In this document: piece by piece, positions 1 to 64,000 of the stretch
Layout: the number at the start of each line of letters is the position of its first letter
Position numbering within the stretch: position 1 is the first letter of the stretch
Assembly: GCF_006345805.1 (NCBI RefSeq)
Contig: NC_043005.1
Span: 95,790,001-95,854,000 of the forward strand
DNA length: 64,000 bases
Reading direction: 5' to 3'
Origin: Octopus sinensis
Taxonomy: Eukaryota
Notes under the pieces: model-generated
The model's database searches: none
Told to the model about the DNA's origin: nothing
Seen by the model: the letters and a program-made list of their open reading frames with translations, nothing else
Translations under genes and position numbers: made by a program

Positions 1-1041
1 TATAAAATTCACTGCATTTTTAACCTAGAGTGTATGTTTGAAATGTGACACATGACTACACCATTGCTGTTTATTTTGTATTTTCTACACTGTAGCCTTG
101 TGGCCTGATGTTTCTTCTTAAGAAATGATATTCAATTTAATTTTGTGTTCATTACATATTTCAATACCCATAGTACATCATTGCTATTAGCTTCTTCAAT
201 TGGTACATTCTCCAACCATTTTCTACACACCACACACACACACACACACTTGTTGATTACACTATCTACCATATGATATAATCCATTTTGTGTATGTCAA
301 TATACTTGATCTTGCTGAGAAGATTGCTTGAGGTTAAAATCTAAGTTAATGAGAATGTATGATTAGCAACTGGGCTACTGTGAGTTGAAGTCTCTTTAGA
401 TTCTCCATTCAGTTTTATACAAAATGCATTCGTCTGTGTAAGACTGAATTATACAACATGCTCTCGTGTAGTATATAATTCACTCCATCATTTCTCTAAC
501 AAAGTGACATTGGATTCTGTATATAACAGTATATTTATTAGCCATACACGTGTGTGTCTTTGTGTGTGTAATAAAAACTGACTCTTTAATGTCTCATTGT
601 TGAATAACTTACTCCTGTTAGTCTTTATAGCAAGATTATGTGTGTTTACATGTAAAAAAAAATGCATGTAAAATGTTTATTTACACAAAATGGATATCTG
701 ATACAATAGTTGACTGATGGTAGTATTGGTAAAATGTTGAATAATGAAATACCTTTGATGTTTTGTTATGTTCTGTGATCAATTCACTTCTTAGGTCCTT
801 CTAAGATAGATGAAATAAGTACCAATGAGTGACTCAGCTATTCTGTGAAAGGCAATGCTCCAGCATGGCAACAGTCCAATGACTAAAGCCAGTAAAGTAA
901 TAAAAGAATACCTTGTGTTATTTATAATACAATATTCCAGTTCTTATGATTTTATGGGGTAGCAATGTACTGGTTTTAATGGAATTTCAACACACTAGGA
1001 GAAATAAAGCCCTCTAGATGTTTTTCTCCAAGTTTGTATAT

Positions 1042-1440
1042 GTAGCTTGCTTACCAACCACATAGTTCCGGGTTCAGTCCCACTGCGTGGCACCTTGGGC
1101 AAGTGTCTTCTACTTTAGCCTCGGGCCGACCAAAGCCTTGTGAGTGGATTTGGTAGACAGAAACTGAAAAAAGTCCGTCATATATATGTATATATATATA
1201 TGTGTGTGTGTGTGTGTTTGTGTGTCTGTGTTTGTCCCCCCCCCCGCCCCCAACATTGCTTAACAACCGATGCTGGTGTGTTTACGTCCCCGTAACTTAG
1301 TGGCTCGGCAAAAGAGACCGATAGAATAAGTACTAGGCTTACAAAGAATAAGTCCTGGGGTTAATTTGATTGACTAAAGGCGGTGCCCCAGCATGGCCAC
1401 AGGCAAATGACTGAAACAAGTAAGAGTTAAAGAGAAAGAG
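1042..1440 (+). mobile_element. tRNA-headed SINE family A, 5'-truncated copy
   Basis: B-box-like GGTTCAGTCCC, shared body, internal (TA)n(TG)n and tail GGCGGTGCCCCAGCATGGCCACAG...TGACTGAAACAAG; near-identical to the copies at 2853, 40213 and 55093. Confidence 0.85.
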
Positions 1441-2477
1441 AGGTAATGTTTCTTTACTTTACCATCGTTTTTCTGTCTCTAGAAAGACAATATATGTTAT
1501 ACAAATGGCATCATTTATTACAGATTCATTTGTCATTGATTCAGGATGACATGGCAGGCTTAATTATGAACAGTAGTATGCTTATCATGGATTGATCTGT
1601 GATAACTCTTGTTAATGATCAGTTAAAGAATGCTTCACTGCAAAATCTGCCCAGCAACTATCCACAATTCTCAGCTACCCAGAATGCATTGACTATCATT
1701 TGTGCTTACATAACTATGCTGCAAGGGTGTGCATTTTTATGTGCACTTGTGCTTCTCAGTATACAAGCAGTCAACAGAAAAAGTACAGAGATGCCTGATC
1801 CTAACAAACAACAGAGATGAGTGTCTTCTTCACTGGAAAAGATAGACTATCAAATAAATATGTGATGGTGGAAGCTTCATGGCTTATGGGACTAACATTT
1901 GTTCCATTTACAAAGTGTGTGCAGAGGATTCATTTATCAGGTGTTTTTTTGTTGTTTTTTTTCTTTTTTGTAGTCAAATCCACAAGGGTAGATGTATATG
2001 CAATCTTATAATTCTAGCATTACTTGGACGGATTTTTTTTTTATTTAGGTTTCTGGTGTTTTTGTTGTCCTGAAAGATCTTGATGGAGAGATCTTTCCTT
2101 TGAGATGCTTGGTTTTAGAGATGTTTCCTCTTCCTTCACATTTCAATCCTTCTATATCAAATCATTTGCCTTGAACTTCTTTAACATCCTGGTCATGTTG
2201 CTGAGGTGTATGTACTACCATGTCTCACCTGTTAATAGTAATATTGAATATAGCTGCTTCATAATGGATGAGAGTAAAGCTATTTTAGACATGGTCAGGG
2301 TAAAAAAAAGGAAGAAAAAAGTAACTGAAATATGCCAAGAAATTAATCTCTCAGTCGGATCAGAGCAGGTAATTACAAGAAGCTAAAAGAATAAAAAAAT
2401 TTTATAGCAGAATAGCTTATGAAAGTACTACCAGAAACAAGGACTATCACACTAACAACCAATACAGGCAGCTCAAG

Positions 2478-2521
<44 letters not shown>

Positions 2522-2852
2522 CTGTTTTGAGAAAGAATATGATTAATCAGAAATTCTCTCACAAAGTTAAGATTTGCACTTAGAAGTGCTCAAGAGGAAC
2601 TTGAGACAAAACATAAAAATATATATAATATGAAGAAATGTAAGAGCAGTTAATTTAATCCATAAGCATGACTCTGATTTCAGTTGAATTTAAAGAACAA
2701 GTATATACGTGATACATTAAAAATATATAAATACATAGACATTTTTTTATAAATCTATAAATAAATAAATATATTAAAAATATATATATATATATAAGAT
2801 AAAAGTTTTTTTTTTTAATTTTAGACATAAATATATTAAAACATACATGTAT

Positions 2853-3015
2853 AGGCGCAGGAGTGGCTGGGTGGTAAGTAGCTTGCTAACCAACCACATG
2901 GTTCCGGGTTCAGTCCCACTGCGTGGCATCTTGGGCAAGTGTCTTCTGCTATAGCCCCGGGCCGACCAATGCCTTGTGAGTGGATTTGGTAGACAGAAAC
3001 TGAAAGAAGCCTGTC

Positions 3016-3054
<39 letters not shown>

Positions 3055-3226
3055 GTGCTGGTGTGTTTACATCCCCGTCACTTAGTGGTTCGGCAAAAAG
3101 AGACCGATAGAATAAGTACTGGGCTTACAAAGAATAAGTCCCGGGGTCGATTTGCTCGACTAAAGGCGGTGCTCCAGCATGGCCGCAGTCAAATGACTGA
3201 AACAAGTAAAAGAAAGAAAAAAAGAA
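2853..3226 (+). mobile_element. tRNA-headed SINE family A, near full-length copy
   Basis: Head GGCGCAGGAGTGGCTG-GTGG (A box) ... GGTTCAGTCCC (B box), internal microsatellite, A-rich tail. Confidence 0.9.
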
Positions 3227-4189
3227 ATATGTAAATATATTGAAGAAGGCCTGAAGTAGTGATGAAGGCGAAATAAAAGATACAAAGAAAAAAGAGATTT
3301 AAAAGTCAGGATAGTTGAAAATTGTTAAAATAGGGAACCAACGGCCGTTGCTAGAGGTTAATTGCTGGTAAAAATAAGAGGACATAGCACTCACTATTTA
3401 GCAATTCCCCCTTCTTCAGGTTTTACATTGGCAAGTTGACAATGACAAGTACTAGAGGGTTAGGTTTTTTTTTTTATAGACAAGAGGCATGGGTGGGGGA
3501 AGAAAGAGAATGAAATATATCCCAATAAAATATTCATGACAATGAATAAAAGTTTGTCTTAAAATGGATCTTAGTTCAATTCTAATCAGGGTCACTAAAG
3601 TGTAAAAACGTTGTGTAACTTTAATGTTTCCATGAAAAAAACCCACATCTGACAATTTGTTAAGTAGTGATAGATTATGCATTTGAAAAATAATGAGTAC
3701 TTCCCTTTAACATAATTTACACTTACCTAAGTTAGCGTTATATGAGGGAGCTTTGGATTCAATGGACCATTTTAGTGTATACTTTCTGTTTTCTGATTTG
3801 AGCTTGTGGTTATACTTAGCAAGCATGGTAGCCATTTTATATTTAGGATTTTTAAAGAATTGATATGAGTTCAATATCTACACTTAAAATCTATGGTACT
3901 ACTGATGTATATTTTACGTTGTGCATCTGGTGTGGATACCTGGCATTTATAAATAACATATCGCACACGATATCCTGCAAGAGGATAGGAATCATTCACC
4001 CAACAATTGCATCTTTTTCTTCTTTTTTGCTGTTTCATTTTTAATTGAGGTAAATTTGGAGCCAGGATATTAGTTTGTTGGCTGATAATGTTATTTAAAT
4101 TATGAGTATCAGTTTCAGATTGGGCAGTCATACTGGAGCTAAAAGTTGCATGTGTTTTATTTATATATATGTATATATATATATATATA

Positions 4190-4528
4190 TACTAGCACTA
4201 TGACCCGGCGTTGCCAGGTCATAATGCTAGTGCATACATATACAGCTGCGTGTGTGCGCACATACACGCAAGTACTGTCCAAATCTCTGACCAATCACAT
4301 ACAGCTAGCTGGCATTTTGATTGGGTTTTGGATAGAAAATTCACAGACAAGTCACTTCTATTGATTTTTTAATGGCTTTGCGGGGTGACTGGGGAAATGT
4401 AAAGATGTGCACGACCACCCTTGGACGGTTTTGAATGACCATAAAATGTGTGAGCCCTCTAACTGAAAAATTGTGGATTTGTATAAAGGACACACACACA
4501 GACAGACATTTTGCCTTTTATATATATA
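4190..4528 (+). mobile_element. Non-autonomous Helitron/Helentron-like element
   Basis: Starts TACTAGCA...ACCCGGCGTTGCC within a terminal hairpin (ACTAGCA/TGCTAGT, TATGACC/GGTCATA). Ends in (CA)n-GACAGACA and TTTTATATATA, the layout of Lep1/DINE-type elements; inserted at a TA run. Confidence 0.55.
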
Positions 4529-4609
4529 ACTTATAAAATAAGGGCAAAAGAAAAATTCTAATGCCTTTTGGCATTAGAATTTTTCTTTTGCCCTTATTTT
4601 ATAAGTTAT
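4526..4609. repeat. Perfect palindrome, 40-bp arms, 4-nt loop
   Basis: 4526-4565 is the exact reverse complement of 4570-4609. Confidence 0.95.
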
Positions 4610-4693
4610 TTATATATTTAACCTTTAAAGGTATTTTTTTAATATGCAGGCCATTGATAAAATTTTTTTTTGAAAAAATGTTATCCTACATTA

Positions 4694-4732
<39 letters not shown>

Positions 4733-6306
4733 TGTCAAAGTATAAATAAAGTACCACTAAAACTAATAACTGTCAGTATATAACACACAAAATCTTAATA
4801 AGGACTAGATAATAGCATTGGTCCATATAGTTTCATTGATTTGCATATTAAAATTAGTGAAGACTAATGTTGCTTATTTAATAATTCAGCTGTTACAGCT
4901 GATCAAATGCTTCATTAAAAATCATCCCACCTGTACCAGTTTTAAAGAAAAAAAGAATAAATAAATGGATATCAACAGCAAACTGAAAAGTAGTTTAGAA
5001 TCTCCAGAATGTTTACCATAACCTTTTTCTGTGACAAGTTGGTGTGGTTTAGAACTTGGTGCTAACACTTCAAAAAGTAATCTTGGGATTGGCAGAGAAT
5101 GAAAATACATTTTGTGATTTTGTTAGTGTATTGGGTCTTTTTTTTTTTTTTGCCCATTAGATTCTTTGAAAGATTTTTCAATCTGGTTTGATTGGTTGGT
5201 TAACCACCAAGTTATTAGTAAATGGAGTCCATGATCTATTTTTCATGTCCAGTTCAAAGAACCTCATTAACTGCATGAACTAATGACTTTTGGTGTCACA
5301 TCAACATCGCTATTTTCCCTTTCATCTCCACAAATCGAAAATTCTTGTCTTGCCAATAATTATGTGTGTGTGTGTGTAAACTTTGTATTATACAATAATT
5401 TTACCATTTTCCCATTGTACATGAATTTTCATTATATTTTTATTTTTTTAATGTTGTGTTATATTCTATATATTACTTACAAAACCCTCTGTAATAAAAC
5501 TGAGCATTTTCCTAATTTTTATGGTATAATGTGTGTTGTTGTTTAAATCCAGGTCAGTCTTGATTGAGCAGATTGACAATCAAAAGTGTTCCAGCTTTGA
5601 GCCTCCCATCTTTTTCTATATTTTTGACTACATTGTCTAATGTAATTCTAGATGGTAGAATATCTTATGTAAGGAAATTTAGTTGTTATTTCTAGCAGAT
5701 CTAATCAATTATATATAAACTTCATGCATGTTAGATGTGGTGCCAGTTTGTTTATTGTAATGGGGTTATCCAGAAACTGTCCTGTTATTATTTGGGGTTA
5801 AAACAATGAGCTAGCTAAGTAACCCAGTTCATTAAGTTGCTCCTTATCAACCCTTGGCCTGCAAGAAATAGCAACCCTATTTTTCTCAAATCACATAGTC
5901 TAAAAAAAAAGAAGGAAGAAGACATTGACTAGTGTAGACCTACATAGACTACCATACTGTAATAAAAGATGAGATGGTTACAGTTTGAATGCTTTCATCA
6001 TAGGTCAAATCAGTCAGGGCAACTAAGTCCTGAACAATAACTGCCTATTTTATGCATTGACACAAGAGGTCACCTTCATAGGAATGAAACCACAATACCA
6101 TAAATTCTAACCTTGCTCCTAACTAGCAGCCAATCTACTTTTGATTTACTTTCTGCTTCAACTCAACTATCTTATGCTAGTTAATTGAGTTTCACTAGTA
6201 AAAATAGAATTTATCATGTTTTTTGTTTTAATAGATTTTATAAGAATGTTTTCACAAATAAATGACAAATTTCACTGAATGTTTTCTTACTTTCTCTTTG
6301 ATGTAG

Positions 6307-6440
6307 GGCCACGATGGGCTTCCTGGAATCTAGGCATATTTTTATGTATCCGCTGTGCGGGTATTCATCGCAACCTTGGTGTACATATATCCAAGGTGAA
6401 GTCAGTAAACTTAGATACTTGGACTGCAGAACAACTAGCT
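6307..6440 (+). CDS. SMAP1: SMAP-family ArfGAP, internal coding exon (probable exon 2): [45 protein letters not shown]
   Basis: Translation matches the ArfGAP zinc-finger core (WASWNLG-CIRC-GIHR-LGVHIS-VKS-LD-W) of SMAP1/SMAP2. Acceptor AG at 6305-6306, donor GTGAGT at 6441; 134 nt, phase 1 to phase 0. SMAP1 versus SMAP2 cannot be resolved and this is probably a co-orthologue. Confidence 0.95.
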
Positions 6441-7129
6441 GTGAGTAAATCACCATTTTTAAAAAAAATCTGTTGCTTATTTCCTACATACACACTTTTT
6501 TTTTCTTTTATGAATGTTTAAGGATGTCTGATTGCTTGTGAAATATTAATGTTAATAACTGCCCTGCCCTCAGAGTGTGACCTTGTATCTAATTTAGAAA
6601 ATAGTATTACTAATATTACTATACAAAAGCATAAATGTGCCTGATTTTGTCATGCAGAACAAAGCATAATAGATGTGTTATGAACTTGTTTCTTTTTTAA
6701 TTAAATAAAATACCATAAAAAAATAAAGTGTTTTTACATTTAGTGATCATGTGGGAGGTGTGGTCATACTTTTGGTAACTTTGTTCACCATTCAGAACAT
6801 CCATCCTGCAACCCTATCCAGTCTCTACACTTATTGCCTGCTCTCCCTTAACTTCCTTCCTATTCATACTAATCATCGGTCACTCCTCCACTTTTGTTCA
6901 TCAGGCATTATATTCATCCTCCTACTATCACCCTGTCTTTAACACTCCCCACATGCTTGCAACCTCTTGTTCTGTTTCCCACTCCCACTCATCTTCTTAT
7001 TGTTGGTTCATCCTGACACTTCCGGCTTCATCTCTCTTTCTAGCTGCACCCCAATTACTCTCATCCACTCATCTATGATGCAAGTAGCTTTGTATCTCCT
7101 CGGCAGCAAGAAACCTGTTCCTGCCCTCA

Positions 7130-7358
7130 TCATCATCATCATCATCATACGTCTGCTTTCCATGCTAGCATGGGTTGGACGATTTGACTGAGGTTTGGCG
7201 AACCAGATGACTGCACCAGGCTCCAATCTTGATCTGGCAGAGTTTCTACAGCTGGATGCCCTTCCTAATGCCAACCACTCCGAGAGTGTAGTGGGTGCTT
7301 TTATGTGCCACCGGCATGGAGGCCAGTCTTTTTACACATGCCACCGGCACAGGTGCCA
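7130..7358 (-). mobile_element. RTE-type LINE 3' end / derived short repeat (family C)
   Basis: (CAT)n tail plus GCTGGATGCCCTTCCTAATGCCAACC; the same sequence follows an RTE ORF C-terminus at 37310-37800. Confidence 0.75.
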
Positions 7359-9050
7359 ACTTCTCATCAACTAGCATAAAACTACTTCCTCTCAACTGTA
7401 CTCCCACTCAAAGGGGTTCTTCTCTTTCAAGTTATATGGCAACCTTGCTAGCATTGGTGCCACAAAAAAGTACATAGCACATTCTGTAAAGTGGTTGATG
7501 TTAGGGAGGGCATCCAACCATAGAAACCTGGCCAAAGCAGCAAATATTTGAGCATGACCCAATCCTCCAACACATCCAACCCTATTGAACCAATCCAATC
7601 CAATCCATGTCAGCATAGAAGATAGATGATGATGGCGACTATTATTATTTCCCGTCAATTTCTATGTCACTGTTGATGATAGATGATTCTGAAGTACTTT
7701 CATGTTGGAAATAGTTTTGGGCAATGGCACTCTATTATGAGGAAAATATTGTTGGTTACATACATGTAAGTTGAGAAACCAATAAAATATCAATTTACTC
7801 TTTGTTGTTAACCAACTGGCCCTAACTTTTACTTTTCTCTTTACTCTCATTTAAAATACATACTCATATCTCTGCACCATCAAGCATCCTTTACTCCGCT
7901 ACTCAGTCCTGGCCCCACTTATTCCTACTCACTTTGTACCTTGAAGATCCACCCTGGCACCCCATCACAATTTTTATCGCTTTCCAGTTCCATCTGATCA
8001 CTCCCACCCTCTCTGTGACTAGTCATGCAGCTCCTCTACAGTGCAAAGCATGTTCTGCTCTGGCCCTTTTCTGTCATGCTTTACCCCTCACTATTCTTCA
8101 TCTCTGAACATAAAGTTGCTCTCTTGGGGTTTGTAGTCTTACCAGCTGCATGACGACCTCTCTAGCACTAGTAGCACAAAAAAAGCACCCAAAACATGCT
8201 GTAAAGTGTTTGGCTTTAGGAAAAGCATCAGCCATAGAAATGATGCCAAAGCTGGCATTATAGTATGATGCACTCCTTGTCAAACATGGATGCTAAGTGA
8301 TGTTTTATTATTCTTTATTTACACAGATAAAGACATTAAGAAGCAAATTCATAATTGGTTGTGTAGTTTAAGGAGTTACATCAGTTAGTACCTGTTGACC
8401 ATTACATTGATCTTCATACCATGTTTTTAAATAAACCAGTTTACAATTGCTATCTTAGTCAAAGTAATTGTAATAAAACTTGATTTTGTTCATGTGTTAT
8501 TATTGAGAAGTTAAGGACACCCAGCTATAAACACATAAACAATCCTAAATCACTCATCTCAGATTGACATAGAAATCAATGGGAACAGGAAATGAAAATG
8601 ATAATGTTTTTGCCTTTATTTGGTATTTTATTTTTATAAAGAAACAAGTTCGTAACATATCTTTTGCTTTCTTATGTGCATCAACATCAGGCTCATGTAT
8701 ATATTTGGAATAATAATCTTGCTAACAATTGTTTCTAATACAGGCTCAAGGCCTGAAATTTGATGGAGAGGGTTAGTCATTATCATCTACCCCAGAACTT
8801 GACTGATGTTTCATTTTATTGACCTTAAAAAGGATGAAGGGCAAAGTTGATTGCAGCAGGATTTGAGGTCAGCATATAGAGAGTTGAGAAAAATGCTGCT
8901 GTGCAGTTTATCCAACATGCTAAGGATATTACCAGCTTTCCACCTTAACACCAGGTCACACATTGGGAATGGCTTAGTTACAGTATTCCCCAGTATTTTG
9001 ACTGGTATTTTATTGTATTGACCTTAGAAGGGTAAAATGCAAAGTTGACT

Positions 9051-9660
9051 TTAACCCTTTCGTTACCAAACCGCCCAAAGCCGCCTGAAAAAAATTTTGG
9101 TTAATGTGACCAAACCGCCCAAACCCGCCCGAATTTACCTATTCATATTTAAATGAGAATATCAGAGCAAATCTCTTTAGTACATTTCTTTAGTACATTC
9201 GTGAAAACATGTAATTATGCTTCGTAAACAGTTCATCTACAGTTTTGTACAAAGATCGACGTGTAATTTTAATTCCCTGAATTTTGGGAGATTTTTTTCC
9301 ACATTTTTTTCGGCATCGATTTTTCTTCAACTTTGAAAATAGATAGGAGTTTCATGTTATCAAGCATTGATTCCAAATTGGAAAATTTGTGAAACAAATA
9401 CTGGGTACTGTTGTGGATTTAGTTTTTATACAGGGAAACTAATGTTAGTCAGCATGACTTAGGGTATGATGTGGTCTGGAAGTTATTGTTTGAAGCGATC
9501 ACTGCTAGTATAAGCATGAACCTGGATGGGAAACTTCTGTTAGATAATAATATACTGTCAGCTGACTAGAAGTTAGGTATTGCTAAGATAGAACCCCCTC
9601 CCAAGGAAGACATGCCACCTCACTAGAAATAACTAGTGAGGTCAAATCTGAAATGTTGGG
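9051..9660 (+). mobile_element. Possible truncated piggyBac-like DNA transposon end
   Basis: TTAA followed by CCCTTT, with subterminal direct repeats ACCAAACCGCCCAAA (twice). It interrupts a SINE-B relic. No matching right end was found and the end coordinate is approximate. Confidence 0.4.
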
Positions 9661-10991
9661 CCTTGGAAATGAGCTAATATATGAGTGAGACACAGTCTTT
9701 TTTTTTTTTTTAACAGTCATATTTCAATGCTATCTTGAGTAAGTAAAGTATGCAGGTACTGTCTAGAGTCCTAGGACACATAGGACTGGCATATAAAGGA
9801 TAAGATCACAACATTCTTCCAAGACAGGACACTAGTCCATCACAAGCTTTTACTCATTTACAGCTGGAGCAATGTGAAATAAAGTGTTTTGCTCAAGAGC
9901 ACAATGCACTGCCTGGTCTTGCGACCAACATCATAGCCACTATGCCATGTACCTTCACCATCTTGGTTAAGGCAAGGGTTTAATTGGAGAAGGATCCTTA
10001 AGGTTCTTCCTGTTGCCAAGTCATGCTTTCTCTTCTAGCAAGGGATATGTTTTTCCAGAAGCTTTTGAAAGTGCAGAGTGACTGGTCATAATATTGACCA
10101 AGAATGTATATGTTCCTACAACTTCATTCAAATGGTGTCAAGTATAGAATATCCACATGTGTACCTATTTGCGCAATCACACATACATACACACAGTTTC
10201 CGGATGAGTTTTACGTCTGGATGCCTTTCCTATCATCAACTGCTTTAAATAGTCTTACAAGCTGCAGGGTGCTTTTTTTCTGTGGCACCAGCACTGCAGA
10301 GGTTGTCTAATACTCAGCAAGACTAAATAATCCTGTCACCCTTACTTTCTCACTACTTGATTTTCCAACCTCTTGTATGTATAAAACACATACACATATA
10401 TATATGATTGTGCCTATTTACAAATCCCTATCTTTAACTGATGCTCCCTAATTCCTTCCATTTGGGTAAGTAAAACAGCTTCTCTAACTAAAGTTTCACT
10501 CTAATTTGATCTGTGTCAATTAATGCACGTATCTTGTGAAATAATATGCAGTCCAATAAAGTGTAGTGAAGGCAGCCCATCTTGGAATAAATTCAATGAA
10601 ATAAAAGTAATATTTCATTGTGGACAGCATTACTAGTTTAGGCTGGGGTACAGCTCTTTGTTCCAAAATAGAGTGCTCTGAGTTTGGAAAGACACGATGA
10701 ACATCTTCATCTATTTTGACTGTGGTTACTAACAGAAGGATACTCTAAAAAGCCATCAGCTGCATAAAAAATAAATTTACATAGGATAATAGGATTGTGA
10801 ATACATGGAAAGGCCTTGTATTTCATCCCTGTGTAACACATACTAACAAGGAGAAACTAATGCAAAACTGAAGATGCTTATGGAGTTAGGATGATCATCT
10901 TACACTTGTATAAGTAATTATACAAGTGTATACAACTGTCAATCCAAAAAGTAAGTAAAATCTTCCAAATTAAGTAAAATACCTAAAGAAT

Positions 10992-11034
<43 letters not shown>

Positions 11035-11201
11035 TAGTTATCGCCATACTAATATGGTAGTCTATAAATATAAGACTAAAGCTGTCACTGATTAGCTCCA
11101 AGAGGCCATCGCCTCTAGCTAGCTATTCGACACACGAACCTGCGTCCATTACAAACCTTCGAACAGGGGAGGTCAGCCGCTTCACCTTGCTAGTCAGACA
11201 T

Positions 11202-11242
11202 CTGCAGACATGTTTCAGGGTTGTTGCCCTTTATCAATGCAG
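11202..11242 (-). ncRNA. Minimal type I hammerhead ribozyme motif, U3-A8 core variant
   Basis: Minus strand reads CTGCA-TTGATAA-AGGG caacaa CCCT-GAAAC at GTC-TGCAG: 5-bp stem I, 4-bp stem II, palindromic ACATGT stem III, GUC triplet. Confidence 0.75.
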
Positions 11243-11581
11243 CGTAGTCAGACCCGCAGGTGTCGCTACTGACCGTCTGTTCGAAGATTTTATTTACCTA
11301 GTTACAGTGTTCAAAGGTTTGTAATGGACGCAGGTTATTGTGTCAAATAGCTAGCTAGAGGCGATGGCCTCTTGGAGCTAATCAGCGACAGCTTTAGTCT
11401 TATATTTATAGACTACCATATTAGTATGGCGATAACTATTAATATCCAGTAACGCTGCCGTAAGAGACTTAGTAATTTTAATATTTCTATTATTGAAAAC
11501 AAGTGGATGTATTCCACTGTAACTAGGTAAATAAAATCTTTGAATAGATGGTCAGTAGCGACACCTGCGGGTTTGACTACG

Positions 11582-11622
11582 CTGCATTGATAAAGAGCAA
11601 CAACCCTGAAACATGTCTGCAG
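11582..11622 (+). ncRNA. Minimal type I hammerhead ribozyme motif, U3-A8 core variant (sense to SMAP pre-mRNA)
   Basis: CTGCA-TTGATAA-AGAG caacaa CCCT-GAAAC at GTC-TGCAG. One mismatch in stem II; predicted cleavage after C11617. Confidence 0.7.
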
Positions 11623-12123
11623 ATGTCTGACTAGCAAGGTGAAGCGGCTGACCTCCCCTGTTCGAAGGTTTGTAATGGACGCAGGTTCATGTGTCAAATA
11701 GCTAGCTAGAGGCGATGGCCTCTTGGAGCTAATCAGCGACAGCTTTAATCTTGTATTTATAGACTACCATATTAGTATGGCGATAACTATTAATATCCAG
11801 TAACGCTGCCGTAATCTCCTTTAGAGAGACTTAGTAATTTTAATACTTCTATTATATATATATATAATATATATATATATAATTTGAGGGAATATTATTC
11901 CTAACTTACAGGGAAAAATTCAATTTAGAAATACGAAATCAAATTTCACAAAATATAATATATGTATAAAAATTAGAAAAAACCACCTTTTATCAATTCA
12001 AAATGAACAATGAAATTACACCATCTATAATATTACATATAATAGAAATATTAAATATAAAATAACAATAATATATCAATGATTAAGCAAATTGCAAAAT
12101 AATAAATAAAACGTATATATTTA

Positions 12124-12164
<41 letters not shown>

Positions 12165-12989
12165 TATATGCTGGACGTCCTGCAGTTTCTGTGTTCCAAA
12201 TTACTCTTGCAAGGCATTTGATTGATCCAATGCTTAATCTAGATGCTAAGCACTAAGACCTATCCCAAAATTATGTTGATGTAGAGTGAACTTCTGTGCC
12301 ACATATCTATGTCTATGTGTGAAAAATAGAAAAAGAAAATTTTCAAGGGGGAAAAACTCCCACATCATTTTTGTAGCTTACTGGTGAACCAGAACAACTT
12401 GTTTTACATCCAAATGCTTTTGGAAATAAATAGAATAAATTCTCATATATTATTATACATGCCTCCTTTACTCAGAAGTCAATGACAACAAGATTTCCAG
12501 GCTAAGTATTTTCACTTACTAGCTACACATAACTGCTGCTATGAGGTATTAAATAGCTTAATCTATAAATCTTCTTAATTAAGTTATTAACACCTATAAT
12601 TACTTGCTTGATTTCTTATTCTTGTTTTTTTGTTTTATATTTCTTGAAATGTCTAAAAAGAAAACTATTAATTGAAATATTTAGAAATAATAATGCAATT
12701 TAAGAATAGAATAAGTATTTATATGGAGAGCTTACTGCTAAAATTGCTATTCTATTGGCTAATTCCTTGCTGATTATCACAGATGTAGTAAGTACCAAAC
12801 AGTGAATTACAGGTAGTTGAGTGCATTGACTTAGCTCTGTGGCATTAAACTGTACAACACTAATGAATGATGATAATTGCCAAATGATAGTGATGTCTGT
12901 GTGTCTAGAGTAAATGAGTTCAACTTACTTCTTATAGACATTATGCTAATTGTGTTAGCCAAAGAAATGTTTGTGTGTCTTGGCGTCTG

Positions 12990-14830
12990 TCTTTTTATGG
13001 GCCTGAGAAAATTTTTTGTTTATTTTGTTTTTGTCATGAAAGTAATGACAGTGCCCATAAACTTCTGCAGGCCTTCTCATACTGATCAGGTTTGAGGGAT
13101 TGATGTCCAGCTTGATCTTTTGCAAGTTTATGTCTTGAATGGAAAACAGGAAGATAGAGAAAATTTCAGAGAGTTGCAGGTCTGTAAAGGAAAGAATAGA
13201 GCAAGTGCTCAGTGCAGGTTTAGTGAGCAACACCATAGAGTTGAGTATACAGCTGATTTGTTCAGTCATGCAGGAAATATTGTATTTGCAGAAGAAACAG
13301 GGAGCAGTATTAATGGCAAAACCAGGGTGGTGAGTGATAGTTTATTAAACATACAGTATCGTATTGTCTTCCTTGAGATTTAGTCTACAACATATTATTC
13401 ACTGCACCTTTTCATTGCCAACTCCGACACCTACGGTTGGCCTCCCAAATTGGATACTACAAAAACTGAGCAAAATTAATGTTTGTACTCAGAAACTATT
13501 CAACAGCAACCAAATGAAAAAAAATTAAATTTTCCTTGCAAGGAAGTTGTCATGGCCCTGACCCTTTTGATCAAGGCCATCCTTGTTCTGTGATATAAGC
13601 TTTCTACTTTAGAGTGATCTGCATTAAAACTTTCCCTCAAAATTTTATGTCAATTTACGTTCTGAACACCAAAGGGGTTTTACTAAATTCTTCATTATTC
13701 TCAGAATTAACTGAAACAAGGGCCAACAGAAATATGATAGCAAAAAGGTGTTCAGTCAATATTAACATTACATGAGGCTCAGATTGTAATACTGAAGTAA
13801 CATCTCCAGCAGCAGAAAAAGTGTCAACAACTGTCTGAATCAAGTTTGCAATCATGAAAAATTAATTTTAAGATAGCTGATGAACTTGTGGAAAGTTATA
13901 AAATAAAAGCTGACATTGATCTCTCCAAAGAACATTGGAAAACTGTATTTAAGGCAACAGAATATTCCAAAAATAGTTTGATGAGAAGGTTGCACATAGC
14001 TACTTGAAATGAAAAAACAAACCACAGAGGAAATAAACTACAGTGAGAACCTGGCATAGGTTATTTTCATAGTCGAGGAGCAATAAGTCCTCACCAAGTA
14101 TCTTCTAGCAACACCACAAGTGTAGGTTATGCCAAACTAATATTGAAGACATTATGTATATGTCACTGCCAACTGTAAGAGAACATCTTTGAGACACTAC
14201 CTTCTGAGGAGGTGTGATGTAGTAGCCAGAGCAATCTGGAATAGAGTGGGACATGAGTAACAACCAATAATGGTAGACATATTGAGACCAGTAGATCAAA
14301 CAAATATTTGGTGGAATTTCCAGAATAAAAATAGCAATCAAACTGAAATGCAACCAGCTTGATATTGTTGTTAAGGACCACAAAAAGAAAATCATACTTT
14401 GTTGTGAAGTCAGCTGATTACTTTTGGCAAGAAAAATAGAGGTGCCCAAAATAGACTTTCAGGTTTAGACACATCATTATTGGAATGACAAGATATGTAC
14501 CAAGCCATCGGAATCAACATGTGGTTGAGTTTGGATTGTTGGTGAAGGACAAAAACTCCATAATTCATAGGCTATTGATGATCATAATATCTAGGTTGAA
14601 ATAAATCAGCAAGACTTTGCTAAGCGTTAACTGGTGCAGAAAAGATGTTAACAAAAATCTAAAGATCACCAAAGTTTTGAAGCAGAGAATAGGATTGGCG
14701 AAATAACTTGCAGATTCTTACTGTATCCATAGTTCAGTTTAAAACGATGAAGGTCAGTTGTTATGCAGAGTTGACATTCCAGAGGGTGCATTCTTGGGTA
14801 AAGTGTTCAATGTGAATTTTAGTTAATGAA
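12990..14830 (+). mobile_element. Degenerate R4/Dong-like non-LTR retrotransposon (restriction-like endonuclease type)
   Basis: Relic zinc knuckle KCRLCQTNIEDIMY near 14117 and NQLDIVVKDHKKK near 14352 (PD-type nuclease motif). Many stops and frameshifts; boundaries approximate. Confidence 0.6.
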
Positions 14831-17469
14831 ATACTGTAGAAGTAGGTGACACACGGATGGATTTACATTGAGGTGATACTTTACATTCAACAAGTTTAGA
14901 AGAGTAGAAACCAATGTTGTAACTATAGAAAAGACAGACAGGATGCAAGAGACAGTGTAGTAGTTGTTGAATATTGATGTGGTAAGATTGTGTGTCAGGT
15001 ATTGGGGTTGGGGCAAAGAGAGTATGCAGTTCAAAATCAGGATCATGTGTGATAGGGTGCTGTCTCAGATGTATACACAATCGCTTGCACTTGAATACAC
15101 ATATAACGTGTTGTGGGTGTATGTGTCTATTCATTATGTGGAGATAGCATGGTCAAATGGTTAAGAAGTTCACTGTGAGGATGTTTGGGGAAACACCTTT
15201 TACCAAAGCCTTATATCGTGTGAGTGAAATTGGGGAGACAGAAATTATGCAGAAGTCCTTTGCCTGGAATATACTTTGTCACACCCTGTATCACACTGAT
15301 TCCAGTTGACGTCAAGGATATTATATATGTGGAATACTCAGCCACAATGCAAATTCAGTGAGTGTTGTCATAGATGTAATAACTAGAAGGTAGAAAGCAG
15401 AAAGATAGTTCGAGGAGGAAATATTCATCCTTCCCCATTTCTTAGTATATTTGTATACTTTAAAAAGAGATCATGAACTGTCTGTATGTGAAACCCTTAA
15501 ACAAGAGCACAGTGTTTACGTACCTTAATTATATCGTTAATTGTTTTAACTCACTATCATAGTTTTTGTGTTTATTTATCACGGCATGATAAAATTGTTC
15601 AATTATGGAAGAGATAATCTTTTAATTTACTTTGCTCTTTATTCATTTATTTGTATATTTAATAATCTTTTACTTGAGATAAGAACAAATTGTCATTAGG
15701 ATATTTTACATTTCATATCTAAAGAAACATTGAGTATATAATTACATAGCAAATAATGTTTGCTTAACATTATCAAATCAATATATTTCACAGTTGTATT
15801 TGTTTGTTTCAACCTGAAAATATGGAATTGTTTGACAAAACTTACGCTTTATTAGTGATTTGTTAATTTAATACCCTAGCTTTATTTATGTATTTATTTA
15901 TTTATATATTTACTTATTTATTCACTTGGCTACATGAATGGTTTCTTTTTACTATGAAATGTTGACCGCTGGCCAGCAACCCAAGCAAGTTATCTTTTAA
16001 ATAAAATTAAAGATCAAACTTATATTGTTTGTGATGTACTGGTGTACCACATAGCTAGCTGAACTACTGCACGTATACAATGAGATATGTCACTGTATCA
16101 CCACAAATCAATAACTGTTTCAACTTGGTGTGATTCACACACTGTTTAGTACAGGAAACTATGTATGTAGGGGATATATAGATGAAATTAGGCCAATTCT
16201 TGAGTTTGTGTAGGAAAGCACGAAAATTTACCAGGAATACATTGAAGATTAATACAAACAACAATATGCTGGATATTGTCGTATCATCTAGTAAAAAGAA
16301 AGACTCAGATTAACAACCCACCAATTAATTTTTACTAACAGTACTTCTGTCTATGTGTATGTGGAGAGAGAGTGAGAGAGCAATTATCAGTGGTGTAACA
16401 ATTATCTTTTACTAGTATATTTAAGCCATCAAAAGTGATGGTATTTTAAAAGACATCAGTTAAAAATGATATATAATAAATGCATTCATTATATTTTATA
16501 TAGTATAATTTTATTATTTATGAATTCCTATTGAGGTAAAACAATAAAAACTTTTATATTTAAATGTTGATATATTTTTTCATACATATAATGAAAGTTT
16601 TTGTTTTTTTTTATATTCATGACTTATACCAAGGAATGCAAAAAATGTTTGCTGTGTCTACTGCCCACCATTTATTTACTTTGATGCTTGTGTGAATAGT
16701 ATCACCTACAAAATCCCTTGAAAATTTACAAAGAAGGCCTCCTAAAAGAGTCAAACAGAGAGAGCCAATATAGTCCTTTATGTTAATTCTACCACTGAAA
16801 CATGTAATAAAAAGATTATGTAAATATTGATAGTGAGGCAGAAAAGAAATATATATATAATCTAGAAGGTACACTTGCACCTTTCTTTCTGTTGTATTTT
16901 TGCCAATAATGCTGACAAAGTGAGCTACCTGCTTTTATCAAGCAATTAGGCCTTTCAACTCATATAATTACTGGCAGCTGGCTTTCTGAAGCACATATAC
17001 ATTATATAAAGCATTAATACAAATTATATTTTCTGCGTTCTTTATATAACTTTCTGCATGAGACAAACAAATAAATTAAAAAGTTGGAAAACTATTAGGG
17101 CATGAGATATTTCCATTTACTTCTGGTGTTTCAGTATTTATTATGTGTATGTATGCAAGTATATATGTGCGTGTCTGAATATGTGTTGGTGTGTGAGATT
17201 CTCTACTTTCACAATCTCTTTCTTTTCCCTCCCATCATTTGCCTCTCTTTCTCCCCCCCCCTTTTTTTTTCATGCCTTCTCCTGTCAATCTTCACTCCAC
17301 CTTACCTAGCACACTTACACCTTTCACTCAGCTCATCCTCTTTGAAGATGACTCTTTTTTTCTGTCTCCTTTTTCCTACTGCTATGCTTTAGTAAGGGAG
17401 AAAAGATATATATATATATACATATATGAATAAAAAATGGAGTTAACGCAGGTGTAAACAAATATTTTT

Positions 17470-17555
17470 ACTTTCAACACATGTTTCGAAAATTCCACTG
17501 ATACTATTCAAAAGAATAAATGGTATAAACAATGCAATCTTCTCTTCTGGTAAGT
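17470..17555 (-). ncRNA. Second, more decayed copy of the PLE hammerhead motif (core CAGAAGA, triplet GTT)
   Basis: Lies in the inverted copy and is the reverse complement of 18524-18609 with a few substitutions. Confidence 0.45.
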
Positions 17556-17608
17556 GAAAAAAAACGAAACTCATCAATACGACATTTTAGCAAAAAAGTA
17601 ATTACGCT

Positions 17609-18322
17609 ATGAATACTAGTAAAAATATTTGGTTAATAATTCCTTACGGGAGACAAATTAAATCTAATCTCCCACTGCTGTTTCGTCAAGCTATTGCTAG
17701 GAATTTTCCAAACAATTCTAGATATTATTCTATAATTAATTCACATAAGGTTAGGATAGGTTTTTCAAACACAAAAAATCTCTTGCAAATTATATCTTCT
17801 CATAATAGCAAACTGTTAAATATTAATACATTTACTAATACTAACATTAATTTAGCTAATACCATCCAACCCTCTAGAAATATTAATAACAAGGTTATTG
17901 TATCTGAAGGCAATTCCAGTAGAATTAAATTTATGTCAAGTAACTCTAAGATTAAAAATTCTATATACCAGTGTATAATCACTACTCGTAATAAAGTACG
18001 ATTTTACATTGGAAGCACATCGTTAGAGTTACCTAAAAGAATTTCTATCCTTCACTCAACATTTAGGGATAGAAATAAACGGAATAGTACCGGTCTCAGC
18101 AAACTGATTTGGGATTTAAAAGACCACAATGAACAATTTCATTTAGAATGGTTGATCCTCTCAATTTCGATACCATATGACAAAGGCAAGAAATTCTGTC
18201 TTCTCTGCAATTCTGAGCTATTTTTCATTATTTTTTCTAAAAATACTCTAGTAAACACGGTTATAGAGCGAGCATACAGATGTAAGCATTGGCAAAAACA
18301 TACAATTAGTGCATATAAGTAG
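17609..18322 (+). pseudogene. Penelope-like RT-thumb/GIY-YIG endonuclease C-terminal fragment (237 aa open frame)
   Basis: IYQC...FYIGST...KR...LSKLIWDLK...W.IL....PY......CLLCNSE...CKH, typical of PLE GIY-YIG domains; the RT core is absent. Confidence 0.85.
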
Positions 18323-18523
18323 TCTCTATCATTATATATAATTTAAACTTTAATTTCCTTTATATTTAACATTCACTATTAATATCCCTACTCTTTCTGT
18401 TAGCTACTTATGACGTTATATCATATAAGGTTTTTTTAAACAATATTAATAGCGTTCTGTCTATCGCTATACAAATCCATCATTTTTTGCTAAAATGTCG
18501 TATTGACGAGTTTCGTTTTTTTC

Positions 18524-18609
18524 ACTTTCCCGAAGAGAAGATTGCATTGTTTATACCATTTATTCTTTTGAATAGTATCAGTGGAATTTTCGAAACATGT
18601 GTCGAAAGT
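18524..18609 (+). ncRNA. Degenerate type I hammerhead motif in PLE 3' UTR (core CCGAAGA, long stem II)
   Basis: ACTTTC-CCGAAGA-GAAGATT...AATTTTC-GAAAC atgt GTC-GAAAGT. Stems I, II and III pair, but U4 is replaced by C. Confidence 0.6.
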
Positions 18610-18804
18610 AAAAATATTTGTTTACACCTGCGTTAACTCCATTTTTTATTCATATTATTCAAATATTCAACGTAAATACGAAGTTTCTACCTTTATAAAC
18701 AAGGAGTTACAACTACTTTACTTGTGAGATTTTTGCTGCCCTGGTAACTATTTATTTATTTTTACGTGTTAATTGTTAACAAGGTAAAAATACACTCATC
18801 TATT

Positions 18805-18841
<37 letters not shown>

Positions 18842-18844
<3 letters not shown>

Positions 18845-19045
18845 TGCCAGCCTCGTCTGGCACCTGTGTCGGTGGCACATAAAATCACCCACTACACTCT
18901 CGGAGTGGTTGGCGTTAGGAAGGGCATCCAGCTGTAGAAACACTGCCAGATCTGACTGGCCTGGTGCAGCCTTCGGGCTTGCCAGACCCCAGTTGAACCG
19001 TCCAACCCATGCTAGCATGGAAAGCGGACATTAAACAATGATGAT
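18842..19045 (+). mobile_element. RTE 3'-end repeat (family C)
   Basis: GGTTGGCGTTAGGAAGGGCATCCAGC ... AACAATGATGAT tail. Confidence 0.75.
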
Positions 19046-19327
19046 ATATATATATGTATATATATATATACCACCAAGTAAGTTAGGGGTTGTGGATCCA
19101 GCCCACTAAGGGATAATATTTATCCAATATACTGTTGGTATAATACCCAATTATTAATACATAAGTGTTTTTAATTGCAATGCAATAAACTCACTTATTG
19201 TATTTAATGGGTGAAGGTAAAGAAATATTTTATCATTAATTTATATTACAAATAAGAAAATGGAGAAACACATTAGTTGGTTTAGGATATTAAAATGTTG
19301 ACTTGAACCAATTAATACACACACACA

Positions 19328-19541
19328 CAAGGGGGTACTGAAGAGTTCCTGGCTTTAAGTGTATCATGAAAGGCTTGGTTGGAGGGCCAACCTTCCAAGT
19401 TCTTTTACAAGGCTTAGAAAAACTGAAGGACTGCTGCAATATGTGTGTGAATTTGAGAAGGGAACATATTTAATAAAATTATTAATTGATCCTTTTGTAT
19501 TTTCTTTTACCCAAAGCTGGGAACTTTTCAGCACCCCTTTG
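19328..19541 (+). mobile_element. Mariner-derived MITE / internally deleted copy
   Basis: Inverted ends AAGGGGGTACTGAAGAGTTCCTGGCTTT / AAAGCTGGGAACTTTTCAGCACCCCTT. The interior encodes a mariner C-terminal relic, GLEKLKDCCNMCVNLRREHI. Confidence 0.6.
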
Positions 19542-20202
19542 TGCGCGCACACACACACACGTAAATACACAATGAAGTTTATTATAGTAGTTTAGTTACA
19601 GTTTCAAATAAAATAATAGTTCCATTCATTATCTCTATGATTGGGGACTTTTTTTATGGACTCCAAAATATATTTTGAAAATTTAGTTTCTTTCTTTTCT
19701 GTTTTTTTTTTCTTAAGCATTTCTTCTAATCATATTTACTAGCTATGTGAATTCAAGTTCCTTGCTTGAAAATTACTTTCTCAATGTTACAAATTTACTT
19801 TAAAATAGTTGTTTGGTGCTTTTTGAAACTGATCGATTCAGCCTATAATGAAAGATGTTCCAATTGTGACCAACCAGTGTCAGTAACTACATTGTCCAGT
19901 ATGCTTTGTATTTGTCCCCTGTTTTATCTACTCCGCATTTCGTTAAAACAGTCCTTCCTGCAAAGCAAATTAAATAAAAATTTGGGATTTTTTCTGGAGG
20001 GTGAAAGTGGTAACGAAAACAGGACAGTGAGAACAAAACAGTAAAAACAAAAGGAAGATTTGGCAACTATTTCCAACAAGTTGAATGACCATGTAGAAAC
20101 ACCTTTGTTGACCACCAAGAAAAACCCAACATAAAATGATATCTCATAATGGAGAAAATATTGTGAAATAGCAATGTATCAAACTAAGTCTGTCAGAAAA
20201 CA

Positions 20203-20257
<55 letters not shown>

Positions 20258-21442
20258 TGCTTTCTCTCTCTAATTCCCTACTCCCTATATGTATAATATG
20301 GTGTGTGTTTATGTATTACACTATTTCATTCCTTCAGAGATGTGGTTTGTGTAAGAGACAATGTCAGTACTTCTCTGAAGTGGTTGGCAGAAGAGGAAGG
20401 GCTGGCAGTGTTTCACTTACGTATATAGACATACTTACGAAAGCTCCATTAGAACAAGGATTGTTGTTGTTGTTTATATTTGTTGTTCTTATTCCTTCCT
20501 TTGTGATGATTCCATTTCTACATAAGTTTTATATGTTATCCAATAACTAAAATTGCTTTGCCTTCATGCAGTCATATGTAATAAATATAATGTCACTGTA
20601 GGAATCTAGAAAGCTTACATGAGAATATATTCAGATAAAGCAGCACCACCACTGTGAGAATTTTAAAAGCAAGGGTACTTATTATTGATATCAGTATCAT
20701 CTCCAAAGGAGCAAAGCGGGCAGTCTGTCTTAGCTGTTGAAAGCCATAAATGGCTGATTTGTTAGGATGAAGGCCACTAGTTAAGGTTTCAGTTTGTATT
20801 CTAGTGTCAATGCTCTACTATCTGCAGCAAAGATATTTAACACTTTCTGTGCAATAAAGGTTATTGAATCAGCTTGACCAGACAGACCTGACAGCTACAA
20901 CCATCCCATTTTTTCCCAGGCAATTGTTAGTGTAGGACTACATTATCCAATGTACCTTCCCTTTTTCTTGATGATAGGGTTTAATTTGAAGGAAATTTAG
21001 CTGTTACTTCCAGTAAGTTGAATGACTATGTATAGGGTCGCTTTTTTTGGTTCATCTATCCATCTATATGTGTATACTATGGAAAGGTACAAATCGCTGA
21101 GGTGTTGTATAACTAAAGTTTCTCTGGTTTGAAATGCTAAACACAGATCCATCCACTAGCGCAAAGTTCTTCACCTTTTTATAATTCTATGTCTCCTTCA
21201 CAGATTGCTGCAATCAACATCCCTACAACTAGTCCTATTAGACTTCAAAATACATCAGTTGTTTGTTTTTACTTTCATCACCGTTGTTTTAATGTTCACT
21301 TCTTCATTCTTGCATGATATGGATGGAGTTTATTGGGGCAGATACTCTATCACCAGATGCCTTTCTTGTTACCAACCTCTACTTGTTTCCAAGTAAAGTA
21401 ATCGTACCCTTTGGACAGGCATGTTTCTTCAGAATATTGGGA

Positions 21443-21609
21443 GCTACACTCTCGGAGTGGTTGGCGTTAGGAAGGGCATCCAGCTGTAGAAACTCTGCCA
21501 GATCAAGATTGGAGCCTAGTGCAGCCATCTGGTTCGCCAGCCCTCAGTCCAAATCATCCAACTCGTGCTAGCATAGAAGGCAGACGTTAAACGATGATGA
21601 TGATGATGA
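21443..21609 (+). mobile_element. RTE 3'-end repeat (family C)
   Basis: Same motif with a (GAT)n tail. Confidence 0.75.
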
Positions 21610-21715
21610 ATGACACTGCATGTATGACAGTGACACATATTTACAACTTTTGTGTTATGTCAAGACAAGGAGATACAAAATATACACACTCACTCACACA
21701 TATATACTTATGAAG

Positions 21716-21872
21716 GGCTCTTTCAGTTTCCATCTGCCAAATCCACACGCAAGGCTTTGGTTAGCTTGGGGCTATAGTGGAAGACACTTGCCCAAGGTGC
21801 CATGTACTGGGATTAAACCCCCAAATCATTTGGTTAGGAAATAAACTTCTTAACCACACTGCCAAGCCTGTG
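21716..21872 (-). mobile_element. SINE family A, head-only diverged copy
   Basis: Reverse-complement similarity to the 5' half of the 2853 copy. Confidence 0.6.
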
Positions 21873-22711
21873 CACATACACTTCATATATGGGAATCCAG
21901 GTACAGAAATCATAAGGAATTTGTCATGTATATTTAGAGAAAATGATAGTAGATTTAGACTGTCATACTCCCAAACTTTGAATCCCATACCTCCAAGGAA
22001 AATGGGGACCAGATTCAGAATCACTGGATTACTACAACTAATTAGAGGAAGGGAGATGTCTCTCAACCATTAAATTCTATGAACTATGCTCTAAAAACTT
22101 AATATTTGTTGCCTCATACACCAGAAAGAAAAAAATCTAAGAGATGATTTCTTTCAAGTTTTTTGTCCTTACTCATTGCCTTAGACTTACCTTTTTCTCC
22201 ATCAGTACCATCACCTTAATTGATTGAGTTATAATTAAGTGAATGAACATCTGAAGCATTTAAGTCAGTGGTTAAATCTTGGTTGCTTTGGGTGCCAAAT
22301 CTTGAGTGCTATGGTAGACATCCTGTCTGCTCACTAAATATGGAATGATGAGAGCTGTGGTATATTGTGATTAGTGAAAGACAGCATGCCTGACATTAAT
22401 TAGAAAATAAACTTGAACATTGTTTTACAAATGATGTATTTTTAAATGACAGTTTCCTGTGTTCATAAATAGTGTAGAAAATGTTAAATAGATAGAAACA
22501 GTGCATAAATGTATATAAATTCACCATGGTTTGACTAGCTGCTTCCATGCCAAAATCTATTCAATGGAAGTTGCTCAACAATAGAAACTTTATGATGTTT
22601 CATTGTATTATACATATTGAGTACTTTAAGCTAGAAATATATACTGTAGCTATTTATTTGAATTCTTTTCCAGTTTTTTGTAATATTGTTTCTTTTTTAT
22701 ATTTTTTTCAG

Positions 22712-22797
22712 ATGTTAATGGAAATGGGAAACAGTCGTGCAAGAGCTGTTTATGAAGCTAACATTCCCGATAATTTCCGAAGACCGCAGACAGATTC
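22712..22797 (+). CDS. SMAP1: SMAP-family ArfGAP, internal coding exon (probable exon 3): MLMEMGNSRARAVYEANIPDNFRRPQTD(S)
   Basis: Follows the polypyrimidine tract TTTTTTTCAG (AG 22710-22711). Continues the previous exon in frame and matches SMAP MGN-A--YEA-P--FRRPQ-D; 86 nt ending in phase 2 at GTATCC. Confidence 0.95.
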
Positions 22798-22864
22798 GTA
22801 TCCTTTTTTTTTTTGTGAAAAACACTCAGACTGAAAGCGTATTTCTCAATTTTAATTTCAATTA

Positions 22865-24049
22865 CGAGGGACGTTCAATAAGTAATGCCTCTGACCCACT
22901 TGAAATTTTGCATGTGCAATCATTTATATCTCTATAGAGTAAGTGGCAAATTACAGCTCTGAATTAATTGTGGTTTCTGATTTACAGGTGTTTGAACCGA
23001 GTCAAGTGTGAAATGGAGCCTGTTGAGTGTCGAGCAGTGATCCGGTTTTTGTATTTGAAAGGACGCACACCACTGGAGACTTTTGATGAAATGAAAGTAA
23101 CTTATGGTGATGATGCCCCATCATATGACCTTGTAAAACGCTGGCATCGTGAATTCAAACATGGTCGGAACTCTGTGGAAACAGCTCCCAGATCTGGTCG
23201 CCCCCTTCTGCCATTGATGAGGCATCTGTCTGTCAAGTTGAGGCTGCCATTTTGGAAGATCGACGCATAATTATTTGCCAAATAGCCCATGAGGTCAAGA
23301 TTAGTACTGGGTCTGTGGAAACTATCATTCATGACCATTTGCATATGCAAAAGGTGTCTGCCAGATGGATTCCCAGGTTGCTCACGCCTTTCCAGAAGCA
23401 AGAACGCGTCGAGTGCTTGAGGGTGAATTTGGAGATGTGCCAAGAAGATGAGTCAAAATTTTTCAAAAGACTGATTACACAGGATGAAACCTGGGTCCAT
23501 CACGATGATCCAGAGACCAAAGCCCAGTCAATGCAGTGGAAGCACCGTGACTCACCCCCTCCAAAGAAGGCAAGGGTGCAGCCCTCCGCTGGCAAGGTCA
23601 TGCTCACAGTCTTCTGGGACCAGGACGGAGTAGTGATGACAGATTTCCTGGCAAAGGGTACCATCCTCCTCCTGCAGGACAACGCTCCGGTCCACAACTC
23701 GCTTGTCGCCAGATCAGAAGCACAGGCATATGGTTATGAACTCCTCCCCATCCCCCCTACTTTCCTGACCTTGCACCCTCTGATTTTCACCTCTTCCCAA
23801 TCATGAAGTTGTTTTTGAAAGGAAAGCGTTTCCCAGATGATGCAGCCTTGATTTCTGAAGTCACGTTGAGGTTGGAGGACAAAGCTGGGTTCTTCTACAA
23901 AAACGGTCTCCAGAGCCGCATCAAACGATGGGAGAAATGCGTAACTCTGGGTGGTTCCTATGTAGAAAAAGACTAATAACTGTGCCAAGTTTCGTTGCTC
24001 TACTGCTATGGGAAGTGGGTCAGGGGCATTACTTATTGAACGCCCCTCG
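22865..24049 (+). mobile_element. Mariner (Tc1/mariner, irritans-like) transposon, defective
   Basis: TIRs CGAGGGACGTTCAATAAGTAATGCC / GGCATTACTTATTGAACGCCCCTCG flanked by TA at 22863-22864 and 24050-24051; 1185 bp. Confidence 0.93.
23013..23976 (+). pseudogene. Mariner transposase pseudogene
   Basis: MEPVECRAVIRFL...PRSGRP, WIPRLLT, ITQDETWVHH, LLQDNAP and PDLAPSDF, spread over three frames. There is an internal deletion between AKGT and ILLLQDNA. Confidence 0.9.
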
Positions 24050-24648
24050 TACAAACACTATTTAAAACTAAACCATCACACATATAAAACTGGTACATTC
24101 TCACAAAAGGATAAGATATTGGGCTATTGGCTGTTGCATCATGAATTTGTATACCGCTGTATGGCTATAGTTGAACCACTGTACGGCTATAGTTGAAGAC
24201 ACTTGTCTGAGGTTCCACACAGTGGCACTGAACCCAAAACCATGTGATTGGGGAGCTAACTTCTTAACCACACAGGCATGTGTTTGTGTATGAGTGTGTG
24301 TATAAAAATATACATACTCATACACACACACATACATATATGTGTGTGTGTATGTGTGTATATATATATCATCATCGTTTAATTTCTGTCATCCATGCAT
24401 GTATAGGTAGGATGGTTGACTGGAGCCGACCATGTCTGTTTTGGCAGAGTTTTTACAGCTGGATGCCCTTCCTAACACCAACCACTCTGCAGGATGGACT
24501 GAATGCTTTTTACGTGGTACCAGCACAGACAAGGTCAATTTTGGCATGATTTTTACAGCTGAATGCCCTGCCAAATGCCAACCACTGTACACACACACAC
24601 ACACAAGATTTGTCAGGCCAAGTGAGATTATAGTTGTGGCCTTTTTTG

Positions 24649-24900
24649 GTGTCATGTAAATGGCACCCGTGAAATCAGTGATGGCCATTGCCAGTGCCAT
24701 GTAAATAGCAGCTGTGAAATTGGAGTTGGGCCATCGCAATGGCACCCATGAATCGTAGTCATTGGCAGTGCCATGTAAATGGCACCTGTGAATTGTTGTG
24801 GCCATGGTCAGTGCCATCTAAATGGCACCCATGAATTGTAGCAATGGTCATTGCCAGTGCCATGTAAATAGCACCTGTGAATCGTAGTCAAGGTCATTGC
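24649..24900. repeat. About 6 degenerate 35-46 bp tandem units, each with a GTGCCAT-gtaa-ATGGCAC hairpin
   Basis: TGCCATGTAAAT-like cores start at 24650, 24695, about 24730, 24769, 24812 and 24858. Lies between two oppositely oriented family C copies. Confidence 0.8.
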
Positions 24901-25078
24901 TGCCAGTGGCACATAAAAGCACCCATTACACTCCTGGAGCAGTTGGCGTTAGGAAGGGCGTCCAACTGTAGAAACCTTGCCAAGTCAGACTGGGGCCTGG
25001 TGTAGCTCTCTGGCTTATCAGCTTCAATCAAACTGTGTAACCCATGCCAGCATTGAAAGTGGACATTAAATGATGATA
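24896..25078 (+). mobile_element. RTE 3'-end repeat (family C)
   Basis: GTTGGCGTTAGGAAGGGCGTCCAAC ... AAATGATGAT tail. Confidence 0.7.
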
Positions 25079-25083
25079 TATAT

Positions 25084-25310
25084 ATTTCTTTACTACCCAC
25101 AAGGGATATAGAAGGGACAATCAAAGACAGACAAAGGGATTGAGTCGATTATATCGACCCTAGTGCTAAACTGGTACTTAATTTATCAACCCTGAAAGGA
25201 TGAAAGGCAAAATCGACCTTGGTGGAATTTGAACTCGGAACTTAACGACAGACGAAATACGGCTACGCATTTCGCCCGACATGCTAACGTTTCTGCCAGC
25301 TCGCCACCTT
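25084..25310 (-). mobile_element. SINE family B
   Basis: Reverse complement of the 33957 and 59924 copies (GAGTTCAAATTCC B box; CCTTTCATCCTTTC-GGGTCGATAAATTAAGTACCAG body). Confidence 0.85.
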
Positions 25311-26807
25311 TGATGATGATATATATCATTATCATCATTTAATGCATGTTCTCCATGCTGCCATTAAATAATGATATATACACACACACACACACACAGT
25401 CAGGAATTTTTGCTATTTGTATTTTCCATAGGTAGTGACACTCTTTAATTAACTGGATGTGTTTTCATTACAATATAAAAGTATATTTTGTCAGTATTCA
25501 AGTAAGTTGTTTTGGTTTTGAAGTTTGATAATTTGGGTCATATTTATAAATGCTGGATTATTTGCATACAAAAATATAATAAAAGAAGAGATAGGAGGAG
25601 CTATTCAATAAATGAAAGAAATCAATGGCCTGAAAAAATTCCATGTCATTGATCTCTTTCATTTAATTTTCAGTTACTATTGCTAACTTTGTTTGTATTT
25701 TATAGAGAGAGGGTTATTTCTAAACTCTGTGTTCTTATATGCAACCATTTAACCACATAAGGTACACATTGACAATCAGGCTAAGTTGTGTCTGTATTAT
25801 CATGCAGAATAACTGAAGTTGCTGCTTGTGGTGTAATTGGAGACTAGTGTGCACACACAAGTTTTCCTTTTTTTAAGCAAGGAATCATTAGAGAAGATTA
25901 ACAGGACAGCACAGATTAAAGCTAATGTGACAATTGGTACTTGAATTATTTTAGTGTGTGTTTTATGTTTATTGAGCATGACAGCATGTCTGTAATGGTG
26001 ATATAATATTTGTACTGGTGTGATATTAATATTTGGATGTTTGTAGTTAGTTGTACATGCAAATGTGTGTCTGTTTGGATTGGAACATACAGTGGACAGG
26101 AGAGTGTTAACACATGTCAACTCTAAACAGTTACATGGCGTGAAATGAACAGACATAGCTCACAGATTTGTGTTTCAGTTATATTGTGTCTCTGCCTAGC
26201 AAAGGATTGGGTATTTCACATTTTAGTACTTATTTGGCATCACTGATTTGATGCCGATTTATTTGACATCAGACGTTTTAATATTTCTCTCATTTAATGA
26301 TTCTCTTATTCTGTCTCTCTCTCTCTCTAGCACTCTCTTTCTTTCTCCCTATTTATGTGTGTGAGCATATTTCTCTTTTTTGTGTATATACCTGTGTGTC
26401 TGCTCTTAGCGCCAAAAAGTATTGCCACCAAAACAGGTTCAATGTCCAATCAGCTCTGCCAAATCGCCAGCATCCAAACATCTCAGCCTGCTATGGTTCA
26501 TACTGTACCCTCTGGCATGGACATGCATTGATGTAGTGTGTAAGGGGATGTGTGATAGCCTGAACATTGTCTCTTCTGTTCAATCTATTTCTGTATGCCT
26601 ACAGATACGGGTGGGGACTTATGGAGGAATGCAAGGTGACCTCACTCAGAGTGCACTATTTGCTGTTCTGTATAGAGGGTTTCTGAATCTGATATGCACG
26701 TTTTGAATGGTTGGAAGAATTTTAGGTTTGTAGGAGAAAAAAGACTGAGTTGAAGCTAGGCTATCATTATCCTTCATCAATTTTATTATATTGTTTATTT
26801 ATGTGAT

Positions 26808-27042
26808 CATCATCATCATCGTTTATTGTCCGCTTTCCATTCTAGCATGGGTTGGACGATTTGACTGAGGTCTGGTGAACCAGATGGCTGCACCAGGCTC
26901 CAATCTTTATCTGGCAGAGTTTCTACAGCTGGATGCCCTTCCTAACGCCAACCACGTCAGGCGGTACTGGCAATGACCTTGCTGGAATCTTTTTACACAT
27001 GCCACCGGCACAGGTGCCAGTAAGGCGACGTTGGTAACGATC
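26808..27042 (-). mobile_element. RTE 3'-end repeat (family C)
   Basis: (CAT)n tail and GCTGGATGCCCTTCCTAACGCCAACC. Confidence 0.75.
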
Positions 27043-27491
27043 GGTTTTATTATTTCCACTAAATCTGGTGCAGTGAATGCTTTCAGTGTGTTCCCTCATC
27101 TGATATTTTTCTGATTCTTCCAAGTATAAAGCAAGGTCACCAGAATGCATTTCAAGCTTCATCTAATATGTAGATCTCACATGTGGAACCTTGGCGCAGG
27201 TAGTGATGGTATGGGGATTTGTGTGTGTTTAGATGGAAGATTTCTGTTCCCACTGGCAAGAAAGGAGCTTTCTGTTCTTTTTGAAGATTGTTTACATGTG
27301 AAATTGGAATGTGTAATTAATTTTACGTACATGTAAATAATTGTTTAATGAAAGGGAAAGCAGTCAATAATCAGTATGAATTTAAATTAAATTTAATGAT
27401 TTTCTTCCTATTCGATTTTTGTTTTGTCCTCAGCCTACAAACATTTATAATGAGTTACTTTAAATGATTAACTTTCATCTGATCGTTATTA

Positions 27492-27501
27492 TACTTTGAC
27501 T
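27492..27501 (+). promoter_or_regulatory. Putative U12 branch-point sequence (branch A at 27499)
   Basis: TACTTTGACT resembles the consensus TTCCTTRAC; 11 nt from A27499 to G27510. Confidence 0.6.
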
Positions 27502-27510
27502 AAGTTGTGG

Positions 27511-27601
27511 TGCATTGGAAGCTTTTATCAGGGCTAAATATGAACACAAGCGTTATATAGCTCGTGAGTGGGTTCAACCAAAGCCAACAGTACCAAAGCA
27601 G
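27511..27601 (+). CDS. SMAP1: SMAP-family ArfGAP, internal coding exon (probable exon 4): (S)ALEAFIRAKYEHKRYIAREWVQPKPTVPKQ; alternative start 27505 adds Cys-Gly
   Basis: FIRAKYE-K-Y is the end of the ArfGAP domain. In frame with the phase-2 end of the previous exon; donor CAG|GTAATT at 27602. The start is ambiguous between an AG acceptor (exon from 27505) and a GG acceptor (exon from 27511). Confidence 0.9.
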
Positions 27602-29439
27602 GTAATTTCACCATTTTCTCTTTTTTATGCTCAGTAAATCTTCTTAAAAGAAAGATGCTTTCAAATATACTATTATTATTATTTATTCATTGAATTGGCA
27701 GTTTTAGAATTTATACCATATTTTTCAGTATGCAAGTCAATGTAATGTATAATGTAAACGTGTAGCGTAAACATTCAACCATTGTCATTGTCTTTCCAAA
27801 TCCTTCTGCATTTCACATGAAATTTTTGACCCTCCAAGTTGCCCTGGTGTATAAAGTCAACTTAGCTTTTTTTGGTTGTAAATTTTGGTCTGTAACTTTT
27901 GACTTGTAAGCAGAAGAAGATGGTAAATGTGAAACGGCCGATTTGATGACATTCTACAAGTTTGTCTCTATGTTTCATGGCCATGCATTTTATTGTGGCT
28001 TTTATGAGACAAACTTTCTATGCTTCAGCTTGGAGATATGTTGGGCATTGGCTCCAATAAATTAAGCTAAATGTCCAGATTTGTTTTTAACAACCCCGAC
28101 TTATAAAAAAGACCAAATTAAAACAATATAGTTATTTGGTTTGTTAGCTCAGTGTATTTTAAGTGAAAGAAGAAAGTTGTGATGTCTCGTAAATGTAATT
28201 ACTATTCAGTACAGTATTCAAAAATGTAATAGCAATCCTGGTTAGTTTGCCAGTTCTTAACAGCGGACATAGGTCTGTTGATAGCATACAACAGGAAGCA
28301 GGTATTAATGTCTTTCTAGCATAACACAATTGAAAAAAGAGTATTAAAAGGGAACACTATCACTGACATTTTATTCTCTGAGCATTAAAACTTCTGTTTC
28401 TTTTTATGTTTGTACTTCATTTAGTTCTTGTTTAGTAAGATGAATCCTACTAAATTTTTTCGTTGTTGTAAGCTGTGTTATATTTCTGTTTTTTTTTTTT
28501 TTTCCTTCATGCCTTTACCTTAAACGTGAGAGACAATATATTATACAAGCTTTGGTAGCATGATACTCCTCAATAAAATGTAACTAATGGAGCCAAACAC
28601 TACAGTTTGTTTCCATGGCGTCCAAGACAAATTTCTACTACAGCTCTGATATTTAAAGTATTGTGTTTGTCACAGAACTTCATCCTAGCATTTTGTGACA
28701 CCAACTTTAAAAATCTAAGCCGTTGAACTAGTTTATATGACATTTGGTCCAAACAGTTGAGATGGAGAAATTGGCCCTGTCTCATTTTATTTCTATCATT
28801 TATTGATTACAGAATGAAAACTTTCCTAGATTAGTATTCATTCATTAAGAATCAACTATTAACTCTTTGATGAGGGTGCAATACTAAGACAGATGTTAGA
28901 AGAAATATTTTCCAATTTCTGCTTAAACAGAGTGACACTAACTTTTATCTTATTTTCTTTGAAAATGTGACTTCTTTTATTATATTTAATTATTTATATG
29001 TAGTTTTCTCCAAATTATATCATGGTATTTCTTAAAAGAATATTTCTTTTAATTGTAGGTATTTGATGTTGTTAATGTTTCTTTTGAGATTGTATATTAA
29101 TATAACAGATGTTCTTAAAAGACACATGCGCTAGGAATAGGGATATGTAAGTGGAAACCACTCTTTGGAAGCAGGAATTTTTTTAGTGATTTGAATAAAG
29201 TATTTTCATTCTGTTCTTTATAAATACACAGGTTACTGACAAATATATTTTTGAAATATTAAATTCAAATTATATGAGGGAATGTTGTTTAGAGGTTAAG
29301 GTGTTGAACAGTAACTTGTAAGATCGTGGTTTCAATTCCTAACTGAGTGGTATGTTGCATTCTTGAGGGAAACACTTCATTTCATGTAGCAACAACAGCT
29401 GGGCTTTTTTAAACTCTGGGACAGACTTGGTGGAGAGTA

Positions 29440-29676
29440 TTTATTTTTTTATTGCCCACAAGGGGCTAAACATAGAGGGGACAAACAAGGACAGACAAGA
29501 GGATTAAGTCGATTACATCGACCCCAGTGATTAACTGGTACTTATTTAATCAACCCCATAAGGATGTAAGGCAAAGTTGACCTCAGCGGAATTTGAACTC
29601 GGAATGTAACGGCAGATGAAATACCGCTAAGCATTTCACCCGGCATGCTAACATTTCTGCTAGCTCCTCACTGCCT
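29440..29676 (-). mobile_element. SINE family B
   Basis: Near full-length reverse-complement copy. Confidence 0.85.
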
Positions 29677-31770
29677 TAAGGTGGAGAGCATTGTTCTCTC
29701 AGTTCTTTATACACCACAGAAAACTGGATCAGCTAAATCTAGCCCTGACAGATTTATTAGATACAAAACTATTTTAAATATTAATTTTTGGCTGGCTTTG
29801 ATTACTATATTGTCTATAGTAATCTTAACATAGGAAATGGGGGAAAAAAATTATTGTTGCATTAACATTTAAGCCAAAAGTGAATCTCTGAAAAATTAAT
29901 ACGGTACTTAAAGATGACTAAAGAATTTGCCAGAAGTTCTCTTTCACTGAAATAGAATTCAAACAACAAAAATTATACTCTTGGAATGCTAAAACTTTAA
30001 TTTTTGTTAAATTTATTTCATATTCTTTAAACAAAAATGCAAAAAACAAAAAATTCTTTTAAATAATTTGTGGATTATGATAATATTATTCTTTTACAAT
30101 TGAATAATCGTTGAAAAATGTAAGCTCTGTAATGTCTCATTCCTAGTCATCCTAACATAATTTTACATAATAGCTATTTAAAAATTTTTTTGAGATAAGT
30201 GGGGGTTTTTTTTTTCTAAATTAACCTTTACTTCCCATTTTTTCTTTGTGTTATTTCTTTATTCTTTCTTTTGGTTGGTATTCTATTAATTTTTCAATAT
30301 TTCACTGAATTCTTCAGATTCAATGTTTTAATTTTGACAGATTGTTACAGTATTTTGCAGAGTAAAAATAAAAATAAAGTAATTATTGCAAAATAGGTTT
30401 GAATATTGTTCACTTTATTGAAATTATTTTGAAAACCTTGTTATAACAAGTTATTACGAGTCAGTTTTAAACCAAGTCTGGGGTCTTTTGTGTTTATAGG
30501 GAAGAATATAATATAAAATAATTTGTATCGCTGTGAAAAAGTCATGCAATTTTTTTCTGCATAATGTCCTGTTGACATTGTAATTATAATTAGAAATTCT
30601 AGATTTTGCATTGGCAATTCAGCATATTCCACCAATATCAGGAGCTTTGAGTCTATTCATTTCGCTTCTCAGTCTTTGACATTGTTGGTGTCTTATTGTT
30701 TGCAGTTCTGCAAGTTTCATTGTCTGTATTTCATTGTATGACACTTTTCATTTGTAGAGCAAGTCTGGCCTAGTTACCAGTTCCTTCATTGTTTCAGTGG
30801 CCTCTATTGTACTCCTGGCATACTTATTTTTTTCCATCTCTGTTATTATTACATGGCCAACACTTCTGTCAGCCAATCTTTTTACATGTGTACTCAATAT
30901 CAAAGCTCTGTATAATTTGCTGAGATGGTGACAATTGTAAATGAAGACCTATTTGACAAAATGATAGTGATTATGATGATGAAACTAGAATATACACATT
31001 GCATTATCTAGAGATGTATTTGATTCTCAGAGTGCAAAATATTAACCAATCTAATTTCTGTTTGATCTAAATCTAAATGGTGGGATATGAAAGGTTTAGT
31101 CCACTTTCATACAAAAGTACTAACCAAGACTTAACAAACTTTAACAGAGTACATACACAAATAACTATTCACACATAAAACTCATTCTACCACTTAACAT
31201 GAGGATCCTACACAGCTAACAACCTAAACTTTAGCCACTGGACTACATACAAACGACTCCTGTCCACTCTCCCACCAGACAGATTAAATTTAGAGTGTTC
31301 ACTTTACTCTGTCAGCCTTCTTTTTAGACACAAAATATACTGTCACATGACACTAACACATGTAAAAAAGGGTCTAAACTTAATTATGTGCTCATTCTCT
31401 ACAAACACTTCTCCAAACAATCAATGCTCTGAATGTTTTCTGTCATGTTCAGTCAACTGTATCAGCCTTAATTTACAATGCCAAACATTGTTATGGGGAA
31501 CCTACAAAAATTTCTAAGACCAGCCATGTGACTATCCTCTATCAATCATATCTTATTCAAAACCTATACTAATTTGAGCCATGAACTCCCTATAAAAATA
31601 GGGCAAGCTTCAAACACTAGTCGAAGCAAGACAGATGCCATATCTTTCTATTTTATTTCAACTGTTTGAAAATCAATGTAAACTGTGAAACTGGTTAAAG
31701 CTTCAAATATATTAATAAAAAATATTTCAATTATTCTCAGTGCATTTTCAACTTCTGTTTTCCTTATATA

Positions 31771-32612
31771 CAAGGTCTAATCAATAAGTATCCAGAATGT
31801 TGCCATAGCAATGAAGCTAAAGCATGCAGAGTGAAGCCACTTGAACTCTGCTGTGTCTGCGCATAAAGTTTTAATGTTCCAGCTCCCTTCCACTGTTTAC
31901 AGCAGTGCTTGGAAGGAAGGTGTGTAGTGTGTGATCGTCGCATTGACCATGAGAGAGAATGTTGTCATGGTGATACCTGCTCAGAGGCCTATGCAAAGTT
32001 GCCAAAAGTATATGGAGAGGAATGTATGAGTGGTTCAGACATTTCCAAGATGGCTGAAAAGATGTTAATATTGACGAATGTTCAGGGAAACCTGCAACCA
32101 GCAGAACTGAGAAAAACGTTGCAGATGTGCGTGCAGCTGTGTGTGGGGAAATAGTCGAATCACCATCCGTGATTTATCAGATGTGCAGATTACTTACAGT
32201 TCACTTGAGTCCATTATCACTGAAGTTTGGGTATGAGACACATGTCTGCCAAGTTTGTGCCAAAATTGCTTTCAGCTAACCAAAGAGACACTCGGGTTTC
32301 AGTTGCACAAGATCTCTTTGATAGTGTCAAGAATGATGAAAACTTTTTGGAAACTTTGAGCAGGAATCGTCAAGCTTTTGGCAAAATTTAATGCAGATTC
32401 TCTGCTCAACTTTGTCATGGTCAATGTGACAATCACATGCTACACACCTTCCTTCCAAGCACTGCTGTAAACAGCAGAAGTGAACTAGGATGTTGAAACT
32501 TAGTGCACATACACAGCAGAGTTCAAGGTCAATCTGTGCCAAGCAGCTTCACTTTGTATGCGTCAGCTTCATTACTATGGCAACAGTCCGGATACTTATT
32601 GATCAGACCACG
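31771..32612 (+). mobile_element. Mariner derivative with about 200-240 bp inverted ends
   Basis: TA|CAAGGTCTAATCAATAAGTATCC ... GGATACTTATTGATCAGACCACG|TA. The interior encodes GMRHMSAKFVPKLLSANQRDTRVSVAQDLFDSVKNDENFL, and the 5' end of the element is duplicated in inverted form at the right end. Confidence 0.8.
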
Positions 32613-32632
32613 TATACATGTATATATATATG

Positions 32633-32970
32633 TTTTACTTCTTTCAATCATCTGACTGCGGCCATGCTGGAGCATCACCTTGAAGGGGTTTTTTGTTGAA
32701 CAAACGACCCCAGGACTTATTTTTTTAAGCCTACTATTTATTCTATCAGTCTCTTTTGCCATTCACTAAGTTACAGAGACATAAATACACCAACACTGGT
32801 TGTCAAACAGTGATGGGTGGACACATAGATATATGTGTGTGTTTGTGTATATACATAATGGGCTTCTTTCAGTTTCTGTCTACCAAATCCACTGACAAGA
32901 CTTTGGTTGGCCTGAGGCTATAGTAGAAGACACATGCCCAAGGTGTCATGTAGTGGGACCAAACTTCTTG
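32633..32970 (-). mobile_element. SINE family A, diverged copy
   Basis: Reverse-complement tail and body of family A, abutting the mariner end. Confidence 0.7.
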
Positions 32971-33956
32971 CCACACAGAGAGAGAATTGAATTCACAAGA
33001 CTTTATTATTCACCACAATTCTTTCAATGCATCATACATCACAGCCTCTCAGTTGAGATGCTGCACAAACAGTTGTGGTGCATCATTGGTGCAGATGTGT
33101 CTCGTCAGGTGACCTGACAAAAAGTCCCTCATTTTTTAATCTCCAATGCACAATGAGTTGAAATGATAAAAAAAAGTCTTGTGAATTCCATTTTCTTTCT
33201 CTTTCTCTCAAACAGTAAACAGGCTTTAAATGGCATACTACAAGGTGTACACTCAAATTTAAAATTATTACTTTTATATGAACATAGTTTATATAAGAAA
33301 GAATATACTCTATATGTTTGAGGATGAATATTCCTGTTGTATTTGTATGAATTAAATATGTATTCTGAGAAATGACCTGTGGTGGAATGAAAAGATGATC
33401 ATTATTATTATAGTTTCTTGTCCAGATGGTAAGGACATTTCCACCCAAGGTTGTCAGATCTCTGTGAATGTACATACTTGAAGATATTTGCCAAGAATGC
33501 AGGTGGAAGTTATCTCCTTGCTTTCTGAATTCTTATATGTATTTGGAGAACAATGAAAATTATTGGTATCCTTAGATACTTCTTTCTGTATTCACCAGCT
33601 TCTCTTTCCTTACCTAGACATGAGTATGATTGTCAGGAGAACAGCTGTATTACATAATTAAGTTTGTCTTTCCTTGTACTCTATTATCACACTACAAGCA
33701 CACACACACACACAGCTGCCATTCATAAAATTAATTGTTAACATCTGTTATTGCTTAATTTCATACCAGCCTTGATCCAGTAGATCTATGATCATCTGCA
33801 TTTTTTTCAGTTGTGAACTTGTTCAATCTGGCTAACTAATAATAGTTTATATATGCCTGTATATTACCTCCCAGTCTTTCTTTCGACTGCTATTGTCTGT
33901 ATTAGTCTGCACCCTTCATTTAGTACTTTCATTGATAGTGATAAGAACCATAAACA

Positions 33957-34186
33957 CGGTGAGCTGGCAGAATCGTTAGCACACTGGGTGAAATGCTTAG
34001 CGGTATTTCGTCTGCCACTACGTTCTGAGTTCAAATTCCGCCGAGGTCAACTTTGCCTTTCATCCTTTTGGGGTCGATAAATTAACTACCAGTTACGCCC
34101 TGGGGTCGATGTAATCGACTGAATCCCTTTGTCTGTCCTTGTTTGTCCCCTCTATGTTTAGCCCCTTGTGGGCAATAAAGAAATAA
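33957..34186 (+). mobile_element. SINE family B
   Basis: GGTGAGCTGGCAGAATCGTTAGC head, GAGTTCAAATTCC, conserved body, GCCCCTTGTGGGCAATAAAG tail. Confidence 0.88.
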
Positions 34187-37100
34187 GTGATAAGAACCAT
34201 TCAAATGTTGACATGCATATAGATATATCCAGCAACAGCAGATTGTGTCTCATTATCAAAATATCATTAATTATTATCGATTTCAACATTAAAAATTGTT
34301 TGTTTTCTACCGAAAGCCAAATGAAATGTTCTCAAAAGTGGAATGGCTTATAGTCGTAGTTTCAAACTGATTTCGAAATGTGAAGAGAAAGAATATATAT
34401 TCTTTGTGTTTGTTTCTGTGATTTACTTTACATTTTGCTGCTAGAATTGTATGTTTACATTTGTTTGTTAAATCTACATATGGTGCTAAATTATTGATTC
34501 TTGTGGTATTAGTCCTGTTTAAAAGAAATAATCTGTCTTTTGTCAGTGTATGAGTATATGTACACACATGTATACATGCATAAATGAAAATCAGATCAAT
34601 TACTATTCCACTGTCATTTGGGCTGGTTGGTTCTACAAAATAGTTTCTCTGCAGGTGTCCTTGTATATTTGAAAACCTTTGTCCAGGAAACTACCTCTCT
34701 GTTGTTGCTTAACTTCTTTTTCCTTTTTTAATTTAATACATATTATGCATTTTGTAAAAAAAAGAATAGCATCGTTATAGATTTTGAACAGACCAAGCAC
34801 TGGTCTACTGCATTTCTAATAGCATGAGTAACAAGGAAATATCTTTGTGAGTTGAGTGGAATAAATGCTGCAGGGTATTTTTCTTTGGCATACCAGTTTG
34901 TTGGCAATTTTCTCACAAATTTGTGAGATATACATATATATATTATGGAGATGTACTTGCATAGCAAGTGACCTGATCTGAGATCGTGTGCTGGAACGAA
35001 AACAATTGCAGTGTAGAAGGTGTTTATAAGCCATTTAAGAAACACACAAAATCCGTTAGATTCACTTCAACATTTAAATATATATAGTTTGCTGATATAC
35101 AATTATCTATATTACACACTCACTCACTCTTTTGTGCACACACACACACACACAAAACAGGCTTTTGTACAGTTTCTGTTTATTAAGTTTTTACTCACAA
35201 AGCATTGATCAAACTAAAGATTTGGTAAAAGACACATGCCCCAAAACTAATTTTATCATTTCTCTATTATTTATTTATTTATAGCTTTCTAAATAAATCC
35301 ACCATAAATACATTACACTCATGTCCAGCTGTTCTCTTACTGCTGTTCATAATAAGCTTGTTTTCTAAATGTTTCATCTATGTACTACTAAATATGGTTT
35401 CCTCTATTTAGCTGTGTGGTTTGTATGAGTCTAACTCTTATTCAGTCCTTTTCTAACATTTTACCATTTTAGACTTCCTTTTTTTTTACCCTAATCACAC
35501 CAGCCACTCTGAATTCTTCTTTCTTGAATTTGTCATTTTAATAATATCAACCTTGTTTTGAATATTTTGATGTGATCTTGTTACAAATATTTTTTAAAAT
35601 AATTTTGTTTTATTGTTTTCTTGAAATGATTTAAATTTTGATTTCAATGATTATTTTTTTATTTTATTCCAAAAATACGATTCTAAAAAGAACCCACTTC
35701 ATTTTATAACTGTAAACCAAATATTTCAGTACACCTCTCTGTTTTATTCATGTTTTTATTGGCAAATCTTTTATCTTTTGTTCTAATAATTTTATTTGAG
35801 ATTTATTCTCCATAGTGCCCTACTAGTTATAAATAGCCAAGAATCTGACATGGAAAAGATTGTAGGAATCTGTTTATTTGTGCAACCAAAAGAGTTTTCT
35901 TCTCTCTCATAATCCTGTTTCTAAGTAGAGTGTCCATTGTGTGAATGCACTGCTTCCTTTTGGTCAGTGTTGTTGGTCAGTTCAGTTTGGCTGTTCCCAG
36001 TCAAAATGTTATGTCTTAACTTATCTTTTCATGTTTTACTACTGCGTTGTTTATTAAGTACTGCTTTGTGATAATTTATCTACTCATTATTTGTGAGAAC
36101 ATAGTACTTTGTATGGAGTATTAGTTATTAAGAGTAACCATTGGAAAACCAATTATAGCAGTGACTCAGTCAATTTCAAGCAGTATTTGAAGAAGGAATT
36201 TTTGTATTCCAAAATATTATTATTATATCAGACAATGGATAATTAAATTATAACAGTTCTTATAGTCCACTCTACATTGTTGTGCCATTCAAGACACATT
36301 ATATTTTAGTTATTAAATGCTTTTAATTAAAACTTCATTGTGGTTAACTCAAGATTAACCAGCTTAAAAGCTTCAGATATTAATACTGTCTTTTGTCAAT
36401 GTTACTTCACCTAAAACAAGCCAATGAGGTTACTTCTATGTGGTCGTTTGACTTCATAGAAATACTAGCCCAACCTCTTACACTGCTAATGTCTTACATA
36501 AGGAAATGATTCATTAGATAATATGCTTTGACATGCCACTAAAAAAAGACAGCATAGTCATGGCTGCAACGCATAAAGTCTGCTTTTCAGTCAGAATTTT
36601 CCTCGAGTTGAACATTACTAAAGATCTTTGCTAATCATTTGCATAAGATGTTAACATTAATTTTAGATAATCTACTAATCCCAATATGTCTTCCAAGTAG
36701 AAATATTTAAATTTTAAGTATGTGTGTTATATGAGCAGTTAAAGTGACACACAGATTGGTGTGATGGAATTTGTATTTATCACTGGAAAATTCCAAGATT
36801 CTAGTTCTAAGGTTAAAATTTCACTTTATCCTTTAGAATTACAAAAAAAAAAAAGAAACATCTCCTAATTAGTGCAAATTAGCTTTTAAAAATCTTGATA
36901 GAGACAAGTTTGTTGAAGAGAAAATACTAATCTCAAACAAATCTGTACAAAAGAAAAAAATTCATACAACACTAAGACTAAAGTAATTACTCAAAACTGC
37001 AAGCATTTATTTGTATTGAAATGAGAAAACCACTCTAAAACTGTTTGTTACCTTGTCTTGAACTATAACAAGTTGTTTATGGGCCTTAGGGAGCTGCTAC

Positions 37101-37309
37101 ATACTCACTCAGCCTGTTAGGAGCAACAACTAAATTTCCCTCTAATCAGCTTGGAAAAGCATAGTATACTGTAGAGAATGGCATCACAGATATTCTTTAG
37201 AGCACAGTGATTAATGCTAGAATGTCTTTGATCATGGGTCTGTTCAGTGAAAGTTAGTCTTGTGCTACACTACAACAGTATGACAAAACAAAAATGATAA
37301 AAAGATTAT

Positions 37310-37800
37310 TTAGATAATGCGGAAGAGGAAAGGTGAGGACAGCTGCATCAGGAAGTGCTGATCTCTAATTGTGGAGGGAACATGTGGAAGGGGTAGACCC
37401 AAGAAGACATGGGATGAAGTGGTAAGAAAGGACCTTCAGACTTTAGGCCTCACAGAGGAGATGACAAGGGACCAAGATTTCTGATGGTCTACTGTGCTTG
37501 AGAAGATAGGTCAAGCTTGGGTAAAACTGTGGCTGTCCATGTCCTCTACATCCTTCTCTCAGCTGAGTGATCCTAATCTTGTGGGCTGATGTGTGCTGGT
37601 GCCCTGTCAAAGCAGTTGTGTCAGTGCCACGTAAAAGCACCCATGTTGGTGCCCTGTAAAAGCACACAGTACACTCTATAAAGTGGCTGGCATTAGGAAG
37701 GGCTGTAGATACCATGCTGAAACAGAAGAATGGAGTCCGGGCAGCTCTTCAGCAAACTAGTATGGGAAACAGATGTTAAATGATGATGATGATGATTGCA
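37310..37800 (+). mobile_element. RTE-type LINE 3' fragment (ORF C-terminus plus 3' UTR)
   Basis: Reads LIVEGTCGRGRPKKTWDEVVRKDLQTLGLTEEMTRD, followed by the family C UTR and (GAT)n tail. Confidence 0.75.
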
Positions 37801-39639
37801 GGAGCACATTCCATATCTGCTGTCTCTTTAAAACCATGCAGGCCTTTAAACTAGGTGGCCATCCAATCACAAAGCATTTTGGACACATCATCAACCATCT
37901 CTCTTACCTGAACCAAAAACAAAACATAAATGGCCACAATATTTCCATTTTGAGTGCAAACTCTTTGCTGGGTTGCCAACCACTCTCAGTGAACCCTAAG
38001 AATTCCAAATGATCATGTACCAAGTGCATACAACCTGTTTTAACTCAAACTTTTAAAGGTACTCAAACAAACTGTATTACAGAATTATCCTATCTCTATT
38101 GCACCCCACCTAGACATCAAGTAAATTTTGACTTTTAGTATTTCCTAAATAATTTGCTGCAGCTTGGGCTTACTATCCCACTAATGCATTGTTGAGTGCT
38201 CATTCTCACTGTTCACCACTATGTATGTGTATATGCAGGGAAATGTTACCTTACTTGGAAATAGGCCAGGGTTGGTTACAGGTAGAAAATTTATCTCAAC
38301 AATTTCCATCTGATGCATGAAAAAATGGCTGTTAAACTGATGAGGCTGATATCTGTATATGTCCGTTATTTGCTTGGCAATGTTTAAGCAACTCAATTCA
38401 GGACATGTTAACTCATATTTGGTACTTATATATAATCTTGGTGACTGTATGTTCTACGGAATCAAATGGCATTAATAAATACAAATAACTTTGTCCATTT
38501 TGATTTGAACAGTCGAACAATGATGATGATGATTGATTTGATTTCTCAGAAAAGTTTTTTAAAAAATGAAAAAAAGAAAAAATTAGCTGTTAAAGTTTTA
38601 ATAGCTTTAGTAAGTTTTCCAGACCTTTAAACCAAACTAAATAATTTAGAAGCAGCCTATACATGCTAAGAACCCCACACATGTTGATATAAAGTGTTTA
38701 GCATTTTAGTTTAAATTGACTTTCAACATTTCATCCACATACTAACGAAGGTTATCTCATTTTCATCAAGGAGCACAACGTTCTTATTTTTTTAAATGGT
38801 TTATTGAAGAATATCATCTGTCATATTGAACATGTTGGGCAATTACATGAAGAATCTGTCATTAAAAAAGAAATTAGTTGTTAGGAATATCAACTGCTGA
38901 AATGAAAGCGTAAAATTTAGAGATGTTAATTTTATATCATAGACAAATTATTGGCATTCGCATGAACATTAGCACTCGACAAGAAGTCACCTTAAATTCC
39001 ATTCTCATTGATTTTCACCCCTGTTCTAAGAACATATAATTAACTGACCATATTCTGTAGTACTTTTTCTGCCAAGAGTTTGTTCAATTTCACTTAATTG
39101 CTTTTATCTTTTGAGAGAAATAAACTAGAAAGGAATTCAACTAAACGGATTTGTACTCTCTGTTCAACAGAGAGATTACCTTTGTCTTGGAATGACTAGA
39201 ACAGCCATCTTTAGCCATAGAATATTTGGAAATTATCTGAAGATATTTGCTTGTATTGCCACATTAAGAATTGGTATTGCTTCTTTTTTTTTTTCTTTTT
39301 CTTTACCAAGAATGAACATTGTGAATGTTTTTGTGCTTTTGGACACACTGAATTCTATCAGAGATACTGTAAACTGTTTACTACTAATTTTGATTATTTT
39401 GTTCACTCTTACATTATTCCACTAGGTTTCATTTAGAAAAGCTTTGTCTTTGAGCCCCTAAATATGAGATGTTATGAAGTCAAATTAGACAGACAAGCCA
39501 CTTCTTTTCACACTCCTCCATTGGTTTCATTGTACACTGCTCCTTTCTTTGACCTCTTTCTGTTTTCTTATTCTCTTGTTTTTATCCTAATCTTTCTCTT
39601 CTTCAGTCTGAATTTATGAAGTAATATGTATTCATTCTG

Positions 39640-39990
39640 GGAATATTTCTAAGGACATTTATTAACAAATTTTCTTGTAAATCCCAACTGATTTTTGTTT
39701 CTTTTTCATACCAGTTTCCAGTTGTTTTTCTTTTCATATTTCTCTGTTCCTACGACATGTCTTAGCTTTTTCTATCAGTGTCAGTTATTTCTCACAGTGG
39801 TGTCTTCTGAAACTATCTATCCTGTATTGTGGGTTGCATGTCTGCCTTCTTATCTGCGAGATCTTTCCTTCTCTCTTCAACAATTGCCCAACTCTGGTTT
39901 CTGGGGGCCTGACTATTTGAATGTTTCCCTAACTTTTGACTTTCAGTCTCTCAATTTTTTTTTATTTTTTATTCACTCTTCTGTCAACAT
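39640..39990 (-). mobile_element. Degenerate LINE (RTE-like) fragment
   Basis: Minus strand gives WAIVEERRKDLADKK...WYEKE, resembling the RTE region upstream of the RT domain; contains stops. Confidence 0.4.
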
Positions 39991-40212
39991 CAGGTGAAAA
40001 AAGAGGTAAGGGAGGTAAGACTGTTTACTTACTGCTGCTGCTGCTGGTTTATATAAGTTGATGTTATCCTTGTTTTCTTTCATACTATGTTACTATATAT
40101 CCTGGTTAACTGAGTATTAGTTAAAAAAAACAAAAAATAATAATAAAATGAAAGTTTCCGAATTAAATAAATCAATTTCTAAATTCTGTAGATAAACAAA
40201 ACTTATAATGTC

Positions 40213-40615
40213 TTACTCTTTACTCTCTTTTACTCTTTTACTTGTTTCAGTCATTTGACTGTGGCCATGCTGGAGCACCGCCTTTAGTCGAGCAAATCGA
40301 CCCCAGGACTTATTCTTTGTAAGCCCAGTACTTATCCTATCGGTCTCTTTTGCCGAACCGCTAAGTGACGGGGACGTAAACACACCAGCATCGGTTGTCA
40401 AGCAATGCTAGGGGGACAAACACACACACATACACATATATACATATATACGACAGGCTTCTTTCAGTTTCCGTCTACCAAATCCACTCACAAGGCATTG
40501 GTCGGCCTGGGGCTAAAGCAGAAGACACTTGCCCAAGATGCCATGCAGTGGAACTGAACCCGGAACCATGTGGTTGGTTAGCAAGCTGCTTACCACACAG
40601 CCACTCCTGCGCCTA
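40213..40615 (-). mobile_element. SINE family A, full-length copy
   Basis: Complete head, internal microsatellite and (GAGTAAAA)n tail on the minus strand. Confidence 0.9.
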
Positions 40616-40807
40616 TCTTAGTTCAGATACTTTTTTTTTTAACACCTGGAATGAATTATTAGTATGGTACTTGTGTACTTGCTAACTGTTATTAACAAGC
40701 CTAGTCATTAACAAATACATGAATATGGCATGTCATTAGTTGATAGTGAAAGACATTTTAATGAGAGAACAATGCTGATAATAATAATAACAATAATGAT
40801 GATAATG

Positions 40808-40845
<38 letters not shown>

Positions 40846-42039
40846 CAATGATGATAATAATGGTTTCAAGTTTTGGCACAGGGCCAGCAGTTTTTGAGAG
40901 GAGGGTGAAGTCTACTACATTAACCCCTGTACTTGTCTGGAACTTATTTTATTGATCCCAAAAGGGTTGAGGGGAAAGTTGACCTCAGTTAAATTTTAAT
41001 TCAGGATGTAAAAATGGATGGAAAGCTGCTAAACATTTTGTCTGGCATACTGTTCTGCCAGCTCATTGCCTTTGATAATAACAATAATAATAGATATCAT
41101 CATTATCATCAACATTTATCATCCATTTTCCATGCTGGCATGGGCTGGACAGCTTGACAGGAACTGGCAAGGCCATAGACCGGAGCAGTATCCATAGTTT
41201 GTTTTTGCCTGATTTCTATGGCTGGATGCCCTTCCTAATGCCAACCACTTTACAGAGTATACTGGGTGCTTTTGATGTGGCACCATCACCAGTACTTTTT
41301 ATGTGGTTCCAGCATTCACACGAATGCTTTTACAGGCACCTTGATTTTAGGATCTCAATTTTGTTGTAGTAGACAGGGGATCTTGAGGACAGTAATGCAC
41401 CCCATACCTTTGACATCTTCTTCATAGGGTTCAGCAGTTTGAGATGATGATGATAATAATAATAATAATTGTTTCTAATTTAGGTACAAAGCCTGCAGTT
41501 TTGATGGGAGAAAGGGGCTAGTCAATTATATTAATCCCAGTACTTAACTGGTACTTTATTTTATAAAAAGTAAATTTGTCCCCAGCGGAATTTGAACTCA
41601 GAACATAAATAGCCAGAGGAGATACTGCAAAGCATTTCATCTGACATACTAACGATTCTTTCAATCCACTTAATAATAATTCTTTTATACAAACACATTA
41701 AACATATTCAAATATCTTATTTGAAAACCAATACGTGACTACCTTCTTTGCCTTTATAGAAAGCATAACAATAATGTAATAATATAGATAAGGTGCTTAC
41801 AGCAGGAATCAAAAACCTGATATTAAGATATAAGCAACCAATTTGATAAAACAAAGGAACTGTCCAGAGACAGTTTTTGATTACACCACAGAGCACCTCT
41901 GATAAATCCATGGTTCCAGTTCCCCCAATGGGCTTTTTTCATTTTTCTGTCTTAAGTTGGTGCTTATAATATTTAATATCATTTACATTAACTTCCGATC
42001 TGTTATTTCTAACTGCAGTCATTTCTGTATTATTATCAA

Positions 42040-43614
42040 TAGCATACTGGACAAAATGCTTAACAACGTTTCTTCTGACTCTTCACATTCTGAGTTCAAA
42101 TGCCACTGAGGTCGACTTTGTCTTTCATCCTTTTGGGGCTGATAAATTAAGTACCAGTGAAACACTGGGATCAATGTAATCTACTTGTCCCATCCCCACG
42201 AATTTCAAGCCTTGTGCCTATAGTAGAAAGGATTATTATTATTATTATTAAGGCAAGCTGGCAGAATTGTTCACATGTCAGACAAAATACTTAGTGACAT
42301 TGCTTCCAGCTCTTTATGTTTTTGAGTTCAAGTTCTGTCATGGTCGATTTTGCCTTTCATTCTTTTAGAGTCAATAAAATAAGTGCCAGTCAAGTACTGG
42401 GATTGATGTAATCAACTTGTTCCCTACCCTCAAAATTGCTGACATTGTGCCAAAATTTGAAATTATTATTATTATTATTTGGATGGTGGATTGGCAGAAT
42501 CATTGGACTATTGGATTGAAATGTTTTGCGGTATTTGTTCTGACTCTTAATGTCCCGAGTTCAAATCTCACCAAGGTTAACTGTGTCTTTTCACCCTTCC
42601 AGTGCCAAGAAAATCAAGTACCAGTCAAATACTGGAGTCAGTGGTATGAACTAAACACTCTCCTTTCATGAAAGTTACAGCTGATCTCAGAGCCAGAACA
42701 AATATATTGCAACACTTTTTTTGTGTTATACTCTAATAATTCTGTTAAATCATTAAATGATATAAATTACATTTAGGAAAAAAAAAAAAATAAAAATGGC
42801 AGTTGATGGTAGAATTCCAAAAGTGACAAACAAAAATGCAACATCTTGTTTCATAGCTCTGCATTCTGTTCAAATTCAACCAGACTTGCCTTTCCCTTTA
42901 ATCCATCCAAAGTTAATATAATAAAGTACCAGTCAGATACAGGGGATCAATTGTAAATTAACTTTAATTGTCCTGAAAAATTGATGGCTTTGTTTTTGTG
43001 TCAGAAATTATTATTAACTGAATTTTACATTTTGAGTTCAAATCCTGCTGAGGATTTGAATGTCTTCCCTCCATAAAGTACCAGTCAAGTATTGAAGTGT
43101 ATAGTATCAACTGCTACTCTCTCCCTTTAAGTTGCTGGTCTTGTGCCTAAATCAGAAACCATATTATCATTAAGAGGGTGAGCTGGCAGAACCGTTAGCA
43201 CACTGGGCAAAATGCTTAGCTGTATTTCGTCTGCCACTACATTCTCAGTTCAAATTCTGCCAAGGTCAACTTTGCCTTTCATCCTTTCGGGGTCGATAAA
43301 TTAAGTGGCAATCAAGTACTGAGGTTGGTGTGGTCAACTATCCCCCTCCCCACAAATTCCAGGCCTTGTGCCTTTAGTAGAAAAGATTATTATTATTATT
43401 AAGGCTGCAAGCTGGCAGAATCGTTAGCATGCTGGGCAAAATGCTTAGTGGCATTTCATCTGTCTTTACATTCTGAGTTCAAATTCCATCAAGGTCAACT
43501 TTGTCTTTCATCCTTTCGGGGTTGATAAATTAAGTACCAGTGAAACACTGAGGTTAATGTAATCGACTAGTCTCCTCCTCTAAAATTTCAGGCCTTGTGC
43601 CTTTAGTAGAAAGG

Positions 43615-43653
<39 letters not shown>

Positions 43654-44400
43654 TTATTATCGTTATTATTATTATGGCTTAGCAGAATCATTGTAATATT
43701 GATCAAAATGCTTTAGGGTATTTGCTCTGGCGCTCCATGTTCCAACTTCAAATCCCCCAGGAATCAATAAGGAACCAGTGAAGTACTGCAATTGATGTAA
43801 CTGAGTAACCTCCTCTCAAAATTGCTGGCCTTTACCTAAATGAGAAGCAATTATGATTCAAGATCTTTCTATCCTGAGCTCAAATCCCATCAAGGTCAAC
43901 TTTGCTTTTCACCCTTTCAGGGGTCAATAAAATAAAGTACCAGTCAAGTACTGGGGTTGATGTAATCTTGCTCCCCCCCTCAACCGTGTACAGAAATTAG
44001 AAACCATGAGCTGGTAGAATCGTGAGCATGTTGGGCAAAATACTTAGCATTTTTTTCTGGCTCTTTACATTCTGAGTTCAAATTCCACTGAGGTTGACTT
44101 TACCTTTCATCCTTCTGGAAGTCAATAAATTAAGTACCAGTTGAACACTCAGGTCAATGTATTTGACTAGAACCCCCTCCTGCCAGATTTCAGGCCCTGA
44201 GCCTCTAGTAGAAAGGACTATTATTATTAAGGTGGTGAACTGACTTTTGGTATTTTTTCCAGCTTCATGTTCTGAGTTTAAACCTCGCCGAAGACAACTT
44301 TCCCTTTCATCTTTTAGAAGTCAATAAAATAAGTTCTAGTTGAAACTCTGGGATCAATTTAAATTAACTTGCCCATCCCCTCAAAATTACTGGTTTTTGT
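42040..44400 (+). repeat. Head-to-tail array of about 11 SINE-B-related units separated by (ATT)n
   Basis: AAGTACCAG-type core recurs near 42148, 42380, 42615, 42923, 43075, 43302, 43531, 43770, 43935, 44132 and 44330, all on the + strand. Confidence 0.8.
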
Positions 44401-46514
44401 AATCCCTAGCCTGACAATGCGACCAAGGAGCTATGCTGGTTTGAAATAAACACTGCAGGCTCAGAAGTGCTACCAAGCAGGACTGTCCAAGGTGCTTGCA
44501 AAGCACCTTACTGCATGCATTTGTGCAGTGTCAACCATTGCTGATTTGTGAAGTTATGTTGAACAGCTGCTATCATGTGTGGGATGGATCTATCAGCTGA
44601 ACCTATTGTGAGGATTACCTCGCCACTCACCTCTAACAAGGCAGGGCAGGCCTGTTTCTCTGTGTAGTCACTATGACAAAAAAGGTTATGTGGTGGATGA
44701 AACTAAAAGGATTGAGAAAAGACATCTCCCTCTTCAGTCAAGCACAGTGAGATTGGAGAGACAAATGTGCTTTCAGTAAATTTCTAAAAAGATAGGTCAC
44801 TGTGGCAAAAATGCTTAGGGTAAATGGCCCTACTCTAGACATGCACATGTAAATTGGAGAACAACAGTTGGGCGAAGATGTATCTGTGGGCTGCCTTGAT
44901 CTACCCAACTTGGAGTTTCTCCTTTATCAAGGACACTGCATCATCCGTTATCACACAATTGTATACTTTGTGCACTTTTATCTCATTTCACTGTTTTTTC
45001 CCCATTTCTTTCTCCTCATCTTCTATGTGGAACCTCACAAATTGTCGACTGCCCTTGTAATGTACCCCTTCTCTATGCTCTTATAGCTAATAAAGAAAAC
45101 ATTATTATTAACATCAACGATGAGGAGAGCAATTTGAAGCACATGACTGAGACTGTAAAATGTAATTTTTCATACTGTATACTATTACACACCTAACCAG
45201 GATATAATGATAACAAATTGGTGGTGGTGGTGGTGGTTGATGCATGTTGTAACTTCTTACTATATCAACTGGTTATTGTCTGTACTACTGGTCAATGGTG
45301 CATGGTTCTATTCTACTCAGTGGCAAGGGCTTTTTTGTTTCTTTTTTTTATATGTTTTTTTTTATTTTGTCCTCTGCGAAACTGGGAACCCCTACTCAAT
45401 CAGTTCAGATTGATTCCACATATCATCCTATCCTATGCTGTAATATTCATTGTTAGTCAGAGGAGTGAAAAATAAGGTTCTGAAAGTTGTTAGTAATGTT
45501 TCGAATAGCCACATTACAGATTCTAGATTTCTTTAAAAAATTATTATATAATTTATAATAATAAAAAAAAGGCCTTTTTTGAAAATAAATTTTTTTTGTT
45601 CGAACCACTGCTGAATTTCTATTTATTTATTGTTTTCAACTTACCTAATATCTTCATTTGCTAATTCAATCCTGTCAATTTAAACTATTTGTTTAAAGCA
45701 CTTAGTGTACGAAAATATTTTTGTGTTTACAAATATTGTCTATTTTATGGAAAACTATACAACATAAAATAGAGGGAAGGTTGTGGCACTTAGCAAATGT
45801 TGATGTCTTTCTGTAAGCACTCAATTTTTGTTTGTTTTTTTCATTTTTACTTTCATTATTATTATTATTATTATTCACACTTCCCTGTTAGACCTTTTTT
45901 GCATGAAACAATGTTTCAAATTTACCTTAAATTGCCCTTTTTTTTTTTTTAGTTATTATAATTGATCTTTTAATTTCATTTTCAATGTACCAAATGAACT
46001 TGTTCTTTTGAATTTTGTTTCCAAGTTGGAGCAATCTTTTCAAAGATTTAAAAATAGTAAATAGTTAAATTTGACAAAAATGTTAATAAACTGCACCAAG
46101 TTTTATAACTTCAACAATTTGCATCCTTCATGTTACAATTGATTTAAATCTAATTAAATTAGCATAAGGCTTTTTTTTTTGTTTATTTTTCTGTCAGTCA
46201 GAAGAATCAATCCATTTTGTATTATCCTAAAACCTTTTGTTACTATTTTGGTCAGTTCTTCATCTTAAAACGTTTACAAAATAATTTAGAAGATATCAAA
46301 TGTTTTGGTCGTCATTGGTTTTATATTAATAATTGTGCTATTCCCTTGTGAGCAGTTTTATTTAATTTCTTTCCTTTTTTTATGTTGTTGTTGATGTTTA
46401 TTTTCATTTTTAAAACTTGACTCTATCTGAAATAAATTGTTGCTTAGCATTGTTGTAATCATCTATATAAATTGAAATAGCAGAATAGCTGAACACCAGA
46501 AACTCTGTGAGTGT

Positions 46515-48251
46515 GTATAATGTAGTCAATTATGTGAATAAACAAATTAAATATAACAGCTTGGGTTTGATACACAAAATATTTATATATATATATAAAG
46601 GGAAAGTTTACGAAAATAAACAAAAGACAAAGGCAGGTGGAGTACAAACAAACAAATATATTAGTAGAGCACTCAGGAATAGAAAGATACACAGAAAAAA
46701 ACAAGGAGAGAAAAAAAATGTGTGTAGGAGCTAACAATCTATCATGGCGTCCTGACTTCAGACAATGGTCAAACGCGAGAGGGATAGTAGGGGAGATAAC
46801 AGGGTCAAGTGACTTCCAATACGAAGGTGCCCCCAACACAAAGGTGCATGTGGTCTGGACGTGTGTGTGTGGGTGGTGTATTGTGATGTGATGTGTAATG
46901 TTGTATGGTGTGGGGAGGTGGGGGAGGCGAGAGTGGGGAAAGCACAGGTGGGGTGTGGGTTTGGCTGGGGGTTGTGGGTAGATAGAGGGTGGGGGAAGGG
47001 GTGGGAAGGTGGAGTAGGGGTGAAAAGATGTAGGAGTGAAGAGAAGTAGGAGGAGGGGAGGAGGTTAGATTAAAAGAGGGGAGAGTTGAGCCCAAATGGC
47101 GTAAAAGAGCGAAGAGAGAAGATTAATCCCTGTTCACAGCGCAAGCGGGAATCCGGATGGCCTCTGTGCAAGGACAATCCGAACACAGACAGGTGTTGCA
47201 AGGAGTGACCGGGGGAGCAGAAATGGCGTGAGACTGGAGTGTCATTGGCGAGGCGGATGTCTTGGAGGTGTTCTGTGAACCGGTCAGTCAAGCGGCGTCC
47301 CGTTTGTCCGATGTACAGGGAATGGCAGAGAGAGCAGGAGATGCAATAGATGATATTGCTGGAGGTGCAGGTGAAGGAGTTGATGATGCAATAGGGTCGA
47401 TGATGGGTGCCAGTGAGGAGGGTGGTGTTGGAGAGGTAAGGGCAAGTGCAGCAGGGGAATGAGCCAGGTTGGGAGGTAGGGTTGGGGAAGAAGCTGTGGA
47501 CCAAGATGTCTCGTAGGTTATGGGCTCATTTGAAGGAGAGGAGAGGTTGGTTAGGGAAGAGGTGTGAAGTGGACAGGTCGGACTGGAGATGCCAGAAAGC
47601 TCAAAGAATGGTGTGTTGGAGAGGTACAGTGGTGGGGTGGTAAGTGAGGGGAAAAGGGAGGCGGGAGACTGCAGGGCAGGTTCGGGGAAGAGAGCAGATG
47701 CACGGTCTACGGAACGTGCTCTGGCAAGGGCGGTGTGGATAGTGGTGAGGGGATATCCACGTAGGATGAAGTGGCAAGCCATGAGTTGAGACTGAGTCTC
47801 AAAGTCATGGTTGTCACTACAGAGCCTACATAGATGGAGGAATTGGGAATAGGGGATGGAAAGCTTGGTGTGTTTGGGGTGGGAGGAAGAGAAGTTTAGG
47901 TATGAGTGTGAGTCTGTGTGTTTGTAGTGAATGGAGGTGGTAAGAGTGGAGTAATGAATGCTGACCAAAATATCAAGAAAGGAGACAGAGGTGTTGGAGA
48001 TAGTGCAGGAGAAGTGGAGGGCAAGATGGAAGGATTTAACAAAAGAGAGGAAGGAGTCTAGATGTTCGCGGGAGAGTGAGGTGGCACTGATACAGACATC
48101 AATATAACGACCGTATAGTTCAGGAGTGGGACCAGTGAAACTAGAGAATATTTGGGCCTCAACATAGCCAACGAACAGGTTTGCATAGTTGGGGCCCATT
48201 CTCGTTCCCACGGCCACTCCTGAGTTTTGTTGGTAGAACTCACCCACGAAC
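46515..48251 (-). mobile_element. 5'-truncated Penelope-like retroelement (RT plus Cys-rich GIY-YIG), defective
   Basis: RT frame EFYQQNSGVAVGTRMGPNYANLFVG...YGRYIDV...FLDI...K-TDSHSYL...HP; a second frame gives FPCCTC...FTCTSSNIIYCISCSLC..LYIGQTGRRLTDRFTEH...EQ..IF.L....P.GLN. Confidence 0.9.
47070..48245 (-). pseudogene. PLE reverse transcriptase / GIY-YIG pseudogene
   Basis: Catalytic YIDD reads YIDV, and a frameshift separates the RT/thumb (ORF 47288-48319) from the endonuclease (ORF 47070-47504). Confidence 0.88.
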
Positions 48252-48536
48252 GAGAGACAGCAAAGACTCAAGATTTTCAGACAAATATTTAAGTGTGAAT
48301 ATATAGATATTTCTGTCAATAGATCGAATTACACAGAATACAAATAACAGAGATTTAAAGGGGAAGAGGTAAGGTGTTATAAGTCCCCTAGAAACAGCTG
48401 TTGGACTTATAACAGCTTACCTCTTCCCCTTTAATTCTCTTTGTCATTTATACTCTGTGTAAATTTGATCTAGTGATATAAATATCTATATGCTTATACT
48501 TAAATATTCATCATCTGAAAGTCTTTGCTTTCTTTC
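48252..48536. repeat. Long imperfect fold-back (about 135-bp arms, 16-nt loop) at the PLE 5' junction
   Basis: 48252-48386 pairs with 48403-48536; inner arms GTTATAAGTCC/GGACTTATAAC are perfect. Confidence 0.85.
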
Positions 48537-48862
48537 TGTTTGCATGTATATATATATATTGTATATCAAACCCAAGCTGTTATATTTCATTTGTTTATCC
48601 ACATAATTGCCCCCATATCTACTTGCTTTGAATCCTCTTATAGCCACTTTTTACTCTGTGGAATTGGTCCTTCATAAAGACATCAGAGCCTAAGTTCGAA
48701 TCATTTGAGCATTACTGAGTGTTTTCTATACCATGAATCCCTGGACCTCATCTGTTGACTATCTATATAATGTAGTCATTGATTATGACCAATCAGAATG
48801 TTAACATTAGTATCACGTCTATTTTTGTTCTTAGCAACACAGGTGACTTGTCAGTTCTGCTG

Positions 48863-48901
<39 letters not shown>

Positions 48902-48957
48902 TATATATAGTATATATATATATATTATAGATATATATATATATATGTATATATATT

Positions 48958-48990
<33 letters not shown>

Positions 48991-48998
48991 TGTATATT

Positions 48999-49102
<104 letters not shown>

Positions 49103-49165
49103 TATATATATATTATATATATAATCATTATAATTAATTTTATTGTATCGCATTTATCTTTGTTT

Positions 49166-49413
49166 ATATATATCATCATCATCATCATCATCGTTTAACG
49201 TCCGTTTTCCGCGCTAGCACGGGTTGGACGGTTTCGACCAGGGTCTGGGGAGCTCGGGACTACCCCAGGCTCCAGTCTAGTCTGGCAGTGTTTCTACAGC
49301 TGGATGCCCTTCCTAACGCCAACCACTCCGCGAGTGTAGTGGGTGTTTTTTACGTGCCACCTGCACAGGTGCCAGAGGGGTCTGGCATCGGCCACGTTCG
49401 GATGGTGCTTTTT
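49166..49413 (-). mobile_element. RTE 3'-end repeat (family C)
   Basis: (CAT)n CGTTTAACGTCCG ... GCTGGATGCCCTTCCTAACGCCAACC. Confidence 0.75.
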
Positions 49414-49414
49414 A

Positions 49415-50372
49415 TGGGGGGGGGGTGCAGAAATATAGGGGAGCACAGTGGGAGGGGTGGTTCAGAGGACAGGTTCTAGGCAAGTAGACGTAGGATATCG
49501 AGAGAGGGGTAATGCATGGTGAAATAGCGTATTGAAGAGGGGGGTTCAAAGAGTAGACACCTATAATGGTGGTGGGGGGGTGCAGAAATATAGGGGAGCA
49601 CCAGTGGGAGGGGTGGTTCTGAGGACAGGTTCTAGGCAAGTAGAACGTAGGATATCGAGAGAGGGGTAATGCATGGTGAAATAGCGTATTGAAGAGGGGG
49701 GTTCAAAGAGTAGACACCTATAATGGTGGTGGGGGGGTGCAGAAATATAGGGGAGCACCAGTGGGAGGGGTGGTTCAGAGGACAGGTTCTAGGCAAGTAG
49801 AACGTAGGATATCGAAAGAGGGGTAATGCATGGTGGTGAAATAGCGTATTGAAGAGGTGGGTTCAAAGAGTAGACACCTATAATGGTGGTGGTGGGGGAT
49901 GCAGAAATATAGGGGAGCACCAGTGGGAGGGGTGGTTCAGAGGACAGGTTCTAGGCAAGTAGAACGTAGGTAGGATATCGAGAGAGGGGTAATGCATGGT
50001 GAAATAGCGTATTGAAGAGGGGGGTTCAAAGAGTAGACACCTATAATGGTGGTGGGGGGGTGCAGAAATATCGGGGAGCACCAGTGGGAGGGGTGTTGTT
50101 CAGAGGACAGGTTCTAGGCAAGTAGAACGTAGGATATCGAAAGAGGGGTAATGCATGGTGAAATAGCGTATGAAGAGGGGGGTTCAAAGAGTAGACACCT
50201 ATAATGGTGGTGGTGGGGGGCGCAGAAATATAGGGGAGCAACAGTGGGAGGGGTGGTTCAGAGGACAGGTTCTAGGCAAGTAGAATGTAGAATATCGAGA
50301 GAGGGGTAATGCATGGTGAAATAGCGTATTGAAGAGGGGGGTTCAAAGAGTAGACACCTATAATGGTGGTGG
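49415..50372. repeat. Minisatellite, 6 units of about 155-162 bp
   Basis: YGCAGAAATA anchors at 49426, 49581, 49738, 49900, 50061 and 50221; units are highly similar. Confidence 0.95.
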
Positions 50373-50687
50373 GAGAAACAAAATCCGGTATAGTTGGAGC
50401 AAAATAGAGATATCCGGTATTGGTGGTGGTGGGGCTGGATAGGGCGGGCGCGCCGCGAAGAATCGGCGGCCAATTCGATCAGCCCTGTAAGGGAGATAGA
50501 TCTTAAATATCTATAACGATAACTAATGAATTATACAGAATATGCAAAAACGAGGCGAGGCTGAAATAGTAAACAGAGTGGCGACTAGGGGGATCGGAAT
50601 AATACTAATTAATAAATAATAATAAATAGAGATACGGGGTGAATTAAAGTTCAAAGATTTCTTATCTGGGATCACTTCGTTTACGGA

Positions 50688-50950
50688 CATATATATATAT
50701 ATATATATTATATAGATATATATATATATATATATAGATATATATATTATATATATATATATATATATGTATATAATATATATTTATATATATATATGTA
50801 TATTATATATATATATGTATATTTATATATATATATGTATATTTATATATATATATGTATATTTATAATATATAGTATATTATATATATAGGTATATTTA
50901 TATATATATATGTATATTTATATATATATGTATATTTATATATATATGTA

Positions 50951-50987
<37 letters not shown>

Positions 50988-51019
50988 TTTATATATATGT
51001 ATATTATTATATATATATG

Positions 51020-51055
<36 letters not shown>

Positions 51056-51289
51056 TTATATATATATATTATATATGTATATATATATATGTATATTTAT
51101 ATATATATAGTATATTATATATATATGTATATTTATATATATATATGTATATATTTATATATATATAGTATATATTTATATATATATGTATATTTATATA
51201 TATATATGTATATTTATAATATATTGTATATTAATATATATATGTATATTATATATATATATTGTATATTTATAATATAGTAGTATATA

Positions 51290-51339
<50 letters not shown>

Positions 51340-51658
51340 GTATATTTTATATATATATGTATATTATATATATATATGTATATTATATATATATATGTAT
51401 ATTTATATATATATATATATATTATATAGATATTTATATATATATATGTATATTTAATATATATATGTATATTTATATCTATATTATATATATATATATA
51501 ATATATATGTATATATATATATTTATATATATATGGATTTTATATATATATATGATATTATATATAATATATGATATATTTATATATATATGTATATTTA
51601 ATATATATATATTTATATATATATAGTATATTATATATATATTTATATATGTATATTG

Positions 51659-51689
<31 letters not shown>

Positions 51690-51763
51690 TATATATATAT
51701 GTAATTTATATATATGTATATATTTAATATATCTATATATATATATATATATATATGGATATT

Positions 51764-51797
<34 letters not shown>

Positions 51798-51799
51798 AT

Positions 51800-51830
<31 letters not shown>

Positions 51831-52154
51831 GTAATATATATGTATATTATATGTATATATATATGTATATTATGTATATATATATATATATGTATATTTA
51901 TGTTATATATATATATATATATGTATATTTATGTATATATATATATATATATGTATATTTTGTATATATATATATATCTATATGTTTATGTGTATATATA
52001 TATATATATCTATATATGTAATTTAGTATATATATCTATTATATATGTATATTATGTGTATATATATATATATATGTATATTTAGGTGTATATATATATA
52101 TATGTATTTTATGTTATATATATATATATAGTATATATATATATATATATATGT

Positions 52155-52212
<58 letters not shown>

Positions 52213-52215
52213 ATG

Positions 52216-52285
<70 letters not shown>

Positions 52286-52391
52286 TATATATATATGTAT
52301 ATATATATTATATATATTATGTATATTATAATATATTATATATGTATATATATATATCTTATATATATGTATATATTATATTATATATATG

Positions 52392-52449
<58 letters not shown>

Positions 52450-52543
52450 ATATATAGTATATATATATATATATTATATATGTATATATATATATATATA
52501 TTATATATATAATATGTATATCTATATATATATATATAATAGT

Positions 52544-52578
<35 letters not shown>

Positions 52579-52593
52579 CTATGATATATTATA

Positions 52594-52628
<35 letters not shown>

Positions 52629-53228
52629 TATATATATATATGCCAATTAAGGACTGAACACGAAAAGTGGACAGTCAACATGCTAGATATAGACGTCAAA
52701 TCGCCATTCACCACAAAAGATTATGTTCTCAGATCAAACTCAACACAAAACCATAGCAATAAACAAGTGAAAAAATATACGAAATAAAATAATTACTTTA
52801 ATTATTTTATTTCGTATATTTTTCACTTGTTTATTGCTATGGTTTGTGTGAGTTTGATCTGAGAACATAATCTTTTGTGGTGAATGGCGATTTGACGTCT
52901 ATATCTAGCATGTGACTGTCCACTTTTCGTGTTCAGTCCTTAATTGGTATATATAAATTTTAATCTTCGGATTCTTTTTTAATATGCTAGACCACTGGTC
53001 TTAATTGATAAATATCAATTTCTACCCTTAATTAATTTGATATATATATGTATATATGTATTATATATAATATATATATTATATATTATATGTATATTTA
53101 TGTATATATATATGTATATTATGTATATATATATGTAGGTTATATATGTATATTTTGTATATATATATGTATGTTTATATAGTATATTTATGTATATATA
53201 TATATGTATATTTATGTATATATATATT

Positions 53229-53271
<43 letters not shown>

Positions 53272-53900
53272 GTATATTTATATATATATTATTCATCTCA
53301 TCATCATATATATGGTATATATATATAGTATATTTATGTATATATATATATGTATTTTATGTATTATATATATATGTATATTTATATATATAATTGTATA
53401 TTATATAATATATATATATATATGTGTGTGTTTATATTTATATATATATATGTATGTATGTATATTTATATATACACATATATATATATATATATCTGTA
53501 TATTTATATATATATATATATATGTATATTTATATATATATATATATGTATATTTATATATATATATATGTATATTTATATATATATATATGTATATTTA
53601 TTATATATATATATAGAATTTATATATATGTATATTTATATATATATATATATATGTTAATATATGTTATATATATTATATATATTGTATATTTTATATA
53701 TATATATAATATATGTATATATATATGTATATATATATATTATTTGATTATATTGTATATATATATATTATACTATATAATATATATATATATGTATATT
53801 ATATATATATATAATTATATATATATATATAATGTATATTTATATATATATAATATGTATATTATATATATGTATATGTATTATATATATATATATATAT
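50688..53900. repeat. Degenerate (TA)n/(TATG) expanse of about 3 kb, interrupted by a palindromic island
   Basis: Almost pure AT from 50688-52640 and 53040-53900; source of the spurious Y/I-rich ORFs. A shorter tract lies at about 48865-49130. Confidence 0.95.
52643..52947. repeat. Near-perfect palindrome, about 150-bp arms
   Basis: 52643-52794 is the reverse complement of 52801-52947 apart from a few single-base indels. Confidence 0.93.
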
Positions 53901-54109
53901 ATGAGGAGAGGACCTCGGAAGATTCACAAGATCCGAGTTTTTCCCTTGTAACTTTTTGGAAAATGGGTTTTTTTTTTTTTTTTTCAATGAAATTTTATAT
54001 AATTGCCTTTCAAATGGCATACATTACGATTATAAAGTAATTTATATTAACCAAATTTTTAATGAAAAACTCCGACTGAAAATTCCACCCAACCCTCTCC
54101 ACGCCATCA

Positions 54110-54382
54110 CTCTGTCTAAAAGTTAAAGTGAACGGTTGTTCTATCAATTTCTGTATGCGTTGTGGTGAAACAGTAAAAGGATAACGGCAGCGCCTAGTCA
54201 TTAATACGAGAAAAAAAATTGGGCGCAAAATGTCGAGCTGCTGGGGTTGTTGTCTTGCACGCAGGCATGTATCTGACTCATACACTGTTCACTTCCCAGA
54301 CATTTATACATTACTGCAGATGCCTTATATGCACTTTTGACAAGTTGTGGTGCATCTGAGAACTGTATACATCATCATCATC

Positions 54383-54414
<32 letters not shown>

Positions 54415-54598
54415 TTAACGTCCGTTTTCCATCATCATCATCCTCATCAGATACATTCTTGCGTGTGGGATAGCAGCCCCAGCAGTTTGACGTTGCGTCC
54501 ATTATTTTCTCGCTTTAGCTGCCGTTATCCTTTTACTGTTTCACTGTAGCGCTGCAGAAAGTGATAGAGTGGCCGTTCACTTTAACTTTTAGACAGAG
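54110..54598. mobile_element. Fold-back / MITE-like element with diverged inverted arms
   Basis: CTCTGTCTAAAAGTTAAAGTGAACGG (54110) mirrors CCGTTCACTTTAACTTTTAGACAGAG (ends 54598); arms 54110-54276 and 54447-54598. The centre holds a (CAT)n family C scrap. Confidence 0.7.
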
Positions 54599-55092
54599 GG
54601 AAAACAAAAAACGAAAAACCAGCTTCTTAAGTCTTTCCTTTAAGAGTATGATAGGGGTACCAAAAAAGGGTAGTATGTTATTTTCAATGAATTTGTTTGA
54701 AAAACAGAATTTCTTTACTTTGTTTTAAAAAAATTTCTTTACTTTGTGTAAAAAATTATTTTGTTTAAAAAAAAACATCTATTAATTTGCAAAGGCACAG
54801 GAGTGGCTGTGTGGAAGAGAGGGGGGAGATTACTTTGTTCTCGTGTCTGCCGGAACCTACTTATTATCTCTTCCTGTTTCCACTGGATATATATCCCTTT
54901 AGTGTTCACATTATTCTGCCATAATTAAAGCTTTTTCGTCCTCATTGTTTTAAACTAATCATTCATTAATCTTGTAGGTATGAGATTTTGATGAGGTAGC
55001 TGTTAATTTTTAAAACGATATAGTAGGGTTGGTGTGAGAGGCCAGATCTGTTGTTATCAGTTACATACACACACATGTATATATATATATAC

Positions 55093-55493
55093 AGGCGCAG
55101 GAGTGGCTGTGTGGTAAGTAGCTTGCTAACTAACCACATGGTTCCGGGTTCAGTCCCACTGCGTGGCATCTTGAGCAAGTGTCTTCTGCTATAGCCCCGG
55201 GCCGACCAATGCCTTGTGAGTGGATTTGGTAGACGGAAGCTGAAAGAAGCCTGTCGTATATATATATATAGATATATGTGTGTTTGTGTGTTTGTGTTTG
55301 TCCCCCTAGCATTGCTTGACAACCGATGCTGGTGTGTTTACGTCCCCGTCACTTATCGGTTCGGCAAAAAGAGACCGATAGAATAAGTACTGGGCTTACA
55401 AAGAATAAGTCCCAGGGTCGAGTTGCTCGATTAAAGGCGGTGCTCCAGCATGGCCGCAGTCAAATGACTGAAACAAGTAAAAGAGTAAAAGAG
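55093..55493 (+). mobile_element. SINE family A, full-length copy
   Basis: Complete head, microsatellite and tail. Confidence 0.9.
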
Positions 55494-55684
55494 TATATAT
55501 ATATATATGTATCACCGTGACCGACCAGGTTATCAGATGTTGCTACACATCGCTGGTCACAATACGCTTCGCAGTGTTTTAGCCTTCAAATGACGCCACC
55601 CCGCTGGCTAAGTGGGCAGGCCAACAGACGAAAGAGTGAGAGAAAGTTGTGGCGAAAGAGTACAGCAGGGTTCGCCACCACCCC

Positions 55685-55726
<42 letters not shown>

Positions 55727-55884
55727 CTTATATATATATATATAATAATATATATATACTTTGATACTTTGATAGGTTTCGGCCATTATTGGCCCAGGCC
55801 ATGTCTAACTTAATAGCACCACCTGGTGCTATGTATATATACACACACATATATATATACTTTTATGAATATATACATATTTAT

Positions 55885-56287
55885 AGGCGCAGGAGTGGCT
55901 GTGTGGTAAGTAGCTTGCTTACCCACTACATGGCTCTGGTTCAGTCCCACTGCATGCCACCTTGGACAAATGTCTTCTACTATAGCCTCGAGCGGACCAA
56001 CGCCTTGTGAGTGGATTTGGTAGACGGAAACTGAATGAAGCCTGTCGTATATATGTACATATATATGCATGTGTGTATGTGTGTGTATATGCTTGTGTTT
56101 GTCCTCCTAAATTGCTTGACAAACGATGCTGGTGTGTTTACGTCCCCGTAACTTAGCGGTTCGGCAAAAGAGAATGATGGACTAAGTACTAGGATTACAA
56201 AGAATAAGTCCTGGGTTCAATTTTTTCGACTAAAGGCAATGCCCCAGCATGACCACAGTCAAATGACTGAAACAAGTAAAAGAGTTA
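55885..56287 (+). mobile_element. SINE family A, full-length copy
   Basis: Complete head, microsatellite and tail. Confidence 0.88.
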
Positions 56288-56304
56288 TACATTTCTCTCT
56301 ATAT

Positions 56305-56715
56305 AGGCGCAGGAGTGGCTGTGTGGTGGGTGGCTTGTTTACCAACCACATGGTTCCGGGTTCAGTCCCACTGCGTGGCATCTTGGGCAGGTGTCTTCTA
56401 TTGTAGCCTCGGGCCAGCCAAGGCCTTGTGAGTGGATTTGGTCGACGGAGGCTGAAGGAGGCCTGTCGTATATATGTATATATGTATATATATATATATG
56501 TGTGTGTGTGTGTTTGTGTTTGTCCCTCTGGCATTGCTTGACAACTGATCCTGGTGTGTTTATGTCCCCGTTACTTGGTGGTTCGGCGAAGGAGACCGAT
56601 GGAGTGAGTGCTGGGCTTGCAAAGGAATGAGTGCCGGGGTCGAGTTGCTCGACTAAAGGCGGTGCTCCGGCATGGCCGCGGTCGGGTGACTGAAGAAGTG
56701 GAGGAGTGGGGGGAG
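56305..56715 (+). mobile_element. SINE family A, full-length copy with an excess of A-to-G differences
   Basis: Complete copy directly after the 55885 copy. Confidence 0.88.
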
Positions 56716-56822
56716 TATAAATATATATATGTATATATACGTATTTATACATCTCTCTCTCTCTCTCTCTATTCTATATATATATATATATATTATATAT
56801 ATATATATATAATATTTATTAT

Positions 56823-57782
56823 TTTATAGAAGGAGCTTCTACAGGACTAGAACTGTTCATTCAAAAGAATCATCATACCTTATTTACTGTGGTTAACCCC
56901 GACTCAACCCGGGACCTACATATAATCCCATCTCTTCCCATCTTTCCGCCATTGGCGGTCTTTTCCTCACTCTTCTTCTTCTTATGCTAAAACTTGAAAA
57001 TCGCCATTACCATTACGATTCTGCAATTTAAATTCCCAATTCAACTTACTTTCTTCTTCAATTTCAACTCCTGGTCGATGCCCGCAGCAAGTTCTTAAAA
57101 ATTTATCTTACTATTTTTATTCGTTGTTACTACGTTTATTCATACATTGTTACGAAAATTTAACCTTTTAGGCTACTTTCAAGCCTTCGCCATAACTTGA
57201 TTTATCTTTCCTATCTCTCTCTCTACAAAATTTAACCTTAGGCTACCTCAAGCCGTAATCCCATCTCTTCCCATCTTTCCGCCATTGGCGGTGCGCCCGC
57301 CCTCCACCCCCACCACCAATACCGATGAACACTGTTCTCACCCCCACCACCAATACCGGTGAACTCTGTTCTCACCACCACCACCACCAATACCGGTGAA
57401 CACTGTTCTCACCCCCCACCACCAATACCAGTATACCCTGTCTCACCATCTACACCGGATACGCCTTACTCATCTACACCGGGTACGCCCTACTCCCTCC
57501 CCCTCCCCCACTACCCCTTCTCTTCATGTGCTTTTTACTGTGAAAAGAGAAGATGCTAGCGCCATAGCTCATCAACTGCCCACCGATCTTACGCTTCCTC
57601 CTGACCACTGCCTCATTCCGACCATCCCCTTTAGTACCTCCCGCCTCGTAATATCCTACGTTTTATTTCTTAGGAACCTACACCAACCCTTCCTGCCATC
57701 GTTCCTCCCTTACCCCAACCTTCCCTCTGGTTGCTCCCCTATATTACCCGCCTCAACTGGACGCCCCCCTCCCCAACTCAAC
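56823..57782 (+). repeat. Unclassified pyrimidine-rich repeat with internal tandem duplications
   Basis: CCACCACCAATACCG unit four times at 57307-57432 and TAATCCCATCTCTTCCCATCTTTCCGCCATTGGCGGT twice. Homologous in inverted orientation to 49415-50690. Confidence 0.6.
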
Positions 57783-57882
57783 NNNNNNNNNNNNNNNNNN
57801 NNNNNNNNNNNNNNNNNNNNNNNNNNNNNNNNNNNNNNNNNNNNNNNNNNNNNNNNNNNNNNNNNNNNNNNNNNNNNNNNNN
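57783..57882. other. Assembly gap (100 N)
   Basis: Run of exactly 100 N; the true distance across it is unknown. Confidence 1.
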
Positions 57883-57922
57883 ATGTATGTATAATATTGT
57901 ATATATATGTATATATGTATAT

Positions 57923-59792
57923 GATTGATTGATTGATTCTAGTTTCAGCTTATGAGCTGTGGCCATGCTGGGGCACCGCCATTTGGTGTTGCTACTTGGT
58001 TTCACTTCGTGGAGGCTTTCTAGCAACTGCTATTTGGTGCATGAGAGAGTTCGATGCAGCTGCCCTCATCTGCCCCTCCTGCCGTGAAGTTGGTTCATCT
58101 GGGACACCTGACAGGAAGAGATCCAGCTCCATTTTAAAGACATCTGTATCCACCCCATGCAGGTCTCTCAGGTTCTTCGGGAGGATATTGAAGAGCTGTG
58201 GGCTCGGAAGCCCAGGCTATCACAGAATCTTGTCCTACATCTTGATGGCAAGTTTGGAGTCCTAGGCACCACGCAGTGGCACCCAGTTCTGGCATTTGCG
58301 TAACTCTCGATGCCAAAGTTCAGGACACTTCCCTCCAGGATCTTCCAGATGTATTTATGGCATATCTTCCCGCCTACGCTCCAGGGAATATAATTTTAAT
58401 CTCTTGAGTCTTTCCCAGTAGCTTACATTCTGCATAGAGGCTATCTTCTTCGTGTAGCTTCGTTGGATCGCCTCAAGTTCTGTGATCAACTTGACACTGG
58501 ATGGTGACCATAGCTGAGAGCAATAGTCAAAGTGGCTTAGGACAAGTGTCTTCCAGAGGACCATCATGGTTTCTTGTTTTCTTGTTCTAAAGGTTCTAAG
58601 AATCCATCCAGCCAGCCGTCTGCATTTCATTGTCAGTTTAGCAACATGTACATGAAAGGTCGCGTCATCACACATGTGAATACCCAGGTCACGCACTGAT
58701 TGTGCCTCTGGGATTGCAATCCCTCCGGGTCCAGTGTATTCCTTGGGTATTGCATTCAGTTTTGCATGCTGATAGTATAAAGCTTGAAACTTTTCAGCAT
58801 GAACTGCATGCTATTCTTTTCAGCCCCTTGTATATTTCGTCCAGCTCATATTGCAGGTGCTTAGTGTCTTCAGGGTTCTGTATTGCCTGTGAAACTTTTG
58901 TATCATCTGCATAACTTGTGATCGTGGCTCTCCGCGTGGCTGAGGGCATGTCTGAGAGGGCCATTATGAACAGTAGTGGTCCCAAAACAGTGCCCTGTGG
59001 AACACCGCTCACTATTTGCTTGCTAATGGAAGTGGCCCCATTGGCTACTACCACCTGACTTCTATTCTTCAGAAAGTCGTGAAGCCATTCTCCTAGTTTT
59101 CCAACTATGCCAAGATCACGCAGTTTGTGACATATCATTCCATGATCGACTTTATCGAAGGCCTTTGCGAAGTCGAGATATATGACTTCCACATTTGAGT
59201 GGTTGAGCAGTTGTTTCAGCACCCAGTCATAGTGCTGTAGGAGCTGAGTTAAGCAGCTTCTTCCTGGTCGGAAACCATGTTGGGTGTCAGGCAGCAAGTT
59301 ATTTTCTTCAAGGAAGGTGATTAGTTTCCTGACTATTCGTTCCATGACCTTGCTGATGTGTGAGGTCAGAGAGATAGGTCTGTAGTTCTTGGCTCCGCTC
59401 TGCTACCTCCTTTATGAATAGGGCATATTTTACCTTCCTTCAGTTTTCTTGAAGTTTGCCAGCTGCAAGGAAGCTCTGAAAGAGGAACTGCAGTGGTCTT
59501 GCTAAGACTCTCTTACATACTTTTAGGAGGATTGCCGGAATCCATCGGGGCCAATAGCTGAGTCTGTTTTCATTTCATCTATAGCCTTTATTACATCGTC
59601 TTCCTTTATATCGATGTAATTTATCGTGCGCCCCTCTGATTCTATATCTGCAGTGGTAAAGAGTCAGTTGGATTGCTGATTTGGAAATGCCCAAGGGGTG
59701 GAGTGAAAACACTCTTGAATTGTTCATTCAGTATTTCACTTACCCTCATTGGTTTTCCTGTGAGTGTGCCATCCTTTTCAAGGAGTGGCCCT
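57923..59792 (-). mobile_element. 5'-truncated CR1/L2-type LINE with 3' UTR and (AATC)n tail
   Basis: RT motifs QHGFRPGRSC, YLDFAKAFDKVDH, SGVPQGTVLGPLLF, YADDTK; downstream RDLGI...DYCSQLWSP...YWERLKRLKLYSLERRRE; frameshifted. Confidence 0.92.
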
Positions 59793-59823
59793 ATGTATAT
59801 ATATAATGTGTATATATTGTATA

Positions 59824-59871
<48 letters not shown>

Positions 59872-59923
59872 CATATATATGTATATATATATAGTATATA
59901 TATGTATATATATCTCTATATAT

Positions 59924-60154
59924 AAGGCGGCAAGCTGGCAGAAATGTTAGTGCACCAGGCGAAATGCTTTATGGTATTTCGTCTGCCGTTACGTTCTGGG
60001 TTCAAATTCTGCCGAGGTCGACTTTGCCTTTCATCCTTTCGGGGTTGATAAATTAAGTACCAGTTACGCACTGGGGTCGATGTAATCTACTTAATCCCTT
60101 TGTCTGTACTTGTTTGTCCTCTCTGTGTTTAGCCCCTTGTGGGTAGTAAAGAAA
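59924..60154 (+). mobile_element. SINE family B
   Basis: Near full-length copy inserted in a TA tract. Confidence 0.88.
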
Positions 60155-61746
60155 TATATATATATCTCTATTTGCTGGTGACCTTGTTTTTATAGTGGAA
60201 CCTGGGGAAGATTTGGAAAAGAAAATCCAAACTTAAAACCTAGAATGGAAGGACATTAAAATAAACTTAGCCAGTACTGAAGTGCTAAGCCAGGACACTG
60301 ATGCCATCTGGGAAAGGATGCTCCATATGCACAAGAGGTTTAAGAGGGACTCCATACAGGGTACCCTGTGTACTCAGTGGGTGTTCATGAAACATAACAT
60401 GATGGACACACTGACAGCAAAGATAGTCTTCATATGTTATCACTGTTATATTGTAATTGTTGTTGTTGGTGGAGGTGGTGGAAGCAGTGGTGTTACTCCC
60501 TCCTCCTCCTCATCCAATCTAATTTTAACAAGACAAATTGTAGAATTCATGAAGTGGTGGTAATGTGATTGAAGTGTCCCCAAAAATGGAAGGAAAAATC
60601 GAAATATTAGTTAGGAAATCCTAATCCTACCTGGTTATTTAATTTATGCTACCAAATGTAAAGCAGTGGGTATATGATGATGATGATAGGTGTGGTTGTG
60701 ATGATGATGACAACCATCATCACCATCACTGTTTTTGTGTGTTACAAATTCACTCTTCATTATTAAGAACACTTGAAGAATGTCTAATTGAATATCAGTT
60801 GGTAAAATGAAATATTAAAGAAGTTTGTTACTAAAATGAGTGGAGGTGGGAGATTGCCAATGTTGGTCTTCGTTAGATATATAAAGTTCTCACCACTAAT
60901 TGAATGAAACTTGATCCTTAATGAGCATTTCTAAAAAGATACACTCTTTGTTTAATCTATCTTCAATGTGGCTTTGTGGTGACAGAATAGCAAAGTGGTA
61001 CTGTCTTGTGACGGTACACAATCTAGCCAATGAATATTGCCGTCTTATTTAGATAGAACTTCATTTACTAATTAACAGTCTCCTTCTTTGATAAGGCTTT
61101 TTTTTTTCAACATTTTAGTCAAGAGCTGACATTCATAAGTTTCAGTAATGTTATCAACTCATTCTACCAACTTCCCACCATTATCATGCCTTTTAGTTAT
61201 AAAACTTTAGAGTCCTTTGATGACAGAGAAGAATTTGATGTAAGTTGGCATCTGCATATGTATTCTTTTATTCATCCTGACCACTGTCAATTTTATATTT
61301 CATGGTTCCCGTTGCAAGGTTGCAGCAATGCCATCTAACATGCTTTGTGGTTCCACTCTGTTATTTCTGTGTTTACTTTTCTGAAAATGTGTTTTACTAG
61401 TGATTATTATTAATTGTACATAAAAAAAATTAGCAATGGTTTAACATTTCCTTTCAGCTGTTTTATGTGTCATTTTCTTCACTTCCTCATCCTCCGCATT
61501 GTCTACTGTTGTTGTTGTCTGAGATGTTCTAGCTGTGACCATTCCATCTGTTCTTACATCATTTTTTCTGTTTTTGTTTTGTCTTTAGAGTTACACCTTA
61601 GATTCACTTCCTTGTTTGTCTCACCTTTAGTCATTTTCACATTTTGATTATGGCCAGCAAACAACATTTCATTTTTGGATTTGGTTTGCAAGATTCTTTG
61701 TATGAGTTCGTGTGTAGAAGCATATTCTGTTGTGTCTGGGGAGAGC

Positions 61747-61896
61747 CATTTTCTTTTTGTGCCTTACTATGTAACACACTCAGTCAAAACTATTGAAAAG
61801 GTTGCAAGACACAATGAAAATTTTAGGACAATAAAAATAAGAAAAAAGTGGAAATTTTACCAGTGAGTGTGTTACATAAGGCACAAAAAGAAAATG
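61747..61896. repeat. Short inverted-repeat element (about 35-bp arms)
   Basis: CATTTTCTTTTTGTGCCTTACTATGTAACACACTCA mirrors TGAGTGTGTTACATAAGGCACAAAAAGAAAATG. Confidence 0.75.
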
Positions 61897-62897
61897 ACAC
61901 CTCAGACGCACAAGCAAACAATATTATTCACTTTTATTGTATGTCCACACCAACTGTATTTTTGTTTTTGTCTTTTGCTTATCTTTCTTTTTTGTTTTTG
62001 TTTTAAGTATCTCAGAACTCATCAAAGTTCGTTCAACTGATCAATGGAATTATCTTGAACATTTACCAAATCCTAATCATTTCACTTTGGTTGTATACTT
62101 CTTTAGTTTTCTCATAGTTTTGATGAGAAATCTTTATAATTATTTTCTCCCATTTACAGAACTTTGGCAGAACTTCTCTAATTGCTCAAGTCTTGCGACC
62201 ATATCACTATAAATAGTTCAGATATATTACTTTCAAAATGAGTGTTCTTACAACAATAGTTATAATAGTTTAGACATAATATACTTTCTAAATTAGAATT
62301 CTTACAAAATGGTTATAATAGTTTAGGTACATTACTTGCAGAATTATTTCTTACAAACTTGGGAATGTTATTTTCTCCTAGGAACGCATTTCAGCTTCTA
62401 GGTTACAACCACTAGCACACATCACATACCAACACAATATTCAGTTTCTCTTCTATTGGTTTCAACTGTCAGGCGCTGCCATTTCTCCATCTCTACCCAT
62501 TCTTCAAATCTGTCATATAAATATTTATATTTAAGTACTGATATTGTTTCTTTATATTTAAGTTTGTGTGTATGTGTGTGTGTGTACAGTTATTTATGTG
62601 AGCATTTAATGTTTATTTTTCTGAGATTTTTTTTACTCTAATAAATAACTGAACACTAACATTAATGTTCACTTTTGTATGCTCTGCCAACTTCATATAG
62701 CTTGTCCTTTCGCAGTACACAGGCCTAGATTATCTCCTTAATTATTCATAATCCCTTACTGTTTCTTATTTTTAATTAAACTTCAGTAGATGGGTATCAG
62801 AATAATTTATTTCTGCATTGACTATTTTGACTATCACAAGTTTAGTTGAGGTGAACTTTTCTCACAATTTGATATTTTCTTTCGAAATGAACATATC

Positions 62898-62904
<7 letters not shown>

Positions 62905-62947
<43 letters not shown>

Positions 62948-63018
62948 CTCTCTCCTCCTCTCCTCTCTCTCTCTCTCCTCTCTCTCTCTCTCCTCTCTCT
63001 CTCTCTCCTCTCTCTCTC
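62905..63018. repeat. (CT)n microsatellite
   Basis: Interrupted CT run. Confidence 0.95.
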
Positions 63019-64000
63019 TATAACTTTGTGGTTACAGATTTCAGAGTTCTTTACACATTTGGTTACCACTTTTGCAATGTAAACATGTAAAACAAAAAAA
63101 TAGTTATCTTTATAATGTTATCATGCAGTATCAAGGGGTTATTCTAATTGGTTTCATGACTGGTTTTACCATTTTTTAAGTGATATTTGTAGTATTACTA
63201 GCCCTATAAAAAGTGTGTTAATAATATAAATAATATACTGTTTTTGTGCCCTTAACATGCTGATATTGTATGCTTAAGCAAGACTTTCTTCTACGAATAA
63301 GTTTCATACCTATTTATTCTAGCTTACAACCACTAGCACACCACATGCCAACACAATATTTAATTAATGTTATTGTTATAGTTAGTTGATTTATTAATTT
63401 TTATAAATACAACAGATGTTAAATGACGATGATGAATACTTTTCAAAACACACATTTATATATATATATATATATATACATATATATATTTCTATATTTT
63501 TTCCCCCTTCAAGTCATCAGGTTATTTAACAACTAGTTATGTTATAATTGATTTATTTGGAAAACAACTAGGTTCTGCTAACTATTAACTCTTGTTTTCT
63601 GGTTGTTTAAAGCAATTGTACTGTTTCTCTGAATGTTGTTCCATATGTTTCTCATGCCAACAGTCCAACCCATGTCAGCATGGAAGATGGGCATTAAATT
63701 ATGATGATGAATGACTATTATTTTCAGGATATGTTTAGTAAATCTGCTTCATTTTCATTATGTTATAGGACTTTTTTGGATTGCTATCCTTTGGTAAAAG
63801 GACAAAGCAAAAAAAAGAAATCTTTTAAAATTGCAATAAAAATTTTTTCATATAATAGATAATGAAAATGAATTTTTTTTTCCATCATATACTGCAAGAG
63901 TTTTAAAAGTCATATAAGAGCTAGTTTCATCTCTTGCCTTTTTAGCATATATAGTGATATATGTGTGTGTGTGTATATATATCATCATCATCATCATCGT

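What the first reader, a model, noticed from the sequence alone, without database searches (positions are those of the whole stretch)
22798..27510. Minor-spliceosome intron in SMAP with a probable non-canonical GT-GG boundary
Seen: donor GTATCCTTTT, branch-like TACTTTGACT (A27499), then AAG TTGTGG TGCATTGGAA. Established: U12 introns usually place the 3' splice site about 10-20 nt after the branch A and tolerate non-AG termini. The only nearby AG (27503-27504) is 5 nt from the branch A and would insert Cys-Gly into the ArfGAP domain (TDSCGALE). Splicing after GG 27509-27510 is 11 nt from the branch A and gives TDSALE, matching the D-x-A-x-E spacing I recall for human SMAP1 (TDQAVE). Inference: a GT-GG U12 intron, possibly with a competing in-frame AG acceptor giving a 2-residue isoform switch. 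AG-only gene predictors would mis-model this exon.
Basis: partly seen in the sequence, partly recalled or inferred. Interest (0 to 1): 0.82.

Follow-up and report, generated by a model that had tools for sequence, protein, structure and literature searches.

The report
Octopus SMAP1 minor-spliceosome intron ending GG
An ancient minor-spliceosome (U12-type) intron in the octopus SMAP1 gene has probably kept its splice position although its usual AG end has mutated to GG; this is a rare but already known intron subtype that makes AG-only gene predictors add two false amino acids.

Summary
The window holds exons 2-4 of an octopod SMAP1 (small ArfGAP) gene on the + strand. The intron from 22798 to 27510 starts with a perfect U12-type donor, GTATCCTTT, which occurs only once in the 64 kb. 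It has a U12-type branch site, ACTTTGAC (branch A at 27499), no polypyrimidine tract, and ends in GG 11 nt after the branch A.

The same phase-2 intron is U12-type in Argonauta, a scallop, an oyster, a fish SMAP1 and a mammalian SMAP2. Argonauta has TAG|TGC where Octopus has TGG|TGC, and squid or cuttlefish mRNA contigs show the same TAG. So Octopus has an A-to-G change at position -2.

The GG junction gives TDSALE, which matches 289 of 297 SMAP homologues and every RefSeq isoform of O. sinensis, O. bimaculoides and A. hians. The upstream AG gives TDSCGALE, found only in one O. vulgaris pipeline model.

GT-GG U12 introns are a known subtype, about 0.2% of conserved animal minor introns. No octopod RNA could be reached, so use of GG is inferred, and a minor AG isoform is not excluded.

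This is a new member of a known kind, of modest interest.

The parts
6307..6440 (+). SMAP1 exon 2 (ArfGAP domain, ..[10 protein letters not shown]...TAEQLA). It has a U2-type acceptor with a pyrimidine tract and the donor GCT|GTGAGT.
   Evidence: tblastn of homologues; sequence; splice-site table
22712..22797 (+). SMAP1 exon 3 (MLMEMGNSRARAVYEANIPDNFRRPQTD-S). It ends in phase 2 with ..GAT TC.
   Evidence: 100% identical to the octopod RefSeq proteins
22798..27510 (+). U12-type (minor-spliceosome) intron of 4713 nt, with termini GT...GG
   Evidence: orthologous U12-type introns
22798..22806 (+). U12-type 5' splice site GTATCCTTT (9 of 9 to consensus). It is a poor U1 site (TTC|GTATCC).
   Evidence: unique in the window; identical in Argonauta; conserved as GTATCCTT or GTATCTTT in scallop, oyster, fish and mammal
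27493..27500 (+). Branch-point sequence ACTTTGAC, with the predicted branch A at 27499. It is orthologous to Argonauta's CCCTTGAC.
   Evidence: The two departures from TCCTTAAC (C to T, A to G) would keep G-U wobble pairs with U12 snRNA; this rests on general knowledge, not a test here.
27503..27504 (+). Proximal in-frame AG, 5 nt after the branch A. Using it would add TTGTGG (Cys-Gly).
   Evidence: used in the O. vulgaris model CAI9729502.1
27509..27510 (+). Inferred intron terminus GG, 11 nt after the branch A. It is homologous to the AG of Argonauta and of a decapodiform.
   Evidence: alignment A1; squid mRNA isoforms; protein spacing
27511..27601 (+). SMAP1 exon 4 (T + ALEAFIRAKYEHKRYIAREWVQPKPTVPKQ), followed by the U2-type donor CAG|GTAATT

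Best explanation
The interval 22798-27510 is a U12-type (minor-spliceosome) intron of an octopod SMAP1 gene. It is orthologous to a minor intron present in SMAP1/SMAP2 genes across bilaterians.

**Inferred mechanism** (from the established U12 pathway):
- U11 and later U6atac recognise the donor GTATCCTTT.
- U12 pairs with ACTTTGAC and bulges A27499 as the branch point.
- The second step picks the 3' site mainly by distance from the branch, with an optimum of 11-13 nt. It therefore uses the junction after G27510 even though the dinucleotide there is GG.

The terminal G is kept; only the penultimate A of the ancestral TAG has mutated to G in the Octopus lineage. The product is the conserved ...RRPQTDS-ALEAFIRAKY... 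ArfGAP sequence.

**Shown here:** the sequence signals, the orthology, the ancestral AG at the same position, and the protein-level fit.

**Inferred:** that octopus mRNA is actually joined 22797|27511, and that splicing depends on the minor spliceosome.
For: 1. **Donor.** It matches the U12 consensus 9 of 9, is unique in 64 kb, and lies exactly at the end of the coding homology.
2. **Branch site and tract.** The branch site has its A 11 nt from GG. The pyrimidine content of the last 20 nt is 12/20, against 15-18/20 for the three U2-type acceptors of the same gene. Turunen et al. give an optimum branch-to-3' site distance of 11-13 nt and note the lack of a pyrimidine tract (PMC3584512).
3. **Orthologous introns are all U12-type**:
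   - Argonauta hians: GTATCCTTTT...CCCTTGAC, 13 nt, TAG|TGC
   - Pecten maximus: GTATCCTTC...TCCTTAAT, 10 nt, AG
   - Saccostrea echinata: GTATCTTTT...CATTAAC, 12 nt, AG
   - Danionella SMAP1: GTATCCTTG...CCCTCAAC, 11 nt, AG
   - Nannospalax SMAP2: GTATCTTTT...TCCTTAAT, 14 nt, AG
   At least 10 database proteins also read through this donor as D-[S/Q]-Y-P, which is G|TAT CCN.
4. **Ancestral AG at the same position.** The Octopus-Argonauta alignment puts TGG|TGC opposite TAG|TGC. Logan mRNA contigs of a decapodiform show GATTC|TGCTTTGG (10 contigs on record, 6 read) and GATTC|TAG|TGCTTTGG (6 contigs). That genome therefore also has TAG|TGC and uses it.
5. **Protein spacing.** TDSxLE without an insert is found in 71/71, 110/118 and 108/108 SMAP homologues that span the site. 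The GG junction aligns without gaps to human SMAP1 2CRR and SMAP2 2IQJ.
6. **RefSeq models.** All isoforms of O. sinensis (X1-X4) and O. bimaculoides (X1-X3), and A. hians X3, read TDSALE and are 100% identical to the GG-spliced translation.
7. **Independent sign of GG.** The O. vulgaris model encodes Cys-Gly, that is TGT GGT. That assembly therefore carries the same GG.
8. **Precedent.** GT-GG is a documented U12 subtype. There are 5 human and 3 mouse cases, including an AG/GG switch between human and mouse SLC12A7 (PMC1557818). It makes up 0.216% (159) of conserved animal minor introns (PMC10639083 Table S1).
Against: - No octopod transcript spanning the junction could be retrieved, so GG use rests on inference.
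- The species of the window was not identified. If it is not O. sinensis or O. bimaculoides, their RefSeq models say nothing directly about this GG. RefSeq junctions can also rest on protein alignments rather than RNA.
- The protein alone cannot tell GT...GG (22798-27510) from a 1-nt-shifted TA...GT intron, because TCT and TCG both encode Ser. The shifted version is rejected only on consensus grounds.
- The general Pfam ArfGap profile does not prefer the GG junction: 118.2 bits against 119.6 with Cys-Gly.
- A weaker branch candidate, TCGTTAT (A27488), lies 16 nt from the AG. Distance alone therefore does not forbid AG use.
- In Saccostrea, RefSeq annotates isoforms that use an AG only 6 nt after the predicted branch A.
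Confidence: 0.85

Rival explanations
1. The AG at 27503-27504 is the acceptor really used, constitutively. Octopus SMAP1 then carries an extra Cys-Gly (TDSCGALE), as in the O. vulgaris annotation.
For: - It is the only canonical in-frame AG nearby.
- O. vulgaris CAI9729502.1 has exactly this sequence.
- A weak branch candidate (A27488) lies 16 nt upstream.
- Insertions of 1-2 residues at this site exist in scallops (+R, real in the genome) and in Saccostrea isoforms (+KS).
- The Pfam ArfGap score is not lowered by the insert.
Against: - The AG is only 5 nt from the orthologous, best branch site, and the U12 optimum is 11-13 nt (PMC3584512).
- All seven or more RefSeq isoforms of the two annotated Octopus species lack the insert. 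O. sinensis is otherwise 460/460 identical to the O. vulgaris protein and diverged only about 2.5 My ago (PMC10700109).
- The O. vulgaris model comes from an EVM/PASA/Augustus pipeline. From general knowledge, such pipelines accept only canonical sites.
- The ancestral splice position, seen in Argonauta and the decapodiform, is the GG position.
Confidence: 0.06
2. Both sites are used. GG is the main acceptor and the proximal AG a minor or regulated alternative, giving a 2-residue (Cys-Gly) isoform.
For: - U12 3' site choice is known to be error-prone, and alternative 3' sites are the commonest alternative event at minor introns (PMC3584512).
- The same intron has a 3-nt alternative acceptor in a decapodiform. 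Both forms are assembled from RNA, in 10 and 6 contigs, and differ by nothing else.
- It has a 6-nt alternative acceptor in two Saccostrea species in RefSeq, with a geometry (AG at 6 and 12 nt) almost the same as in Octopus (5 and 11 nt).
Against: - No RefSeq isoform of O. sinensis or O. bimaculoides carries Cys-Gly.
- The only carrier is a canonical-site pipeline model.
- No RNA data were available here.
Confidence: 0.15
3. G27509 is an assembly or sequencing error. The true genome has TAG|TGC and an ordinary GT-AG U12 intron.
For: Argonauta and the decapodiform have A at this position. Raw reads were not available.
Against: The O. vulgaris protein model encodes Gly (GGT) from the same bases, so that assembly has GG too. 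This is an independent check only if the window is a different assembly, and the window's species was not determined.
Confidence: 0.03
4. The intron is removed by the major (U2-type) spliceosome using a non-AG 3' site.
For: Non-AG (TG) alternative acceptors exist in U2-type introns (PMC2374985, listed).
Against: - The donor TTC|GTATCC lacks the -1 G and +5 G that U1 prefers, and it matches the U12 consensus perfectly.
- There is no pyrimidine tract.
- Orthologues carry strong U12 branch sites 10-14 nt from the 3' end.
Confidence: 0.02

Closest known systems
GT-GG subtype of U12-type introns (for example human and mouse ARAF, and human SLC12A7; Sheth et al. 2006, PMC1557818)
   Same: A U12 consensus donor starting GT, a U12 branch site close to the 3' end, a terminal GG instead of AG, and a one-nucleotide difference from the canonical AG. 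The AG/GG switch between related species, seen in SLC12A7 between human and mouse, is mirrored here between Argonauta or the decapodiform (AG) and Octopus (GG).
   Different: A different gene and phylum. Use of the GG site is inferred here from homology and annotation, not shown by cDNA. A competing in-frame AG lies 6 nt upstream.
The orthologous canonical GT-AG U12-type intron of SMAP1/SMAP2 in other animals (Argonauta, Pecten, Saccostrea, Danionella SMAP1, Nannospalax SMAP2)
   Same: The same position and phase (after the second base of the codon following ..RRPQ-x-D), the same donor motif, and a branch site 10-14 nt from the 3' end.
   Different: Those introns end in AG. The Octopus intron is also much longer (4713 nt against 236-585 nt in the other molluscs) and carries a mariner-type transposase relic.
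Tandem or alternative 3' splice sites at U12-type introns (3' site 'wobble', reviewed in PMC3584512)
   Same: Two in-frame candidate acceptors lie a few nucleotides apart downstream of a single branch site. Relatives show real 3-nt and 6-nt variants at this very intron.
   Different: For Octopus itself no second isoform has been observed.

Membership tests
U12-type (minor-spliceosome) intron | 5' splice site matching /RTATCCTTT | tested here: met
   GTATCCTTT at 22798-22806 matches 9 of 9. It is the only copy in the window.
U12-type (minor-spliceosome) intron | Branch-point sequence resembling TCCTTRAY near the 3' end | tested here: met
   ACTTTGAC matches 6 of 8 with the TTRAY core intact, and is orthologous to Argonauta's CCCTTGAC. 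On its own this is weak evidence: 2.7% of positions have such a motif at the right distance.
U12-type (minor-spliceosome) intron | Short branch-to-3' splice site distance (optimum 11-13 nt) | tested here: met
   The distance is 11 nt to G27510. It is not met for the AG, which is 5 nt away (PMC3584512).
U12-type (minor-spliceosome) intron | No distinct polypyrimidine tract | tested here: met
   12/20 pyrimidines, against 15-18/20 at the three U2-type acceptors of the same gene.
U12-type (minor-spliceosome) intron | Orthologous intron is U12-type in other lineages | tested here: met
   Five genomes were read directly. Tyr-Pro read-through peptides are seen in at least 10 more proteins.
U12-type (minor-spliceosome) intron | Splicing depends on U11, U12, U4atac and U6atac snRNPs | not testable with these tools
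   This needs an experiment. Larue & Roy 2023 list Octopus sinensis among species with minor introns (PMC10639083). No snRNA gene lies in the window (Rfam).
GT-GG subtype of U12-type introns | Genomic intron terminus is GG | tested here: met
   G27509 and G27510 are in the window. The O. vulgaris model translates the same bases as TGT GGT. Raw reads were not available.
GT-GG subtype of U12-type introns | The mRNA junction joins the exon directly after the GG | tested here: inconclusive
   No octopod RNA contig was found. Indirect support comes from RefSeq TDSALE models, SMAP-wide spacing, and the ancestral AG at the same position.
SMAP (small ArfGAP) gene family | ArfGAP domain with SMAP-type sequence | tested here: met
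   Pfam ArfGap scores 118 bits. The match is 100% over 104 aa to Octopus SMAP1 RefSeq proteins. The E-value is 2e-46 to human SMAP1 in PDB 2CRR.

The most novel reading that the evidence does not exclude
The proximal AG (27503-04) and the GG (27509-10) may both be used in Octopus, in a regulated way. The 2-residue switch would then be one instance of a recurrent micro-variation at the start of the last ArfGAP helix. It would be generated at the same ancient U12 intron in several mollusc lineages: 3 nt in a decapodiform, 6 nt in oysters, and a fixed +Arg in scallops. That would suggest selection for tunable 3' site choice at a minor intron.
Probability: 0.1. Interest if true: 0.45.

Novelty: new member of a known kind. 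Interest (0 to 1): 0.3.

Why it matters
- **Annotation.** Pipelines that accept only canonical splice sites put two false residues (Cys-Gly) into the ArfGAP domain of octopus SMAP1, as the deposited O. vulgaris protein shows. At the same intron in other animals, many models read through the donor.
- **Biology.** This is a clean natural example of the minor spliceosome choosing its 3' site by distance from the branch point rather than by the AG dinucleotide. An A-to-G change at position -2 left the splice position unchanged, although a canonical in-frame AG lies 6 nt upstream.
- **Limits.** It opens no new question. GT-GG minor introns and AG/GG switches between species have been catalogued since 2006.

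Tried and rejected
- **Fetching the Octopus and Sepia loci.** The gene ranges are 126 kb and 107 kb, too long for DNA to be returned. Isoform X3 is not on record.
- **Identifying the window's species.** Exact look-up of window ORFs found nothing on record. The O. sinensis, O. bimaculoides and O. vulgaris proteins are identical over the window's exons.
- **Finding octopod RNA contigs across the junction.** None appeared in three protein searches. One search used a query padded with X to pass an apparent length filter. The spliced junction and the genomic acceptor had no exact matches in JGI metagenome contigs.
- **Using the Pfam ArfGap score to choose the junction.** The score does not discriminate: 118.2 bits for GG, 119.6 for AG and 119.1 for TG. 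Only SMAP-specific conservation discriminates.
- **Finding SMAP1 or SMAP2 named as a minor-intron gene in the literature.** There were no hits in full text or in the supplements held.
- **A-to-I RNA editing as a rescue.** Rejected by reasoning, since editing cannot turn a genomic G into A.
- **A 1-nt-shifted TA...GT intron.** It would give the same protein. It was rejected because it destroys the perfect U12 donor register that all the orthologues share.
- **Rfam scan of the window.** Nothing found.
- **Weak minus-strand similarity to exon 3 at 24978-25061.** Judged to be chance.
Full report
**1. Observation**

- Exon 3 of the gene ends ...CCG CAG ACA GAT TC at 22797 and is followed by GTATCCTTTTTTTTTTT from G22798.
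- The 3' region reads ...TTATTATACTTTGAC(A27499)TAAG(27503-04)TTGTGG(27509-10)|TGCATTGGAAGCTTTTATC...

Joining 22797 to 27511 gives ...RRPQTDSALEAFIRAKYEHKRY.... Joining 22797 to 27505 gives ...TDSCGALE....

The only other AGs nearby are at 27520-21, which is out of frame, and at 27530-31.

GTATCCTTT occurs once in the 64 kb on both strands, against 0.83 expected. That single copy lies exactly at the end of the coding homology.

**2. The gene**

tblastn and protein searches show that the + strand carries exons of an octopod SMAP1 (stromal membrane-associated protein / small ArfGAP) gene:
- exon 2 at 6307-6440
- exon 3 at 22712-22797
- exon 4 at 27511-27601
- an alternatively included microexon at 39994-40005 or 39994-40014

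Exon 1 and the C-terminal exons lie outside the window. The O. bimaculoides gene spans 126 kb.

The translation spliced at GG is 100% identical over 104 residues to RefSeq SMAP1 of Octopus sinensis, O. bimaculoides and Argonauta hians. It aligns without gaps to human SMAP1 (PDB 2CRR, E 2e-46) and SMAP2 (2IQJ).

The first protein search returned only proteins of 182 residues or fewer. I therefore padded the query with X to reach full-length proteins. This is a work-around and should be kept in mind.

**3. The intron is U12-type**

- The donor matches the U12 consensus 9 of 9. It is a poor U1 site (TTC|GTATCC), whereas the other donors of the gene are GTGAGT, GTAATT, GTAAGG and GTAAGA.
- The last 20 nt before the terminus hold 12 pyrimidines. 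The three U2-type acceptors of the same gene hold 15-18.
- ACTTTGAC matches TCCTTRAY at 6 of 8 positions with the TTRAY core intact, and its A is 11 nt from G27510. Such a motif 9-15 nt upstream occurs at 2.7% of window positions. It is supporting evidence, not decisive.

The decisive evidence is orthology. I fetched the same phase-2 intron from five other genomes.

| Species / gene | Donor | Branch site | nt to 3' end | 3' end and exon start |
|---|---|---|---|---|
| Argonauta hians | GTATCCTTTT | CCCTTGAC | 13 | TAG\|TGCCTTGG (intron 585 nt) |
| Pecten maximus | GTATCCTTC | TCCTTAAT | 10 | TAG\|ACGATCA |
| Saccostrea echinata | GTATCTTTT | CATTAAC | 6 and 12 | CAG\|TAAAAG\|CTCTCTG |
| Danionella cerebrum SMAP1 | GTATCCTTG | CCCTCAAC | 11 | CAG\|A |
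| Nannospalax galili SMAP2 | GTATCTTTT | TCCTTAAT | 14 | CAG\|A |

In addition, at least ten database proteins from fishes, a sea cucumber, gastropods and unnamed assemblies read through this donor as ..D-[S/Q]-Y-P.., which is G|TAT CCN.

This is therefore an ancient bilaterian minor intron, present in both vertebrate paralogues. I could not find SMAP1 or SMAP2 named as minor-intron genes in the searchable literature. Those gene lists usually sit in supplements that are not held.

**4. The 3' end**

The Octopus-Argonauta alignment places Octopus ...ACTTTGAC--TAAGTTGTGG|TGCATTGG opposite Argonauta ...CCCTTGACTTTGGTTATTAG|TGCCTTGG. The Octopus GG is thus the homologue of the Argonauta AG, changed at position -2.

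Logan mRNA contigs of an unidentified decapodiform add RNA-level evidence. Its protein is 85% identical to that of Acanthosepion pharaonis. The contigs show two isoforms that differ by nothing but 3 nt:
- GATTC|TGCTTTGG (10 contigs on record, six read)
- GATTC|TAG|TGCTTTGG (six contigs)

That genome must therefore also contain TAG|TGC, and it splices after that AG.

The GG junction restores the spacing found in 71/71, 110/118 and 108/108 SMAP homologues that span the site. The eight exceptions are all molluscs:
- four scallops with +Arg, which is real in the Pecten genome
- a 'LOW QUALITY' Haliotis rubra model
- two Saccostrea isoforms with +Lys-Ser
- one O. vulgaris model with +Cys-Gly

All RefSeq isoforms of O. 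sinensis (X1-X4) and O. bimaculoides (X1-X3) read TDSALE.

The O. vulgaris protein CAI9729502.1 reads TDSCGALE. It comes from an EVM/PASA/Augustus/GeneMark pipeline (PMC10700109). From general knowledge, such pipelines accept only canonical sites.

Its Cys-Gly (TGT GGT) also shows that the O. vulgaris assembly has the same GG. O. vulgaris and O. sinensis diverged about 2.5 My ago (PMC10700109). Their SMAP1 proteins are otherwise identical at 460 of 460 aligned residues. O. sinensis very probably has GG too, and its RefSeq models then require the GG acceptor.

**5. Mechanism**

What follows is inferred from the established U12 pathway. The donor is bound by U11 and U6atac. U12 pairs with CTTTGAC; the two departures from consensus would still allow G-U wobbles, which rests on my own knowledge of the U12 snRNA sequence. 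A27499 is the branch point.

The 3' site is then taken at the favoured distance. Turunen et al. give an optimum of 11-13 nt and note that non-canonical termini work and that 3' site choice is error-prone (PMC3584512). The terminal G is retained. The AG at 27503-04 is only 5 nt from this branch point.

**6. What remains open**

- **No octopod RNA was seen.** No octopod RNA contig across the junction was found.
- **The species is unknown.** The species of the window could not be determined.
- **RefSeq evidence may be indirect.** RefSeq junctions may rest on protein alignment rather than RNA.
- **Pfam does not discriminate.** The general Pfam ArfGap profile does not distinguish the junctions: 118.2 bits against 119.6.
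- **A second branch candidate exists.** A weaker candidate (A27488) lies 16 nt from the AG.
- **Oysters use a close AG.** In Saccostrea, RefSeq annotates use of an AG only 6 nt after the predicted branch A, alongside the conserved one at 12 nt.

A minor Cys-Gly isoform in Octopus therefore cannot be excluded. I put it at about 0.15, and constitutive AG use at about 0.06.

**7. Comparison with what is known, and verdict**

GT-GG minor introns are an established subtype.
- Sheth et al. list five human and three mouse cases. ARAF is conserved as GT-GG, and SLC12A7 is GT-GG in human but GT-AG in mouse (PMC1557818).
- Larue & Roy count 159 cases, or 0.216% of conserved animal minor introns. Their comparisons include O. 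sinensis (PMC10639083).

The Octopus SMAP1 intron is a new, well-supported member of this kind, with a clear AG-to-GG switch relative to Argonauta and decapodiforms.

Its interest is modest (0.3). The value lies mainly in correcting annotation, and in giving a tidy natural example of distance-based 3' site choice.

Noticed in passing
window 23252-23806 (+): An ORF with a mariner/Tc1-type transposase domain (Pfam PF01359, E 2e-15) lies inside the U12 intron. The orthologous Argonauta intron is only 585 nt, so most of the 4.7 kb in Octopus looks like transposon insertion.
   Followed up: partly
window 39994-40014 (+): An alternatively included SMAP1 microexon with two tandem donors 9 nt apart: cag|GTGAAAAAAGAG|gtaagg gives VKKE, and ...GTAAGGGAG|gtaaga gives VKKEVRE. 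These match O. sinensis isoforms X2 and X4. The exon is skipped in the O. vulgaris model and in A. hians X3.
   Followed up: partly
L001-L012 (Logan mRNA contigs of an unidentified decapodiform): Two SMAP1 mRNA forms differ only by TAG at the exon 3/4 junction (TDSALE against TDSSALE). Each was assembled in several runs of two projects. This is a 3-nt alternative 3' site at the same U12 intron. The upstream site's dinucleotide is unknown because no genome was available.
   Followed up: partly
L014 about 2480-2570 (Saccostrea echinata): The same U12 intron ends ...CATTAACTTCAG|TAAAAG|CTCTCTG. There are two AG acceptors 6 nt apart, 6 and 12 nt after the predicted branch A. Both are annotated in RefSeq isoforms of two Saccostrea species (with or without Lys-Ser). 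The Logan mRNA contigs found show only the short form.
   Followed up: partly
database proteins P0039, P0091, P0093, P0095, P0097-P0099, P0102, P0110, P0380: Many deposited or assembled SMAP protein models from fishes, a sea cucumber and gastropods run through this donor (..D[S/Q]-Y-P..) and then terminate. This is a systematic mis-annotation at this minor intron.
   Followed up: partly
window 58794-59345 (-), 57783-57882, 53204-54040: A reverse-transcriptase relic (Pfam PF00078, E 8e-22), a 100-N assembly gap, and a long TA-rich microsatellite-like stretch that reads as a spurious 278-aa ORF. All lie inside the next SMAP1 intron.
   Followed up: no
window 24738-24900: A tandem repeat with a 43-46 nt unit and about 3.5 copies lies inside the U12 intron.
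   Followed up: no
window 24978-25061 (-): A weak translated similarity to SMAP exon 3 (..LIEADKPESYTRPQSDLA..) lies on the opposite strand inside the intron. The best E-value is 0.01 among 120 queries, so it is probably chance.
   Followed up: no
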